Source: Thermoproteota archaeon (GTDB taxonomy: Archaea; Thermoproteota; Thermoprotei; Thermofilales; B9-G17). From it: a DNA stretch of 64,000 bases. Of this stretch, positions 1 through 64,000 are shown piece by piece; the first letter of the stretch is position 1, and each line of letters starts with the position of its first letter. The translations under genes and the position numbers were made by a program. The notes beneath the pieces are model-generated. The model ran no database searches. It was not told the origin of the DNA and saw nothing but the letters and a program-made list of their open reading frames with translations. Where the stretch lies: positions 224,001 through 288,000 of the forward strand of contig JAPDJW010000002.1 of NCBI GenBank assembly GCA_029258885.1, read 5' to 3'.

Positions 1-1044
1 TCTTGTAGGGTGTACTCTATTCGTCAGAAACACTACGAACAGCTCCTCCTCTGGATCGATCCAAAGGGAGGTTCCAGTAAATCCGGTATGTCCATACGAT
101 CTATCGCTAAATAAGTCCCCGCAGGATGAACCCCTAGTTTTTAGGGCCCATCCAATACCTCGTCTGTCGTTTAACCCCTCCGTATGGCATTGAGTCATTA
201 AATCGACGCTTTTCCTAGAAAGTATCGTTACATTACCTAAGGAGCCTCTATTCAGCATAAATAAGGCAAATTTAGCTATATCTAGAGCTGTTGAGAAAAG
301 ACCAGCATGTCCGGATATACCATCCATTCTATAGGCGTTTTCGTCATGCACCTCGCCCACGAGTATGCGTTTCCTGAATTTACAGAACTCCGTTGCAGCT
401 ATTCTATCTGCGACCTCCTTGCTAGGATTATACGTTGTATCGTTCATTCCAAGGGGATTAAATATCAGATCTCTAGCTAGAACGTCGATCCTCTTACCCG
501 TCAAATACTCAATTATATATGTGAGGAGAATTATACCCAGATCGCTGTAGACAACCTTATCACCAGGAGAATATTTCAACGGCATCCTTATAACGTACCT
601 AAAGACTTCATCTCTAGAGCTACAGTACGAGTATAGAGGAAGCCAAGCCGGAAGACCGCTAGTATGCGTAAGCAAGTGTAGGACGGATACCTTCTGTTTA
701 TCGCCTTCACTGTAGAGGGGGGCTAAACCCGGAGACACCAGATCAATAACTTTATCATCAAGCCTCAAAACACCCTCCTCAACCAGTATCATGGTTAAAG
801 TTGCGGCGACGATAGGCTTAGTCAAAGACGCTAGGTCAAATATCGTATCCTTACGCATCTCCACACGCCTAGGAGTGATCATCGAGTATCCGAAGGCCTT
901 ATGGTAAACTATCCTACTTCTTCTTCCAACTAAGACCACAGCTCCAGGGAAAGCTCCATTCTCAATACACTTGCATAGAAATTCATCAAGCCTACTAAGC
1001 CTACTAGAGCTCAATCCGACGTCTTCCGGTCTAGCGGTTTCCAT
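1..1044 (-). CDS. Serine hydrolase, beta-lactamase/AmpC-like family (3' end runs off the window)
   Basis: Not in the ORF track. Manual translation from ATG 1044: METARPEDVGLSSSRL...GAFPGAVVLVGRR...KDTIFDLASLTKP (SxxK motif), open to base 1 and ending ...TNRVHPTR, typical of the family C-terminus. Confidence 0.85.
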   Translation of the reverse strand, partial: METARPEDVGLSSSRLSRLDEFLCKCIENGAFPGAVVLVGRRSRIVYHKAFGYSMITPRRVEMRKDTIFDLASLTKPIVAATLTMILVEEGVLRLDDKVIDLVSPGLAPLYSEGDKQKVSVLHLLTHTSGLPAWLPLYSYCSSRDEVFRYVIRMPLKYSPGDKVVYSDLGIILLTYIIEYLTGKRIDVLARDLIFNPLGMNDTTYNPSKEVADRIAATEFCKFRKRILVGEVHDENAYRMDGISGHAGLFSTALDIAKFALFMLNRGSLGNVTILSRKSVDLMTQCHTEGLNDRRGIGWALKTRGSSCGDLFSDRSYGHTGFTGTSLWIDPEEELFVVFLTNRVHPTR

Positions 1045-1224
1045 GGCAAAAATATATTCTGTATCGCATAAATAGATTTCAGTAAAAGTTCAGGCTATGA
1101 AGTTATTTGAAGCAGACAAGACATGGAAATCTCGTTGAAACCTCAAGTACTATATGGATGGCTAAATGCTACAAAATAAATATTTATTAAGGATGCTTTA
1201 CATGAAGATAGTGGAGGATTCAAA

Positions 1225-1398
1225 ATGCTGTCGGAGAAGCTCGAGGAACTACCTGACGATGAACTAGACGAGTTGGAGGAGGATATTGAAAGGGTAGAGG
1301 AGATTATCGAGAAAAAAGTGAAGAGTAAGGGTAGGAAGAGAAGGAGCAGAGGACCCTATAGGAAGGCTTGGCTTGGAGGAAAAATGGTTAAATTCTAA
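1225..1398 (+). CDS. Small 57-aa protein, acidic N-half and basic C-half
   Basis: GGAGGA RBS before ATG 1225. Translation MLSEKLEELPDDELDELEEDIERVEEIIEKKVKSKGRKRRSRGPYRKAWLGGKMVKF*. Purine-rich coding-like composition; below the track length cutoff. Confidence 0.65.
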   Translation: MLSEKLEELPDDELDELEEDIERVEEIIEKKVKSKGRKRRSRGPYRKAWLGGKMVKF

Positions 1399-1527
1399 AA
1401 TCTCTCAAACAAGAAATAATTTAATTTTCTAGGTGGATGAATTTCTTGCTAATACTTAGCTGATATCTAGAGAACACTTTCACCTAACTCTTGATAATTA
1501 ACATAAGTGTTTAGTTAGTGAATAACT

Positions 1528-4500
1528 TTGCCAGAGGTTATGCTCATGGTCATACAGCAAGAGGAGGCTCTCGAAAGAGAGTCTGATGAGGTAAGCCTCA
1601 AGAAGTATGAGCAGCAGTATGTGGAGATGATTGACTGGGAGGTTAGAGAGAATGCAAACACCAATAGGTCGTATGGAAATTTCCTCGGATACATACTTGA
1701 TAAAACAATGAAGAAACCCGAGGTACTGGCCAGCTACCTCCCTCCGGATGCAGTTGAATATCACTTTAAAGGTTGGCTTCACATTCACAAGCTACCTCAT
1801 TCACTTTATATACCCTATTGTGCTGGCTGGAGCATAGAGAAGATACTGAGAATGGGACTAAAGACTCCAACTATAATTTCGAGGCCGGCTAGACACCTGG
1901 ATACAGCCGTAAGTCACCTAATAAACTTCTTCTTCCTAACGGCACAGGAGTGGACAGGAGCAGTAGCAGTATCAGCGTTCGACCTCTTCATGGCTCCATT
2001 TGTAAGGAAGGATAACCTCAATTATAAGCAAGTTAAACAGTGTCTACAGAAAATGCTTTTCGAACTAAACTATCCCAGCAGAATGGGTTATCAAAGCCCC
2101 TTCACTAACATAACATTGGTTATTGATACGAGCGATTCTATGCTTAACGGCTCAGCTATAACGGATGGTAAAGTTTCTGGCAAATTAGGCGATTACGTAG
2201 ATGAAGCCATATTGATAGATAACGCGTTGCTAGACTTGTATTCTGAGGGGGATGCCTTAGGGCAGCCATTTAGCGTATCGGGCGATACCTATACGATCAT
2301 AGTTGAGAACGGCGAGTATAAGGTTGTAAAGATAGGCGAATACGTAGACTCCCTGTTCAGAAGATATAAGGATAGGGCTGTGAAGCGGCACGAGTACGAG
2401 GTGCTATCTCTGAATGGATTAGATATTAGGACGTTTGGATTTGATGAACATAAGCAGGTATTAATGCATAAGGTGAAGTACGTCGTCAGGCATAGGACGC
2501 ATAAAATATTAAAGATTACATGTGAGGGAGGCTTCGAGGTTAAGGTCACTCCTACTCATTCGGTTTTCACGTATAGGGGCGGAAAGATAGTAGCTGTAAG
2601 GGCCTCAGATCTCGGGGAGGGAGACTACATACTGGGCATAGGTCGGCTTCCCAGCGAGAATATAAGGCTGGAAATTAACGTACCGAAGCTATTAGCTTTA
2701 CATGGCCTAATGGAAAACGTCTTTCTCTCACTCGATGACGATGGGAGAATAAGGCTAAAGGAGGTTCAGGATAAGATTGATGAAATGAATTTAGAGGAAT
2801 GCTACGTGTATCTCGGCGGATCTAAACACAAAGTACCGTGCATCGTAGATGTGGACGAGGAGCTAGCCTATTTCCTAGGCTTTTTCCTATCGGGTGGGCG
2901 CATAGAGGGCAGGGTATTTGATGTCAGTAGAAGAGCTGGCAGCGTTGAACTTGTCTTAAGGCTTAACATAAAACCCGGAGAGGATGTTGTAGGCAGAATA
3001 ATTGGGATAATTAGAAGGAAATTCAATATTGAACCCAAGGTAAAAGTGGATAAGCTAAGAAACTTAATCGAAGTAAGGATTTGCAGTAGGCTATTAGCTA
3101 GAATATTTACTTTACTCCTTGGTTCTCGCGGAAGGACTATTCCCTCCGCTATCTATAGGGCACCATATACGGTTAAAGTAGCCCTTCTTGCCGGGTATTT
3201 AGATGGAGATAGGACAGCGGAGATAAGGATCGATAGAGTAAAATGGGATAGTTTCAGCATAGCATTCCACTCAACAGAGGCTGGTCTTGCTTATAGCATA
3301 GCCTACCTTCTCCTACAGATGGGAATACCCATTAAGCTCTATAGATATTATCCCGGAGGATATATGTCTTCACGTGAATACTACTATGTCATAGCTCCAG
3401 CAAGTAGATTGCCTTCGGAAATATTGGAGTATAGCTACAAGCTGAGTGAGCTCAAAAAACATGCTCTAAAGACGGAGCTTACGGAGAATGCTTGGAGACG
3501 AGCCGTAGAGGTTATTGCAATGTGTGATGGAGGTATAAGCGAAGCTAAGCCGAGTGGAAGGGATGGTGATCTAGTATTCATGCGCATTAGGAAGATAGAG
3601 GAGATTGAGGGCGATTTCACAGTATATGATTTATCGACTGAAGAGGGGGCATTCATAGCTAACAACTTCATAGTACATAACACGTTTCCTATACCAACTA
3701 TAATGTTAACTAAGAAATTCGATTGGAATGGAAGAAGATGGGGTGAACTAACGGACAAAATCTTCACCGCACTAGCAAGAAAGGGTACAGCCTACCTCTT
3801 AAACGGAAATGCAACGAACGTAGAGGCATTATACTCCATGTGCTGTAGGCTTACAATAAATATAAGCAGGCTAAATAACAATAACTTTAGCTTAAAACTT
3901 ATTCCTACAGTGAAGCCTGGGGGAGATGGCAACTATACGTCCGTGCTGAAGGAGAATAGGCAGGCCTTCGGTATATGGGCTCTCCCCGACGCTACGGGAA
4001 GCATAGGGGTAGTAACCATAAACATGCCTAGGATAGCAATATTGAGTAAGGGAGAATGGGATAAATTCGAGGAACTGCTGGAGAAACTCTTATTAAAGGC
4101 TAGAAAGGTGCTACAGACCTGGAGGAGCAGATACAATTTAAACCTTAGTAGAGGATTCATGCCCCTCACCAAGACATACCTCGGCCATTTCATGAATCAC
4201 TTCAACACATTCGGAATAATAGGCTTACCTGAAGCAGCAGCAAACTTTATGAGGGATCCGGAGCTATGGATCGAGTGCAACAAGAAGAGGATTGATGAAG
4301 CCGTAGCAATAATGAGGAGAATGGTATCCTACGTTAGACGTAAAGCTAAAGAGTTTGAGCAGATGGACGGCGTCCTATATAACGTTGAGGAAATACCTGG
4401 CGAAAGCACGGGATACAGGCTGGCGTCAATAGACGCGGCAAGATTTAAGGAGGAGATTAGACGCGGAGAGGTATTCATGCCCATGTACGATGGAGTACCA

Positions 4501-4905
4501 TTCTACAGCAACTCGGTCATACCCTACTATGCGGACGTACCCATATACAGGAGAGCGGTATGGGAGGGCACGGTTCAGGGAGAGTTCACAGGCGGAGTAA
4601 TGATGCACTTATTCCTTAACGAAAGCCCAGATCCAAGGGCTCTAAAGAACCTAATATACAGGATTGTACACGATACAAGGGTAGTATACTTCAGCATAAC
4701 GCCAACATTAGCTGTCTGTAGGAAGTGTGGATGGAAAGCAGTGGGAGTATATGACAAATGTCCCAGTTGCGGCAACGAGAACGTAGACCACTGGAGTAGG
4801 ATCGTTGGATACTACAGGCCAGTTAGAAACTGGAACATAGGTAAGAAGGCAGAGTTTAAACTTAGGGTGCATTATGGAATTAACTCTATAGTTTCCGCCT
4901 CCTAA
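1528..4905 (+). CDS. nrdD: Anaerobic (class III) ribonucleoside-triphosphate reductase, intein-containing; probable start ATG 1540
   Basis: HIHKL, YCAGWS, QSPFTNIT, YSMCCRL (thiyl Cys), C-terminal CxxC...CxxC zinc site and SRIVGYYRP glycyl-radical loop. No N-terminal ATP cone is apparent. Confidence 0.95.
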   Translation: MPEVMLMVIQQEEALERESDEVSLKKYEQQYVEMIDWEVRENANTNRSYGNFLGYILDKTMKKPEVLASYLPPDAVEYHFKGWLHIHKLPHSLYIPYCAGWSIEKILRMGLKTPTIISRPARHLDTAVSHLINFFFLTAQEWTGAVAVSAFDLFMAPFVRKDNLNYKQVKQCLQKMLFELNYPSRMGYQSPFTNITLVIDTSDSMLNGSAITDGKVSGKLGDYVDEAILIDNALLDLYSEGDALGQPFSVSGDTYTIIVENGEYKVVKIGEYVDSLFRRYKDRAVKRHEYEVLSLNGLDIRTFGFDEHKQVLMHKVKYVVRHRTHKILKITCEGGFEVKVTPTHSVFTYRGGKIVAVRASDLGEGDYILGIGRLPSENIRLEINVPKLLALHGLMENVFLSLDDDGRIRLKEVQDKIDEMNLEECYVYLGGSKHKVPCIVDVDEELAYFLGFFLSGGRIEGRVFDVSRRAGSVELVLRLNIKPGEDVVGRIIGIIRRKFNIEPKVKVDKLRNLIEVRICSRLLARIFTLLLGSRGRTIPSAIYRAPYTVKVALLAGYLDGDRTAEIRIDRVKWDSFSIAFHSTEAGLAYSIAYLLLQMGIPIKLYRYYPGGYMSSREYYYVIAPASRLPSEILEYSYKLSELKKHALKTELTENAWRRAVEVIAMCDGGISEAKPSGRDGDLVFMRIRKIEEIEGDFTVYDLSTEEGAFIANNFIVHNTFPIPTIMLTKKFDWNGRRWGELTDKIFTALARKGTAYLLNGNATNVEALYSMCCRLTINISRLNNNNFSLKLIPTVKPGGDGNYTSVLKENRQAFGIWALPDATGSIGVVTINMPRIAILSKGEWDKFEELLEKLLLKARKVLQTWRSRYNLNLSRGFMPLTKTYLGHFMNHFNTFGIIGLPEAAANFMRDPELWIECNKKRIDEAVAIMRRMVSYVRRKAKEFEQMDGVLYNVEEIPGESTGYRLASIDAARFKEEIRRGEVFMPMYDGVPFYSNSVIPYYADVPIYRRAVWEGTVQGEFTGGVMMHLFLNESPDPRALKNLIYRIVHDTRVVYFSITPTLAVCRKCGWKAVGVYDKCPSCGNENVDHWSRIVGYYRPVRNWNIGKKAEFKLRVHYGINSIVSAS
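2272..3681 (+). mobile_element. Intein (470 aa) with LAGLIDADG-type endonuclease domain in NrdD
   Basis: Interrupts GQPF|TFPIPT. Begins SVSGDT, has block B VKVTPTHSVF, ends VYDLSTEEGAFIANNFIVHN followed by +1 Thr. EN motifs LAYFLGFFLSGG and LLAGYLDGDR. Confidence 0.93.
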
Positions 4906-5046
4906 CACAATAATTCTAAACGATTGCGAGGCTTGTTCTCTAAAATTTAATTCCTATAATTCAACCAAGACTTCCTTATATAAGTATGCGGCGTATAGAA
5001 TGTAGAGGAGCTAGTAAGCTTAATATTCAAGCTCTCTCTTCCGCAT

Positions 5047-5940
5047 TTGGTGTTAAGATTGTATATAGCTTTAGATGCACTACTTAAATTCTATACACCG
5101 CTTTTGCTCGGATACATATACGGCAGAGTATTCAGAGTAGATGAGAAATTTACGATGAGGCTATCAAGGCTGGTACTCTATATACTACTGCCGCTCCTAT
5201 TGTTTGATTCAATATATAGCAAGGGTAGGAAGGGAGATTTCAGCGAACTTGGGCTAATAACGATAGTAGCTATAGCGGGGGTAGCAATTTCCCTAGCTGT
5301 ATCAATAGCGGTATTCCGTAATTCATTCGATAAGGTAATGTGCACCTTTTATCCTAATTCAGGCTACCTCCCAATACCCATAGCAATAAGCATGTGGGGA
5401 AAGGATGCAGTATCCTACGTAGGCTTCTTCATAATAGGAAGTAATGTGACATCAAACATTCTAATACCGCTATTATCAGCCTTAGATCTAAAGAGGGGGT
5501 TGAGAAGGCTAAAATACTATCCTCCAATATACGCTGCTCTCTCGGCGCTAGCTCTCGCAGTTCTCGGAGTAGAGGTGCCAACAACAATTCTTGACGTACT
5601 AGAACCTATCGGAGAGACAGCTCCAATAATAGCGTTAATAGTGCTGGGGATAGAGACAACATACCTGAAGGAATTCGAATATGATGGCCTAAAAGTATAT
5701 CTAGTTAGACTAATGCTAGCGCCAGTTATGGTCACATTAGCAATGTTCCTCAACCTAACCGAGCTAGCGGTAAAGGTAGTTGAACTAGAAAGCATAATGC
5801 CGCCAGCCGTGACAAACATAATATTATCAAACGAATACAACATAAATCCGAGGAAAGTAGCGGGAATAGTACTTACATCAACACTTATATCAACATTCAT
5901 AGTAATACCGATGGCAATATTTAGATTTCTAGCATGCTAA
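5047..5940 (+). CDS. AEC (auxin efflux carrier / malate permease) family transporter
   Basis: About 10 hydrophobic segments; motifs FYPNSGYLPIPIA and MPPAVTNIILSNEY. Confidence 0.85.
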   Translation: MVLRLYIALDALLKFYTPLLLGYIYGRVFRVDEKFTMRLSRLVLYILLPLLLFDSIYSKGRKGDFSELGLITIVAIAGVAISLAVSIAVFRNSFDKVMCTFYPNSGYLPIPIAISMWGKDAVSYVGFFIIGSNVTSNILIPLLSALDLKRGLRRLKYYPPIYAALSALALAVLGVEVPTTILDVLEPIGETAPIIALIVLGIETTYLKEFEYDGLKVYLVRLMLAPVMVTLAMFLNLTELAVKVVELESIMPPAVTNIILSNEYNINPRKVAGIVLTSTLISTFIVIPMAIFRFLAC

Positions 5941-5972
5941 AACTATTTATAATAGTCTACCGTATAGGAACC

Positions 5973-6025
5973 TAGTGATGATGCGAGCAGACTCTGACAA
6001 ATGATGTATACCAAACCATCTGAAG
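5973..6025 (+). ncRNA. Box C/D methylation-guide sRNA
   Basis: C GTGATGA 5975-5981; 12-nt guide TGCGAGCAGACT; D' CTGA 5994-5997; C' ATGATGT 6001-6007; 12-nt guide ATACCAAACCAT; D CTGA 6020-6023. Intergenic, canonical archaeal spacing. Confidence 0.9.
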
Positions 6026-6144
6026 CTTTCTGCCCCCTGATATTTTTCACTAAGCTTCTAATACTGTTTATGAAACGCGTATAATTCCTTAATACTTTAA
6101 AATAAGTATTACCCCTATGCAATAGTATTAGATTAACTATTAAA

Positions 6145-6158
6145 AGAAAAGTTTATAT
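6145..6158 (+). promoter_or_regulatory. BRE-TATA promoter for the downstream structured RNA
   Basis: AGAAAAG-TTTATAT at 6145-6158, about 30 nt upstream of a GC-rich hairpin, with no plus-strand ORF downstream. Confidence 0.65.
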
Positions 6159-6182
6159 GTATCTTTGACAAAACATATATTG

Positions 6183-6500
6183 AATGAAGCAGGCAACCAG
6201 GATAGCCTCGGTTGCCTGCAGAGGGAGAAGTAATGATGATCCCCGTAGGGTCGAGGGCCCAAACATCATTGAATTCATAGTTTGAAAGTACCGATGTCCT
6301 TCTTACGTCCTCCGGTAAAATGCGGAGGGAATTAATATCCCCCGGGGGAGCGGGCTCAACCATTATTCGGGGTTCACGGATATTTTCTGCCATAAACGGC
6401 TTCAACTGCTATCAGTACTCAGAAATTACATTGCTTACTACGTCTTCTCTATTTTTTTCAGTGATGGGGTAGACCTCGACCCTACGGGTTCTCTGAATTC
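6183..6500 (+). ncRNA. Structured ncRNA with box C/D and a canonical bulge-helix-bulge motif enclosing a 210-nt insert
   Basis: Hairpin 6189-6219; box C ATGATGA 6233-6239; 15-bp perfect stem 6242-6256/6474-6488; central 4-bp helix GCCC 6257-6260/GGGT 6467-6470; 3-nt bulges AAA 6261-6263 and AGA 6471-6473; 10-bp inner stem 6264-6273/6457-6466; box D CTGA 6493-6496. Confidence 0.75.
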
Positions 6501-7319
6501 CGCTACTTTTGCTATCTCTATTAGATCATCCATGCTTAGCTCATATACTCTCTTACTAAGTATCCCTTCTATCTCATGGTAATTTACCTTTACACTAAGG
6601 TAATGCTTTAGAACTTTTGATAGTAGTTTATTCCTATAGGAGAATAGCATTCTAGTTATTTCAAATAGCTTTTCTTCTTGATCCTGAGTTAAGTTGTATT
6701 TACGCTTTACTTTAAGCTCTACAATGGCTGATTCTACTTTAGGTGGGGGTATGAAGCTTGAGGTAGGCAATATCCTTATAATCTTAGGCTCTGAGTAGTA
6801 TTGAACAAGAACAGTGAGCCTCCCATAATTTCTCGTTGAGGGCTGTGCTATCATTCTATATGCAAATTCCTTTTGAAGCGAGAGTACGGCAAGTCTAAAG
6901 CTACATTCCTTCAAAAGTTTAACAAGTATTTTGGAGGATATGTGGTAGGGAATATTTGAAACCACCTTATCGATGGGAGGGATTTTCAACCTAAGAAAAT
7001 CCCCACATATTATCTCCACGTTGCCATATTGCTTAAGTACTTCCTCAGAGGCTTTAACGAGTTTCTTATCTATTTCGATTGCGATAACTCTTTTAGCCTT
7101 CTCAGCGAGGAAGCTCGTTAATATGCCTAAGCCGCTGCCTATCTCAAGAACTACATCGTCTTTCTTAATCCTAGAAACCATTATACGTATGGCAGATGGA
7201 TCCACTATAAAGTTCTGACTAAGCCTCTTCCTAGGCCTTATGCCGTATTTCCTCATTAGGAACAGTGTTTTTCTAACTAGATATTCCCTAGTAACTGTGT
7301 CAAGCTTCATTCTTACCAA
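6438..7319 (-). CDS. rsmA: 16S rRNA adenine dimethyltransferase RsmA/KsgA (Dim1)
   Basis: KRLSQNFIVD, VLEIGSGLG (SAM binding), VVSNIPYHISS, QKEFAYRM, SFIPPPKVES. Confidence 0.95.
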   Translation of the reverse strand: MVRMKLDTVTREYLVRKTLFLMRKYGIRPRKRLSQNFIVDPSAIRIMVSRIKKDDVVLEIGSGLGILTSFLAEKAKRVIAIEIDKKLVKASEEVLKQYGNVEIICGDFLRLKIPPIDKVVSNIPYHISSKILVKLLKECSFRLAVLSLQKEFAYRMIAQPSTRNYGRLTVLVQYYSEPKIIRILPTSSFIPPPKVESAIVELKVKRKYNLTQDQEEKLFEITRMLFSYRNKLLSKVLKHYLSVKVNYHEIEGILSKRVYELSMDDLIEIAKVAEFREPVGSRSTPSLKKIEKT

Positions 7320-7749
7320 CGTTCTCTAAGCCTTTACTCTCCATCTTTTCAAATAATTTAAGGTTTAATATAATGAATGTGAGAACGCTCGTAACTACAG
7401 CCGTTATATAAAAGCCTACGCCCACAGCCATCCCGATAGCTGTAACTATCCATAGGGTAGCTGCCGTAGTTAATCCTACAACCATGGCTCCCCTACGTAG
7501 AATTACGCCAGCACCTATAAAACCTATGCCAGCAACAACATACGATGCTATTCTCGAAGGATCTGAGCCGGGAAAGGCTATATATGATAGCGATGTAAAG
7601 AGGGTGGATCCCATACAAACCAGGATATGTGTTCTAAAGCCAGCCGGCTTATGTCTAACCTCCCTTTCCAGCCCTATGATCCCTCCAAGGATAGCTGCAA
7701 TCAACACCTTCTCAATAATCTCTATCTCAATGCTCGCCGTCTCTACCAT
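7300..7749 (-). CDS. MgtC/SapB family membrane protein
   Basis: GLEREVRHKPAGFRTHILV, DPSRIASYVVAGIGFIGAGVI, GLTTAATLW. Confidence 0.92.
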   Translation of the reverse strand: MVETASIEIEIIEKVLIAAILGGIIGLEREVRHKPAGFRTHILVCMGSTLFTSLSYIAFPGSDPSRIASYVVAGIGFIGAGVILRRGAMVVGLTTAATLWIVTAIGMAVGVGFYITAVVTSVLTFIILNLKLFEKMESKGLENVGKNEA

Positions 7750-7758
7750 GGATAAATA

Positions 7759-8736
7759 GTGTATAGTATGGTATTTATCTGTTCTATTTTTGAACTAAGG
7801 GATTGCCAGTTTTCTGTTCCACGTTCTACAGTTGTACGCTGGAAACCGTTTAATAGCTTCTCAAGAGTTTCTCACACGGTGATATTGTTGAGAAAGTATC
7901 TTATTCCGGCGTTAATTATAATTGCCGTAGTAGCGGCTGTTGGACTATTATTTCCGTTCAGGGAGCCCATTCAAGGCCCAGAAATAATATATCAGGGCGT
8001 TATTCTCCCAGTATATGCCGTGCCATACACGAGCGACGAGGGAACTACTACATATATATTCACACAAAACTTCAATACCCTACAGGACACAGAGCTACCA
8101 ACTATCTCGGTATCGGCTTCCTGGAGCATTGATGTTGAGACAAACATAGTCATCGTCTCATATACCGTTAGAGTTAGAGCATTAACGGCAAGCGAGGCCG
8201 TATCATCAGTAGCCGAGAAAATAAACAATATAGTAGATAAGCTGAAGTCCTTAGGCATCCCAGAGGATCAAATATATACCAAAAGATATTCGCTCAATCC
8301 AGTGTATGACTACGACGTAAGCCCACCGAAGCTGATCGGATACGAGGCGGAGCACACAATCTCAGTGGAATATACGGATAAGGAACTAGCTGCAAAAAGC
8401 ATAGATGAAGTATCATCCCTCGGTGTCACAAGTATATCAATAGCATTCACCATAAGCAAGGAGGACTTCATGAATGCGTATAAGGAAGCACTAGCTGCGG
8501 CTGTCAGCCAAGCCCTAGAGAAGGCGCAGGTTATAGCCAATGCGGCAAAAGTAAGGTTTGGGAGGATAATCTCAATAAGTGAGGTGGGATACACCTCCAT
8601 CCCGAGGACAGGTATAGCGCTAGCTGAAGCCGGAAAGGGCACCCAATTTTATAGGACAGAACTAGGAATTACGGCATCTGTTACTCTCGTCATAGAGATA
8701 ATTCAGGACTACGTCGTAGAGATATTTCAGGACTAG
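7759..8736 (+). CDS. SIMPL/DUF541 domain protein with N-terminal membrane anchor; probable start TTG 7888
   Basis: Signal/TM segment, then L..LGIPEDQIYT..YSLNPVYDY, IGYEA, YKEALAAAV..A..KAQVIA, G.IISISE pattern. Confidence 0.8.
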   Translation: MYSMVFICSIFELRDCQFSVPRSTVVRWKPFNSFSRVSHTVILLRKYLIPALIIIAVVAAVGLLFPFREPIQGPEIIYQGVILPVYAVPYTSDEGTTTYIFTQNFNTLQDTELPTISVSASWSIDVETNIVIVSYTVRVRALTASEAVSSVAEKINNIVDKLKSLGIPEDQIYTKRYSLNPVYDYDVSPPKLIGYEAEHTISVEYTDKELAAKSIDEVSSLGVTSISIAFTISKEDFMNAYKEALAAAVSQALEKAQVIANAAKVRFGRIISISEVGYTSIPRTGIALAEAGKGTQFYRTELGITASVTLVIEIIQDYVVEIFQD

Positions 8737-9571
8737 ATGATAAATAATCTAAAACTTTTTTCGCTTTTCTTTTAAGCTGTATCATCCTGCATCTGGGAAT
8801 ACCTATGCTCATACTTGGATCAATTTTAGTTAAATCCATTAGGAGGATGATTCCGGAGTCTAAAAGCTTATACATCTCCTCGTTATCGAGGTTCTTTAAG
8901 ATCGACACCGGATATAGGTGACCTTTTCTAATAATATCCTCTATACCTCTACTTTTTGGATATCTCCACGCCATCAGCTTAATTCCCTTACATTCCGCAA
9001 ACCTAATAGCATGTTCAGTAAACTTAGTATTGCATACAATAATAACTCCAGCCGGGTTAATAGTGTGTATTCCCTCCCTAAATCCCTCGACTATATCCAT
9101 ATATTTGGAGAATATTGCCATTACATCCTCAAGTTTAGTATACGTATGAGGATTGGAATGATGCTTAGCCTCAACTATATATACTTCGCCATTACTGTAG
9201 GCTAGCCCGTCCACATCATACTCCAAGCATTTACCTTTAATCATTAAATTAGGTTTAGTTTTAAAGCCTATACTCCTAAGCAGAATTCTAGCATACACTT
9301 CGAAATCAGGCTTAGACCTAAGCCTACCTAGAGCAGAGCGTAGATCAACTATTTCCAGGAATATAGGCTCTACCTTAGCAAGCTCCTCAAAGACTATATC
9401 CAGTAGCTCCCTCGTAGATATGCCATCATACGCACGCCTCTCCACCAGCAGGGAAACTCTACGTGCAACATCATCCGGTACACCAAGTTTAATACAGGTA
9501 TACTCTATCTTCCTTCTATCAAAAGGCTCCCTTCTACCATCACGCTTTAAAACATATTTAACATTAATGAT
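8690..9571 (-). CDS. ATP-cone domain fused to Mrr-like PD-(D/E)xK restriction endonuclease domain; 5' end extends beyond the tracked ORF
   Basis: In-frame upstream of 9445 reads (I)INVKYVLKRDGRREPFDRRKIEYTC (ATP-cone VxKRDG motif). Later YDVDGLA...IVEAKHH nuclease motif. No ATG/GTG/TTG is available for the extended N-terminus. Confidence 0.75.
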   Translation of the reverse strand: MINVKYVLKRDGRREPFDRRKIEYTCIKLGVPDDVARRVSLLVERRAYDGISTRELLDIVFEELAKVEPIFLEIVDLRSALGRLRSKPDFEVYARILLRSIGFKTKPNLMIKGKCLEYDVDGLAYSNGEVYIVEAKHHSNPHTYTKLEDVMAIFSKYMDIVEGFREGIHTINPAGVIIVCNTKFTEHAIRFAECKGIKLMAWRYPKSRGIEDIIRKGHLYPVSILKNLDNEEMYKLLDSGIILLMDLTKIDPSMSIGIPRCRMIQLKRKAKKVLDYLSSSPEISLRRSPELSL

Positions 9572-9802
9572 TCATCACCGCATCAGCCGCCCAACGGCTC
9601 CTCACAACTCAGCCAATTAAAATTTATAGAAAGTGGAAATTAAAGCTTTAATGATCAGATATCCAGCCTGATAGAGCTTAAATTTCCAGTAATTAAAATT
9701 TGTTTAAATATATAACGATTACTAAATTACATAAAAATATTTTAAATTAAAGAAAAAAATAGGGTTAAGAGGATACGCCAAAAATGAATTTAATAAAAAT
9801 GG

Positions 9803-10375
9803 ATGGTCTGCAAAAACGACATATATATATCGAAAAATCATAAAAATTATATTGATATGTGTAGAGAATCTTTATTATTGAGTATTGCCTTAATATTAAT
9901 TCTTGCAATGCCTTTTGTAACATACAGTATACCAACTAATCTATGTGAATGTACTACTGCTGGCGATGATGAGCATTGTGTAGAGGATATTAAGTGTAAC
10001 GAGTATCGTGTTAATTATCCATATCCTAATGTATCATGGGCTGTTGTTTGTGCAAAAGCAAAGCTTTGCTATGCTTATTGTGTGTGTGCATATTGTGAAT
10101 CGCGTAGGGAGTATGGTGGATACTGTGAACCTCTGGGTCCCACAATTTTAAGATATAAAATTAAACGTAAATATGGAGGAATACTAGAGGGTGAAGTGAA
10201 AAGTTCCGCCGCATATCCCGATATAGCATGGATTGTTTCATATTGGGGCTTTGGGCACGAGTGGGCGAAATCCCAGGGAGAGTCCAGTTTTCGAGATAAC
10301 TTTGCTCTTGATCCTCCAGCTAATGAATTCGTTCTAATAACATCTTGGGCATATATTTCTTGCCCGGGTGATTAA
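9803..10375 (+). CDS. Secreted cysteine-rich hypothetical protein (start may be ATG 9857)
   Basis: Hydrophobic signal LLLSIALILILAMPFVTYS followed by about 11 Cys; lies in an AT-rich islet. Confidence 0.7.
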   Translation: MVCKNDIYISKNHKNYIDMCRESLLLSIALILILAMPFVTYSIPTNLCECTTAGDDEHCVEDIKCNEYRVNYPYPNVSWAVVCAKAKLCYAYCVCAYCESRREYGGYCEPLGPTILRYKIKRKYGGILEGEVKSSAAYPDIAWIVSYWGFGHEWAKSQGESSFRDNFALDPPANEFVLITSWAYISCPGD

Positions 10376-10380
10376 AAGTC

Positions 10381-11496
10381 ATGAAAATAGGAGTAAAGTA
10401 TATTATAAGGTTAATAGCCATAGCATTAGTATTCTGCTTATTTATCAATACTATTAAGATTGTTTCCGCATATTACTCGGGTGTCCCTCATTGGCTTAGA
10501 GAGGGGGCCTACGCTATCTACAAAATAGAGCACATAAGTGAAATAATGTTCTTAAATGGTACATGGATGGATTTCCGTCCACCCACAAGGTCGGGTTATT
10601 TAAAGTGGTCTGTGGATAAAGTGGTCGGCGACTATGCCCATATAACCGTAGAGCTTCATATAGAGCTTAATAACACTAAGGTAGTGGAGTATAGGGGTTT
10701 TGAGGTACCGCTTCAGGAAGTCGGGAGCAGACTCATTAAAAGTGGTGTAATAAACCTTAAGGCTAATGTGAAGGTTAACGTTAAGACTAGGGATGTGTAC
10801 TTGAATGGTGTAAAGGTTGGTAGAACTGGCTTCTGGCTTCCGTTAGGCTCCCTATATAACGGCTCGAGTATAAGGCCTGGTGAGGTGTTTAATCATCCTC
10901 AAGTTAGGGTTGTGCTTAGGGGACCTATATCACTAAAATATGGTGATGAAGGCTGGTTTTACGTATATACCCCCGAAATAGACCCTAATGACAGCATGTA
11001 TGTTCTCTGCATACACGTAAATATGGTGAATGCTACGCTGGGCTATAAGCAGAAATTTGAGGGGTACGATTTCGAGGTGGTTAATGTAACATACGTCCCC
11101 GAGCGTAACGTAACAATTGTTGCAGTTAGGTGGTACTTTGAGAAGGATGCTATAACTATAATAGGAACAGAACTGAAGGGTAATTATGAGAATAAACCGT
11201 TTAACTGGGAGTTTATAATCAAGAATATTCGAGGTCCTAGCGGACGTTACTACTATGATCCAACTTCAGGACTTGCATTAATAGCTGAAATAGGAAGAGC
11301 GGGAGAGATCTGCGTGGGAGGCGATGGTTTAACGGCAGGACTAGGATTAAGGGTATTTGATGGAGTGCTGATATTATCTAGCACAAATATTCCCTTAATA
11401 CAAAACGAAATCTTCCAGTTCGCCGTTATCAGCGGGGCGATAATAGCTACAATAATCATAGATAGAAGGATCACAGTGAGGAGATCAGTAAATTAA
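10381..11496 (+). CDS. Secreted/surface protein with C-terminal membrane anchor
   Basis: N-terminal signal peptide, PHWLREGAYAIYKI motif, beta-rich body, C-terminal TM plus basic tail. Confidence 0.8.
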   Translation: MKIGVKYIIRLIAIALVFCLFINTIKIVSAYYSGVPHWLREGAYAIYKIEHISEIMFLNGTWMDFRPPTRSGYLKWSVDKVVGDYAHITVELHIELNNTKVVEYRGFEVPLQEVGSRLIKSGVINLKANVKVNVKTRDVYLNGVKVGRTGFWLPLGSLYNGSSIRPGEVFNHPQVRVVLRGPISLKYGDEGWFYVYTPEIDPNDSMYVLCIHVNMVNATLGYKQKFEGYDFEVVNVTYVPERNVTIVAVRWYFEKDAITIIGTELKGNYENKPFNWEFIIKNIRGPSGRYYYDPTSGLALIAEIGRAGEICVGGDGLTAGLGLRVFDGVLILSSTNIPLIQNEIFQFAVISGAIIATIIIDRRITVRRSVN

Positions 11497-11616
11497 TAAA
11501 ATAATTTTTAATTTTTTATTTTAATATGCCAACTTTACCTACATTTACAATCGGCGGTTTGTCGTTGCGATTAAATTTATAGAGAGAGGAAAATTAAAAC
11601 TTAACTCGTGAGTTAA

Positions 11617-12372
11617 ATGTTTGATCCAATAGAGCTTACCGAGAAGATACGTGAGCTTGTAGTCCGCGGCAATATGAGGAAGTACTATAGGGTTGCTAGG
11701 GGAGGAAGGTGGTATGGAGGAATAAGTACTGCCGACTGCGTTGGATGTAATCTAAAGTGCGTCTTCTGCTGGAGCGGGCGCCCTAGGGATAGGCCGGATA
11801 AGGTCGGAAGATTCTACACGCCAGAGCAGATATTTAGTGCTCTGGATAGAGTGGCTAGAAGGAGAGGATATAGGCTGCTAAGAGTTAGTGGAAACGAGCC
11901 AACTATAGGGAAGAGACACCTATTGGAGCTGCTCGAGTTTGTAGAGCAGTCCAACTACCAGTTCATACTGGAGACTAACGGCATATTAATAGGATACGAT
12001 AAAAGCTATGCTAAAGCTTTATCCAAGTACAGTAGAGTGCACGTTAGAGTATCCCTAAAGGGGACGTCTGAGGACGAGTTCTCCAGGCTTACTGGTGCAA
12101 AGCCTGAGTTCTTCAGCTATCAGCTGAAGGCTCTTGAAAACCTCCTAGACTATGGAGTTAGTTGTCATCCAGCTGTAATGTTATCGTTCTCAACAAAAGG
12201 TAGCCTAAGGAAGCTGTTGTTTAGGCTTGAGGAAATAGATAGGGTTTTAGTTGAGGATTTTGAGGAGGAGTACGTGTTCCTTTATCCGCACGTTGTCGAA
12301 AGACTGAAGAAGGCTGGAATAAAGCCATTGATAGCTTTTTCTCCAAATAATATCCCTAAGGAGCTAATCTAG
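11617..12372 (+). CDS. Radical SAM protein, function unknown
   Basis: CNLKCVFC (CxxxCxxC), RVSGNEP and LETNG motifs. Confidence 0.9.
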   Translation: MFDPIELTEKIRELVVRGNMRKYYRVARGGRWYGGISTADCVGCNLKCVFCWSGRPRDRPDKVGRFYTPEQIFSALDRVARRRGYRLLRVSGNEPTIGKRHLLELLEFVEQSNYQFILETNGILIGYDKSYAKALSKYSRVHVRVSLKGTSEDEFSRLTGAKPEFFSYQLKALENLLDYGVSCHPAVMLSFSTKGSLRKLLFRLEEIDRVLVEDFEEEYVFLYPHVVERLKKAGIKPLIAFSPNNIPKELI

Positions 12373-14586
12373 CCTTTTCCTTGTATGGAAGATAAACCTT
12401 ACATTAATCTTTTTAGTGAATTTCGCCCTTGCTTTTAAAGCTGTATCATCATACTGCATCAGAATGTCTCCTTCAAAATCGTCATCATACACGTGGTACG
12501 CGTATTCTCCTGCCTTCTCCGGCTCGTATATATGTACCACTAGCCTCCCTACGGGATGCTCACCGATGTAGTTCGGTGCCTTGTCTAGCATTGGTACTAT
12601 TGCCCCAGCCCTAACGTATATAGGCATCTTGTTTAATGGCGCCTCGACACGTAGCCATCTTCCACCTCTAATCACCTTATCGCTCCAGAAGTCGTACCAT
12701 AGTCCTTCAGGCAGATAAACGTCACTCTCGCACTCCCTGTTCATGACGGGAGCTACAAGCATAAACCTGCCGAAATAGAATTCATAATCGATATTTTTAA
12801 CCGCAGGATCCCTCGGATGCACAGTTACGAGGGGCTTAACCAGCGGCTCGCCAACATCAACACAGTACTTTGCCTCAGAGTATATGTAGGGAAGCAGCCT
12901 ATACCTCAGTTCAATAAATTTCTTAGCTATAACTTCAGCTTCCACGCCGTACTCCCAAGGCTCCCTAGGAGAGGTACCGTGAGCCCTCGAGTGAGATACA
13001 AACAATCCTGCCTGAAGCCATCTGACGTAGAGGTCGGGGTCAGGCTTGCCTATAAATCCGCCTATATCGAAGGATGAGAAAACAGCTCCGCTACACGAAT
13101 AGCTTAACACGCCCCTTACTGATGTATACAGGTCCTGCCACGTCGAATAAGTATCCCCACCCCACTGGACGGGATACTTCTGTATTCCCGTATATCCCGA
13201 CCTACCCCAGACCAGCCCAACGCCATATACCTCTTCAACTGCTTCATAGACCGTAGATTGATAGAGTAGTGGATACAGGTTATGCATCTTCTCCCCCTCC
13301 TCACCGTTCGAATATACGGCATCAGCAGGCGCAGCTTCACCGTAATCCGACTTAAAGACGGCAACGCCCATCTTAAGCAACTCCTTAAGTTTATCCTTAA
13401 GGAACTCCCTAGCTTCAGGCATAGTTAAGTCTAAAAGCCCAGCACCAAGCTTCTTCTGACAACATTGGTCGGGAGTAGCTATGCTTCCATCTCTCCTCTT
13501 CAATAATAGTCCTCTCTCACAAGCCTCATTAAACAGCTTGCTTCCAGGCTCTAGGTATGGATTAATCCATAAACACAGTTTAAACCCCATTTCCTTTAAC
13601 TCGTTAATCATCCGCTGGGGATCCGGGAACTCCTGTCTATCCCACTCAAGGCATATAACGTCGTTTCTAAGCCTCCTCCAGACACCCATCCAAGGTGGAT
13701 CGATGTGTATAACATCACATGGAATATTCTTCTCCCTAAACTTTCTGGCTACCTCAAGCACCTCCTTCTGGTTCATGTAGGAGCATCTACTAATCCAGAA
13801 CCCAAAGCTCCACTTAGGGGGAAGCCTAGGCCATCCAGACACCCTATAATACTTCCTTATGATGCCCAAGGGATCGTCGTCCAGAAATAGGTAGTAGTCA
13901 AGCTTTTCATCCCTAACTACAATAGTTAAAATACCGTAGTGGAAGTGTCCAACGTCAAAGTAGCTTGGAGCAGACGTATTAAGCAGAATGCCGTAGCCCC
14001 TAGTACTCCAGATAAAGGGTATCGGTATGTACGTTGAAATGCTTGGCGTACATGGACTATCCACGCTATAACAGTAGAATTCTTGGCCACGCTTATTTAA
14101 TGGACCGAAGTTCTCTCCAAGACCATAGAGGGCTTCATCATTCTCAAGATATAGCGATAAAGTCCAGACTTCACCCTTAACTGTACGTCCGAGGCCTGTG
14201 GAGCTTACCCTAAAGCCGTACATAGGTATATGTTCTCCATTAAACCCACATTCCCTTAATATCAGCCTATCTCCCTTAGTGACCATGAGCCTGAAGGGTT
14301 TAAACGATACCCTAACCGTATAATCTCCGAGGCTAATATCGTATGTTTCCCTATCAGCATTCTCCTCAAACTGTCCCTTAAATTTCTCAATAGTAATCCT
14401 TAGTATCCCTTCATCCACCTTTCTCAGAAACACCCTAGCATCATAGTCCAAGTCCTTAAGCTCCACTATAAACATGTAGCTTCCTGAATCTATACTGTAT
14501 CTTAAAACCTTGTCCAATGGAAATATTTCAGTTGGCTCGAAATAGCTTCTCGGGATAAGCCTATTTGGATAGAAATATGATCTCAT
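12364..14586 (-). CDS. Glycoside hydrolase family 31 (alpha-xylosidase/alpha-glucosidase-like)
   Basis: YGLGENFG, PPKWSFGFW, FKSDYGE (nucleophile Asp), QWGGDT (acid/base Asp), DIGGF, RWLQAG, WYDFW. Confidence 0.93.
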   Translation of the reverse strand: MRSYFYPNRLIPRSYFEPTEIFPLDKVLRYSIDSGSYMFIVELKDLDYDARVFLRKVDEGILRITIEKFKGQFEENADRETYDISLGDYTVRVSFKPFRLMVTKGDRLILRECGFNGEHIPMYGFRVSSTGLGRTVKGEVWTLSLYLENDEALYGLGENFGPLNKRGQEFYCYSVDSPCTPSISTYIPIPFIWSTRGYGILLNTSAPSYFDVGHFHYGILTIVVRDEKLDYYLFLDDDPLGIIRKYYRVSGWPRLPPKWSFGFWISRCSYMNQKEVLEVARKFREKNIPCDVIHIDPPWMGVWRRLRNDVICLEWDRQEFPDPQRMINELKEMGFKLCLWINPYLEPGSKLFNEACERGLLLKRRDGSIATPDQCCQKKLGAGLLDLTMPEAREFLKDKLKELLKMGVAVFKSDYGEAAPADAVYSNGEEGEKMHNLYPLLYQSTVYEAVEEVYGVGLVWGRSGYTGIQKYPVQWGGDTYSTWQDLYTSVRGVLSYSCSGAVFSSFDIGGFIGKPDPDLYVRWLQAGLFVSHSRAHGTSPREPWEYGVEAEVIAKKFIELRYRLLPYIYSEAKYCVDVGEPLVKPLVTVHPRDPAVKNIDYEFYFGRFMLVAPVMNRECESDVYLPEGLWYDFWSDKVIRGGRWLRVEAPLNKMPIYVRAGAIVPMLDKAPNYIGEHPVGRLVVHIYEPEKAGEYAYHVYDDDFEGDILMQYDDTALKARAKFTKKINVRFIFHTRKRLD

Positions 14587-14606
14587 AATAGCATTAACTG
14601 TCGATA

Positions 14607-15251
14607 ATGTATAAAAAGCTATTACCTAAATTAAGATACGTGAGAATAATAGTTGCATCATCCTCCAAGAATAGAGTGACGTTGCTGAGAAGTATAGGAC
14701 TATATTTTATAGAATTCGTGGATAGCGGCGTTAAGGAGAGCAGTGACAGCGATAGTCCGTATAAAATAGCTGTTAATAACGCCTTAAGGAAGGCTAAAGC
14801 AGTAGCGGCTAAAGTAAAGGACGCTATAGTCATAGGAGTTGATACCATAGTATACATTAATGGTGAGGTCTTAGGGAAGCCTAAAAGCGTAGAGGAAGCT
14901 GAGGATATGCTCAGGAAGCTACGTGGACGAAAACATAAGGTTATCTCCGGAATTGCTATTATTGACAGCGATACGGGAAGGCTTGTAACAGACTATGAGG
15001 AAACAACAGTCTATGTTAAGGAGTTATCTGATGAAGCGATTAAAAACTACGTATTAACGGGAGAACCTCTAGGCAAGGCTGGAGGCTACGGTATTCAAGG
15101 ATTAGGTTCGTTCATAATAGATAGAATAGAGGGTTGCTACTATAATGTCGTAGGCTTTCCACTAACTAAAGTAAACGATATTCTAGTTAAACATTTCAAT
15201 ATAGATCTTATCAAGGAATATCTAAGACATACAGGAAGGAATCCTATTTAA
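14607..15251 (+). CDS. maf: Maf family nucleoside triphosphate pyrophosphatase
   Basis: ASSSKNRVTLL, IGVDTIV, GKPKS, GKAGGYGIQG, GCYYNVVGFP. Confidence 0.92.
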   Translation: MYKKLLPKLRYVRIIVASSSKNRVTLLRSIGLYFIEFVDSGVKESSDSDSPYKIAVNNALRKAKAVAAKVKDAIVIGVDTIVYINGEVLGKPKSVEEAEDMLRKLRGRKHKVISGIAIIDSDTGRLVTDYEETTVYVKELSDEAIKNYVLTGEPLGKAGGYGIQGLGSFIIDRIEGCYYNVVGFPLTKVNDILVKHFNIDLIKEYLRHTGRNPI

Positions 15252-16739
15252 TGCATCAAGTCCATTTACTTCTTCTAAATATAAGTACTTTGATAGCGCA
15301 TTCCTATACCTCTTGTACCTACTATCAGCTAGGAGTATGAGGGGTTTGGCGTCGGGTGTACGTGTTGCACGGCCTATGCACTGTAGCGTGGTTATAAGCA
15401 TGGGTATCTCCGCCGCCAACATCCAGGGATTGCTGAAGCCAGCCTTCCTGTATATACTTTCAAGCCTACCTATAATCTCGGGAGGCATGAAGGGGCATCC
15501 CAGCATGACTATACAGTCACACGGTATATCGACACCCTCGCTAAATCTGCCGCGTGCCCTAAGCAGTATGAGTCCCTCAAGTCCCTCGACTTTCTCGGGC
15601 TCATAGTAGTCACACCTATTTTTAAAATATCTTAGAATTCTATCGGCTCCAAAAACCACTATTTTCCTAAAGTATTTTCTCAGTGTGAAAAGCAACCTAC
15701 CATACTCATCAATAGTCTCCTCCCCATACCTACTAGTAACCCAATCCAAGACATACGCTGGCCTTCTAACGGGAGGAACCTCGACGACTCTGACGTCACC
15801 TATAAGCTTATTTAATTCATTTATCCATGTACCCGAAGCCATTATAAACGGCGATGGAACGAAGGGGTTAAAATGTTTAATACCCTTAAGATACTCTCCT
15901 TCGAGATATATTACCTTACACCTAGCCAGCCTTATAAAGTTCTTTAACTCAACGAGAAGCCCTTCGGGTGCGCCGTTTTCTATCGAGTATATGAGCGCTG
16001 CTTTCATAGCATTTAAATCCTCCTCGTCAAAAGCGCTGTTAATAACCCCTCCTCCGTAATCTAAAGCTCTACGCTTTATCCTCCTAATTTTCTCAAGAGT
16101 ATATTTCTCTGTAAAGGGATACCTTTCCAGCATAACTTCAACATCGTCCAATACGGATACGTGAATCCTTACCTCCTTAGGCAACCACAGGTTATGAGCC
16201 TCATCAACCACGAATATCCTGAATATTCTCCCACGACGTCTATTGTAGTTCTGGACGACTATATCGCAGTCAAAGATATCCTGGGCATAGTAGGGGCAGA
16301 AGCCCATATCCTCCCCCATACGCCTAATAGTCATCCAGTCAACCGTAAGCCTATTATCCAAGGGATTTACGATGTTCTCAAATAATCCTCTAAAAAACCT
16401 ACAATTTAGCTTCTTAAGCCTACAGACCTCATCGGCTAAATCCCTCCTCTTAGCGAGAATACACATCCTATTTCTTCCAGCAGCAATTATTGTCCTAAGC
16501 CCAGCCTTAGTTGCATCCTCAGCTATACGAAAACCTATCGAAAGAGAACGTACGAGCCACAGCGCTGGAAACATCCTAGTAGCCATGAGAGCGGCAATAA
16601 TAGTTAATGTCTTACCCCAGCCGGTCGGAGCACTTAACACAACCTTTGAGTGTTCTATTAATAGTTGCGTTAACTTCTGAAACGCCTCCACCTGTCCGGG
16701 TCTTGGATCTACTCCCTTAATAGGCCATTTTCCAGCCAT
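15222..16739 (-). CDS. XPD/Rad3/DinG-like Fe-S helicase (short, 505 aa)
   Basis: Q-motif RPGQ, APTGWGKT, four Cys including CPYY, VVDEAHN, GRFSEGVD, QCIGRATR, LADSRY. Confidence 0.85.
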   Translation of the reverse strand: MAGKWPIKGVDPRPGQVEAFQKLTQLLIEHSKVVLSAPTGWGKTLTIIAALMATRMFPALWLVRSLSIGFRIAEDATKAGLRTIIAAGRNRMCILAKRRDLADEVCRLKKLNCRFFRGLFENIVNPLDNRLTVDWMTIRRMGEDMGFCPYYAQDIFDCDIVVQNYNRRRGRIFRIFVVDEAHNLWLPKEVRIHVSVLDDVEVMLERYPFTEKYTLEKIRRIKRRALDYGGGVINSAFDEEDLNAMKAALIYSIENGAPEGLLVELKNFIRLARCKVIYLEGEYLKGIKHFNPFVPSPFIMASGTWINELNKLIGDVRVVEVPPVRRPAYVLDWVTSRYGEETIDEYGRLLFTLRKYFRKIVVFGADRILRYFKNRCDYYEPEKVEGLEGLILLRARGRFSEGVDIPCDCIVMLGCPFMPPEIIGRLESIYRKAGFSNPWMLAAEIPMLITTLQCIGRATRTPDAKPLILLADSRYKRYRNALSKYLYLEEVNGLDALNRIPSCMS

Positions 16740-16790
16740 CCATATAACATTATCAAAAAGTTTAAAGGTAATGGTAAATTAGGATAATCT

Positions 16791-17069
16791 ATGGATAAGA
16801 AAAGGGTACACATCTACGTAAGTGGTAGAGTTCAGGGAGTAGGCTTCAGATTCTTCACAATTAGAGTAGCTAAAGACTTAAATCTGAAGGGCTTCGTAAA
16901 AAACCTCCCCAACGGAAGGGTTGAAATCGTAGCAGAGGGAGATGCGGAATCTCTTGCAAGGCTGATTGAAGCTGTCAGAAGAGGACCTAGGTTAGCTAGG
17001 GTCGATAATATAGAGGTAAAGTGGGAAACCCCCACGGGAGAATTTAAAGGGTTCTATATAGAGTGGTAG
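16791..17069 (+). CDS. acyP: Acylphosphatase
   Basis: VSGRVQGVGFR and GFVKNLPNGRVE signatures. Confidence 0.95.
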   Translation: MDKKRVHIYVSGRVQGVGFRFFTIRVAKDLNLKGFVKNLPNGRVEIVAEGDAESLARLIEAVRRGPRLARVDNIEVKWETPTGEFKGFYIEW

Positions 17070-17344
17070 CAATGGAAAATTGTTTCAGCGACTACGCACG
17101 TAACTTAATTATAGAGCTCCTTGAAAATATCGACGTATATTTCTCATATGATATATTAAATTCTGAGGGAAGGAAGATATTCAGCAGGTTAGCATATGAA
17201 ATACTGAAAAGCCGCCCAGAATATAAAAAGTATATAGGTAGAGTATGGAGGAAGCCGACCCTAAATAACGTCCTAAAAGTAGCTGAGCTAATACTCGGAG
17301 AGGAACTATATAAGGTCTACATGAAAAACTATGTCCAATTCTAG
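17063..17344 (+). CDS. Hypothetical protein
   Basis: 93-aa ORF overlapping both neighbours in an operon-like arrangement. Confidence 0.7.
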   Translation: MVAMENCFSDYARNLIIELLENIDVYFSYDILNSEGRKIFSRLAYEILKSRPEYKKYIGRVWRKPTLNNVLKVAELILGEELYKVYMKNYVQF

Positions 17345-18215
17345 GAGAATAAAGATAGGAAAGTGGTCGCTATACCTATCAATATGGCCCTCCTTCATAT
17401 ATCCACTATTTAGAGTAGATGGAGAAAAATGGATAAAGGAGTACGGATGCCATAAAGGCGAGGTTTTCTGGCTTGATGACGAATACCTAGTATACAGTAG
17501 CGAGGAGGCTCTATATTGGAGTGGGGCATGGTTTAATAAGAGCGAGATACTGAATAGGCTACGCGGCAAGTATAGGGAAATTGCAGGCAGATTCCTTAAA
17601 ATGTATGGACATGTAGGTCTCTCCATCAGCAGATGCGACGATCACCTCATTTTCATAGCAATATTCCTCTCAAGGCGAACGAGCTGGGAGATAAACACTA
17701 TAAGATGGTGTAAAGCTATCTTTTCAGTAACTGATGATCCATTTAAGCTAGCTGAATTAAAGCCATTTAATGTAGCCCGCAGTTACCAGCTTAAACAATT
17801 ACATACAGCATATGAAGCATACCTTGAGAGAATATATGGAAGAAGCTTTAAGCCCGAAGCCCTAAGAAAGGAGCTAATGAAAATACCATACGTTGGACCG
17901 AAGACTGCGGACGCATACCTCCTATTCACCGGAAGCGATGTATCAGCCGTGCCAATAGATGTCCATCTAGTCAAAATGATTAAAAGACTTAATTTAGCCA
18001 AAAACTTCACGCTACCCAACAAGAGCAAGTGTATAACCTATGGATGTAACAGCTGTCCTATAGCTGATAGATGCATCAAAAATATACTAAGCATGAAATT
18101 CGGCAAGCTTGCGGGATGGATACAGACAGTCATCTACATCCACGATAACTTGTACTGTTCAAAGCATAAGTGTCAATTCTGTACGTTAAATAAGTACTGT
18201 GGAAGCTTACCCTAA
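17331..18215 (+). CDS. HhH-GPD superfamily DNA glycosylase-like protein
   Basis: LMKIPYVGPKTAD (HhH), PIDVH (catalytic Asp region), two Cys4 clusters. Confidence 0.8.
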   Translation: MSNSRRIKIGKWSLYLSIWPSFIYPLFRVDGEKWIKEYGCHKGEVFWLDDEYLVYSSEEALYWSGAWFNKSEILNRLRGKYREIAGRFLKMYGHVGLSISRCDDHLIFIAIFLSRRTSWEINTIRWCKAIFSVTDDPFKLAELKPFNVARSYQLKQLHTAYEAYLERIYGRSFKPEALRKELMKIPYVGPKTADAYLLFTGSDVSAVPIDVHLVKMIKRLNLAKNFTLPNKSKCITYGCNSCPIADRCIKNILSMKFGKLAGWIQTVIYIHDNLYCSKHKCQFCTLNKYCGSLP

Positions 18216-18752
18216 CTCGGAGATCAGTTCATCTAACGTGGTTATTTTAGCTCCAATAAACTCCTTCATATACTTTATGCCATATTCATGCCATTCATCG
18301 CTAAAAGCAGCAACACAATCTCTCGGGACAATAACCTTATAGCCCCTATAAAAGGCGCCCAGAGCAGTATTCTGGACGCAAATATGAGTGTGTATTCCTG
18401 TTAAAATCACTGTATCGACGCCAAGCTCCCTCAAAAGCATGTCTAAATCCGTGAACATGAAGCCATCATATCTCCTCTTATAAATCACGTAGTCCCCGTC
18501 CCTAGGTTTAAGCTCATCGATAATCTTTGACTCAGGAGAGCCCTTTATGGCGTGATCGCCCCACAGCTTCAGCTCAAAATCAACCCCCTTATAGTGACTA
18601 TCCGCCAGATATATCACGGGAATATTCTTTGAACGTGCATGTTCAAGAAGCCTGCTTATCTTCGGAACAATCTTTTCCGCAGCAGGAGCCTTTAATCGTC
18701 CCTTAACGAATTCTTCAAGCATATCTATAACTAGTACAGTGTACCTCGCCAT
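18207..18752 (-). CDS. Isochorismatase-like cysteine hydrolase (nicotinamidase-like)
   Basis: VIDMLEEF, KRRYDGF, GIHTHICV (catalytic Cys). Confidence 0.9.
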   Translation of the reverse strand: MARYTVLVIDMLEEFVKGRLKAPAAEKIVPKISRLLEHARSKNIPVIYLADSHYKGVDFELKLWGDHAIKGSPESKIIDELKPRDGDYVIYKRRYDGFMFTDLDMLLRELGVDTVILTGIHTHICVQNTALGAFYRGYKVIVPRDCVAAFSDEWHEYGIKYMKEFIGAKITTLDELISELG

Positions 18753-18861
18753 GGTTTAATAAATATGCTTACCCATTAATTATCTTTAACATCTCCACTA
18801 TGGCCATAATAAGTAGTTAATTAGAGCTTTCAATATATAAGTAAAGCATTTTATATGGAAG

Positions 18862-19614
18862 TTGCATTTATTTCGATGGGGGAAATATTTGACCTATACC
18901 TATCGGGTATTAGGTCTGGCGCATGCATTTAGTCAGTTCTGTCAGCTCTTCATAAACAGGCTAGTGGAGCAGGGAGTAGAGATTAAAGACAAGGATATTG
19001 GAGCTCAGCTAATGAAGCTTAAGCTAAGACACGGGGATGAGGTTGCAGATGTGGAAGCAAGGTTAGTAGGGCCGGACATAGAGATAAGGTTCAATGTAGG
19101 TGAATCGTTGGAGAAGAAGGGAGCTGAAATGCTTAGAACAGGACTAACCTTTCTGGGTAATATAATATCCGGTGGAAGCATAGCGGATGCTACAATCTAT
19201 GCAGCAGAGGAAAGCATCGATAAAGCCCTCAGTGGAGAAGCAGGATACCTAGCCTCAACCATAGCCAATACAGCGAAAAGTGTAGAGGAAGAAATAAGGA
19301 GCAAGAGAATGGAGCTACCGCCTCCCCCGCCTCCCGGATATGGCGCGCCCACCGTCTCGGGAGAACTACAGAGGTATGTAAGTGAAATAAGATCCAGGAT
19401 CATAAGCATAAGAGAGGAAATGGAGATAGCTAGAGAGGAAGGCAGAAACGTAGAGCCTGTTGAGAGGAGACTAGAGCGGGCGGACGCATTATTTAACGAG
19501 GCGCTGACAGACATGAATAGAGGGGATATAAGCATAGCTGAGGCTAAGCTTAAAGCAGCCGAGAGGCTGATCGAGAGAGCTGAAAGAGTACTCGAGGAAA
19601 TAATGTACAGATAA
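18862..19614 (+). CDS. Hypothetical protein with polyproline linker and C-terminal helical bundle
   Basis: 250-aa ORF with coding-like composition and PPPPPP linker; exact start uncertain. Confidence 0.7.
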   Translation: MHLFRWGKYLTYTYRVLGLAHAFSQFCQLFINRLVEQGVEIKDKDIGAQLMKLKLRHGDEVADVEARLVGPDIEIRFNVGESLEKKGAEMLRTGLTFLGNIISGGSIADATIYAAEESIDKALSGEAGYLASTIANTAKSVEEEIRSKRMELPPPPPPGYGAPTVSGELQRYVSEIRSRIISIREEMEIAREEGRNVEPVERRLERADALFNEALTDMNRGDISIAEAKLKAAERLIERAERVLEEIMYR

Positions 19615-19925
19615 CATTCTGATCAAATAAGATCTAAAAAATCTTAGCTAGAGGCGCGAGCTTTAAAATCCTCGTATACCACCTGTAGTCTCTACTCTGA
19701 ATGCCAAATACACGGATACTCACTTAGTACCAATACTAGAGAATTATGAAACACGCTCGTAAGGTGAGTTAAATTTTCTGAGAACTGTTGTTTTTAGAGA
19801 GTTATATGAAAGTGTATTTGTGTTTAATAGGGGTAGTGCCCGTGAATTCTAATGGTGGTTTCATTTTTACTGTGATAAAATGTAGTAAAGTTTTTATTAG
19901 TCTCTTAATCATATTTATAGTTAGC

Positions 19926-20108
19926 ATGTCTGAGACTTTGCTTAAGGATATTCGGGAGAGACTTATTAGGATTGAAGCTAAGTTAGATGCGCTTATGGGT
20001 GAGGAGGAAGTTTTAGAAGAGTTTGCTGAAGAGCTTAAAGAGATTATGGAAGATATGGAGAAAGGGAACAAGATTCCAGCAGAAAAGGTTCTAGAAGACG
20101 AGGAATGA
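19926..20108 (+). CDS. Putative antitoxin upstream of relE
   Basis: ATG 19926, 60-aa acidic protein (MSETLLKDIRERL...EKVLEDEE) overlapping the relE start (ATGA). Confidence 0.65.
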   Translation: MSETLLKDIRERLIRIEAKLDALMGEEEVLEEFAEELKEIMEDMEKGNKIPAEKVLEDEE

Positions 20109-20296
20109 AGGTATATTTCTCTCGAAAAGCAACTAGAGATTTTAAACGTCTACCTTCTGAAGTTAGGCAGAGAGTAAGGAAAGCTATTATTGCCTTATAT
20201 GAAACTCCATTTCCGCGGGGTGTTAAGAAGCTTAAAGGATTCTCGAATACTTATAGGCTACGTGTAGGAGATTACCAAATTGTTTACAAGCATTAA
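20105..20296 (+). pseudogene. Truncated RelE/ParE family toxin
   Basis: FSRKATRDFKRLP, VKKLKG, YRLRVGDYQIVY, then a stop at 63 aa. The usual C-terminal strands are missing and the conserved DYR Arg is Gln. Confidence 0.7.
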
Positions 20297-20621
20297 TTTC
20301 ATTAACTTTGAAGTTAAGTTATTTAGTATTAGGGCATGGAGGTGAAGAAGTGTTGTTCTGGATATTAAAATAAGACGACTATGATATTTAGTGGTATTTA
20401 AGTAGTGTTGTAAAATTTTACTTCGTGAGGAAGTTGTCTGTTATTTTTGTTAATGCGTTTCCGAAAGATGTTTCCAGTATTTTGTGGGGGTTCCTATGTA
20501 GTCTTCTATTTCTGGTATGTAAGGTATGTTTCCCGGATACTTTGCTTATGTTTCTTCAGTTAGTTTAAGGACTTCTTGTGAAGGGGCACCTTGAGTGCGA
20601 TGGCAAGAGACTTCACTGACT

Positions 20622-22031
20622 TCACCTAATATACAGCTTAGGGCTAGGCTTAGATCCCTGAAAACCACCAATATCGTGGCTCCAGAATCTTTCCTTGATT
20701 TCTCTAAATAATGCCTTGTTTCTATTCTCCCATTCACTAAAGCCCTCAGGCTTCTCAGGGAACTCCTCAAATAGTTTTCTGGCTTTATCAAGATATCCTT
20801 TAGCGGCCTTTATATCGAAGAGTATGGATGGCTTAGTTAAAAGCTTAACTGCCTTAAGCGCCTTAGATATTATCGACGGCAGTAGTTCGCCCTTATATCC
20901 CATCTCGGAGAGCTCTTCATCCGATACTATACCCTTCTCAAGGATGAAGTTTAAATCATCGCTTGAAAGACTCTGAAGGTATATCCTTAGAGCATCCAAT
21001 CCAGCCTGCTTAATACCGTAGGTTTCATGGTAAGCCTTATGATAACGCCACAAATTATCCATAGATGCCTCACCCTTATCAAGAGCCTCCACTATGACCT
21101 GAGAAGCATAGTAGCTGCTCAGTAACGATGGACCTATTCCTCCTCCGTGTATTGGATTAGCCGTAGCGGCAGCATCACCTACAGCTACAAGACCATTCCA
21201 AACCATACATGAAATAGTCCTACGTGTAGGACACAATCCAGTACCCTCATTCAATATCCTGCCGCCAGCCTTCTCGATAAGCGGTAAAATGTATTTCCTA
21301 AACTGATCCCTAGGATTAGGAGCACTTGGACCAGGCTTTACACCAAGCCCCGTATTAACAATATGCTCACCCTTAGGGAACCACCACCAGTATCCTCCAG
21401 GAGCTACGTCAGGGTTAAGGTAAATTAACGCAAGACCTGTATCCTGAGGCTCCTCGACCTCGGCAATAACCCTATAGGCTATATTAAAGTCCTCAAGGGG
21501 AACCTTCTCCGAAACCCACCATTCACTAGGGAGCTTCGTTCTAACAGCTGCGGCAGCGCCAGTAGCCTCCACAACCACCTTACTATATAACTCAAACCTG
21601 CCTGCACCTATTTTCTCGGCAACAATACCCTTAACCCACTTGCCCTCAACTATAGGCTCAAGTATCCTATGGGAATCAAGCAGCTCAGCACCCGCATTAA
21701 CAGCTAGCCTTAGAAGCCTCTGTCCAAAGGCCTTCCTATCTATAGCATAGCCCTTACCCCATGCAGTCACATAAGCCTTCTTATTAGGGGAATAAACTCT
21801 AACACCCTTAAACAGTGATACGGCGTCAACTCCCAGCCTAGGCGGCTCAAGACCGACCTTAATAAAGTGGTGTTCACCCACCGCGTCACCACAGACCTTC
21901 TCACCTATCTTCTCGGCAGACTTCAATTCGACAACCGCCACCGATAAGCCTGAACTAGCCAGCCTATACGCAGCGAAGAGGCCCGCCGTACCTCCTCCAG
22001 CGACAATCACATCATACTTCATATTTAACAC
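20622..22031 (-). CDS. Geranylgeranyl reductase (digeranylgeranylglycerophospholipid reductase-like)
   Basis: VAGGGTAG FAD motif, KVCGDAV, APGGYWWWFPKG, VGDAAATANPIHGGGI. Confidence 0.9.
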   Translation of the reverse strand: MLNMKYDVIVAGGGTAGLFAAYRLASSGLSVAVVELKSAEKIGEKVCGDAVGEHHFIKVGLEPPRLGVDAVSLFKGVRVYSPNKKAYVTAWGKGYAIDRKAFGQRLLRLAVNAGAELLDSHRILEPIVEGKWVKGIVAEKIGAGRFELYSKVVVEATGAAAAVRTKLPSEWWVSEKVPLEDFNIAYRVIAEVEEPQDTGLALIYLNPDVAPGGYWWWFPKGEHIVNTGLGVKPGPSAPNPRDQFRKYILPLIEKAGGRILNEGTGLCPTRRTISCMVWNGLVAVGDAAATANPIHGGGIGPSLLSSYYASQVIVEALDKGEASMDNLWRYHKAYHETYGIKQAGLDALRIYLQSLSSDDLNFILEKGIVSDEELSEMGYKGELLPSIISKALKAVKLLTKPSILFDIKAAKGYLDKARKLFEEFPEKPEGFSEWENRNKALFREIKERFWSHDIGGFQGSKPSPKLYIR

Positions 22032-22082
22032 CTAGTATAATTAATAAACCAGATCTAACTAATAAATTATGAGGTAAAAGCC

Positions 22083-22529
22083 ATGAAACCAGGTATTCCA
22101 CAGGTAACTTTAAGCAGTGAAATAGCGAGGAAAATAGAGGAGAAAATGTCCCATACAATTAAAGGCATAGAGGAGACGCTAAACGAGATACTAAGGCGCG
22201 GCGAAATAGAGTTCACTGAATTTAAAGCAATGCTAGAATCCCTAGAACCAGGCTTCACACTCCTATCCCAGAAATGGGTGCTCGAAATACTATACTCACT
22301 CCTAGTAAAGGGTCCGCTGGGATTCAATGAATTAAAATCCTTAACGGGCGCAAGCTCCAGAAGCCTATCCCTAAAATTAAAGTCTCTAATAAAATTAAGG
22401 TATGTAGAAAGACGCGTAAAGACAGAGCCACCCATGAGGACAACATATTATCTAACGGAGAAGGGGAAGAATGCAGCCTTACTATCGCTACCCCTAATAT
22501 ACTACATAGCTAAAACACGAGATGAATAA
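22083..22529 (+). CDS. HxlR family winged-helix transcription regulator
   Basis: LLSQKWVLEIL, GFNEL, LSLKLKSL, EPPMRTTYYLTEKG. Confidence 0.88.
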   Translation: MKPGIPQVTLSSEIARKIEEKMSHTIKGIEETLNEILRRGEIEFTEFKAMLESLEPGFTLLSQKWVLEILYSLLVKGPLGFNELKSLTGASSRSLSLKLKSLIKLRYVERRVKTEPPMRTTYYLTEKGKNAALLSLPLIYYIAKTRDE

Positions 22530-22530
22530 G

Positions 22531-22917
22531 TCATTCCAATAGCCTAAGCTCTAGCTTAGGGAAAAACATCTTAATTTTCTCATAGTCGGTATCCCTAGTC
22601 CATAGCTCCAAGTTATGAGCTATCGCCGTAGCAGCAATGTATATGTCGTTTTCGCTTACAGGTTTACCTCTTCTCTTTAAAGCCTCGAATATTAGTGCAG
22701 ATTCAAGTAATGTCTCATTGTTGAGGCCGAGCACTATAAACGATTCCTCAAGCTTTTTCTTAAAAAACTCTTTATTCTTCTTATACCTAATGTACTCATA
22801 AATGCTAATTACTGAAATATAGAGCTCTTCCTTCTCAATTAAATCCAAGAGAGATCCTTTATCCAGAATATCAATTAAAACGCTAGTATCTAGGAGAATT
22901 CCCTTGCCCGCCCCCAT
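22531..22917 (-). CDS. vapC: VapC-type PIN domain toxin
   Basis: ILLDTSVLID, SVISIYEY, ENDIYIAATA, LWTRDTDY. Confidence 0.88.
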   Translation of the reverse strand: MGAGKGILLDTSVLIDILDKGSLLDLIEKEELYISVISIYEYIRYKKNKEFFKKKLEESFIVLGLNNETLLESALIFEALKRRGKPVSENDIYIAATAIAHNLELWTRDTDYEKIKMFFPKLELRLLE

Positions 22918-23132
22918 GCTCTCCTATCCTCAAGCAATTCTTCCAGACTAATCTTTCTCTCGACCTTATTCTTTTCAATCATCTCAAGAACAGCCATAAT
23001 TCTCCTTAACCTCCTGTACTCGGATAGTATTCTCTCTACGGCTTCCCCGATGCTCCTAGCACCTAATTTCTCCTTCTCCTTTAAAAGCTCAACATAAACC
23101 CTCTTCGGAATAGCTATAGTCGTCTTACTCAT
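22890..23132 (-). CDS. vapB: VapB-type antitoxin
   Basis: 80 aa, N-terminal KTTIAIPKRVYVEL ribbon-helix-like motif, overlaps vapC. Confidence 0.75.
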   Translation of the reverse strand: MSKTTIAIPKRVYVELLKEKEKLGARSIGEAVERILSEYRRLRRIMAVLEMIEKNKVERKISLEELLEDRRAWGRAREFS

Positions 23133-23274
23133 ATAATTTCATAAGCTTATAGAATTATATTAAACTTATCATTATAGGAATTAACAGTAAATTAGCTACA
23201 GTTATCGAATAGCGGAAAAGAATACATGTTCTCTAGAGGCAAAATCCTTATATAGGAGTATATACTTTAAATTA

Positions 23275-23305
23275 GATAGCTATATCAAAAATTTGATAGC
23301 TATAT
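23275..23305. promoter_or_regulatory. Putative operator upstream of the ArsR-like regulator
   Basis: GATAGCTATAT repeated at 23275-23285 and 23295-23305, each containing the palindrome ATAGCTAT, overlapping a TATCAAA-AA-TTTGATA inverted repeat just before the start. Confidence 0.6.
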
Positions 23306-23331
23306 GAAACATTTAATTGGGTGTTTAGGGT

Positions 23332-23652
23332 GTGTCCGAGGAATACGAGTTTAAGAGTATTCGAGAGGTGAAGGCTGTCTTGAGCCTCCTCTCAAAACCC
23401 ATATGTATGAAGATAATTGCTATGTTGAGGGAGAGGCCCATGTACATTAGGGAGATAGCTAGAGAGCTCGGCGCCCCCTACGCCCTAATACACCTATACC
23501 TATCCAACCTCGAGAAGTATGGAATAGTTAAAAGCGAGTACGAATTTGTAAGGGGCAATAAGCCTCACGTCAGGAGATACTATAAGCTCAGCGACTTTAA
23601 GATCGTCATTACCCCCGAAATTATAGCTAGGCTCGTGGGTGAGGAGAAATGA
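23332..23652 (+). CDS. ArsR-like winged-helix regulator
   Basis: LSKPICMKII, MYIREIARELG, HLYLSNLEKYGIV, RRYYKL. Confidence 0.85.
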   Translation: MSEEYEFKSIREVKAVLSLLSKPICMKIIAMLRERPMYIREIARELGAPYALIHLYLSNLEKYGIVKSEYEFVRGNKPHVRRYYKLSDFKIVITPEIIARLVGEEK

Positions 23653-23987
23653 GCGTTGAGGCGGTAATTGTAGGTTTAACGGTTATAGCCCTTGGAGTAA
23701 TATTCCCCATGTTCCTCATACACTACATGGTCGTATGTGGTCTCGTATGGTATATAGCTCTACCACTTATAGTATTATCGCTGATAGGTGCGAGTATCTT
23801 AGGTGTTGTGGGATTTACACTTATATTTGAGTGGGGGGTGCCTATAAGGACTCCGAAATCCGATAGACTACTTGCGGAAAAGCTTAGGATAATGAGAGCT
23901 AGACAAAGAGCTATGCTCGAGGAGCTGGACGAGATAGTTGAATTACTTAAGGAGATTAGGGATATCCTGAAGTCTGTTGAGGGGTGA
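23649..23987 (+). CDS. Two-TM membrane protein with C-terminal coiled coil
   Basis: Two hydrophobic segments then ...LEELDEIVELLKEIRDILKS; translationally coupled to neighbours. Confidence 0.8.
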   Translation: MSVEAVIVGLTVIALGVIFPMFLIHYMVVCGLVWYIALPLIVLSLIGASILGVVGFTLIFEWGVPIRTPKSDRLLAEKLRIMRARQRAMLEELDEIVELLKEIRDILKSVEG

Positions 23988-23992
23988 TGCGC

Positions 23993-24130
23993 ATGAGCAG
24001 GAAGGAGCTCAAATACGCTGATCTCTCGGATGAGGAGGTCGAACGCCTTATCCAGAAGAGGCTTGAGGAAATTAAGGAGCTCCTAAAGGAGATTCGCGAT
24101 ATATTCAGAAAAGCCGGGGGTGAGGAGTAG
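23993..24130 (+). CDS. Small 45-aa coiled-coil protein (not in the ORF track)
   Basis: GGTGA RBS; MSRKELKYADLSDEEVERLIQKRLEEIKELLKEIRDIFRKAGGEE*. Fills the operon gap exactly; start could be ATG 23987. Confidence 0.75.
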   Translation: MSRKELKYADLSDEEVERLIQKRLEEIKELLKEIRDIFRKAGGEE

Positions 24131-24951
24131 TGGCCGAAAAGTTTGATAAATATGAGGAGGCGCTCGGAGAGCCTCGATTTAAAGTTAGCGGTTCCTCTGT
24201 CTTTACATACAAGGGCTCTATGGTTAAAATTTCGGGTAGTGGTAGCCTAGAAGACGGAATCCTAAGGGCGTCAGGCTCATGTTCCATCGAAGGCTTTATC
24301 AACGTTAAGGAAATACATGTTTCGGGGAGCTTTAGAGCAGGGGATGGCGTTAAGGCAGAGTTCATATCCGTTTCAGGCTCAGCAAAATTTGGTGGAGAAG
24401 TTTCCTGTAACTCCATAAAGGTTTCGGGTAGCTGTTCCATTAATGGTTCACTTGAGGCCGATGAAGCCAGATTCAGCGGTTCATCTAAGATTTCCGGCGA
24501 TGTCACGGGGCAGCTGCTTAATTGCTCTGGATCATTTAAGGCCGAGAACCTAAACTTAAATAGTTGCTCTCTATCAGGCGCCTTTTCATTAAACTCCGTA
24601 AAGTGTAAAGACATGTTTAAAGCGTATCTTCGAGGAAAATCCCGAATAAGGGATGGGTTAACTGCAAGAATTATAAGTATAAGAGGAAAAGGCGGTGGGA
24701 GATCCTTTAAGATATCAGTTTTCGGAATTCCAATAATTAGCGTTACTACAGGAAATGGTGAAGGCGAGCTTGAGGTCGGCTATATCAAGGGCGAGGACAT
24801 ATACATAGAATATACTAAGTGTGAGCGCATAGAGGGTGCAAACGTTAACATCGGACCCCACTGTACAATTAGGGGCGACGTAATATACACATCCAGTTTC
24901 TCAATAGACCCTACCTCCAAGGTACTAGGCAAGGTTATCAAGAGTGAGTAA
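24130..24951 (+). CDS. Beta-helical repeat protein, bactofilin / polymer-forming cytoskeletal-like
   Basis: Repeated [IV]x[VI]SGS units (VSGSS, ISGSG, ASGSC, VSGSF, VSGSA, FSGSS, CSGSF); C-terminal ERIEGANVNIGPHCTIRGDVIY. Confidence 0.7.
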   Translation: MAEKFDKYEEALGEPRFKVSGSSVFTYKGSMVKISGSGSLEDGILRASGSCSIEGFINVKEIHVSGSFRAGDGVKAEFISVSGSAKFGGEVSCNSIKVSGSCSINGSLEADEARFSGSSKISGDVTGQLLNCSGSFKAENLNLNSCSLSGAFSLNSVKCKDMFKAYLRGKSRIRDGLTARIISIRGKGGGRSFKISVFGIPIISVTTGNGEGELEVGYIKGEDIYIEYTKCERIEGANVNIGPHCTIRGDVIYTSSFSIDPTSKVLGKVIKSE

Positions 24952-25993
24952 TATGCCAGCCCACGCAATTAAGGCTGTAAATCTAACTAAAATATTCTAC
25001 AGCAAGGAGAGAAGGGGATGGTTTAAGAGAGGAAGGACCAAAAAGATAGTTGCGGTAGATCACATAAGTTTTAAGGTTAGATACGGCGAAATATTCGGTT
25101 TCCTAGGCCCAAACGGCGCTGGTAAAACTACTACGATCAAGATGCTAACAACCCTGCTTATACCGGATGAAGGAGATGCTTGGGTATGCGGCTATCATGT
25201 AGTGAATGAGGCTAATAGGGTTAGGGAGGTTATCGGATTAAGCCTATACAGCGATAGAGGATTTTACTGGAAGCTTACCGGAAGGGAGAACCTCAGGTAC
25301 TTCGCCTACCTCTATCATATTCCGCCGAAACAGGCTGAGAAGAGAATTGATGAGCTATTAAAGTTAGTAGGGCTTCAGGATAAAGCGGATGTTCTCGTCG
25401 AGGAATACAGCACTGGGATGAAGTCGAAGCTTAATTTCGCTAGGGCTCTACTGAATGATCCAGAGGTAGTGTTCCTCGATGAACCGACCATAGGATTGGA
25501 TCCGAACTCCGCTAGAGCTATAAGAGAGATAATACTCGACCTAAAGAAGCAGGGTAAAACCATATTCCTCACGACGCATAACATGGAGGAGGCAGACTAT
25601 CTATGTGACAGAATAGCTATCATAAGTAGGGGGAAGATAATAGCTACGGGTACCTCCAGCGAGCTTAAAAGCCTAATTGAAAGGAGGGATATCATAGTTG
25701 TCGAGGCGTCTAATATATCCGATAAAGTTATAGAGAAAATTAAGGGAGTTGACGGAGTCGCCTATGTCTCTAAAACGATAAAGGATCCAGTATCTATGTC
25801 CGGAGTCCTAAGGATAGGCTTAAACGGTAACAGCAGGGATCTTCTGCCATCAATACTCAGGGTGCTCGTAAACTCACATATAAAAGTCAACTTCATCAAG
25901 CCATCCGAACCCACATTAGAGGACGTATTCATCAAGCTTACTGGAAGGGGGTTCTATGAGGAGGAGGTCAATAGTCAGAGAGCTACAAAATAA
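24944..25993 (+). CDS. ABC transporter ATP-binding protein (DrrA/CcmA-like exporter)
   Basis: GPNGAGKTT, YSTGM signature, FLDEPTIGLD, H-loop TTHNM. Confidence 0.95.
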   Translation: MSNMPAHAIKAVNLTKIFYSKERRGWFKRGRTKKIVAVDHISFKVRYGEIFGFLGPNGAGKTTTIKMLTTLLIPDEGDAWVCGYHVVNEANRVREVIGLSLYSDRGFYWKLTGRENLRYFAYLYHIPPKQAEKRIDELLKLVGLQDKADVLVEEYSTGMKSKLNFARALLNDPEVVFLDEPTIGLDPNSARAIREIILDLKKQGKTIFLTTHNMEEADYLCDRIAIISRGKIIATGTSSELKSLIERRDIIVVEASNISDKVIEKIKGVDGVAYVSKTIKDPVSMSGVLRIGLNGNSRDLLPSILRVLVNSHIKVNFIKPSEPTLEDVFIKLTGRGFYEEEVNSQRATK

Positions 25994-26807
25994 CCTACTT
26001 GTGGTATGGGCGGTTTTTGTCAGGGATATAACTTTCTGGCTTAGGTATCCAAGCTGGATATTCACATTCATAGCACTACCATATATGCTTTCTGGGCTAT
26101 TCTACGGCATGGGCTACGCGTTAGCTGGCCCAAGCTCCTTAAAGAACTTTGCAAGTAAAACGGGAACTGAAAATGCTTTTCTATACTACACCATAGGATG
26201 CTTCATTCTACTCTTCACGGAACTTGTATTAGGTGAGGTTAGCGCAAGTATAAGGTCGGAGCAGCTTCGAGGAACATTCGAGATAAACTATGTTACTCCA
26301 ACAAACAAGCTAGTGCTTTGGTCTGCTCCAGTAATCCCCCATGGATTAATGTCCTCGGGGATAATGATAGCTTCAACGCTTCCAGTAGTTATAATTGAGG
26401 CTGGTAAGCTTGATCCAGTAAACTTCTTCATAGCAGTAATAGTGCTATTCCTAGGCATCCTACCTCTCCTAGGCCTGGGAATGGCTATGGCAGCGTTAAC
26501 TATGAGGTTTAAGGAGCCGTGGGCCGTTATAAATATGGTTAGGGTTATACTATATCTCCTATCGGGGATATACTACCCCCTAACAGTTCTGCCCGAATAT
26601 TTAAGGTACATGGCTGTAGTAGTTCCTCCAAACTATATGGTGGATATTCTGAGGGACCTCTTAATCTTCCAAAGGAAAGTAATCCTCTCCGACTATAGGA
26701 TACTGGCTTTATTCATACTATCCTCAATCTACCTCATCCTAGGGTTTAGCCTATATAGGAGGTGGGAGCAGAATGCTAGGAGAACTGGTGAGATTTCAAA
26801 GTATTAG
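25956..26807 (+). CDS. ABC-2 type permease
   Basis: Six TM segments; EQLRGTFE, LSGIYYPLTVLP motifs. Confidence 0.9.
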   Translation: MRRRSIVRELQNNLLVVWAVFVRDITFWLRYPSWIFTFIALPYMLSGLFYGMGYALAGPSSLKNFASKTGTENAFLYYTIGCFILLFTELVLGEVSASIRSEQLRGTFEINYVTPTNKLVLWSAPVIPHGLMSSGIMIASTLPVVIIEAGKLDPVNFFIAVIVLFLGILPLLGLGMAMAALTMRFKEPWAVINMVRVILYLLSGIYYPLTVLPEYLRYMAVVVPPNYMVDILRDLLIFQRKVILSDYRILALFILSSIYLILGFSLYRRWEQNARRTGEISKY

Positions 26808-27606
26808 AAGTAGACTACTTGAAGTCTATGCATCAGCCTACGCTAGCATGAAGATATACTTCAGGTATCCAATGTGGTTTATATCAGATATCGTTACAAC
26901 CCCCCTCTGGATAGTTATCATATTTATGCCCATACTCCTATTTCTCCCCGAGTCTGAGTGGAGGAACCCTGAAATTATTGAGGCGATGTACTGGGGAATG
27001 ATATTTCTAGACCTCATATCCCTAACTCTCTGGGGAATAGGCATGAGCATAAGGAGGGAGCAACAGCAGGGAACCATAGAGTACCTCTTCATAACAAACG
27101 CTAGTAGAGCCGTAATATTTTCCAATAGAGTATTTTCTCGTATTCTAAGCCTATTGATGGATGTAGCCTACATAGCGTTAATCATAAACCTAATATTTGG
27201 CGTTAGCATTACAATCGTGAATCCTATCGAACTTTTCGTATACCTGGCTATATCAGTTCTTCTAGCACTTGGACTTGGAATGATGTATGGTGCAGTAGTC
27301 CTATACCTTAAGAATCCGGGGGCACTAAACAATATACTGCAGTTCATCATACTGGGCTTAGGAGGGATATTTATTCCACCCTCAAGAATGCCCTATCCAC
27401 TCAACATAGTTTCGTTGGCAATACCATTCTCTTATGCAATAGATCTTGTGAGAAACGCGGCAATGGGTACGCAAACTATGATAGACAAAAATCTTGAGAT
27501 ATTTATACTTCTAGTATCAACTATGGCGAGTATTATTACTGGCAGATACATATTGAGTAAACTTGAGGAGGTAAATAAGAGAAGCGGCAAGCTAGGCACA
27601 TACTAA
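26773..27606 (+). CDS. ABC-2 type permease
   Basis: Six TM segments; EQQQGTIEY, LGGIFIPPSRMP motifs. Confidence 0.9.
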   Translation: MLGELVRFQSIRSRLLEVYASAYASMKIYFRYPMWFISDIVTTPLWIVIIFMPILLFLPESEWRNPEIIEAMYWGMIFLDLISLTLWGIGMSIRREQQQGTIEYLFITNASRAVIFSNRVFSRILSLLMDVAYIALIINLIFGVSITIVNPIELFVYLAISVLLALGLGMMYGAVVLYLKNPGALNNILQFIILGLGGIFIPPSRMPYPLNIVSLAIPFSYAIDLVRNAAMGTQTMIDKNLEIFILLVSTMASIITGRYILSKLEEVNKRSGKLGTY

Positions 27607-27662
27607 CCTAGTTAATTTTTAACTTAACCTTATTATAACTGTACCTTTATGATTAATTGTAG

Positions 27663-29003
27663 GTGTTTAGCGTGTGTTCTGAGTGGTTTGAGAAGGAATA
27701 TTGGATAAACATATTTACTGCCGAGGAGAGCGATATAGATCCCGACGACAATATCATAGCTTTGTATTACGTTAAGCCTTCGGGTAACCTTAGCCTGAAG
27801 TCAGCTGGCATAAACATTGCAGCCGAGGAGTCCATCGGAACATGGACGGAAGTTGGGACAATAACTAAGGACGTGTTAAGGCTCGCTGCAAGGGTCTTTA
27901 AAGTGGAGAAAATGAATGGATCAGGCATAGTTAAGATAGCCTATCCGCTTGAACTATTCGATCTTGATGCTGGAATTTCCCACCTATTATCTATAGTGGC
28001 TGGAAACCTATTTGGCATGGGGGTTCTCGAGGGAGTTAAACTGCTCGATCTACATCTACCTAAAGAATACGTTAAACAGTTTAAGGGACCAAAATTCGGG
28101 ATAGAAGGCATTAGGAAAATAGTGGGTACATACGACAACCCGAGGCCACATCTGGGAACTATAGTGAAGCCCAAGGTGGGTTTGGATCCAAAGCAGACAG
28201 CTAAGGTCGCATATGAGGCGGCAATGGGGGGAGTAGACCTTGTAAAGGACGACGAAACCCTAACAAGCCAGAAGTTCTGCCCTCTTGAGGAGAGAGTTGC
28301 TAGGGTAATGGAGGCGCTAGATAGAGTTAAGGAGGAAACTGGGAGAATTGTTCTCTATGCTGTAGACGTTACAGCTGATTTAAACCAGCTATGGAAGAAC
28401 GTGGATACAGCCCTTGAAAATGGTGTAAACTGTATAATGGTCGATGTAATATGCGATGGTTTCCCTGTCTTGAGGGCGCTAGCCGAAGATCCCTCGGTAA
28501 AGGTTCCAATACACGTACATAGAACCATGCACGCTGCCATGACGAGGAATCCGGAACACGGAATACATATGATGGTTCTAGCTAAGCTAGTTAGATTAGC
28601 TGGCGGAGACCAGCTCCACACAGGAACAGCAAAGGGTAAGATGGAGAAGCCTATGGTAGGTAAGCTGAAAATACTGGAGGATTACTCTGGAGTAAAGGGA
28701 ATAAGGAGAATAAACGACTTTCTGAGATCCGAGTGGTACGGCATTAAAAGAGTACTTCCAGTAGCATCGGGTGGAATACACCCGGCATTAGTTCCAGCTA
28801 ACCTAGAGCTACTGGGCTACCCGGATATTCAGCTTAATGCAGGCGGAGGTATACACGGTCACCCGGACGGTACGCTTGCGGGAGCTAAGGCTATGAAGCA
28901 GGCAATCGAAGCCTTCATGAGGGGAATAAAGCTTGAGGAATACGCTAAGGATCATCCGGAGCTAAGGAGAGCTCTCGAGCACTGGGGATACAAGTATGCT
29001 TAA
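27663..29003 (+). CDS. rbcL: RuBisCO large subunit, archaeal form III; probable start GTG 27672
   Basis: AAEESIGTWT, GTIVKPKVGL, GGVDLVKDDE, HVHRTMHAA, loop-6 HTGTAKGKME, PVASGGIHP, GGGIHGHP; catalytic residue set is intact. Confidence 0.93.
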   Translation: MFSVCSEWFEKEYWINIFTAEESDIDPDDNIIALYYVKPSGNLSLKSAGINIAAEESIGTWTEVGTITKDVLRLAARVFKVEKMNGSGIVKIAYPLELFDLDAGISHLLSIVAGNLFGMGVLEGVKLLDLHLPKEYVKQFKGPKFGIEGIRKIVGTYDNPRPHLGTIVKPKVGLDPKQTAKVAYEAAMGGVDLVKDDETLTSQKFCPLEERVARVMEALDRVKEETGRIVLYAVDVTADLNQLWKNVDTALENGVNCIMVDVICDGFPVLRALAEDPSVKVPIHVHRTMHAAMTRNPEHGIHMMVLAKLVRLAGGDQLHTGTAKGKMEKPMVGKLKILEDYSGVKGIRRINDFLRSEWYGIKRVLPVASGGIHPALVPANLELLGYPDIQLNAGGGIHGHPDGTLAGAKAMKQAIEAFMRGIKLEEYAKDHPELRRALEHWGYKYA

Positions 29004-29035
29004 ATCCACTAAATATTAAATTTCTGTTTTTCTAG

Positions 29036-29530
29036 GTGTTTAGCATGACTATAAACGCCGTAGTCTGCTATCTGATATCTGGAGATAAGGTGCTACTTAT
29101 AGAGAAGCTTAGAGGCTTTGGCGCGGGTAAGGTCAATGCTCCTGGGGGTAGGATAAAGCCTGGGGAAAGCATTATTGAAGCCGCTAAACGAGAGGTAATG
29201 GAGGAGGTAGGGTTAGAAATATATGATCCGGAGGTCTACGGAGTTCTTGAGTTCTACTTCGGCGAAAATAAAAGGGTTCCGGATTGGAGAGTCTATGTTC
29301 TATTATCGGAAAACTTTCAAGGCGAGCCGCGAGCTAGTGACGAAGCTAAGCCGTTCTGGGTTAGTATTGAAAGAATACCTCTCTCACTTATGTGGAGCGA
29401 TGATAGGTTCTGGCTACCCTGGCTGTTGGATAAGAGATACTTTAGAGGAATATTCGTCTTTGATGAGAAGGCTGAAGCTCTCCTAAAAGCATCCGTATAT
29501 CAGGTATCTAAGGAAGATGTAGTAGGGTGA
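29036..29530 (+). CDS. NUDIX hydrolase (MutT/MTH1-like); probable start ATG 29046
   Basis: GGRIKPGESIIEAAKREVMEEVG Nudix box; MWSDDRFWLP. Confidence 0.9.
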   Translation: MFSMTINAVVCYLISGDKVLLIEKLRGFGAGKVNAPGGRIKPGESIIEAAKREVMEEVGLEIYDPEVYGVLEFYFGENKRVPDWRVYVLLSENFQGEPRASDEAKPFWVSIERIPLSLMWSDDRFWLPWLLDKRYFRGIFVFDEKAEALLKASVYQVSKEDVVG

Positions 29531-29534
29531 CGTA

Positions 29535-30992
29535 TTGCGGCATCGACGAATTTTTCTCTTCTTTCTGATAACGCTTCTATTAACGGTACTGTTAGCTCCA
29601 TCAGTTATCCGTGAGGTAAGGTTCCAGGAGAGATTCTGTACATCCGCTGTCATATCGCCAGCTATCTCTACAAACGGTTTATCGATTATGTGGAAGAATA
29701 GGGATAATCCCAATAGACCGTATATTCCACAGGTACTTGTCCTCGGCGGCGGAAAATACAGGTTCATAGGCGTTGCAACAGTGGGGTCAAGCGGTATCTC
29801 ATTCGGCTTAAATGAGGCAGGGCTAGCCGTAGGCAATACCTACATAGAGGTGGTAAATGAGGGCGGAGAAATAGGTAACTTAGCATTGAATAGAATGATT
29901 CTATCGAATGCATCCTCTATTGATGAGGCCATAGAGTTAATACTAAACACCTACGGCAAGGCTTCCGGCTCCTCTATAGTGATGGCTGACCCTAGGGGAG
30001 TGGCTGTGCTCGACATATGTATGGACATAGCCTATAACCTGGAGAGAACGGAGGAAGGCTGGATAGTTAGGTCAAATCATTGGAGAAACGTGTCATCCAG
30101 TGAACTGGCGAAGTACGAGGCCTACTCTCCCGGCGAATCCTCCATTAAACGGTATGAGGCGGCATACAGCCTAATTAGAGATATGGCTGAGGATGGAGGA
30201 GTAAGCGTCATCGATATGCTTAAGGTAGCGAAAAGCCACGTCTACGGGATTGGGAGATTATCCATTTGTAGACATGAAAGTAGTAGATGGAGTATTGCAA
30301 GCCAGTCGACGACCGTTAGCTCCGGAGTATGCGTAATCTATAGAGATAATCCCTCCTTTTCAGTCATGTGGGTATCCCTAGGACAGCCGTGTATATGCAT
30401 ATATACTCCCGTTTTCGCAGCAGTAGCTAAGCTAAATATTTCTTCCATAGACTACTGGTCTACCGAGGATGTCTGGAGAAATAACGAGAAGATAAGGGAT
30501 ATTATGTACGGAGATAAGGGGCTATATTACAGCAATAAAACCCTAGCATACACATACTTCAACTTCACGTATAGGATTGAGGATGCATTGGTAGACTATG
30601 TGGAGGTCATATGGAGCAATAATAGCGATCCAGTGAACGCCACGGGCAAGTTAATAGGTCTAATAGAGGGAGAAAGGCTGAACATAACGGCTATATTTCT
30701 AAGCTGTAACAGAAGGAAGCTGGCAAAGGCCATAAATCTATCTATAAAATACATCTACGTAATTTTAACCGTAGACCTGAAGGCGTTATTTCACGAGACG
30801 GGGGATATAAGATACCTTAATGCAAGCCATATTGTTGAAGGGAGGCTACAGGCTATAGAGGATATTATAGCAGAACTTGGAGACGAGGAAACAGTCTTAA
30901 CATATCATCTAGTATTAACTATAGCGTTATCTGCCGTAGTAGTTATATTAGTAATAAAGAAAAAGAAAGGAAGTATTTTATTTCTTAAGTAG
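29535..30992 (+). CDS. Secreted, membrane-anchored Ntn cysteine hydrolase (C45/C69-like)
   Basis: Signal peptide, putative N-terminal nucleophile CTS, WKNRD, GLNEAGLAVGN, RSNH, C-terminal TM. Confidence 0.75.
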   Translation: MRHRRIFLFFLITLLLTVLLAPSVIREVRFQERFCTSAVISPAISTNGLSIMWKNRDNPNRPYIPQVLVLGGGKYRFIGVATVGSSGISFGLNEAGLAVGNTYIEVVNEGGEIGNLALNRMILSNASSIDEAIELILNTYGKASGSSIVMADPRGVAVLDICMDIAYNLERTEEGWIVRSNHWRNVSSSELAKYEAYSPGESSIKRYEAAYSLIRDMAEDGGVSVIDMLKVAKSHVYGIGRLSICRHESSRWSIASQSTTVSSGVCVIYRDNPSFSVMWVSLGQPCICIYTPVFAAVAKLNISSIDYWSTEDVWRNNEKIRDIMYGDKGLYYSNKTLAYTYFNFTYRIEDALVDYVEVIWSNNSDPVNATGKLIGLIEGERLNITAIFLSCNRRKLAKAINLSIKYIYVILTVDLKALFHETGDIRYLNASHIVEGRLQAIEDIIAELGDEETVLTYHLVLTIALSAVVVILVIKKKKGSILFLK

Positions 30993-31529
30993 CTTAAGGA
31001 ACTCCCTCATGAAAGCTGGTAGATCGGGCCATGCCCTGCTGGTAACTAGGTTTCCGTCGACAACTATCTCTTTGTCCTCGTATATTCCGCCCGCGTTCTC
31101 TATATCGGGTTTTAGCACCTTGTATGCTGTCATACGCTTACCTTTAACTAGCCCGTAGGCTAGGAGTACTAGTGGTCCATGGCAGATTGCAGCGACGGGC
31201 TTGTTTTTCTCAAAGAAGTGTTTAACTATCTTCTCTAGCTCAGGGCTAAGCCTCATATATTCGGGTGCTCTACCCCCGGGAATAATTAGGCCATCATACT
31301 CCTCGGGGTTAACGTCCTTATATGCTAGGTCAACCCACCTAAAGCAGTAGCCGGGCTTTTCGGTATAAGTTTCAACTCCTTCTTCGAAGTCATGGACTAC
31401 TGTATAGAGGTCCTTCTTGCTTGGGGCTGCCACGTGGACTTCTATACCCTCCTCCTTAAGCCTCCAGTATGGATAGAATATTTCCTGGGCTTCAACAGCG
31501 TCTCCAGCAATAATAAGAACCTTAACCAT
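30978..31529 (-). CDS. pfpI: DJ-1/PfpI family protein
   Basis: EAQE, IPGGRAPEY, AAICHGP, DGNLVTSRAWPDL. Confidence 0.9.
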   Translation of the reverse strand: MVKVLIIAGDAVEAQEIFYPYWRLKEEGIEVHVAAPSKKDLYTVVHDFEEGVETYTEKPGYCFRWVDLAYKDVNPEEYDGLIIPGGRAPEYMRLSPELEKIVKHFFEKNKPVAAICHGPLVLLAYGLVKGKRMTAYKVLKPDIENAGGIYEDKEIVVDGNLVTSRAWPDLPAFMREFLKLLKK

Positions 31530-31587
31530 GAAATCACCACGTAAAATATATACGTTTTGATTAAAAAATTTAAGGGATTTTCAGTTC

Positions 31588-32886
31588 GTGCAGGTGGGTC
31601 TATTGCTAAAGGAGAGGATTGAGGTTCTCGATAACGGCTTAAGAGTCATTATAGTAGAGAATCACAGAGTGCCCGTTGCATCGCTTTTCATATTCTATAG
31701 GGTTGGATCTAGGAACGAGAGGCCCGGAATCACCGGTATATCGCATTTCATTGAGCATATGCTGTTTAAGGGGGCTGGAAAGTACGGCAAGGGTGATATA
31801 GATAGGCTAGTCTGTGAGAGAGGCGGGAGAAATAACGGTATGACGTGCGAGGATTTTACAGTTTATTTAATGACTATACCAGCTCCCTTCATAGATCTTG
31901 TTATTGATATTGAGGCGGAGAGGATGAGGAATGCAGTATTTGATGAGAGGGAAGTTGAGGCTGAAAGAACGGTAATTCTATCGGAGAGGGAGGGTGCCGA
32001 GAACTATCCCTCATACCTATTGGGTGAGCTAGTTAGGGCGACGGCCTTCATAGCTCATCCTTACCGATGGCCTGTAATAGGATGGAAGAGCGATATACAG
32101 TCTATAACCAGGGACGACCTTGTAAGCTACTACAACGATGCGTATACCCCCGATAATGCAGTAATATCTATTGCTGGCGACGTTGATCCATATGAAGTCA
32201 TGAGAATTATTAAGGAGAAATTCGGTGAAATAGATGCTAAATCCAGAATTTCTGAGCCTAGGACTAAGGAGCCTAAGCAGAGGGGTGAGAGGAGAGTTGT
32301 CCTAAGGAAGCCCGGTAAAGTAGGGTACCTATACGTAGCATACCACGTACCAAACGCTAGAAGCGAGGATACGATTCCATTAATAATCCTCGATGCCATA
32401 CTCGGAGGTGCCTCCTCCATCAATCCCCTCTCCGGCGCTAATTTCGTTAAGAGCTCTAGGCTATACAACATACTAGTTAATAGGGGGCTTGCAAACTGGG
32501 TTTCAGTAAGATACGGGCTTACACTCGATCCCTACATCTTTTTCATAAAAATCGGATTAAGGAGTAATGTTAGTCACGAAAAGGTTGAGAAGGTGTTATT
32601 TAAGGAGATAGATAATATACGTAGAGGAAGAATTAAGGAGAGCGAGTTGAAGAGAGCTAAAAATCAAATTAAGGCCCAGTGGTCCTATGCATGGGAGGAT
32701 GTAACCGGAGTAGCGGGGGTATACGGCTTCTTCGACATAATTACTGGCCTAGACTTCCTCAAGAATCTTCCATCGGAGGTGGAGAAAATAAGTATAAAGG
32801 ATGTAGTTAGGGTTGCAGATGAATATCTGGTTGAGGATAATAGGACTGTTGGATTGTTTATACCTCAGGAGGAGGCGGTTGAATGA
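31588..32886 (+). CDS. M16B metallopeptidase, catalytic subunit
   Basis: GSRNE...GISHFIEHMLFKG (HxxEH), HPYRWPVIGW. Confidence 0.93.
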   Translation: MQVGLLLKERIEVLDNGLRVIIVENHRVPVASLFIFYRVGSRNERPGITGISHFIEHMLFKGAGKYGKGDIDRLVCERGGRNNGMTCEDFTVYLMTIPAPFIDLVIDIEAERMRNAVFDEREVEAERTVILSEREGAENYPSYLLGELVRATAFIAHPYRWPVIGWKSDIQSITRDDLVSYYNDAYTPDNAVISIAGDVDPYEVMRIIKEKFGEIDAKSRISEPRTKEPKQRGERRVVLRKPGKVGYLYVAYHVPNARSEDTIPLIILDAILGGASSINPLSGANFVKSSRLYNILVNRGLANWVSVRYGLTLDPYIFFIKIGLRSNVSHEKVEKVLFKEIDNIRRGRIKESELKRAKNQIKAQWSYAWEDVTGVAGVYGFFDIITGLDFLKNLPSEVEKISIKDVVRVADEYLVEDNRTVGLFIPQEEAVE

Positions 32887-34148
32887 ATATTATAGATAAA
32901 TTACCTGAAATTGATATTGAAATAAAGAGGACTGTACTAGACGGCGGAACGGTAGTTATAGTCAATGAGAGGCCATGGAGCAGCTCCGTGTACGTCTACG
33001 GCGGGATAGTTGGTGGGCTATGTATTGAGGAGGTTTATGGCGAGGCAAACTTCACCTCATCACTGCTCCTGAAGAGATATAGGAGAAAGACCGCTAGACA
33101 GATAGTTGTTGAGATAGAGGGTATGGGCGCATCGGCATCCTTCAGAGCCGGATACGAGGCGGTGATATTCACTCTTATGTCGCGTAGGGAGAACTTCGAG
33201 AAAGTCATGGGCAAGGTGCTTAAGTATGCCTCTAGGCCAAGCTTTCCCGAGAAAGAGATTAAAAACGCTAGGAGCAGAATTGCTTCTATTATCAGGGAGA
33301 ATGAGCAGAGTCCACGGTTTATGGGATTAAAGATATTCAAGGAGCTCATGTTCACTAAGGATAATCCCTATGGAAGACCTATTGAAGGCTACGTTGAAAG
33401 CATTATGAATATTAGCCGTAGCAACTTAATCAGCTACCACAGAAAGCTCTTCCATAAAGGCAATTTCATAATAGCTATCGCTGGCGGAATATGCTTTAAT
33501 GAGGCAGTTAATGTAGTCGAGAAAGCATTGACATATATAGAAGATGGAAGAACCGAAGTCAAATGGCCTGAAACTCCAGAAGTGAAGGGCGTAAGGGAGG
33601 AAGTATACGAGATGCTTGGTAAATCTGAGGCCAGAATAGTGCTAGGATCCAGCGCCATACCTAAAAACCACCCGGACTATGTGCCACTACTAGCCGCCAA
33701 CGACATACTGGGATCCTTCGGCTTATTCGGAAGGCTCGGCAAGAGGATAAGGGATGAAGAGGGCCTGGCGTACGGCGTATGGAGTAGTCTTTCCCTAGGA
33801 AAGGAGGCTGGATACTGGACCGTAGAAGCTGGCGTAAACCCCAAGAACTTGGATAAAGCCTACAGGATGATACTTGAAGAGCTAGATAGGATATCAAGCG
33901 AACCGGTTAGTGAGAAGGAGCTAAACCAAGTTAAGGGGGATTTAGTTGGGTCGCTAGCCGTGGATTTAGAGAGGAACAGCTTCGTAGCTAGACTGCTTTT
34001 CGACATAGAGTTCTACGGGCTAGGAACGGACTATATATCCAGGTTGAGGAGGGATATCCTAAACTTAAAGGTAAGCGATATATTAAATGTCTCGAGAAAA
34101 TACTTTAAGCCGGACAACTATATAGCTGTCTTCATAAAACCAAAGTAG
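32883..34148 (+). CDS. M16B metallopeptidase, non-catalytic partner subunit
   Basis: M16 fold motifs without HxxEH; RLGKRIRDEEGLAYGV (R/Y pair). Confidence 0.88.
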   Translation: MNIIDKLPEIDIEIKRTVLDGGTVVIVNERPWSSSVYVYGGIVGGLCIEEVYGEANFTSSLLLKRYRRKTARQIVVEIEGMGASASFRAGYEAVIFTLMSRRENFEKVMGKVLKYASRPSFPEKEIKNARSRIASIIRENEQSPRFMGLKIFKELMFTKDNPYGRPIEGYVESIMNISRSNLISYHRKLFHKGNFIIAIAGGICFNEAVNVVEKALTYIEDGRTEVKWPETPEVKGVREEVYEMLGKSEARIVLGSSAIPKNHPDYVPLLAANDILGSFGLFGRLGKRIRDEEGLAYGVWSSLSLGKEAGYWTVEAGVNPKNLDKAYRMILEELDRISSEPVSEKELNQVKGDLVGSLAVDLERNSFVARLLFDIEFYGLGTDYISRLRRDILNLKVSDILNVSRKYFKPDNYIAVFIKPK

Positions 34149-34196
34149 ATTCGGTTATGTGTATTTAATAGATCTACTTAGCTTATAGTCGAATAA

Positions 34197-35308
34197 TTAT
34201 CTTATTCTTAGAAGTATGTGGTTTATATCAGCGATTAAGCTTGGAAATTTTCTACATTTCTCCACCATTTCCTCAATCTTTGACAGTTGATAATCTATAT
34301 CTTCATCAGATAGCAGTCCAGAGCGTTGTCCGCAGAAGATGGCATAACCCGTGTAGTATGCTGCCTTACATTCTAATAGGTCAAGAAGTATAGAGAGTGG
34401 ATGAAACGTTAAAACATGTTCCCTCTTGAGCCTATCTACTGCATACCTAAGTCGTTTTGCTGCATCGCTGAATTTCCTATAAGCGATCCTGTGATTGTAT
34501 AGGTATTCCTCAGCCCCCCCACTTCAAGGGCTAGGCTCTCAAAGATATACGATAAAGGCGGAGAGAATTTCTTTGCCGTCTCTCTTATCCGTTTTGCAAG
34601 CGAGTAATAATCTTGAGCTTTAAGATCCTCCGCTATATAGAGCGGATACATGTATAGCAAGCATAGGTAGTCGTTGTTTTCATGCCTAATACTTTCCGCC
34701 GCATCCATAACTTTCTTCAGGATGTTAGCTACCTTCCTATAGTTGCCTTGATGAAGATTTTTCATTGCATAGCAGAGGATTTTAGGCTGATCCAGCAACT
34801 TAATCAAGTCTATATACCTGACTATACCCATATAGGGCTTAGGCTCCCAGCCAAGCGGAATATAGCCTTTCTTGATAAACCACTCCAATGCACCGCTCCA
34901 CGCCTCTAGATAAGCAATTCTCGCCCCTAACTCTATCATCTTTTTCTCAGCATTTTCAAGTAGTATTCCGCCAATCCCCCTTCCTCTATGCTTTCTATCT
35001 ACATGTATCTCCTCTACATAGCCGATCCTAGAGTTATTCCTAATAAATACACTGAATTTGATGAAGCCTATTATTCTCTCTTCCACCTGGGCGATAACCA
35101 TGAATTCATTCTCTCCTTTATGGAGAATCCACTCCCTAAGGTTTTGCGAAGAGAGGAATGGATACTTTTCGCCGTAGACTCTTCTATCATAATCTACTAT
35201 TTCTAAGTAATCCTTACCCGGACATATATCGCGGTAGCTATCAATATATATCCTCAATATAGCATCTGCATCCTCGACATTAACTTCACGTATGGTTATA
35301 TCACTCAT
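34197..35308 (-). pseudogene. GNAT acetyltransferase with helical C-terminal domain, frameshifted at a G7 run (34514-34520)
   Basis: IHVDRKHRGRGIGGILL acetyl-CoA motif. The tracked ORF stops at 34436, but the shifted frame continues AEEYLYNHRIAYRKFSDAAKRLRYAVDRL... to TAA at 34197; G8 gives one 370-aa ORF. Confidence 0.75.
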
Positions 35309-35549
35309 CTCAATCCCATGCCCGCTATTAAAGGAAACTTTTTATTAAGTGCTGTCCTTACAAGTATTTCTTAAGCTATATGATGGAGGACAGCACATAT
35401 CGTAGTATATATAGAGCTACTATAAAGCTAACGTTACATCAGGTATACATTGTCTAAAGTTAATGCCAAGGTAAAAGTGCTAATTTAACGTGATTTCCGG
35501 ATCCTGTAAATACGATAAAGATAATAACCTCGAGTTTTAAATACTGTAT

Positions 35550-35607
35550 TGGTGATGAGCCTTCAGTGAACCGACATAACTAGTGAGGTCACCCGGCAAG
35601 TCTGAGC
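35550..35607 (+). ncRNA. Box C/D methylation-guide sRNA
   Basis: TTTTAAATA promoter-like element upstream; C GTGATGA 35552-35558; guide GCCTTCAGTGAA; D' CCGA 35571-35574; C' GTGAGGT 35583-35589; guide CACCCGGCAAGT; D CTGA 35602-35605. Confidence 0.85.
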
Positions 35608-37160
35608 TAACGCTCCAAAATGAACGGACGCCGATGCTCCCTCTTCGTCGGTATCCTATCGATTAACATCATTTCCTCTATTCTTCCGATACCGAAAGGC
35701 ATTTCCTCCTCAAGCACCTTAAGGGCTTGATCCAGCTTAAACTCCGACTCAGAGTATATTTCGAATAGTGGATCTCCCGCCTTAACTCGATCACCTATCT
35801 TTACGTATAGCCTTACGCCAGCGCCCTTATCCTTTGGTGCTCCCGCCAGCTTAGCTATTTCGGCTAAAACTGAATTATTTATCCATAGCACGGGACCCTT
35901 CATCTCCGACCTTATCAGTATCTTCTTATCGCCTAACGGTATATCGTCAGGCTTAACGTTGGGATCTCCTCCCTGAGCCTCAATTATCTCCCTAAACTTC
36001 TTCTCAGCCTTACCGCTCCTCAACGCCTCCAATGCGACAGCCTTACCGTTGCTAACGCCGACCATCTCGAGGAGGACTCCAGCAACGCTCGTAGCCTTAT
36101 CTACTAGATCGGGAGTCCAATTACCCATTAGAGTATTAAGCGCCTCCCAAGCTTCGAGAGCTGGTCCCATAGTGTATCCGACAGGTTCCTCGCCTAGGGT
36201 AATAGCGCAGTTAACCTTCATTCCAAGCCTCTTACCAACTTCAATGAAGCTCCTAGCAATCAGGTGGGCTTCCCCTATGGTCTTAACCTTAGTCCCTCTG
36301 CCAGTAGGTATATCCAGCACCACGTGAGTAGCTCCAACCGATTTCTTCTTAGCCATAATTGATGGGATGAAGAAGGGATCGAGGGATAGTGGATACTCAA
36401 CTCTAATAATTATGTCGTCGGCTGGAGCCAGCCCGAGAGCTCCTCCCCAAACCATACATCCATTGGTCTTCGAGACAACCTCCTTTATCTCATCAACGGA
36501 TAGATCTACCGGACATAGTACTTCAACTCTATCTGCCGTACCAGCTGGGGACGTAATAGCCCTAGAAGAGGTCTTCGGAATAGTATAACCTAGCGACGCG
36601 ATAATCGGTACCACGAGCATAGTAGTCTTATCGCCTGGAACTCCGCCTAAGCTGTGTTTATCGAGGATCGGGTATCTATCTAACTCTATAGTCTTCCCGG
36701 TTTCAACCATAGCCTTCGAGAAGTAGTATGCCTCCTCAATATTCATGCCCTGCAGGTGTAGTGCCGTAACCAGCGCGGCTATCTCGATATCACTTAACCT
36801 ACCCTCAACTATGTCCTTAATTATCTCGTAAACCTCCTCGTAGGATAAGGATACGCCATTCATCCTATTCCTAATATACTTAATTGAAGCTGGCCTCTCG
36901 GTTGGTAGAATTTCAACCTCATCTCCATCCCTCAGATCCAGTGCCTTAGCGACTTCATCGTAGACAGCGATAGTGTCGTGAGGCAGATACCTAGCAATAT
37001 TGACTATTGCTACAACATCCCTATCCCCTTTCCTGACAATTACTCTATCAAGTGCATGTATACCCATAAACTTAGCGGGTTCATCATCAATAACTATAAT
37101 TCGCTTCTTACCTGCTTCAAAACCCAGAAGCTTAACCTTAAACCTCAAAATTCCCACCAT
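35607..37160 (-). CDS. AMP phosphorylase (archaeal AMP/CMP phosphorylase, pyrimidine-nucleoside phosphorylase family)
   Basis: N-terminal double-psi domain (GIHALDRV), DKHSLGGVPGDKT, PKTSSRAITSPAGTAD, SIMAKKKS, GAPKDKGAG. Confidence 0.92.
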   Translation of the reverse strand: MVGILRFKVKLLGFEAGKKRIIVIDDEPAKFMGIHALDRVIVRKGDRDVVAIVNIARYLPHDTIAVYDEVAKALDLRDGDEVEILPTERPASIKYIRNRMNGVSLSYEEVYEIIKDIVEGRLSDIEIAALVTALHLQGMNIEEAYYFSKAMVETGKTIELDRYPILDKHSLGGVPGDKTTMLVVPIIASLGYTIPKTSSRAITSPAGTADRVEVLCPVDLSVDEIKEVVSKTNGCMVWGGALGLAPADDIIIRVEYPLSLDPFFIPSIMAKKKSVGATHVVLDIPTGRGTKVKTIGEAHLIARSFIEVGKRLGMKVNCAITLGEEPVGYTMGPALEAWEALNTLMGNWTPDLVDKATSVAGVLLEMVGVSNGKAVALEALRSGKAEKKFREIIEAQGGDPNVKPDDIPLGDKKILIRSEMKGPVLWINNSVLAEIAKLAGAPKDKGAGVRLYVKIGDRVKAGDPLFEIYSESEFKLDQALKVLEEEMPFGIGRIEEMMLIDRIPTKREHRRPFILER

Positions 37161-37307
37161 ACAAGTACTATTCTATAGGATTTCATCTATATAAAAAGGT
37201 CGCAGAAAATATTCAAGCTCCTGCGTGAACTCCTCGATGATGGGTCGAAATCCGACCCCACACCTTAAATATCACCGGATTGAAAACTATATTCTAGGTG
37301 ACACTAG

Positions 37308-38309
37308 GTGAGGGATTCTTATAGGGATGTAATCATAATTGGAGCTGGAATAGCAGGGCTTACAGCCGCGCTATATACGGCTAGACAGAAGCTTAATACT
37401 CTAGTAATAAGCATAGATTTGGGCGGTCAGCTTCTAATGGCACCTGAAATACAGAACTTCCCGGGATATGTTTCGATAAGTGGTTTTGAATTGATTAAGA
37501 AGATTGAGGAGCAGGCTAGACTATATGGAGCTGAAATAATTTTCGATGAAGTGGTTGGAATAAAGCCTGAAGATAAGCATTATATAGTATCTACCCGCTC
37601 GGGAGCGGAATACAGGACATTAGCCGTAATATTGGCATTCGGTAAGAAGCCTAAGGAGCTTGGGATACCCGGCGAGAAGGAGCTGAAGGGGAGGGGTGTT
37701 TCATACTGTGTTGTATGTGATGGCCCACTATTTAGGAACAGGAATGTTGCATTCATAAGCTGGGGTCATCACAGCGTTGAAAGCGCCACGACGCTCAGGA
37801 GCTACGCTAATAGAGTATATTGGATCTTCCCGGGCGAGAAGCCCGTGGATGACGAGGATATGCTCAACGAGATATTAAGCGGAGGAAATGTTGAGCTTGT
37901 AGCCAACGCTAAGCCCGTTGAAATAAGAGGAGAGAAAATGGTTGAAGCTATAGTCGTTGAGAACAGGAAGACCGGGGAGAGAAGAGAAATTAATGTGGAT
38001 GGAGTTTTCGTGGAGATAGGATACACAACTAAAACCGACTTTCTGAAGGGACTCGTTGAGCTTAACGAGAAGGGAGAGGTAGTAGTCGATCAGCTGTGTC
38101 GAACAAGTAGGGAGGGAATATTTGCAGCAGGAGACGTAGCGGCTATCCCGTATAAACAAGCGGTAATTTCAGCTGGCATGGGGGCTTGCGCTGCATTAAG
38201 TGCATATAACCATGTTATAGGACTTAAGGGAGGAAGAGCTAAAGTCATAGCCGACTGGAGGAAGGTTGAAATTCCGAAAAAGACTGGCAAATTCTTCCTT
38301 AAAATATAG
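37308..38309 (+). CDS. trxB: Thioredoxin reductase-like FAD/NAD(P) oxidoreductase
   Basis: IIGAGIAG, GRGVSYCVVCDG (CxxC), GVFVEIG, GIFAAGD. Confidence 0.88.
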   Translation: MRDSYRDVIIIGAGIAGLTAALYTARQKLNTLVISIDLGGQLLMAPEIQNFPGYVSISGFELIKKIEEQARLYGAEIIFDEVVGIKPEDKHYIVSTRSGAEYRTLAVILAFGKKPKELGIPGEKELKGRGVSYCVVCDGPLFRNRNVAFISWGHHSVESATTLRSYANRVYWIFPGEKPVDDEDMLNEILSGGNVELVANAKPVEIRGEKMVEAIVVENRKTGERREINVDGVFVEIGYTTKTDFLKGLVELNEKGEVVVDQLCRTSREGIFAAGDVAAIPYKQAVISAGMGACAALSAYNHVIGLKGGRAKVIADWRKVEIPKKTGKFFLKI

Positions 38310-39834
38310 GTTTTGAATATTTTTCCACGAGCTTCTCTGGAACAGTTTTTTCGCTTGCTATAATCTTAAACACCTCCGAGCTTTCTCTAGGCTTCCGCTC
38401 CTTTGTCTCTAGATCAACGTCTATCAGTCCGAACCTCATCTTAAAGCCTTGTGCCCACTCATAGTTGTCGGTTAAAGCCCAGTGAAGATATCCATATACG
38501 TTTTTCTTCTTCTCAACGTATTCCTCAAGCACCTTGAGGTGGGATACTAGGAAATACGGCCTAATATTGTCTTTTGAATCAGCTATACCATTCTCAGTCA
38601 CTATCAACGGCTTACCATATTCTGAAGCTATATCAAGTGCATCGGATAGACCTTGAGGATAAACCTCCCATCCGAAGTCGCTAACGGGCATTCCATCTAA
38701 AGACCTGCCCCCTGGCGTACAGTTAAAGCCGTATCCCTTAACGATATCAGGTATAACGGGCACGGGCGATATTAGCGGCAGCACCCACTTCCCCTTCAGC
38801 ACAATCCTAGTGTAGTAGTTTACTCCAAGCCAGTCAAGCTTATCTTTAAACTTATCTATCGAATACTTCTCCCTGCCTACAAGGCTCCTATCAATTTTCC
38901 CCCTTACTATAAACTCTAGGATCCACTTATTGTGAATATAGTTCATTAGATCTGCTGCCTTTAAATCAAGCTTCCTCTCCGAATAGGGCTTTATGGGGAC
39001 AATATTATGCACTATACCCACGTACGCCGCTGAGGGTGAGTCATCATCGGCCCTAACTTTATCATATTTCTTAATTAGATCGTATGCAACTACGTGAGCA
39101 TTAGCAATATTCAAGCAAGCCGTTTTGAATGCATTTATGTTCCTTAAGCCCGGAGGGAACCCAACCTCCGGCTGAAAGTAGCCTGCCTCAGTAACAGCCA
39201 TTGGCTCATTGAATGTAACCCAATAGTCCACTATATTCCCAAGAGACCACGCCATATATGCCGAATACTTAGCAAACTCCAATATAGTTGTCTTGTCGAC
39301 CCACCCCTTAGGCCCGCGTTTAAGCTTAGTATCTCTACAGGCTATAGGATCATGTATCCATAGGGGGAGCGTAAAGTGGTTTAAACATACAAACACCTTC
39401 AAGCCTCTATCCCTAAGGTCAAGTATTATCTCCCTATACCTGCTTACGGCCTCCTTATTCGCCAGTAAGTCAAGTTCCTCGATAGCCTTATCGTCCACTT
39501 CAACCCTAGTAATATAGCCTTCAGGGTCAAGCTCTATGCCAACTCTAACATCGAGCGTAGGCTTAGGAAAGATCCTACTCCATTCTATACCGATCCTGTA
39601 GGCATTCATCCCTATGCTGGCGGCCAGCTCGTGGTCGCTCCTAAAGAGATCCCAATAGTTTATCCCATGTTCAGGGAGATCTCCGCTAACAACTCCCCTT
39701 CTAATATTCGTTTCATCGTGAACCCACTTAAACCAGTCTGTATTAGGATCAATACTCTTCCCCTCGGGATCCCCCATCTCGAACTGGAAGCCGCTACTAG
39801 ATGCTCCCCAGAAGAACTTTTCGGGAAACGGCAT
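38299..39834 (-). CDS. Glycoside hydrolase family 1 beta-glycosidase (archaeal LacS/CelB-like)
   Basis: WGASSSGFQFEMG, IEWSRIFP, TFNEP (acid/base), VTENG (nucleophile), WALTDNYEWAQG. Confidence 0.95.
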   Translation of the reverse strand: MPFPEKFFWGASSSGFQFEMGDPEGKSIDPNTDWFKWVHDETNIRRGVVSGDLPEHGINYWDLFRSDHELAASIGMNAYRIGIEWSRIFPKPTLDVRVGIELDPEGYITRVEVDDKAIEELDLLANKEAVSRYREIILDLRDRGLKVFVCLNHFTLPLWIHDPIACRDTKLKRGPKGWVDKTTILEFAKYSAYMAWSLGNIVDYWVTFNEPMAVTEAGYFQPEVGFPPGLRNINAFKTACLNIANAHVVAYDLIKKYDKVRADDDSPSAAYVGIVHNIVPIKPYSERKLDLKAADLMNYIHNKWILEFIVRGKIDRSLVGREKYSIDKFKDKLDWLGVNYYTRIVLKGKWVLPLISPVPVIPDIVKGYGFNCTPGGRSLDGMPVSDFGWEVYPQGLSDALDIASEYGKPLIVTENGIADSKDNIRPYFLVSHLKVLEEYVEKKKNVYGYLHWALTDNYEWAQGFKMRFGLIDVDLETKERKPRESSEVFKIIASEKTVPEKLVEKYSKPIF

Positions 39835-39881
39835 CTAGACCACAAGCTTATATAAACTTTTAAAATATTAAAATTCCTGCT

Positions 39882-40472
39882 ATGTATATTCTCCCTAAAA
39901 GCTTCTATGCTAGGGATCCGAAGGTTGTTGCAATAGATCTTCTAGGAAAGGTTATCGTGAGGAAGCTGGATGGGGAAAGGTTGAGTGGAATTATAGTTGA
40001 GACTGAAGCATATTATGGGTTTAATGATCCAGCATCTAGAGCCTACGGTGGAATAAAGCCATTCTGTAGGGTAATGCTCGAGGAGCCTGGGACACTATTC
40101 ATATACATGGTACACGGCAACTGGCTACTTAACATAGTAACGCTACCTAAGGGAATACCTTCGGCGGTATTAATCAGAGCAGTTGAGCCTAAGGAGGGCA
40201 TAAAAATAATGCTTAGAAACAGGAGAGTTAAGAGAATATATGATTTAACAAACGGCCCAGGGAAGTTCACTAAAGCGTTCGGAATAACTAAGGAATATAA
40301 TGGACTAAACGTGGCTGATCCAAGTAGCCCGATAAACATAATTGATGAGGGATATAGGCCATCATCGATAGAGTCATCCCATAGAATAGGTGTAAGCAGG
40401 GATCTACCACAGAAGCTAAGATTCTATATTAAGGACAATCCGTACGTCTCTAAAGCTAAGCCTAAGGCATGA
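39882..40472 (+). CDS. mpg: DNA-3-methyladenine glycosylase (MPG/AAG family)
   Basis: IIVETEAY, AVLIRAVEP, LTNGPGKFT, SHRIGVS. Confidence 0.93.
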   Translation: MYILPKSFYARDPKVVAIDLLGKVIVRKLDGERLSGIIVETEAYYGFNDPASRAYGGIKPFCRVMLEEPGTLFIYMVHGNWLLNIVTLPKGIPSAVLIRAVEPKEGIKIMLRNRRVKRIYDLTNGPGKFTKAFGITKEYNGLNVADPSSPINIIDEGYRPSSIESSHRIGVSRDLPQKLRFYIKDNPYVSKAKPKA

Positions 40473-41319
40473 TGTACTCTACTATTGTTATCAATATTTC
40501 AATTATAATTAAAGCTATGATTAGTATTTCAAGCATAGTCTCTCTGGAAGCTGTAACTAGGTCGGACAGAATTTCACCCATCTGTAGAACTTCCTCAATC
40601 GATCTATCCAAATTATCAAATCTTTCCTCTATCTCATATATAGATCTAAGCTGTTCGTAGAGTTCCTCAAGCTCAGGATTTTCCCACGTTATTTCAGGCT
40701 TTTCCAAGACCATAATATCGGAGATGGCCTCAAGCCTAATCTTTAATACATGTGTTAGCTCTCTAATGGTCGATTTAACTCTAAATAGAGCTCCCCTTTT
40801 CTCAAATACCGACAGGATCCTATCAGCTTTCTCTAGAGCGTCGTCGACATCTCTTTCAAGCCTCTCCAAGGCAACGGACTGTGCAAGAACAAACGATATT
40901 ATTTCGAGAGTATTTCTGTTAAACATGTCATCAGTAACTATACATGCTCTTTCTGTTGCAACTAGATTATACTTATGCTCTTGCTTAAACCCCGTATCCT
41001 TTAATGCTTTCTCAAATTCACGTGTATCTCTGCACTTAATTATCTCGTACTTCTCAGTTATAGGCGGCAGTAGCCTCCTCACGTAGTCCCTTAACTGATC
41101 TATTACGTCCTGCGCCATACCCTTATAGGGATCTATAAGCACGAAGCTTCCGAAGGAGTAGAAGTAGACAGTTCTACCCTTAAATTCGATTACCAGCGGC
41201 TTCTCCCATGAACGCCTAAATCCTTTTCCAAGGATCCTCTTAGAAAGCCTGTAGAGGTCTATTTCCTTAGCTACATTATATGCGGCTATCTCTATCTTCT
41301 CCACAACTATCCCCGACAA
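40462..41319 (-). CDS. RMD1/DUF155 family protein
   Basis: YSFGSFV, SFVLAQSVALERLE, LEKPEITWENPELEELY, LEILIIALIIIE C-terminal TM. Confidence 0.85.
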   Translation of the reverse strand: MSGIVVEKIEIAAYNVAKEIDLYRLSKRILGKGFRRSWEKPLVIEFKGRTVYFYSFGSFVLIDPYKGMAQDVIDQLRDYVRRLLPPITEKYEIIKCRDTREFEKALKDTGFKQEHKYNLVATERACIVTDDMFNRNTLEIISFVLAQSVALERLERDVDDALEKADRILSVFEKRGALFRVKSTIRELTHVLKIRLEAISDIMVLEKPEITWENPELEELYEQLRSIYEIEERFDNLDRSIEEVLQMGEILSDLVTASRETMLEILIIALIIIEILITIVEYIMP

Positions 41320-42349
41320 GCCTAAGCCAGGTTTTCATCAATACGGAGGATATCTGGGGGAAACTAAGAACGTATGCTATTAGCCTATGCCCAATCCTAT
41401 AGGCAACCTCCTCGTTACTGGGTAGAAGACGCAGTAGAATTCGACCGCCCTTAAAGAAGTATCTCTCACCAGGTATAAACCTATCCTCAAGTATTGGGGC
41501 TGCAAAAACCTCAGTCAATCTTAAGACGAGCTTCCTTAAAAGCTCGTTCCTAAGCCTCCACGCAAGCTTCCTAGCTCTAAGCAGTAGCCTAAGTATCTCT
41601 ATGCCTTTAATCCTGAAGTATCCCTTCCGGAGGAGCTCCTCTATAAACCTTGAGTCCCTAGGATCAGCCTCTATGCCCAGCCTCTCCAGCTCATCCCTAG
41701 TTACGTTTATGTATCCGCCCCTAAGATCGTAGACTAAGTCTAGGATATCGTCCAGCATGCCCAATGCAATGCCTAGGTCTTCAGCTATCTTATCTACATA
41801 CGCATCCTTAAAACCGCATAGCGTGAAGTATAGCTTAAAGAAGCATACGGCCTTCTTATATAGCAGATTCCTCATGACACCGTCATTAAGTATAATCCAT
41901 CTTCTCTCAGCATCCATCCTAGCGCTCTCATAAAGCTCTTTAATTATGTATATGATGCTTTTATCGTAAAACCTGTGTACGTTATCTATGAACTGTTGAA
42001 GCCATAAATACCTAAGATGTTCACCGGACCTAAACTCATACTCGTTATCAAAGCACTTCCTGACAACCTCCCACTCCTTATCCAGTATTTCGAGCTGTCT
42101 TCTTCTAGAGAGCCTCGGCCTATCAATAACGTCATCTATCTCCCTTATATAGGCCCACGCCAGAGACCACGTCTCCGATCCGATACGCTTAGGAACCATC
42201 TGGCTGAAGTAGTGGAGGAAATCTCTAAACCTCAAATATTTCCTCGCGGAATTTACCTTAAACGAATACGATATACATTCGTTAGGATAGGTTAGATAAA
42301 GCAACAGTCCAGTGCCACAAACTTTTACCTTCATCAAATCCTCTCTCAA
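41276..42349 (-). CDS. Class I isoprenoid synthase fold protein (squalene/phytoene synthase-like)
   Basis: YIREIDDVID and LGMLDDILD Asp-rich motifs at typical spacing; GYINVTRDEL resembles the GRIYLP motif. Confidence 0.65.
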   Translation of the reverse strand: MREDLMKVKVCGTGLLLYLTYPNECISYSFKVNSARKYLRFRDFLHYFSQMVPKRIGSETWSLAWAYIREIDDVIDRPRLSRRRQLEILDKEWEVVRKCFDNEYEFRSGEHLRYLWLQQFIDNVHRFYDKSIIYIIKELYESARMDAERRWIILNDGVMRNLLYKKAVCFFKLYFTLCGFKDAYVDKIAEDLGIALGMLDDILDLVYDLRGGYINVTRDELERLGIEADPRDSRFIEELLRKGYFRIKGIEILRLLLRARKLAWRLRNELLRKLVLRLTEVFAAPILEDRFIPGERYFFKGGRILLRLLPSNEEVAYRIGHRLIAYVLSFPQISSVLMKTWLRLVGDSCGEDRDSRI

Positions 42350-42425
42350 CAGTTTACATGCTATAACCTATACATCACCCTAATATATTTAAGCCTAATT
42401 TCGGTAAAAAGGTCAGCTATAATTA

Positions 42426-45400
42426 TTAAAGTAAACCGGTTTCTCTTTCCCTTAGAATATTCATTATTTTCTCTATCTTTAGCATTTGTTCATTATATCT
42501 TTTAAGCTTAGAATCTAATGGTTTCTTCTTCCTTAGGTATTCGCGCTCGCTTATCTCCCTAAGCTTATATGCTACATCAAGCTTTTCTATCTCGGAGCTT
42601 ATTCTAGAAATCTCATCCCTGAGCTGCTTGTAGAATGGCTCAAGTTTAAGTGATATAGCCCTCAAATTCCTATAGAGCTTATCAAGCTCACTCTGATACT
42701 TAACCAAGTAGTCTCTATAGAGGCTCGGCGATATCCTAGTTTTAATATTCTCTAGAGTATTGAGTCTCTCTTTTACATCCTCTATTTTCTCGAGAACCTT
42801 ATCAGCCTGTTCAAATAATTCATCAAGAGTAAACGCCTCTCTAGGCGCCCTCCTCCTAAGGATTATGTATCTGATCTGGGCCGCCTTCCAGTCGGGATAC
42901 TTAAGAATATTCTTCTCCAAATTATACACTGTATCGCTTAAGTATATGTAGTCCTTATACTCTTTAGGCAGCTCGAGCACTAGCCTCACTATATCTCCCT
43001 CTCTTCGAGTCACAAGCCTAGCTCTAATACTCTCAGGGGTCCTAAGGTGAGGAACCTTAATGTTGAAGTCTACCGAGAACGTGCCGTCCAGCCTAATCTC
43101 CTCGGATAGAAACTCCTTCCTTGAAACTATCCTCTCCTTAATGAACTTATATAGGAGCTTTGTCTCAAAGACCGATACCTTAATTGGGAGAATGTATCTG
43201 GCTACATCCTTTTCTATCCTCAAATCCTCCTGAGAAATAACCTTCCTACTAGCTCTCCCCAATAAAGTCATTTTGCGGACCTTAAGGCTGGGATATATTC
43301 CAGCAAGCAGCGAAACTATTATTCCGAGAGCAAAGGATATGTATGCAGATTCTATAGTCATAAAGGCAGCCTCCTCGGACTTCATAAATGGAACGCCGGT
43401 TATTGTCGTTAAATCAATGGTAAACCTAAGCACGGCCGGGTAGATAACCCAGCCAATAAAGGAGGAGATAAAGCCCAATATTAAGGCTTCAATAAGCACC
43501 ATCTGGGACAATACGTGGGGTACACCACCGAGAATTGCAAGCATCTTAATATCACGTCTCCTTTCCTCGAAGACATTTATCATAACTATTAAAACCATAA
43601 ATGAGGAGATAATGATAGGAACCACTGCGGATTCAAGCCCCTTAACAGCCAGAAAGAACGCTTTTTCGTACACAACCCCATATCCATTGGAGAATACTAT
43701 GACTTTTGCTGGATAAAGTAGCGCAAGCTTTACGCCTAAATCATGGAGCTTACTGGTATCATTAACCATTAGAACAACTGTTTGAATAGCCATGTCCGAG
43801 TGATCCGTTTGACTTGACGGAATTATAACGCCTATATCGCCGTGGATAAATAGTTTCTCGGAGTTAAAGAGCGACATATTTTCTAGGCATCGATAGTCCA
43901 CTATGCAGGTAACCTTCAAGGGTTTAGACATAGGAGTCGCGGGAACAAGCCCAGCTTGAGGAGCTTCTATGGCATTGTACGGCGTAACATAGCTACCCAA
44001 GCTCGTGAATATTGATACCTTGCTTGAGAGAATTATACCGTCTTCATGCTCCTTGGGCACGTAGCCTAGCAGAATATACGGGGTAATATTTAGGTACTTT
44101 ATAATCAGCGAAGTATTCATTGAAATTGCGTCGATTAGATAATTGGCGTTGGAAATCGATAAAAGCGTGCCTGCGTAAGTGAAGTTCTTAACTCGAATCA
44201 GGTACATCTCCTTTGAGCCCGTTAAGTTAGTGATCCACCTAATTTCAGATGGGTTAAAGCCGTCTGGCCGTCTTATCAGATTAATCTTAACAATTATGCC
44301 TGAGCCCTTGATGTTAACCTTTACCCTGCTCTCAAATAGCCCAGCGGATACGTTAACCTTCACCACTGATAGGAGTGAAGAGATAGTTAGCACTAGCGTA
44401 ACTATTGTAAGCAAGGTTCTCCACTTTCTAGCTTTCATGTATTGAATAATTAGCGTTAACGAAAGCTTCCTTTCAGGCTTCATAATGAACGATAAAGCTA
44501 TGTATATACCATAGACCAAGCTTCCAAACAATATTATGGATGCGAACAGTGCACCGTATTCGAAGGACGCTATGGGTATGCCTATACGCTCAAGCAACGT
44601 TGCCGACGCAATCCTAAAGGCTGGCTGAGTCTCGAATAAAGTAATCATCATAAGGAAGAATATAGCCGTCCTAATAATGAACGCAGACTTCCTATCCCAA
44701 GAAAGCAGCGATGCGACAGCTATAGAGAAGCCTAAAACTAGAAGTATCATAAGTAGGGATGAGTAGAATGATAGGCTTTTAACCTTTCCAGCCTCGATCC
44801 ACATACGATCTAGAGTATCGATAAGGGTATTCAATGCACCGATAGCATTCTCGAAATCTCCTCTTTCAATTAAATCAATTATATGCTGTTTAAGCATCAG
44901 TAATGTTTCAACTTCAATACTGCTTACTATCGGATAGCCGAATGAATTAAACCAGTCTATTTCCGAGAATAACATTCTATACTTAACGGCTAGGTATTCT
45001 TTGATGTAATATGCTGAAAACGGTATATAGTTTGTCGAATTCGTTATGAAAACGTTCATTTTAAGGTAGGGTATAAGTTCTCTGCTATATCTCTGGAAAG
45101 CCTTCTCTCCATATTCTATAGTAATAGCATAGCTCATGGGTAGGAGATACGTTGAGTAATACTTTGAATATATGTGGTTCGCGGCCTTTAATCCGGGCCT
45201 TACAATTAGGCTTAACTTTTTCCTACTTATTGGATTATAGTCGGAGATATTAACGAGTTTACCCCTTAAGACCCATATTCTACCGATAACAACCGTATAG
45301 TTACTGAAGCTTTTCACCTCTAAATTAGCGTCAATGCCTTTAACGATAGTAGTATTGTCGATGAGCCTAAATAGCCCCGTGTAACCGACCAGCTCTAAAA

Positions 45401-45728
45401 ATATATTCTCAATCTTTACTGGAACTAGACCATAGCTATAGCCTATACTTATCTCACGGAGTCTAGCCGATGTAGGCTTAAAGTCCAACTGCGTATGATA
45501 TAGTATGTATCCAGAGGCGTTAGTTATACCCGAAAATATGTATTCGCCGACGTTGGTAGATACTTTCACCGATAAGCTAGCATTATGGACGGCTTCCTCC
45601 GTGAAGTAGTCTCTCACCTGGATGGCTATGTACATACTATGTTCCGTAGGTTCGCTGTACAGGTGAGGAATACTAAGGAATATAGCTGAGATTGAAACCA
45701 AAAGAATAAGCATGGCAAACTTATTCAT
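42426..45728 (-). CDS. Large multi-domain membrane protein with FtsX/MacB-like permease module and cytoplasmic coiled-coil tail
   Basis: Real start probably ATG 45728 (MNKFAML, signal peptide). Several TM blocks; RKWRTLLTIVTL and EERRRDIKMLAILGG...LIEALILG FtsX motifs; helical C-terminus. Confidence 0.8.
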   Translation of the reverse strand: MNKFAMLILLVSISAIFLSIPHLYSEPTEHSMYIAIQVRDYFTEEAVHNASLSVKVSTNVGEYIFSGITNASGYILYHTQLDFKPTSARLREISIGYSYGLVPVKIENIFLELVGYTGLFRLIDNTTIVKGIDANLEVKSFSNYTVVIGRIWVLRGKLVNISDYNPISRKKLSLIVRPGLKAANHIYSKYYSTYLLPMSYAITIEYGEKAFQRYSRELIPYLKMNVFITNSTNYIPFSAYYIKEYLAVKYRMLFSEIDWFNSFGYPIVSSIEVETLLMLKQHIIDLIERGDFENAIGALNTLIDTLDRMWIEAGKVKSLSFYSSLLMILLVLGFSIAVASLLSWDRKSAFIIRTAIFFLMMITLFETQPAFRIASATLLERIGIPIASFEYGALFASIILFGSLVYGIYIALSFIMKPERKLSLTLIIQYMKARKWRTLLTIVTLVLTISSLLSVVKVNVSAGLFESRVKVNIKGSGIIVKINLIRRPDGFNPSEIRWITNLTGSKEMYLIRVKNFTYAGTLLSISNANYLIDAISMNTSLIIKYLNITPYILLGYVPKEHEDGIILSSKVSIFTSLGSYVTPYNAIEAPQAGLVPATPMSKPLKVTCIVDYRCLENMSLFNSEKLFIHGDIGVIIPSSQTDHSDMAIQTVVLMVNDTSKLHDLGVKLALLYPAKVIVFSNGYGVVYEKAFFLAVKGLESAVVPIIISSFMVLIVMINVFEERRRDIKMLAILGGVPHVLSQMVLIEALILGFISSFIGWVIYPAVLRFTIDLTTITGVPFMKSEEAAFMTIESAYISFALGIIVSLLAGIYPSLKVRKMTLLGRASRKVISQEDLRIEKDVARYILPIKVSVFETKLLYKFIKERIVSRKEFLSEEIRLDGTFSVDFNIKVPHLRTPESIRARLVTRREGDIVRLVLELPKEYKDYIYLSDTVYNLEKNILKYPDWKAAQIRYIILRRRAPREAFTLDELFEQADKVLEKIEDVKERLNTLENIKTRISPSLYRDYLVKYQSELDKLYRNLRAISLKLEPFYKQLRDEISRISSEIEKLDVAYKLREISEREYLRKKKPLDSKLKRYNEQMLKIEKIMNILRERETGLL

Positions 45729-45738
45729 ACAACCACCT

Positions 45739-48408
45739 CTACAGCTTTCTAAGCTTTTCCTCATACTCCTTCTTAAGCTTAACATAGTACTTCTCCTCAA
45801 CGAGCCCCTTCCTGTATAGATCCTCAAGCCTCTCGAGGAGCTGCTTATACCTCATCTTCTCCCTATATGCCACGCTTTCAGTCCTATACCACCAGAACCC
45901 TATCCCAGACCACATCACGATAACCACAGCCGCAAGAATCCAGAGATAGCTTGTAGGCTTAACACTTAAAGTTAGGACAAGATTCCTACCAACATCTACT
46001 ACCTTCTCTATAAAGTACTGCCCCTTAGATACAGATATCCTAAACATACCCTTAGGCAAAATTAAGCTTACCCTGCCGAGAGAGTCTGTGTAAGCCTTCA
46101 CCTCCTGGGTACGCCAGCCCGGTGGAGCCTTACCTTCAACAGCCGTAACCCTAACTAAGGCGTAAGCTAGGGGTGTGTTCTCAGCATAAACGTATATGGT
46201 AACGTTATACACGTCGACCCTAAGCTTAACAACCTCTCCCGTGAGGTTTATCATGTAATAGTTTAAGTTTACATCGCCCCACTTGATAATAACTGTATAT
46301 CTTCCTATCGGCAGTCTAGACTTGAATACCATACCATTATCATCGCTTATGTCCATGAAGAGGAGATTGCCTTCACTGTCCAGTAGGCTAACGTATAGTC
46401 CTTTAATAGGCTTACCATAGCTATTAATTAACTGTATCGTCATATCGGCTAGGCTAAAGTTAAAATTAAAGTCTACATTTCCAGCTAGGTATAAACTTCT
46501 ATTCATACACAGTTCGTTATACTTGGCTAGGACAATGTAGCTATCCGAGGTTAGGTTACGGAATTCAATAATACCGCTTGAGTTTGTAACACCCTTTGCT
46601 ACCACTTCACCGCTAGTATTTGAGTAAAGCAATACTATACAGCTGGGGAGGGGCTTTCCCAAGTAATCGCTACACCTAATAGTTAAATTAAACCTAGGCT
46701 CTTTCCTCTTAGGTATAAATGGTATTATTGAAACATTAACAATCTTTTCAAGTGTAGTGTATCCGTATTCACTTAGCATTGAAACTTCTATCTCATGATT
46801 ACCTTCAACTAACGGTAGCACGGTAAAGTTTGCTGAAATACTGCTACCAGACGATAAATTTAGGAAGTAAAGCGAATTATTTCCAATTATCTTAAGCCCC
46901 TCATCAACGTTCACAGCTAACGTGAGGTTCCTGACGTTCTCCATTACATCCACGAGTACTGTTACGTTAAACAGCTCATCAACCTCAACCTCGGAGGGGG
47001 AACTAAGCCCCATTCTAAATGGATAGATCACGGGAGAAAGCTGTAAATGTATCTTCAGAAGCATTTCAAGCATCAATTTTCTCAGCCTATCCACGCTATC
47101 GGAATATATCGAAGCTAGACATACTCCGTACTTAAGGCTTAGGGTATCATTCTTAATTATATCTGGTTCAAGCTGATAAGCCAGCGATAAGGTGTCCCCC
47201 TCCTTCAATACTACTAAACGCCTAAGAGAACTACTTAAATTGAAAAGTCCGTCGGTGGGGTTTTCAATTAACAGCTCTAGGGCATCGCTTAAGTTCTGCA
47301 GGTAGGCGAGCGAATCAATTAGATAGGTTATGTTTAATCCCTCGCTAATACTCTTGGATGCATAAAGTATCGAGGTGAAGTTCCTAACAATATTACTATA
47401 AAATGTTATTGTTTCATTTGTGGCTGTCTGATTTAAATAATTCACTATAGTCTTATTCAGTATTAGCGGGAGATTTAGCATCGTATCATTAATGAGAATA
47501 GCTAATCCACGTTTTTCTCCGGAGTTAAGGTATAGCCATGAAGGAGCCGGATAAATGCTTTTAACTATACGGTCTTCACTTAAATTGATCGTAACATTAT
47601 TTCTGGCGTTTATCTTATCAAATATTTCGCCGTTTAAATCCAGGATTATGGGATAGATTGCTTTAATATCGTAAGATCTACTGATTTCAAGCGTTAATTC
47701 CATATAGACTAGAGGGGTGAACGAGGAGAAGTAATAGATCCTGCTGTAGTTTATTCCGTACCCCTCCTGTACTATTCTTATAACCGATACGAGAGAGCTA
47801 TTAACATCAACGTATATTCCCTGAATATCCAGGTCGCTTGAGGTTACGATAGAGCCATTGGACAGGAATATCGAGAAGCCTGGGAAATTAAATCCGTAAA
47901 TACTTATGCTTTCATCGGATACATTCTTTAATATAAGCCTATATAGACCGCCGTACACACTTATATTAAACCTGGCATTAACGGAACTAGTGTAGACCAC
48001 TATATCTCCAGTAGCGTTTTCACGCCTTACAATAAAGTTTCCAACATGCTCTCCAACCATTTCATTGCTGTAGAATTCAACCAGTAGATTCCTATACGAG
48101 AACGGCGGCACCCTAACGTATACGGCTAGCCTAACCGTGCTGTAAAAGCATGAATTACCATAGAATTTCTCATCGAGAATATAATAGCTAGTCTCCTGTC
48201 CTTCCTCATACTTTACGGATAACGTCCCGTTATAGGCTTCTCCGTACGAAAACTTCACATCGAAATATATTAGCCCATTATATTCAAAGGGTAGAGGGTT
48301 AAGAACAATAACTTTTCTGAATCCAGTTTCTTCTGCGGGCTTGGAAGGATACGGAGGAACGTAATGAACTATGAGAAGAAGAACCAGAATCAAAAATATT
48401 CTTCTCAT
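45739..48408 (-). CDS. Surface-anchored glycoprotein-like protein with Ig/carboxypeptidase-regulatory-like repeats and SHOCT-like tail
   Basis: Signal peptide, many NxS/T sequons, repeats GKPL...TNSSG / GKPI...SDDNG / TDSLG, C-terminal TM then LERLEDLYRKGLVEEKYY. Confidence 0.8.
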   Translation of the reverse strand: MRRIFLILVLLLIVHYVPPYPSKPAEETGFRKVIVLNPLPFEYNGLIYFDVKFSYGEAYNGTLSVKYEEGQETSYYILDEKFYGNSCFYSTVRLAVYVRVPPFSYRNLLVEFYSNEMVGEHVGNFIVRRENATGDIVVYTSSVNARFNISVYGGLYRLILKNVSDESISIYGFNFPGFSIFLSNGSIVTSSDLDIQGIYVDVNSSLVSVIRIVQEGYGINYSRIYYFSSFTPLVYMELTLEISRSYDIKAIYPIILDLNGEIFDKINARNNVTINLSEDRIVKSIYPAPSWLYLNSGEKRGLAILINDTMLNLPLILNKTIVNYLNQTATNETITFYSNIVRNFTSILYASKSISEGLNITYLIDSLAYLQNLSDALELLIENPTDGLFNLSSSLRRLVVLKEGDTLSLAYQLEPDIIKNDTLSLKYGVCLASIYSDSVDRLRKLMLEMLLKIHLQLSPVIYPFRMGLSSPSEVEVDELFNVTVLVDVMENVRNLTLAVNVDEGLKIIGNNSLYFLNLSSGSSISANFTVLPLVEGNHEIEVSMLSEYGYTTLEKIVNVSIIPFIPKRKEPRFNLTIRCSDYLGKPLPSCIVLLYSNTSGEVVAKGVTNSSGIIEFRNLTSDSYIVLAKYNELCMNRSLYLAGNVDFNFNFSLADMTIQLINSYGKPIKGLYVSLLDSEGNLLFMDISDDNGMVFKSRLPIGRYTVIIKWGDVNLNYYMINLTGEVVKLRVDVYNVTIYVYAENTPLAYALVRVTAVEGKAPPGWRTQEVKAYTDSLGRVSLILPKGMFRISVSKGQYFIEKVVDVGRNLVLTLSVKPTSYLWILAAVVIVMWSGIGFWWYRTESVAYREKMRYKQLLERLEDLYRKGLVEEKYYVKLKKEYEEKLRKL

Positions 48409-49202
48409 TTAGCACCACCCAGAATCCTCATGCAGTTATAGAACGCTGTATCAACTCTACTTATTTCGTCCTGAATCCTAGCTATCTCATCAGTTAACTC
48501 ACTGCGCTGAGATTCAAGCTTTATCCTAATAGAGTTAAACTGTAGTTGATTGTATTCGCCGATAGCAAACCTGATCTCATGCTCTCTAAGCTTATCGTCT
48601 ATTGACTCAATCTTTGACTTAAGGCTCTCCATTTTCCTAAGGAGAGCTATCTTCCTCGACGACCATACATCGTATAAATCCTTAAAGAATGATTCCACAG
48701 TCTTTCTTTTATCGGGAGTTAAGCCTCTATCCAGATACGTATTAAGGACAATAACTTCATCCTCCACATTAACTTCATTCAGAATCTTAGTTATCAAGTC
48801 TATATGTTTCTTAAGCGAGCTAATTTCCTGCAATATACGTAGCCTACTAGGCGAACCCCTCCACTCGCTCTCGGGAACAACCTTACCGCTATCGAAGTCC
48901 TTTAGAAACATTTGGAACTTAGTATGTACAACCCTAAGATCAACTAGAATTCGTTTAGCATCATCCCTGCAACTAATATACTTCTCAAAGACATTACACA
49001 TATCGTCTACGACTTCAATGCTCAGCTTCTCATACGTCTCTTTATCGAGCTCTCCGTGCCTAAGCATCCTCCTAAGCTCAGCATAGCGTCTTAGAAGAGA
49101 CTTAAGCCTACCTCTAAGCTCCTTAATTCTCTTAATTACATCCCCAGCTCTAAATAACACGTTCTCGGCGTCACTAAACAGCTTAGACATATTACCACTC
49201 AC
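48405..49202 (-). CDS. CdvA-like coiled-coil protein
   Basis: All-helical and soluble, with two copies of the hairpin motif (LRRMLRHGELDKETY; EHEIRFAIGEYNQLQF), the second resembling the CdvA C-terminal LExRYxIGE pattern. Confidence 0.6.
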   Translation of the reverse strand: MSGNMSKLFSDAENVLFRAGDVIKRIKELRGRLKSLLRRYAELRRMLRHGELDKETYEKLSIEVVDDMCNVFEKYISCRDDAKRILVDLRVVHTKFQMFLKDFDSGKVVPESEWRGSPSRLRILQEISSLKKHIDLITKILNEVNVEDEVIVLNTYLDRGLTPDKRKTVESFFKDLYDVWSSRKIALLRKMESLKSKIESIDDKLREHEIRFAIGEYNQLQFNSIRIKLESQRSELTDEIARIQDEISRVDTAFYNCMRILGGAK

Positions 49203-49340
49203 CTAAGAATACATACTAACTAAGATAAACTTTTTCAAGAGATTAACGGAGAACCCAGCAAGACGTTTGAGATCATTAGTGCTTTTAGTGAGAGATACAA
49301 ATTATTAGTTAACCAGCTATTTAATAGTGAGGCTGGTAGA

Positions 49341-50057
49341 TTGGGAGTTCTAGTAGAGAACAAGCTCTGGAGAAACAAGTTATTCGTATTTAGGGATAGG
49401 TTCGACGCTGGAATAACGCTAGCTAGCTTTCTACTAAAACACAACGTCGACTACGACTTAGTCATAGCCATACCCGCTGGAGGAGTACCTGTAGGCATAG
49501 AAATAGCCAGGCTTAAACGGTGCAAACTATACCTAGCAATAACCAGGAAAATACTGTATCCATGGACCACTGAAGCTGGCTTCGGCGCAGTATCGTGGAT
49601 GGGGGAGGTTGAGGTAAATAGGGGCATTACGGAGGTAACTATGATAAGCGATGCAGACATAGATAGAAGCATAAAAAGGGCCTTCAGAAGCATAGAGAAG
49701 AGAATGGAGCTTTTCAAGGAATACCTGCCGCCAAAGGATCTAGGGAACCAAAAAGTCGTTATAGTAGACGATGGCCTAGCTACAGGATACACTATGCTAG
49801 TCACTGTTAGAAGCATTAAAAAGCTAAACCCCGGTAAGATAATAGTCGCTGTGCCCACGTCATCCGAATCAGCAATAAACATGATAGTAGACGAGGTCGA
49901 CTACGTCTACGTCATAAACCTTCGAACGGGACTATTCTATGCGGTGGCAGACGCCTATAAATACTGGAGAGACCTGTCGGAGGAGGAAGTGCTTGAAATG
50001 GTTAGGAAGTACTATGAATGGCTTAAAAGTGGATCCCCAAGGTACGTGCGTCAGTAA
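49341..50057 (+). CDS. Type I phosphoribosyltransferase family protein
   Basis: FRDRFDAG, AIPAGGVPV, VVIVDDGLATG PRPP-binding loop. Confidence 0.9.
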   Translation: MGVLVENKLWRNKLFVFRDRFDAGITLASFLLKHNVDYDLVIAIPAGGVPVGIEIARLKRCKLYLAITRKILYPWTTEAGFGAVSWMGEVEVNRGITEVTMISDADIDRSIKRAFRSIEKRMELFKEYLPPKDLGNQKVVIVDDGLATGYTMLVTVRSIKKLNPGKIIVAVPTSSESAINMIVDEVDYVYVINLRTGLFYAVADAYKYWRDLSEEEVLEMVRKYYEWLKSGSPRYVRQ

Positions 50058-50317
50058 ATATTATACCTAACCCTAAACGAATCCACGTTAATCCTCTCAA
50101 TATCCGCTATCTCTACAATCCTACCTGTATAGTCCTGAAGCTCATACCTTAAGTCATCAAGCCAATCATATATACCACACGAAATACAGAAGCTACCAGA
50201 AATATTGACTACAACGTATCCATCACCAATTTCAACTAGACTCGCTGTAGCTTCAGGAGACCTATACCTATTATACTCCTCTATAGCTCTAACTATTTTA
50301 CTACTATCGATATTCAT
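50051..50317 (-). CDS. Small CxxC protein, NifU-C-terminal-like; probable start ATG 50317
   Basis: YNRYRSPEA, VVVNISGSFCISCG. Confidence 0.6.
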   Translation of the reverse strand: MNIDSSKIVRAIEEYNRYRSPEATASLVEIGDGYVVVNISGSFCISCGIYDWLDDLRYELQDYTGRIVEIADIERINVDSFRVRYNIY

Positions 50318-50431
50318 ATTATGAGATAAACATAATAAGTAAATATCTATTACTACAGCATAAATGAGGAGCATCGCTGTAGATAACTACGATAAAAGAA
50401 AACCATTTCTAAGGTGAACTGCTATCTTTCT

Positions 50432-50890
50432 CTATAGGTAAAACTCGTACTCACAGTAGGGGCTACCGGTAGCCATGCATGTCTTTTCACGTGAAGACCT
50501 AATCTTAAAGCCAGTTAAGCCCTCGATAAGGCCCGAAATATAGCCCCTAGTGAATGTACATACTGGTATATCTGATTTCTCATAGCAGCCAGCTTCAAAA
50601 CTATTATAAAGCCTTAAACGTATACACCTAGCTAACAGGTTTATATCCGTAAAAATAGCTCTACCAAACCCTCTCTCCATGAGGATATCAACTATTTTCT
50701 TCGCGAAAAACTCTTTCTCAAAAATATCAGTGTTTCTGGTACTCTTAATATTCTCTCCTTCAAGAAGTCCGATGTTATAGCCTATGTGGTAGAAAAGTGC
50801 CCCGACTCCGTCACCATAGTTATTTCTAAATCGCATTAACGCTAAACCGAGGAACCTAGCATTAAGTTTTAGCATATTATCATTTTTCAT
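50432..50890 (-). CDS. V4R (4-vinyl reductase) domain protein
   Basis: GFGRA, LYNSFE, PVCTFTRGYISG, EKTCMATGSPYCEY. Confidence 0.88.
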   Translation of the reverse strand: MKNDNMLKLNARFLGLALMRFRNNYGDGVGALFYHIGYNIGLLEGENIKSTRNTDIFEKEFFAKKIVDILMERGFGRAIFTDINLLARCIRLRLYNSFEAGCYEKSDIPVCTFTRGYISGLIEGLTGFKIRSSREKTCMATGSPYCEYEFYL

Positions 50891-51078
50891 ATTCCATCAG
50901 TATAATATACGAGGATATCTCATATATAAATTTTAGCATTAAAATAGCAAAAATTTAAATATTATAGCTATAATAATTCCATTTATTGCAAAGATAGGGA
51001 AAGCTATATCTGGAGTATTTAGGCATTTAAGTGCTAAAATTTATATATGAGAAGACAACATTATAAGATGGGAAGCGT

Positions 51079-51405
51079 ATGAGGCCAAAAGGTAAGCTTG
51101 AAATAATAAAAGTAGTAATAATTTCATTAACATTACTACTCTTAATCTCTCATGCTCAAGCCATACCGATAAGAAAGATAAAGAAAATAGTAAATAACAT
51201 TAATATTAAGGAGGGAGAGCCAACAACAATACGCCTAAACTATTTCACAGTAACCATATACATAACCGATACTCCTCCCGAAAACGCAACAATTATAATT
51301 GGCGCGGGCCTTAACGGAGACTACTGGATAGTCATAGAACTATCTAACGGCATCATAATAGCTATCGACCCAAGAGAAGCAGTATCTCCCTCCCTACCCG
51401 GATAA
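51079..51405 (+). CDS. Small secreted hypothetical protein
   Basis: Signal peptide ending AQA; beta-rich mature part. Confidence 0.65.
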   Translation: MRPKGKLEIIKVVIISLTLLLLISHAQAIPIRKIKKIVNNINIKEGEPTTIRLNYFTVTIYITDTPPENATIIIGAGLNGDYWIVIELSNGIIIAIDPREAVSPSLPG

Positions 51406-51429
51406 AGAATTATAAATAGAGGAAAATCC

Positions 51430-52506
51430 ATGAGAATTAACCTACTCGATATACTCAATATATTAATTAAAGATCCAACAGCAAGTTTTAATAAGATAGC
51501 TAAAAAACTAAGCCTATCACCTACAACTGTTAAGAAGGCATACAATAAGCTCATATCCGAAAATCTGATCTCAAGCGTCTATGCGCTAGTAAACTATCCC
51601 GCAATAGATAGAGAAATGGTCAGTGTATTCATTAAATCCCACGTAAGAAAATGGAATATGCTTGAAAATGCATTAGATGGACATTTCTACCTTAGAAGCA
51701 GAGTAAGATGTATAGGATCAGTAGCTGGAATACATGCCTTCTTCGCAATACCAAAGGGCACATTGCCGTATCTCAGAGAGTTCCTAGAAGGATTAAGAAA
51801 CATGAATCTACTTGAGGACTATACGCTAGTAACACCCGCCTCAAAATGGTTCTACTCTGAGCCAGATCTAAAATACTTTAACTCAAAAACATTCACTTGG
51901 AAGATAGACTGGAATAAGATAAGGGAAATATATGAGGACGTAAAGCCAGAATTCATATCTGGAACAGATAAATCCGTAATGGATAAGCTAACCCTAGCAG
52001 ACTTCAAGATAATAGATAGGCTAACAGTAAACGCGCGAATACGTAAGAAGGAGCTAGCGAAGTTTGCTGGATTAAAGCCATACGAATTATCGAGGAGAAT
52101 AAAGTTCCTACACAGGGAAAAAGTTATACTAAAATACAGAGTAAGCTTAGGTCCTCGGATGATAGAGCATCTATCAGGATTCGCAGTAAACGCTAAATGC
52201 AACGGGTTAACAACAAGGAAAATAGCCGCATTCTTCAAAACACTACCCTTCCAGTCAACATTCATACCCACAAAGGATGGATTCCTAGCATTCATACTAA
52301 TAACATCAAGCGCATTCATCCAGCTGTCATCACTGCTATATGAAAACTGCACAAAACTGGAGATAAGCTGGCTAGACTATAGATACAGCAAACTATGGAA
52401 CATAGCCTACGAAGCATACAAAGACGGAAAATGGAACATGGACTACGACTTCATGGTAACAAAACCACTAGAAACAATAAAAAAGAAAATAGCATTAGTA
52501 AACTAA
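51430..52506 (+). CDS. Lrp/AsnC-like regulator with duplicated HTH
   Basis: HTH 1 DPTASFNKIAKKLSLSPTTV; HTH 2 NARIRKKELAKFAGLKPYELSRRI. Confidence 0.8.
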   Translation: MRINLLDILNILIKDPTASFNKIAKKLSLSPTTVKKAYNKLISENLISSVYALVNYPAIDREMVSVFIKSHVRKWNMLENALDGHFYLRSRVRCIGSVAGIHAFFAIPKGTLPYLREFLEGLRNMNLLEDYTLVTPASKWFYSEPDLKYFNSKTFTWKIDWNKIREIYEDVKPEFISGTDKSVMDKLTLADFKIIDRLTVNARIRKKELAKFAGLKPYELSRRIKFLHREKVILKYRVSLGPRMIEHLSGFAVNAKCNGLTTRKIAAFFKTLPFQSTFIPTKDGFLAFILITSSAFIQLSSLLYENCTKLEISWLDYRYSKLWNIAYEAYKDGKWNMDYDFMVTKPLETIKKKIALVN

Positions 52507-53305
52507 AAGCAAATACCCTTAATTTAAACTTACAATGCAATTGTACCTCAGTCAATATAATTCCCCATAACATTAGTAACCATAAAATTTTCACATAGTT
52601 TTTGTAACTAAGGGAGGGGAAATCTATTATCTCAATATCCATAACTATGGAAGGACTATAATCCCTCAATTCTCCTTTTAAAGTATTATTTCAGGCCTTC
52701 CTAGCCATCTTCTTTTCACTAAAAAGCATTAGAGTCTCTTAATACTCTTTTAAGATTCTCACGAAGCATAAGCTACTATTCAACCTCTTAATTTTATATT
52801 GAAAACTTTTTGCATCCTCTCCTACCTAAATGGAGTACAATAATACTCACAGCCATACGTCTTTCAATTCTCTTTTTTGAGAGTATTTTTGTAGCTGTTT
52901 TGGTTGTGTTTATTTTTTGTCTCTTTTGTATTTATACGTTTTGTTCTAGCAAAACTGCATTATGCATTTAGCCCTATTTAAAGGGGTATATACAAATATT
53001 TTTCGACTATATATTTTTGACGAGTAAAATATATAAGATTGAATTTTTGGCAGCAAGCTTTATTCACTTTTCAAAAATGGATTTATATTATAAATTGAGT
53101 AATGTTTAGTATCTTCTCCATAATTTATTAATGATTTTATTATTTTAGCTTTTAATTATTGAAGATTATTTTTCCAAAATATTTTTGAAAAATAATATCA
53201 TAGTATAAATTCATGAAAAGAGAAATAAACCATATATAAAAGGGGATCAATGACTATAAGCCGCAAAATTGCCAAATGTTAAATTGAGTTAATGTTATTT
53301 ATTTC

Positions 53306-54178
53306 TTGGTTTTATTCTTTCACATGGGTTTAGAGTTGACTAGAGATATTGAGGGTAAGTGTTTTTTCATTGAGGTTGATGGTGTTAGATTGAATGTCTA
53401 TGATTCTGGGCGCTTTAGGAGCTATGATAGCGATATTGTTATGTTGTTTCTTCACGGTTCTCCCGGTCAGATTAGTAACTGGAAGTTTCAGATAGCGTAT
53501 TTTAGGGAGAAGTATAGGACTGTTGCTTTTGATCTTAGGGGCTATGGTAGGTCGGATAAGCCTGAGGTTGTTTCAATGGATGACTATATAAGGGATTTAG
53601 ATGGCGTTATCGAGAGGCTTAACATTGATTTAGACCGTGTCGTTTTAGTGGGCCATAGCTTTGGTGGAATGGTTGCTCAAAAGTATGCTTCCGAGAGGAA
53701 TATTTGGAGGCTTGTATTGATAGCTTCGCTGCCTAGGCTTAGGCCGGATATTTTCGATAAGATTGTGTGGCACCTGCCGCCGTTTTTCTGGAAGCCCCTT
53801 CTGTTTAAGAGGTACTTTTTGACAGAGAGGCTTTATAGGGATGTATTCTTCAGTAAGGCTTCTCCACCTGAGGTCTTTAGGGAGTTTATGGGGGATAACA
53901 CGGAGTATATCGAGAATCTTCCGCCTCAATCGTTTAGATATCTGAGGTATTTCCTGGACTATGATGTGCGCGACCACGCGGATAAGATTAAGTGTCCGAC
54001 GTTAATTATCGTGGGGAAGGATGATAAGGTAACGCCGCCGGAGTGTAGTGTGGAGTTGAATAAGCTCATAAGGAACTCGAGGTTAATAGTATTGGAGAAC
54101 GCTGGGCACTTAATTCTGTACGAGAAGCCTAAGGAGATTAATAGGCTTATCGAGGAGTTTATTTCAATTCAGCAGTAG
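53306..54178 (+). CDS. Alpha/beta hydrolase; probable start ATG 53324
   Basis: FLHGSPG, DLRGYGRS, GHSFGG nucleophile elbow, GKDD, AGH. Confidence 0.92.
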   Translation: MVLFFHMGLELTRDIEGKCFFIEVDGVRLNVYDSGRFRSYDSDIVMLFLHGSPGQISNWKFQIAYFREKYRTVAFDLRGYGRSDKPEVVSMDDYIRDLDGVIERLNIDLDRVVLVGHSFGGMVAQKYASERNIWRLVLIASLPRLRPDIFDKIVWHLPPFFWKPLLFKRYFLTERLYRDVFFSKASPPEVFREFMGDNTEYIENLPPQSFRYLRYFLDYDVRDHADKIKCPTLIIVGKDDKVTPPECSVELNKLIRNSRLIVLENAGHLILYEKPKEINRLIEEFISIQQ

Positions 54179-54242
54179 CCTTACTTTCACTCTCCTCAAG
54201 TCTTAAATTTTTATACCTCAATCACGGTATCCTAAACAGTCT

Positions 54243-55601
54243 ATGATTGAGCTAGTGTACGATAGGGGGACTGTGCTACTGAGGGGCTATAATGGAGGAA
54301 TTTTCCCACCAGGTATGCTTAAGTACGACCATAGGGTTAACGGCTACAGGTGCCTAGCATATAAGTACTACAGTATCGTTAAGTACCTGAAGCATAGGGG
54401 GATAAAGTTTAGAGACTATGTTCTCGACCTAGGATACTGCACGATTAGAAGGATTAGAGATTTTAACTTAAGAGGCTATCAGAGGGAGGCTCTTAGCTCC
54501 TGGCTGAAGAACGGCTGTAGAGGTGTCATAGTTCTCCCAACGGGCACTGGAAAGACGAGGGTAGCGTTAGCGGCTATAGGTGAGATACTTAAACCAACCT
54601 TGGTTGTTGTTCCCACTATTGAATTGATGGAGCAGTGGCGTAGAGCCATCCTAAGATACTTTAAGGCCTCGATAGGGTTCTACGGCGGTGGAAGGAAGGA
54701 GATTAAATGTATAACCATAGCAACCTACGATTCAGCCTATATAAACGCTGAAATACTTGGAAACAGGTTTATGCTAGCTATATTCGATGAAGTACATCAC
54801 CTACCCAGCCCAGGGTACAGGCAGATAGCCGAGCTACTAGCGGCGCCCCTCAGGATGGGATTGACAGCTACTCCTGAGAGGGAGGATCAAGCCCATCTAG
54901 ACTTAAACTATCTCGTAGGTCCAATAGTCTACAGGAGGAAGGTGGTAGAGTTTTCAGGCAAGTATCTGGCAGACTTCGACGTAGTAACTGTTAGGGTTAA
55001 GCTATCGGATGTTGAGCGCATGCTGTATGAGGAGTATATGGGCAAGTTCAGGAAATACGTTGAGAGTAGGGGCATAAAGTTTAAGTCCATAGAGGACTTC
55101 AGGAAAATCATTCTTGAGAGCGGTCTGGACGTTGAGGCTCGGGAGGCTCTGCTTGCGTGGCATGAGGCCAGAAAAATAGCGTTTAACGCCGAGGGTAAGA
55201 TTGAAGCCCTCAGGGAGATACTCTCCAAACATAGGGGCGATAAGATAATAATATTTACCGATAATAACGAGATTGTCAGGAGGATCTCTAGGGAGTTTCT
55301 TATACCTGAGATTACTCATAAGACGAGCGATAAAGAGCGTAGGATGGTTATGGAGGCTTTCAGGAGGGGAGCGTTGAAGACTATAGTTACGAGCAGAGTC
55401 TTGGAGGAGGGGATAGATGTTCCCGATGCAAGCGTGGCGGTAATACTCAGTGGAACGGGTAGTAGGAGGGAGTTCATCCAGAGGCTGGGCAGAATACTCC
55501 GTCCCAAGGGGGGTAAGCGTGCGGTTCTATACGAGGTAGTTACATCCAAGACTAAGGAGGTCTCAACGGCGCGTAGGAGGAAGAAGGAGGCTCTAGGATA
55601 G
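54243..55601 (+). CDS. xpb: XPB/Rad25-like SF2 helicase
   Basis: LRGYQ, LPTGTGKT, DEVHH, GLTATPERED, EGIDVPDA, QRLGRILR; coupled to bax1. Confidence 0.92.
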   Translation: MIELVYDRGTVLLRGYNGGIFPPGMLKYDHRVNGYRCLAYKYYSIVKYLKHRGIKFRDYVLDLGYCTIRRIRDFNLRGYQREALSSWLKNGCRGVIVLPTGTGKTRVALAAIGEILKPTLVVVPTIELMEQWRRAILRYFKASIGFYGGGRKEIKCITIATYDSAYINAEILGNRFMLAIFDEVHHLPSPGYRQIAELLAAPLRMGLTATPEREDQAHLDLNYLVGPIVYRRKVVEFSGKYLADFDVVTVRVKLSDVERMLYEEYMGKFRKYVESRGIKFKSIEDFRKIILESGLDVEAREALLAWHEARKIAFNAEGKIEALREILSKHRGDKIIIFTDNNEIVRRISREFLIPEITHKTSDKERRMVMEAFRRGALKTIVTSRVLEEGIDVPDASVAVILSGTGSRREFIQRLGRILRPKGGKRAVLYEVVTSKTKEVSTARRRKKEALG

Positions 55602-55602
55602 C

Positions 55603-57030
55603 ATGCTTCCATCACCGCTACTTATAGCTAAGGTATCTAGGGGAGTAATATTCCCCAAGTACTCAATGCTCAGTGAAGACGACGTGAAGCTGGCGTCCGA
55701 GATAATCGATACATTTAAGTCCTCAGTTGGCGGAAGGAGGGGCGAGCTTGAGGATGCCCTCCAGCGGATAGAGAACAAGTACTTTAGGGTCGGCTTCGAC
55801 TACAGGTTCATTAGGGGGCTAGCACACATACTTATGAGGAGGACTGTCTTTAAGAAGCCTAAGACAAAGGTGGATCCCGTTAAGGCTAGGTTCGAGCTTT
55901 TCCTCAGGGCAGCCAACAGCTACGGTGGATTCGTTTTAAATGAGGAGGAGAGGAATAGCGTCCTAAGGGAGGTGGCTGAGAAGTTCGGCATGACGGTCGA
56001 TGAATTGATCGAGTGCTTTAACGCCGTGTACGAGGATGAGGAGATAGTGGCTGACTTTCAGGATATAGACCCAGTTAGCTTGCTGAGACAATACAATTTA
56101 TCTATTGCTCAAACGCTACTGTTTAAGGCCCTCAATGTAGTGGCTGACGTTAAGGTCAGCGGTACCAATGCTAAGATACTTCTCTTCAATGCTAAGAGGC
56201 TTGGATTAATGTATTTCGCCGAGAAGCTCCCGGATGGGGTAAGGCTGACTATAGATGGTCCAGCCTCAATCCTAAAGCAGACGGAGAGGTATGGTACTAG
56301 GCTCGCGAAACTTCTACCGTATTTAATTGCGGCCGAGAGGTGGAGGATTAGGGCTAAGGTTAAGAGTAGGAGCGGCAGGGTATGTACATTCTATATGGAC
56401 GACTTTAAGAGGAGACTCTTCCCGCAGATAGAGATGACCTACGAGCCGTATGACAGCGAGGTCGAGGAGCTATTCTACAGGAGATTCAAGAGGCTTGGGA
56501 TCGACTGGAGCATAGTTAGGGAGCCGGAGCCTCTAGTGGCTGGAAACATGATATTCATACCGGACTTCGCGTTCGAGAGGGATGAGGAGAAAATATACCT
56601 GGAGATAATCGGCTTCTGGACGAAGGAGTATATCGAGAAGAAGCTTAGGAAGCTTAAACTGTTAAGGGATGTTAAGCTGATTATAGCGGCTAACGAGGAG
56701 CTCTACTGCTCTAAAGTATTCAAGGATGTCCCACACGAGGTAATATTCTTCAGAAACAGGCTTTCAGCCGCCGAGGTGTACATTAGGTTAAAGAAGCTTA
56801 TGGGAAAAACCGTGAAGAAGGCGAGCTTTAAAGGCGAAATCAGGATTCCCGAGGAGCTTAAAGAGTACCTATCAAGCATTAAGGAGGAGCCACTATCTAA
56901 AGTAATGGAGATAATGGAGAAATTCGGCATCACATCCAAGGATGCTATGAATATTCTAAAGAGAATGGGATTTGAGATCGTGTGGAGAACTCTGGATGCG
57001 GATGATGTCATAGTTAGAAGGAAAAGCTAA
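55603..57030 (+). CDS. bax1: Bax1 (DUF790) endonuclease
   Basis: MLPSPLL start, YNLSIAQTLLF, DGPAS...RYG..LAKLLP, FIPDF, LEIIGFWTKEY; immediately downstream of xpb. Confidence 0.9.
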   Translation: MLPSPLLIAKVSRGVIFPKYSMLSEDDVKLASEIIDTFKSSVGGRRGELEDALQRIENKYFRVGFDYRFIRGLAHILMRRTVFKKPKTKVDPVKARFELFLRAANSYGGFVLNEEERNSVLREVAEKFGMTVDELIECFNAVYEDEEIVADFQDIDPVSLLRQYNLSIAQTLLFKALNVVADVKVSGTNAKILLFNAKRLGLMYFAEKLPDGVRLTIDGPASILKQTERYGTRLAKLLPYLIAAERWRIRAKVKSRSGRVCTFYMDDFKRRLFPQIEMTYEPYDSEVEELFYRRFKRLGIDWSIVREPEPLVAGNMIFIPDFAFERDEEKIYLEIIGFWTKEYIEKKLRKLKLLRDVKLIIAANEELYCSKVFKDVPHEVIFFRNRLSAAEVYIRLKKLMGKTVKKASFKGEIRIPEELKEYLSSIKEEPLSKVMEIMEKFGITSKDAMNILKRMGFEIVWRTLDADDVIVRRKS

Positions 57031-57070
57031 AAACTAGTATCCATACTGTAACGTAACTAAGTCATTTAAA

Positions 57071-57526
57071 TTAACTAAGATGGTATTCTACGGGTACTCG
57101 TACTCGGCGGCTCACACTAAGCGGCTCAATGCGAACTGGTATACTCTCCTTTAAGCTCCTAGGCCCCCTCTTTAAGACTAGCACTAGGTATATCTCATTT
57201 ACATTACTGGTTAAATCGGATGAAACCTGAAGCTCTCTCTTCCTCATTGTAATAAACTTTCTAAACGGCAGGTTTTCATCCTCCGTGAATATAATCCATC
57301 TATCCACTATCTGAGGCCTCCACACGACAGCATATGTTCCGCTCTCCTCCACTTCAAGGAGCTTTTCATCGTGTACGAGACCAAGCGCTCTATTAAATCT
57401 CCTGATGTATAGCCCAGCCTTATAGCGTGTGAGGCTTGTCCTCAAGCTAATCCTAAGAGCATCCTCATGAATTCTCACATACACAGTAGCCTCATCCCTC
57501 CCATCCGGGCTTCTAATAGAAAACAC
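57071..57526 (-). CDS. Hypothetical protein
   Basis: 151-aa ORF with coding-like composition; the GTG start overlaps the GAGGTG RBS, so the true start may be ATT 57517. Confidence 0.65.
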   Translation of the reverse strand: MFSIRSPDGRDEATVYVRIHEDALRISLRTSLTRYKAGLYIRRFNRALGLVHDEKLLEVEESGTYAVVWRPQIVDRWIIFTEDENLPFRKFITMRKRELQVSSDLTSNVNEIYLVLVLKRGPRSLKESIPVRIEPLSVSRRVRVPVEYHLS

Positions 57527-57809
57527 CTCATTTCCAACGGTTATTGCATAGCTCCTAGGGGTGAGAGGAGGAGAAATATAGATGTTATTCCCCTAATAAC
57601 TTAACCTAATTTTTAGAAATTCATAGAATAAACAGTTGTGCTACGCTATAACTATACATAAATAAACAGACACGGATCTAGTGGATGTTAAGAATATTAA
57701 GCTATAGAAGGATGATATCAAGCAGGTAAACGTTATAGCTGGAGAAGAAACATCCAACGTAAACTTCCAACTCGAGAAGTCAGGGATTATTTCAACGAAA
57801 TGGAGACTC

Positions 57810-57881
57810 CCATCCTTAAACGGTCCTATAAGCAGGTTATCATCTTCAACTATACTTCCCCCCAGAAGCAACCCGGCGACG
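57810..57881. repeat. 72-bp direct copy of an internal segment of the GTPase gene (59631-59702)
   Basis: CCATCCTTAAACGGTCC...CCGGCGACG occurs at both places with two substitutions. Confidence 0.9.
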
Positions 57882-57975
57882 GTACGGTAAGTAAAGAGCA
57901 AGGTTCGGAGATGAAAAGCCTAAGTGTATTTAAGCCTACATAGAATAAAGTTTAACATACTCTAGAGAAGGTTAC

Positions 57976-59112
57976 TTAACCTTTCTTTAGTTCTTCTCTC
58001 ACCTTTATAATAGTGTCGTCTTTGACCGGAAATCCCCATTCTATAAAATATTGCGTGAGGTCCCTACCGGAGAATTTACAAAGGTAATAGAGAAAAAGGT
58101 TGAATTTGTCAACTGGATCCTTAGGTATTTCATCTTGAGTGAGATTTAGCCATGCTCTATAGGTTTTCTTGAATGGCTCCCACCCGATCATGTTCTTAAT
58201 TATAAGGAGCTTATGAGTTTCTGCATCGTTATTTTTAAAGTTAGGCCACTGTTTTAGCCTTTTCTCCTCGCCCGTCCTTGCAGCCATCATAGCGTAGTAA
58301 TCATCAAGCGTCTTTCCAGATGATACTGAGTAGTCATACCACACGCCCCCCTGTTTTATCTTTGCCTTAAGCTTCTCAGCAACATATACCATTTTAAAGT
58401 TGGCTGATGATTCGGCATTCCAGACCCACCTATAGTCAATGTCGAAGTCATGCCCTAGCTCGTGAAGAATTCCGAACAACCAGTCGCCTTCATTTATTTG
58501 CTTTATGGCGTCAGGTACGTACTTTGAATACCATTTTACGGGGTTTCCAGCAACCGCCCAGCCGCCAGGATACTCATCAACTTCTTTAATGACTATTTTC
58601 TCGCCGCCGTAAGGCACAGTGCCCACTAGCTCTTGGTATGCCTCATAGGCTAAATCAAGCTTTCGAAGCCAGTCAAGGACATTGTTGAATAGATCGAAAC
58701 TTCTCTTCTTAAGATCTAGTATTATATGTTCTCCTTCTACAATTACTCTTTCTTCGTCCTTTACCTTAAGCTGAAAAGAGTACCTTCTCTCTCTCCAGCT
58801 AATTATTAGGCTTAAATCTTCTCTATAGCTTATATTAAAGGTATGTATGTAGACTGCCGAATTTATGTTAAACTTCCAAGAAGATAGGGTTTCATCTCCA
58901 AGGCTCAAGTTCATCAAAATATTTCCAATTCGACTGCCATCAGTAGTATAGACATAGACCTTAGCAACTAATAATTCCTCAGTATAAGAAACCCACAAGT
59001 GCTTATCAACCTTAATTACGAGTTCTGTAGTGCCTAGTTTTAATATAAAGAGGAATATGAAAACAGTCGATACGACTGCTAAGAATAGGATGAGCCAGAC
59101 AAGCTTAGACAT
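57976..59112 (-). CDS. Membrane-anchored zincin metallopeptidase, M60-like catalytic domain
   Basis: N-terminal TM; GGWAVAG, GILHELGHDF (HExxH), NAESSANF (third ligand Glu), FIEWGFP. Confidence 0.75.
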   Translation of the reverse strand: MSKLVWLILFLAVVSTVFIFLFILKLGTTELVIKVDKHLWVSYTEELLVAKVYVYTTDGSRIGNILMNLSLGDETLSSWKFNINSAVYIHTFNISYREDLSLIISWRERRYSFQLKVKDEERVIVEGEHIILDLKKRSFDLFNNVLDWLRKLDLAYEAYQELVGTVPYGGEKIVIKEVDEYPGGWAVAGNPVKWYSKYVPDAIKQINEGDWLFGILHELGHDFDIDYRWVWNAESSANFKMVYVAEKLKAKIKQGGVWYDYSVSSGKTLDDYYAMMAARTGEEKRLKQWPNFKNNDAETHKLLIIKNMIGWEPFKKTYRAWLNLTQDEIPKDPVDKFNLFLYYLCKFSGRDLTQYFIEWGFPVKDDTIIKVREELKKG

Positions 59113-59206
59113 ATTAAAATAGATAAATTAGCGATATTTATAAAATTTTAGTATAATGTCTTTCATATAACAACCTAGTTTCAAGTGAGCATAAAGATCA
59201 TTAGCG

Positions 59207-60793
59207 CTACTCCAGTATCTCTAGTATTCTACCTATGGCCTTCGTTCTCGATTCTCTAAGCATAAATATTTCTCCTTCACGTATATACCATGGATGATAC
59301 ATGAACTCTAGCACAACCCTACCAGTATCGCCAGTCCTCATGGGCTCCTTCTCCATTTCAACGAAGCTTACGGTGCTCCTAATAGAGTGCATGTGGAAAA
59401 CCGCCTGATAGCCACGCTTAATAGTTGTCGGGTGACGTAGTATAGTGACTTTAGCAATAAACTTCTTCACGCTCATAGGCTTCACGCTTCTATCCAGCAG
59501 CACCTGACCCTTCTCAATCTCATCGTAGTGTATGTTTGCGAGGGCAAGCGTAGCATACTGTCCAGCATATATCCTGTGTACAGGTATCCTATTCACCTGT
59601 ATAGACCTAACCCTAACGTTCCTCCAACTTCCATCCTTAAACGGTCCTATAAGCAGGTTATCGTCTTCAACTATACTTCCCCCCAGAAGCAATCCGGCGA
59701 CGACGGGTCCTACGCCCTTGACGTTGAATATATCCTCGACGTATAGTTTAGCTGGATTTTTAACCTCCTCCTTCCACGACCTCTTAGGCGGGAGATAGTT
59801 CAGGAAGCTGAGCAGAAGCTTTATTCCCTCCCCAGTTACGCTCGACACCTTAAATACTGGCACTATACGTCCGCTCGCGATATGTCTAGCAGCCAGAACA
59901 GCATCGTTTTCATCCTTGACCATAAATGGAACCTTATCAATACCAGGTAGCTTCAATATCCTATATATCTCGTTAATAGTCTTTTCAATAACGTGCTTAG
60001 GTGTCATGTCGATTTTAGTTACAACTATAAACACAGGTATCCTGAGGGCAATACAAATGCCGAGATGCTCTCTACCCATCCTCAGAAGGCCAGCATTAGC
60101 CCCGACAACAATCATAGCGTAGTCCGGATGCCTGGACATAACACCCTTAAGGGTAGTTCTTAAATACCTCTCATGGCCGCCTAGGTCAACGAGGGAAATA
60201 ACCTTAATAGACTTAAGGTAGATTTCGGCCTCATTCAGAGGTGAGACAAGAGAGTAGTTGACGGGCTCACTATCGAGGGAGAATCCTAGGTGTTTCTCGG
60301 AGATTGATGATGTCCTGCCGCTCTCTATCTCGTGCAGAAACCTGGCGATTCTACGCATAGCTGAGCCTTCGCCGTCATCAAGTTCGCCAGTACAGAGTAC
60401 GCTAATTAATGTGCTCTTACCAGCGTCGACGTTGCCCAGTGCGGTAACAGTAATGAATATCGGAGGCTTGTCCTCTCTGCTACATCTAACTAGGACCTCA
60501 GCTACATAACGTTCACCAATCTTCCTCTTTCTCACAACAATAATCTTAGCTCCAATAATCGATGCAACCTTTTCCAGAGTCTTCAAAGACTCATTTAAAA
60601 CCTTATGTGAAACACCTTTAACCAAGCCATCGTCAGTAACTCCTATAACGTAAAAGGCTTCGCCACCACCTTCGGCAAGCCTATACTTCATCTGTGATGC
60701 AAGTTCCTCGATACGTTCGCGATTGATACCAGTAAGCTTAAGCTTATACTCTATGCTACCCTCATCCCTCTCGGGAGGAAGCCTCTCAATCAA
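59207..60793 (-). CDS. GTPBP1/2-like translational GTPase
   Basis: N-terminal ERDEGSIEYK domain, GNVDAGKST, HEIESGRTSS, DLGGHERY, TKID, EF-Tu-like domains II and III. Confidence 0.9.
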   Translation of the reverse strand: MIERLPPERDEGSIEYKLKLTGINRERIEELASQMKYRLAEGGGEAFYVIGVTDDGLVKGVSHKVLNESLKTLEKVASIIGAKIIVVRKRKIGERYVAEVLVRCSREDKPPIFITVTALGNVDAGKSTLISVLCTGELDDGEGSAMRRIARFLHEIESGRTSSISEKHLGFSLDSEPVNYSLVSPLNEAEIYLKSIKVISLVDLGGHERYLRTTLKGVMSRHPDYAMIVVGANAGLLRMGREHLGICIALRIPVFIVVTKIDMTPKHVIEKTINEIYRILKLPGIDKVPFMVKDENDAVLAARHIASGRIVPVFKVSSVTGEGIKLLLSFLNYLPPKRSWKEEVKNPAKLYVEDIFNVKGVGPVVAGLLLGGSIVEDDNLLIGPFKDGSWRNVRVRSIQVNRIPVHRIYAGQYATLALANIHYDEIEKGQVLLDRSVKPMSVKKFIAKVTILRHPTTIKRGYQAVFHMHSIRSTVSFVEMEKEPMRTGDTGRVVLEFMYHPWYIREGEIFMLRESRTKAIGRILEILE

Positions 60794-60951
60794 GGAGTTT
60801 CACTTGTAAATATACTTTAAGGTTATCTATAAATCTGTAGCGGTCATTATCTATAATCGTATTTATAAATTTACCTCTATTAAATACTACTGTATCTCTT
60901 TATGTGAACATTTTTATATAAGCTTCTCCTATTACCATAAGGGGTAGTCAT

Positions 60952-61326
60952 TTGGCTACTTTGCATATGGTTGGAGTAACGCCTGAAAAGGCTATTGAGC
61001 TGGTTAAAAAGGGGAAAAAGGGCGATATTGTAGCACTTAAATATTGGCTCAATAAGCCTGATGCTGAGGTAGATCCCAAGAACCTAGGTGTGCCTATCCG
61101 CACTCCTCTATTAACTATATCATTAGCACGTACTCCCAACATAAGGGTGGTGAACGGTATTCTCGTATGTAAAGCCTTCCTTTCCGAGGATATACTGCCA
61201 GATGAAGTAAAAATTGAGGAGAATATCGTAGGACAGGTTGAAGGATTAAAGATCTATAAGGTCTCAGTTAGAATACCATTTGATGATTTAGTAGGTATAT
61301 TCTTTCCACTGGAAGATATAGATTAA
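60952..61326 (+). CDS. Hypothetical protein, tandem paralogue 1
   Basis: 124 aa, about two-thirds identical to 61470-61844; GGGGTA RBS and TTTATATAAG promoter. Confidence 0.85.
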   Translation: MATLHMVGVTPEKAIELVKKGKKGDIVALKYWLNKPDAEVDPKNLGVPIRTPLLTISLARTPNIRVVNGILVCKAFLSEDILPDEVKIEENIVGQVEGLKIYKVSVRIPFDDLVGIFFPLEDID

Positions 61327-61469
61327 CATCAACAATTTCTAAAATATTTTCCTATAGTAAATCTATTTACATATACCTTACTATTTAATATATTTCTATA
61401 TTTTATTTTAGGAATGTAGTTTGCAAACATATTTATATAAGTCTTTCATACATTACCTGGGGTAATTAC

Positions 61470-61844
61470 TTGTCTACTTCAAAGGCTGTGGGAGTAACTC
61501 CTGAAAAAGCTATTGAGTTAGTAAAGAAGGGTAAGATGGGTGCTATTGTAGCTTTTAAATACTGGCTTAATACGCCCAATGCAGAGGTTAACCCTGAAAA
61601 CCTAGGGATACCAGTCCATGCATCCATGTTAACGATATCGCCATCTCATACTCCCAGCATAAAGATAGTGGATGATATACTAGTGTGTGAAGCGTTCTTC
61701 TCCGAAGACGTATTGCCGGACGAGGTTAAAGTCGATAAGAATGTTGTGGGCGAGGTCGAGGGATTAAAGATCTATAAGGTCTCAGTTAGAATACCATTTA
61801 ATAACATAGTAGGCATATTCTTCCCGAAGAAGGACGTGGAATAA
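61470..61844 (+). CDS. Hypothetical protein, tandem paralogue 2
   Basis: 124 aa with its own copy of the promoter and RBS. Confidence 0.85.
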   Translation: MSTSKAVGVTPEKAIELVKKGKMGAIVAFKYWLNTPNAEVNPENLGIPVHASMLTISPSHTPSIKIVDDILVCEAFFSEDVLPDEVKVDKNVVGEVEGLKIYKVSVRIPFNNIVGIFFPKKDVE

Positions 61845-61952
61845 GAGACTTTAATGTGTACTGAAACATCTGGTACCTAAACACGTATACGTCTGTTTTT
61901 CCCGATTCGTTAAAGCTAAAGTAGATAAATTCATTATTCTATCTTATTATTT

Positions 61953-62411
61953 GTGAGGACGACAATAGCATTATTCCTATTATTTGAAGTACTAATGATG
62001 CTTACAGGAATAATCGAGTATATGGGTATTCTACAGAGCCTATTTCCTAGATGGACGTTTGCTGAAGCCTTCTCTCTGGGGGATAAATTTCTAGTATATC
62101 ACGTGATACTATTTCCAATAGCCCTAACCATGGGTGTGCTGACGGCTCTACCCCTAAAAACTAATATTTTGTCAAAGTTTCTATACTCCCTGGGATTTTT
62201 AGTTACCTACTGTAGCACAGAGGATGCATTCTGGTTTATAGGCAGGATACTTATTGGAGGAGGAACATGGATCAAGTCATACGAGTGGACATGTAGGCTC
62301 TTCGGAGCAGTAACGTATCCAGTTGTAATACCTGTATACTACTTCGCTGGCCCGTTCTTCATCTTAATAGCTAGGTGGATAGAGCTGGAATTCTTTAAAC
62401 AAGGGAGATAA
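61953..62411 (+). CDS. Membrane protein, unknown function
   Basis: About four TM segments; TEDAFWF motif. Confidence 0.7.
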   Translation: MRTTIALFLLFEVLMMLTGIIEYMGILQSLFPRWTFAEAFSLGDKFLVYHVILFPIALTMGVLTALPLKTNILSKFLYSLGFLVTYCSTEDAFWFIGRILIGGGTWIKSYEWTCRLFGAVTYPVVIPVYYFAGPFFILIARWIELEFFKQGR

Positions 62412-62450
62412 TTTCCCGATAAAGATTTAAGCTATCATAGGCTAATAATT

Positions 62451-62765
62451 GTGATAAACATGTATTGGCCGTTGAACCTCTGGTTCTGGTTCTACAACTA
62501 CCTTATGAGCCTATACATGCCGTACTACCTACTCCCATACTATCCAGTGTTCTACTATCCATACTACATGTACCCATACATGTGGTATAGGCCCACGCCC
62601 TCAGACATAATCTACATGGACATGTTAATGGAGTCGCTACATAGGCAACAGATGATGCGAATGTTCTGGGATACGAGCAACTACATCTCGAGGCTGCAGA
62701 TGCGGATGTGGAATGATAAGGTAAGGGAGTGGGAGAAGGAAAAGTATTCGATGGATGTCTGGTAG
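62451..62765 (+). CDS. Tyr/Met/Trp/Pro-rich small protein
   Basis: 104-aa open frame downstream of a GATTTAAG TATA-like element; Tyr encoded mostly by TAC. Confidence 0.6.
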   Translation: MINMYWPLNLWFWFYNYLMSLYMPYYLLPYYPVFYYPYYMYPYMWYRPTPSDIIYMDMLMESLHRQQMMRMFWDTSNYISRLQMRMWNDKVREWEKEKYSMDVW

Positions 62766-62897
62766 TCCGCCAGCCACAATCGCAGAAGTTCATGATTTCA
62801 GCGTATATGGTTGCTGTATCTATATATCTGATCCTAGGTTGCTTATAGTCTCTAAATCTAATAAAGCGTATATAGGAGTTTAATCCATTAATTAAAC

Positions 62898-63911
62898 ATG
62901 GTTAAGATAGCTTTCTTTGAAATAGAGGGATGGGAAAAGCCGTATCTCGAGAAGGAACTTAAAGAACACGAGCTTTTCTTCGAGGGCGATATATTAACAC
63001 GACACTACGATTTATCTAAGATTAAGGGCGTTGATATAGTCAGTACTTTCATATACTCAAGAGTTGATAAGGAGGTTATCAACCAGCTTCCAAATCTCAA
63101 GGCCGTTATAACAAGGTCTACAGGCTTCGATCACATAGATACTGAGGAGTGTAAAAACAGGGGGATAGCAGTATTTAACGTACCAGCATACGGCATAACT
63201 ACGGTAGCCGAGTATACAATACTCTTAATACTATCCTTACTCCGAAGAATTAAGATTGTTGAGGAAGTAATTAAAAGACCCCACTACCTTCCAAAGGATG
63301 TTAGGGGATACGAGCTTAATGGTAAGGTTTTGGGAGTTATAGGTACCGGCAGAATAGGTAGTCATGTAGTTAAGCTGGCACATGCATTCGGCGCAAAAAT
63401 CATAGCCTACGATATAATTAAGAGGAAGGAGCTCGAGGAAAAGTACGGCGTAAAGTACGTGGACCTAGATACCCTGCTCTCAACCGCGGATATAATAACT
63501 ATCCACGTACCATATACTCCACAGACACATCACATGATAAATAGGGAAAACATAACTAAAGTGAAGAAGGGAGCGCTCATAGTAAACACAGCTAGAGGAG
63601 GAATAATAGAAATAGATGCCCTCATAGAGGCACTCGAGGAGGGAAGGATTGCTGGAGCGGCTTTAGATGTAGTTGAGGGAGAATGGGTTCTTAGAGGAGA
63701 AATAGATGTATATAGTAAATCTAAGACAGCGTCCCAAAAGGAGCTTAGAGATGGTGTACTAGTACATTTACTGAAGAAATATCCAAACGTTATCGTAACG
63801 CCCCACATAGCATATAATACTTGGGAAGCCCTTCACCGAATACTTGAAGTCACTGTAAATACTATAAGAGGCTTCCTCAAAGGAGAAAAATTAAATAATA
63901 GAATTGTATAA
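62898..63911 (+). CDS. D-isomer-specific 2-hydroxyacid dehydrogenase (D-lactate dehydrogenase-like)
   Basis: TRSTGFDHID, GVIGTGRIG, TIHVP, NTARG, ALDVVEGE, TPHIAY. Confidence 0.92.
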   Translation: MVKIAFFEIEGWEKPYLEKELKEHELFFEGDILTRHYDLSKIKGVDIVSTFIYSRVDKEVINQLPNLKAVITRSTGFDHIDTEECKNRGIAVFNVPAYGITTVAEYTILLILSLLRRIKIVEEVIKRPHYLPKDVRGYELNGKVLGVIGTGRIGSHVVKLAHAFGAKIIAYDIIKRKELEEKYGVKYVDLDTLLSTADIITIHVPYTPQTHHMINRENITKVKKGALIVNTARGGIIEIDALIEALEEGRIAGAALDVVEGEWVLRGEIDVYSKSKTASQKELRDGVLVHLLKKYPNVIVTPHIAYNTWEALHRILEVTVNTIRGFLKGEKLNNRIV

Positions 63912-63961
63912 AAATAGTTTTAAATCTTTTTTATACGAACTTTTAACTTAAATTCCGCTTA

Positions 63962-64000
63962 CTAATACGGTGGAGGCGGGGGAGGAGGCGGCGGGGGAGG
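63962..64000 (-). CDS. 3' end of a gene entering from outside the window, ending in a polyproline tail
   Basis: Minus strand reads 11 mixed Pro codons, then TAT TAG TAA. Confidence 0.6.
   Translation of the reverse strand, partial: PPPPPPPPPPPY

Follow-up and report, generated by a model that had tools for sequence, protein, structure and literature searches.

Cleavage at a motif of the bulge-helix-bulge (BHB) type followed by ligation by RtcB is known for tRNAs, for rRNAs and for the introns of both, as well as for a permuted SRP RNA in a single genus, and some of the circular introns of archaea carry a functional RNA. In Thermoproteus tenax and T. uzoniensis, the SRP RNA gene is permuted and its product circularised, the splicing endonuclease that cuts the BHB is heterotetrameric, and next to the permuted gene there is one for a C/D box sRNA (Plagens et al. 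2015, PMC4731332). The circular RNAs surveyed in archaea include rRNA processing intermediates, introns, C/D sRNAs, RNase P RNA, 5S rRNA and omega RNAs, and none of the entries in these surveys is a gene that stands alone, is bracketed by a BHB and encodes an RNA of unknown family (PMC3326292, PMC12558985). A limited literature search yielded no published description of such a gene.

Here, we describe a locus of this type in a Thermofilales archaeon. The DNA analysed is a stretch of 64,000 nt (positions 224,001 to 288,000 of contig JAPDJW010000002.1, GenBank assembly GCA_029258885.1), hereafter the window, in which the locus occupies positions 6183-6500. In all likelihood, it is a dedicated, promoter-driven gene, with a circular non-coding RNA of ~210 nt as its main stable product and with this ring, rather than the flanks, as the functional one.

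Organization of the cassette

All the elements named in a preliminary description of the locus, which was made from the sequence alone, are present on the plus strand at the positions it assigned to them (Table 1). The description proposed a promoter-driven RNA read from the plus strand, and this proposal is strengthened by comparative evidence: in the promoter, read at 6145-6158, the string AAAGTTTATAT is invariant in all homologues and stands at a fixed spacing to a conserved RAUGAAGC start. Judging from this spacing, transcription would start near 6183, ~25 nt past the TATA box. The BHB is canonical, as the description had it: each of the two 3-nt bulges, AAA and AGA, sits 3' of the 4-bp central helix GCCC/GGGU, which is the geometry of the tRNA intron (hBHBh'), at position 37/38, and which occurs on the plus strand only. 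The motif is flanked by helices on either side, an outer one of 15 bp and an inner one of 10 bp. The minimum free energy of the fold is -119.9 kcal/mol (z = -5.45), and none of 100 shuffled sequences folds equally well.

In a structure-only scan for BHB motifs on both strands of the 2.1-Mb genome, the cassette, with 15 + 10 bp, ranks second, and the top rank belongs to the 16S processing stem of the same genome, which has 17 + 4 + 10 bp, compared with 15 + 4 + 10 bp in the cassette, and bulges AAU and UAA. Both stand far above the background of the scan, so that the BHB of the cassette is not a chance match. The third-ranked candidate (14 + 6 bp; C2:53481-53912) lies antisense within a coding sequence, has no promoter and was rejected. 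In shape, the cassette nearly reproduces the 16S processing stem of the same cell, in agreement with the likeness to rRNA processing stems that was pointed out in the preliminary description. The C box and D box that the description ascribed to the layout of pre-rRNA stems are another matter: the 16S stem of this genome has neither. The reading of the flank as a C/D-box RNA that binds L7Ae is not supported either, because the homologues keep only AUGAYCC, on the 5' side, without CUGA or a GA 3' of the stem. In the present sequence, stem I formed by AUGAUGA and CUGA would hold a mismatch, a 2x3 loop parts the boxes from the long stem, and a perfect hairpin occupies the space between them, so that there is no guide region. 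The element is present in a single copy in the genome.

Table 1. Features of the circular RNA locus and its surroundings (coordinates in the window)
Feature	Coordinates	Strand	Description
Box C/D sRNA gene, conserved upstream neighbour	5971..6025	+	Weak Rfam C/D matches; orthologues
BRE/TATA promoter	6145..6159	+	AGAAAAGTTTATAT at 6145-6158; AGAAAAG TTTATATG; sequence reading
5' leader ('5' exon')	6183..6262	+	AUGAAGC 5' end, hairpin, GAGGG, AUGAUCC, 5' strands of outer and central helices
5' hairpin	6189..6219	+	10 bp plus 3 bp, one bulged C
AUGAUGA ('box C' of the preliminary description)	6233..6239	+	Only AUGAYCC conserved in homologues
Outer processing stem, 5' strand	6242..6256	+	Pairs with 6474-6488; 15 bp, all Watson-Crick
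BHB, 5' half	6257..6263	+	Central helix GCCC 6257-6260, bulge AAA 6261-6263; cut after 6262
Excised segment / circular RNA	6263..6472	+	210 nt; 209 nt in the strain of the RNA contigs
Inner stem P1, 5' strand	6264..6273	+	Pairs with 6457-6466; 10 bp
Helix P2, 5' strand	6287..6295	+	AGUACCGAU; predicted; pairs with AUCAGUACU, 6411-6419
Hairpin CCUCCG-loop-CGGAGG	6309..6328	+	Predicted; strain change C6323>U preserves pair as G-U
Palindrome	6338..6349	+	UCCCCCGGGGGA; only long block common to all seven rings (k-mer comparison)
Small hairpin AGCGG/CCAUU	6349..6364	+	Strain changes C6351>U and U6363>C convert C.A and G.U to U-A and G-C
rsmA/ksgA (16S dimethyladenosine transferase), convergent	6438..7319	-	Pfam RrnaAD, E = 2e-53, residues 30-271 of 293
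Inner stem P1, 3' strand	6457..6466	+	Pairs with 6264-6273
BHB, 3' half	6467..6473	+	Central helix GGGU 6467-6470, bulge AGA 6471-6473; cut after 6472
Outer processing stem, 3' strand	6474..6488	+	Pairs with 6242-6256
3' trailer	6489..6500	+	CUGA at 6493-6496; no conservation in homologues

Evidence of the ring in RNA

The RNA data are assembled contigs from four metatranscriptome runs (X19, X20, X22 and X23) of one marine-sediment sample, which were compared with positions 5950-6750. Within this interval, the contigs are confined to 6263-6472(74). One of them is 184 nt long, and the other three, of 239, 239 and 242 nt, have the length of the ring, which is 209 or 212 nt for the variants concerned, plus k-1 = 30, as expected from a cyclic k-mer graph. 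In the contigs from X20 and X23, the sequence goes back by 210 nt, from 6472 to 6263, and the words across this back-joint have depths of 81 and 45 in two runs. The X19 contig carries loose ends that represent the same junction, CAGTGATGGGGTAG before 6263 and ATCATTGAATTCAT after 6474, and in the X22 contig, the junction letters GGTAG precede 6263. The position of the junction has a 2-nt ambiguity, with AC present at both 6263-64 and 6473-74, and within this ambiguity it coincides with the cut sites given by the BHB rule. The back-joint, together with the contigs of ring length plus k-1, identifies the product as a circular RNA of 209/210 nt; cleavage after 6262 and after 6472 and a circle of 210 nt, as anticipated in the preliminary description, are thus seen in RNA contigs.

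The sequence of the RNA contigs is that of the strain represented by the metagenome contig L024, down to nine substitutions and a one-base deletion in the T run that the two have in common. The run of seven T residues (6452-6458), where termination ahead of the 3' arm would have spoken against the cassette, is itself contained in the ring sequence seen as RNA and, therefore, does not block transcription. As contigs from a single environmental sample, these data bear on the ring and hold no information on transcription start, strand, precursor or ligated flanks, and the missing contig cover of 5950-6262 and 6475-6750 says nothing about the stability of the flanks, the ligation of the exons or whether the C/D sRNA and rsmA are expressed.

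The genome encodes two tRNA_int_endo proteins (114.6 and 68.3 bits), which indicates a crenarchaeal endonuclease of the heterotetramer type with a broad BHB tolerance, as well as RtcB (604 bits). The endonuclease genes are located at C3:96770-97003 and C2:473160-473408, and that of RtcB at C1:488272-489579. The motif, the junction and the presence of these genes jointly point to the splicing endonuclease and RtcB as the enzymes that act on the cassette RNA. In the proposed pathway, RNA polymerase would begin near 6183, and the leader and trailer pair into the 15-bp stem that presents the canonical BHB, as the sequence and its covariation show. The heterotetramer-type tRNA-splicing endonuclease would then cut after the second nucleotide of each bulge, at positions that are shown by the RNA junction, the identity of the enzyme being suggested by the motif and the gene complement. 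RtcB would be the ligase that closes the excised segment into the observed ring, and the leader hairpin and the stem would serve folding and processing. The biogenesis of the ring is well supported. By analogy, the cassette would act in the same way as a pre-16S processing stem or the permuted SRP RNA gene of Thermoproteus, with a cargo that has no known family.

Identity of the cargo

The Rfam models, applied to the unrotated (linear) sequence, find no match in the element, either at the gathering score in the whole window or at E <= 10 in 5900-6600. At E <= 10, they also find none in the elements of five homologous loci, in which the C/D sRNA matches are located upstream only. In particular, there is no SSU, LSU or 5S match in the insert, and ARAGORN finds no tRNA in 5800-6800; the stem below the BHB consists of 15 bp, compared with the 5 bp of the anticodon stem of tRNA. 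By the Rfam search, the cargo belongs to no known RNA family, and the earlier statement that the insert is not 16S, 23S, 5S, tRNA or SRP RNA stands on the Rfam and ARAGORN results. The genome, which is 99.9% complete, contains elsewhere a canonical RNase P RNA (C3:46453-46758, 153 bits), a full-length SRP RNA (C2:339952-340271, 150 bits) and complete 16S and 5S rRNA genes, and accordingly, the ring is none of these four RNAs. The loose similarity to the P4 elements of RNase P/MRP RNA that was mentioned as possibly fortuitous is not supported, given that the strings involved are not conserved in the sister family, that the genome has its canonical RNase P RNA at another locus and that there is no Rfam match.

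An assembly artefact, in particular a misjoin at which an rRNA was lost, was raised as a refuting alternative at the outset. It is excluded because the same arrangement is found in the independently assembled metagenome contig L024, which is 98.6% identical over 5.9 kb, and in DNA runs, which also contain the element. More generally, the cassette could be a permuted copy of a known RNA (SRP RNA, RNase P RNA, a tRNA or part of an rRNA), the remains of an rRNA operon or a misjoin, considering that its stem copies the geometry of the 16S stem and that BHB-bracketed permuted genes do exist, namely, that for tRNA-iMet in a Thermofilum-like genome (G004) and that for SRP RNA in Thermoproteus (PMC4731332). 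The probability of such an origin is, however, negligible: local Rfam matches at E <= 10 should catch the halves of a permuted gene, and none appear; the full-length genes for SRP RNA, RNase P RNA and 16S and 5S rRNA, as well as the independent contig and DNA runs, all described above, speak against it; and the length of the ring in RNA is exactly that in the genome.

Homologues and covariation

A search with blastn and with a covariance model of the leader (R1) identifies homologues in all five searched genomes of one genus that belongs to another Thermofilales family (hereafter, the sister family), and matching metagenome contigs were recovered as well. At NCBI, these five genomes bear the titles 'Thermofilaceae archaeon' or 'Thermoprotei archaeon' and come from Guaymas-type vents. 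The homologues share the promoter, the RAUGAAGC 5' end, the hairpin, GAGGG, AUGAYCC, the stem and the BHB, and the identity between the two families is 71% over the leader (6183..6262), the only part to which this value applies.

The compensatory changes in relatives that were called for as evidence of the structure are found in the 5' hairpin, the outer stem and the central helix. In the 5' hairpin, 100% of the cells in an alignment of six sequences are paired and 4 of the 10 pairs change on both sides, a covariation score that is reached by none of 500 shuffles, with slid controls being 20-50% paired; a seventh sequence, G002, contributes a further compensated hairpin, GGAAGACCC/GGGUCUUCC. 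The outer stem, which has 11 bp in the homologues, changes from GAGG/CCUC to CGGA/UCCG and to GGGG/CCCC. In G002, the CCCC/GGGG of the central helix is replaced by CCCU/AGGG, with its 4 bp retained. The 3' bulge is constant at 3 nt (UUA, AAU). The predicted 5' cut site of the sister family is less canonical, being either a 3-nt bulge with two extra nucleotides opposite to it or part of a three-way junction, and there are three alternative partners for the strand UCAGUGACGGC, so that the inner side of the BHB is relaxed. The predicted rings of the sister family are 251-264 nt long, and that of G002 324 nt, and the predicted junction in these rings joins GGGGUU to AUCAGUGA.

Application of R1 to the order, five selected genomes and the class (120 genomes) produces only promoter-like noise outside the two lineages, a result that stands for 'not found' rather than 'absent', given that several of these genomes are incomplete and that R1 leans on lineage-specific sequence. 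No BHB cassette was found in the rsmA neighbourhood of G001, from the sister genus within the own family, and in the complete genome G004, a scan by structure alone finds the permuted tRNA-iMet and no cassette of this type. Several matches were rejected as homologues, that is, the blastn match in G034, which is due to chance, and those in G001 and G005, which cover the promoter only. Three matches to GC-rich bacterial sequences in a pattern scan of metagenomes are likewise due to chance.

Genomic neighbourhood

The box C/D sRNA gene located upstream of the promoter has orthologues in three sister-family genomes, where they lie directly upstream of the element and share both of its guides. These two guides match the 23S rRNA of the genome described here, 63 nt apart. 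On the other side, the 3' arm is antisense to the non-conserved C-terminal tail of rsmA, ~20 aa. The protein neighbours are nrdD, a transporter, rsmA and mgtC in this genome, and a polyprenyl synthase, an amino-acid kinase, pfkB and UPF0047 in the sister family. Thus, the protein neighbours differ, and only the two-RNA module, which consists of the C/D sRNA gene and the ring gene, is conserved.

Such an arrangement could be expected of a selfish or mobile BHB element that travels together with the C/D sRNA gene and is harmlessly spliced, so that neither of its products has a cellular role. Consistent with this scenario, the occurrence of the element is patchy, given that it was found in two lineages within a set of 120 genomes and not in the sister genus of the own family, synteny is limited to the sRNA and ring module, the carriers co-occur in the same vent metagenomes, and C/D sRNA genes have been noted beside rearranged RNA genes (PMC4731332). 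Nevertheless, the selfish scenario appears highly improbable, although less so than the origin from a known RNA: the element is single-copy, has a strong, conserved promoter of its own and is accompanied by neither repeats nor an integrase, the adjoining C/D sRNA is an ordinary 23S guide, and the ring shows the signature of purifying selection described below.

Structure and evolution of the ring

The model of the ring is a branched fold, one end of which would be closed by P1 and a 7-nt junction loop. At the position equivalent to helix P2, the sister family has a helix GUAC.../...GUAC. The pair that flanks the palindrome, U..A here, becomes A..U (UACCCCCGGGGGUA) in the sister family, with the symmetry preserved. 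Across the families, only short blocks of the ring persist, namely, the self-complementary CCCCCGGGGG, UCAGUGA and the GUAC/GUAC helix. In comparisons between families, the flanks align better than the ring.

Between the strain analysed here and L024, the ring is the most variable stretch, with 10 differences in 210 nt (4.8% compared with 1.36% overall). By itself, such high variability among strains of the same lineage looks unconstrained. Each of the changes is located in a loop, leaves a pair intact in the form of G-U or makes for a better helix. Among the 12 substitutions in the transcribed region, nine are C>T on the plus strand, an excess that may result from deamination of the non-template strand in a heavily transcribed gene. 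In the sister-family pair G015/L023, which is 8.7% apart, the ring differs by 4.5%, the leader by 7.1%, the upstream spacer by 8.1% and the third codon positions of pfkB by 22.5%, that is, the ring evolves about five times slower than the third codon positions of the adjacent pfkB. On this sequence evidence, there is a clear signature of purifying selection on the ring in the sister family, and the ring is probably functional.

A search for antisense targets of the ring (blastn-short against the genome) returns only matches at the level of chance, the best one of 16 nt with E = 0.1. The purifying selection in the sister family, together with the fact that no antisense targets were found, is the reason why the ring is taken as the functional product. 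Its most plausible role, favoured by a modest balance of the evidence, is that of a structured, protein-binding or scaffold RNA to which circular closure would give stability against heat and exonucleases. A scan of the rings and precursors for K-turns yields candidates at non-equivalent positions in the two families. A coding function was rejected because L024 lacks the ATG of the sole ORF in the insert (50 aa, 6320-6472) and because this ORF has no conserved counterpart in the sister family.

The roles of the two products might, conceivably, be reversed, the cassette being a host-less intron of which the ligated flank of ~108 nt is functional and the ring merely a stable excised intron, on the model of the circular rRNA introns of Desulfurococcus or Pyrobaculum. 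The ligated flank would then comprise the 5' hairpin and a 15-bp hairpin capped by GCCCAAA, perhaps together with a K-turn. Several observations fit this possibility, in that the flanks are better conserved between the families than the ring, with the single-stranded AUGAAGC, GAGGG and AUGAYCC kept, the ring is the most variable stretch between two close strains, and, in this genome, there is an AUGAUGA on one side of the stem and a CUGA on the other. A functional flank is, however, unlikely, even if less so than a selfish element: in the sister family, the ring is about five times slower to change than third codon positions and also slower than the leader, CUGA, that is, box D, is missing, the outer stem covaries freely, as a processing helix would, and the ring is the sole RNA species recovered among the assembled contigs. 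The ring as the functional product of a dedicated gene is, accordingly, the reading adopted here.

Implications and comparison with known systems

The locus appears to be a dedicated gene for an abundant circular RNA of no known family that is common to two families of uncultured vent archaea. As such, it extends the range of substrates for the splicing enzymes of archaea and contributes a genuine gene for a prokaryotic circular non-coding RNA, backed by transcript evidence. It also provides a search rule (a long stem, a 4-bp helix and two 3-nt bulges) that separates real cassettes from the background genome-wide, and the cassette could be a natural design for the expression of circular RNA in archaea. 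A broader hypothesis, to be entertained only tentatively and rated well below the structural role of the ring, is that Thermoproteota possess a class of 'circularisation cassettes', that is, miniature rRNA-like stems with their own promoters through which the tRNA-splicing enzymes produce functional circles of new families, the present ring being a trans-acting RNA of an RNP. If this hypothesis holds, the GGGG strand freed from the BHB would re-pair inside the ring as a conformational switch, the ring would dimerise or bind protein through the self-complementary CCCCCGGGGG, and the linkage to a C/D sRNA that guides 23S rRNA modification would hint at a role in ribosome biogenesis.

Among the known systems, the permuted SRP RNA gene of Thermoproteus comes closest to the cassette, which it resembles in being a stand-alone gene with a TATA promoter, a BHB formed by leader and trailer, and a circular product (PMC4731332). 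The differences are that, in Thermoproteus, the cargo is known and its circularisation is required by the permutation, whereas the cargo of the cassette has no family and a normal SRP RNA gene is present elsewhere in the genome, and that the leader, of ~80 nt and with a conserved hairpin, compares with one of 23 nt in the Thermoproteus gene. With the processing stems of archaeal pre-16S and pre-23S rRNA, the cassette shares a long stem that presents a canonical BHB and leads to excision and circularisation. Unlike these stems, it encloses no rRNA and stands alone, outside an rRNA operon, and the ring appears to be the species that accumulates, not an intermediate that is to be reopened as in pre-rRNA.

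Circles defined by a BHB are also formed by circular archaeal introns, such as those of the Desulfurococcus mobilis 23S rRNA and of tRNA-Trp, which contains a C/D sRNA, and by the metazoan tricRNAs. The cassette differs from the circular introns in that it has no host gene, its 'exons' being a non-coding leader and trailer of ~108 nt in total, and, unlike some of them, the ring is devoid of C/D, H/ACA and homing-endonuclease content. Finally, BHB cleavage and ligation via a circle are features of the permuted tRNA genes of Thermofilum (G004), which belongs to the same order, and of Cyanidioschyzon. The circles of permuted tRNAs are reopened to yield tRNA, whereas the cassette gives no tRNA-like match with ARAGORN or Rfam and delivers, instead, a ring that apparently accumulates as such.

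Conserved genomic context of the circular-RNA gene

The gene for the circular RNA (6183-6500, plus strand) is directly preceded by a box C/D sRNA gene every time, both in the window and at the three sister-family loci, so that the arrangement is shared by the two families. The two conserved guides of this sRNA, GCGAGCAGA and CCAAACCG, both match the 23S rRNA of the same genome, at sites 63 nt apart (contig C3, near 72005 and 72068). In these archaea the AAAGTTTATATA box serves generally as a strong promoter: in another genome, a promoter near-identical to that of the RNA gene precedes a CRISPR leader and repeats. Among the protein-coding neighbors, the RNA gene seems to set the position of the rsmA stop. 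The intein of nrdD contains a LAGLIDADG endonuclease domain. The final ~20 codons of rsmA (6438-6500, minus strand) lie outside the Pfam domain, where they run antisense to the 3' stem arm of the RNA.

Coordinates of the features discussed
Feature	Location	Strand	Remarks
nrdD (anaerobic ribonucleotide reductase), intein-interrupted	window 1528-4905	+	Pfam NRDD, Intein_splicing, LAGLIDADG_3
Box C/D sRNA	window 5971-6025	+	orthologous in both families
Box C/D sRNA orthologue	L010:2014-2068	-	sister family
Box C/D sRNA orthologue	L030:1765-1819	-	sister family
Box C/D sRNA orthologue	L011:1449-1503	+	sister family
CRISPR leader and repeats (AATTAATTTAAAAATCTCTTAAAGAGAATAGAAAG)	L013:1640-1770 (G005:C17)		
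Own 16S processing stem	L007:1450-1495 and 3003-3037 (G000:C3:67627-69213)		textbook BHB
Circularly permuted initiator-type tRNA(CAU) gene	G004:C1:1295726-1295831 (L116-L117)	-	structure-only BHB scan

Strain variation

Compared with L024, an independently assembled metagenome contig of a close strain, the ring (6263-6472) differs at 4.8% of positions vs 1.36% for the 5.9-kb contig. C>T on the RNA-like strand accounts for 9 of the 12 changes in the transcribed region (6184-6520), a strand-biased pattern that possibly reflects transcription-associated deamination. A metatranscriptome run (X23) yields a third ring haplotype, with own-type bases at 6322, 6323 and 6363 and L024-type bases elsewhere; it also carries three single-base insertions, at low depth, which may be errors.

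Other bulge-helix-bulge elements

The 16S processing stem of the genome that contains the window comprises 17 bp, GCGA/UCGC, bulges AAU and UAA, and 10 bp. The rRNA promoter region is preceded, at a distance of ~130 nt, by a tRNA gene. No canonical 23S stem was detected in the structure-only BHB scan of both strands of this genome. The same scan of a complete Thermofilum-like genome recovered a permuted tRNA(CAU) gene with a promoter-like A/T box of its own, bracketed by a canonical BHB located in the T-loop. Permuted tRNAs have been reported for Thermofilum pendens.
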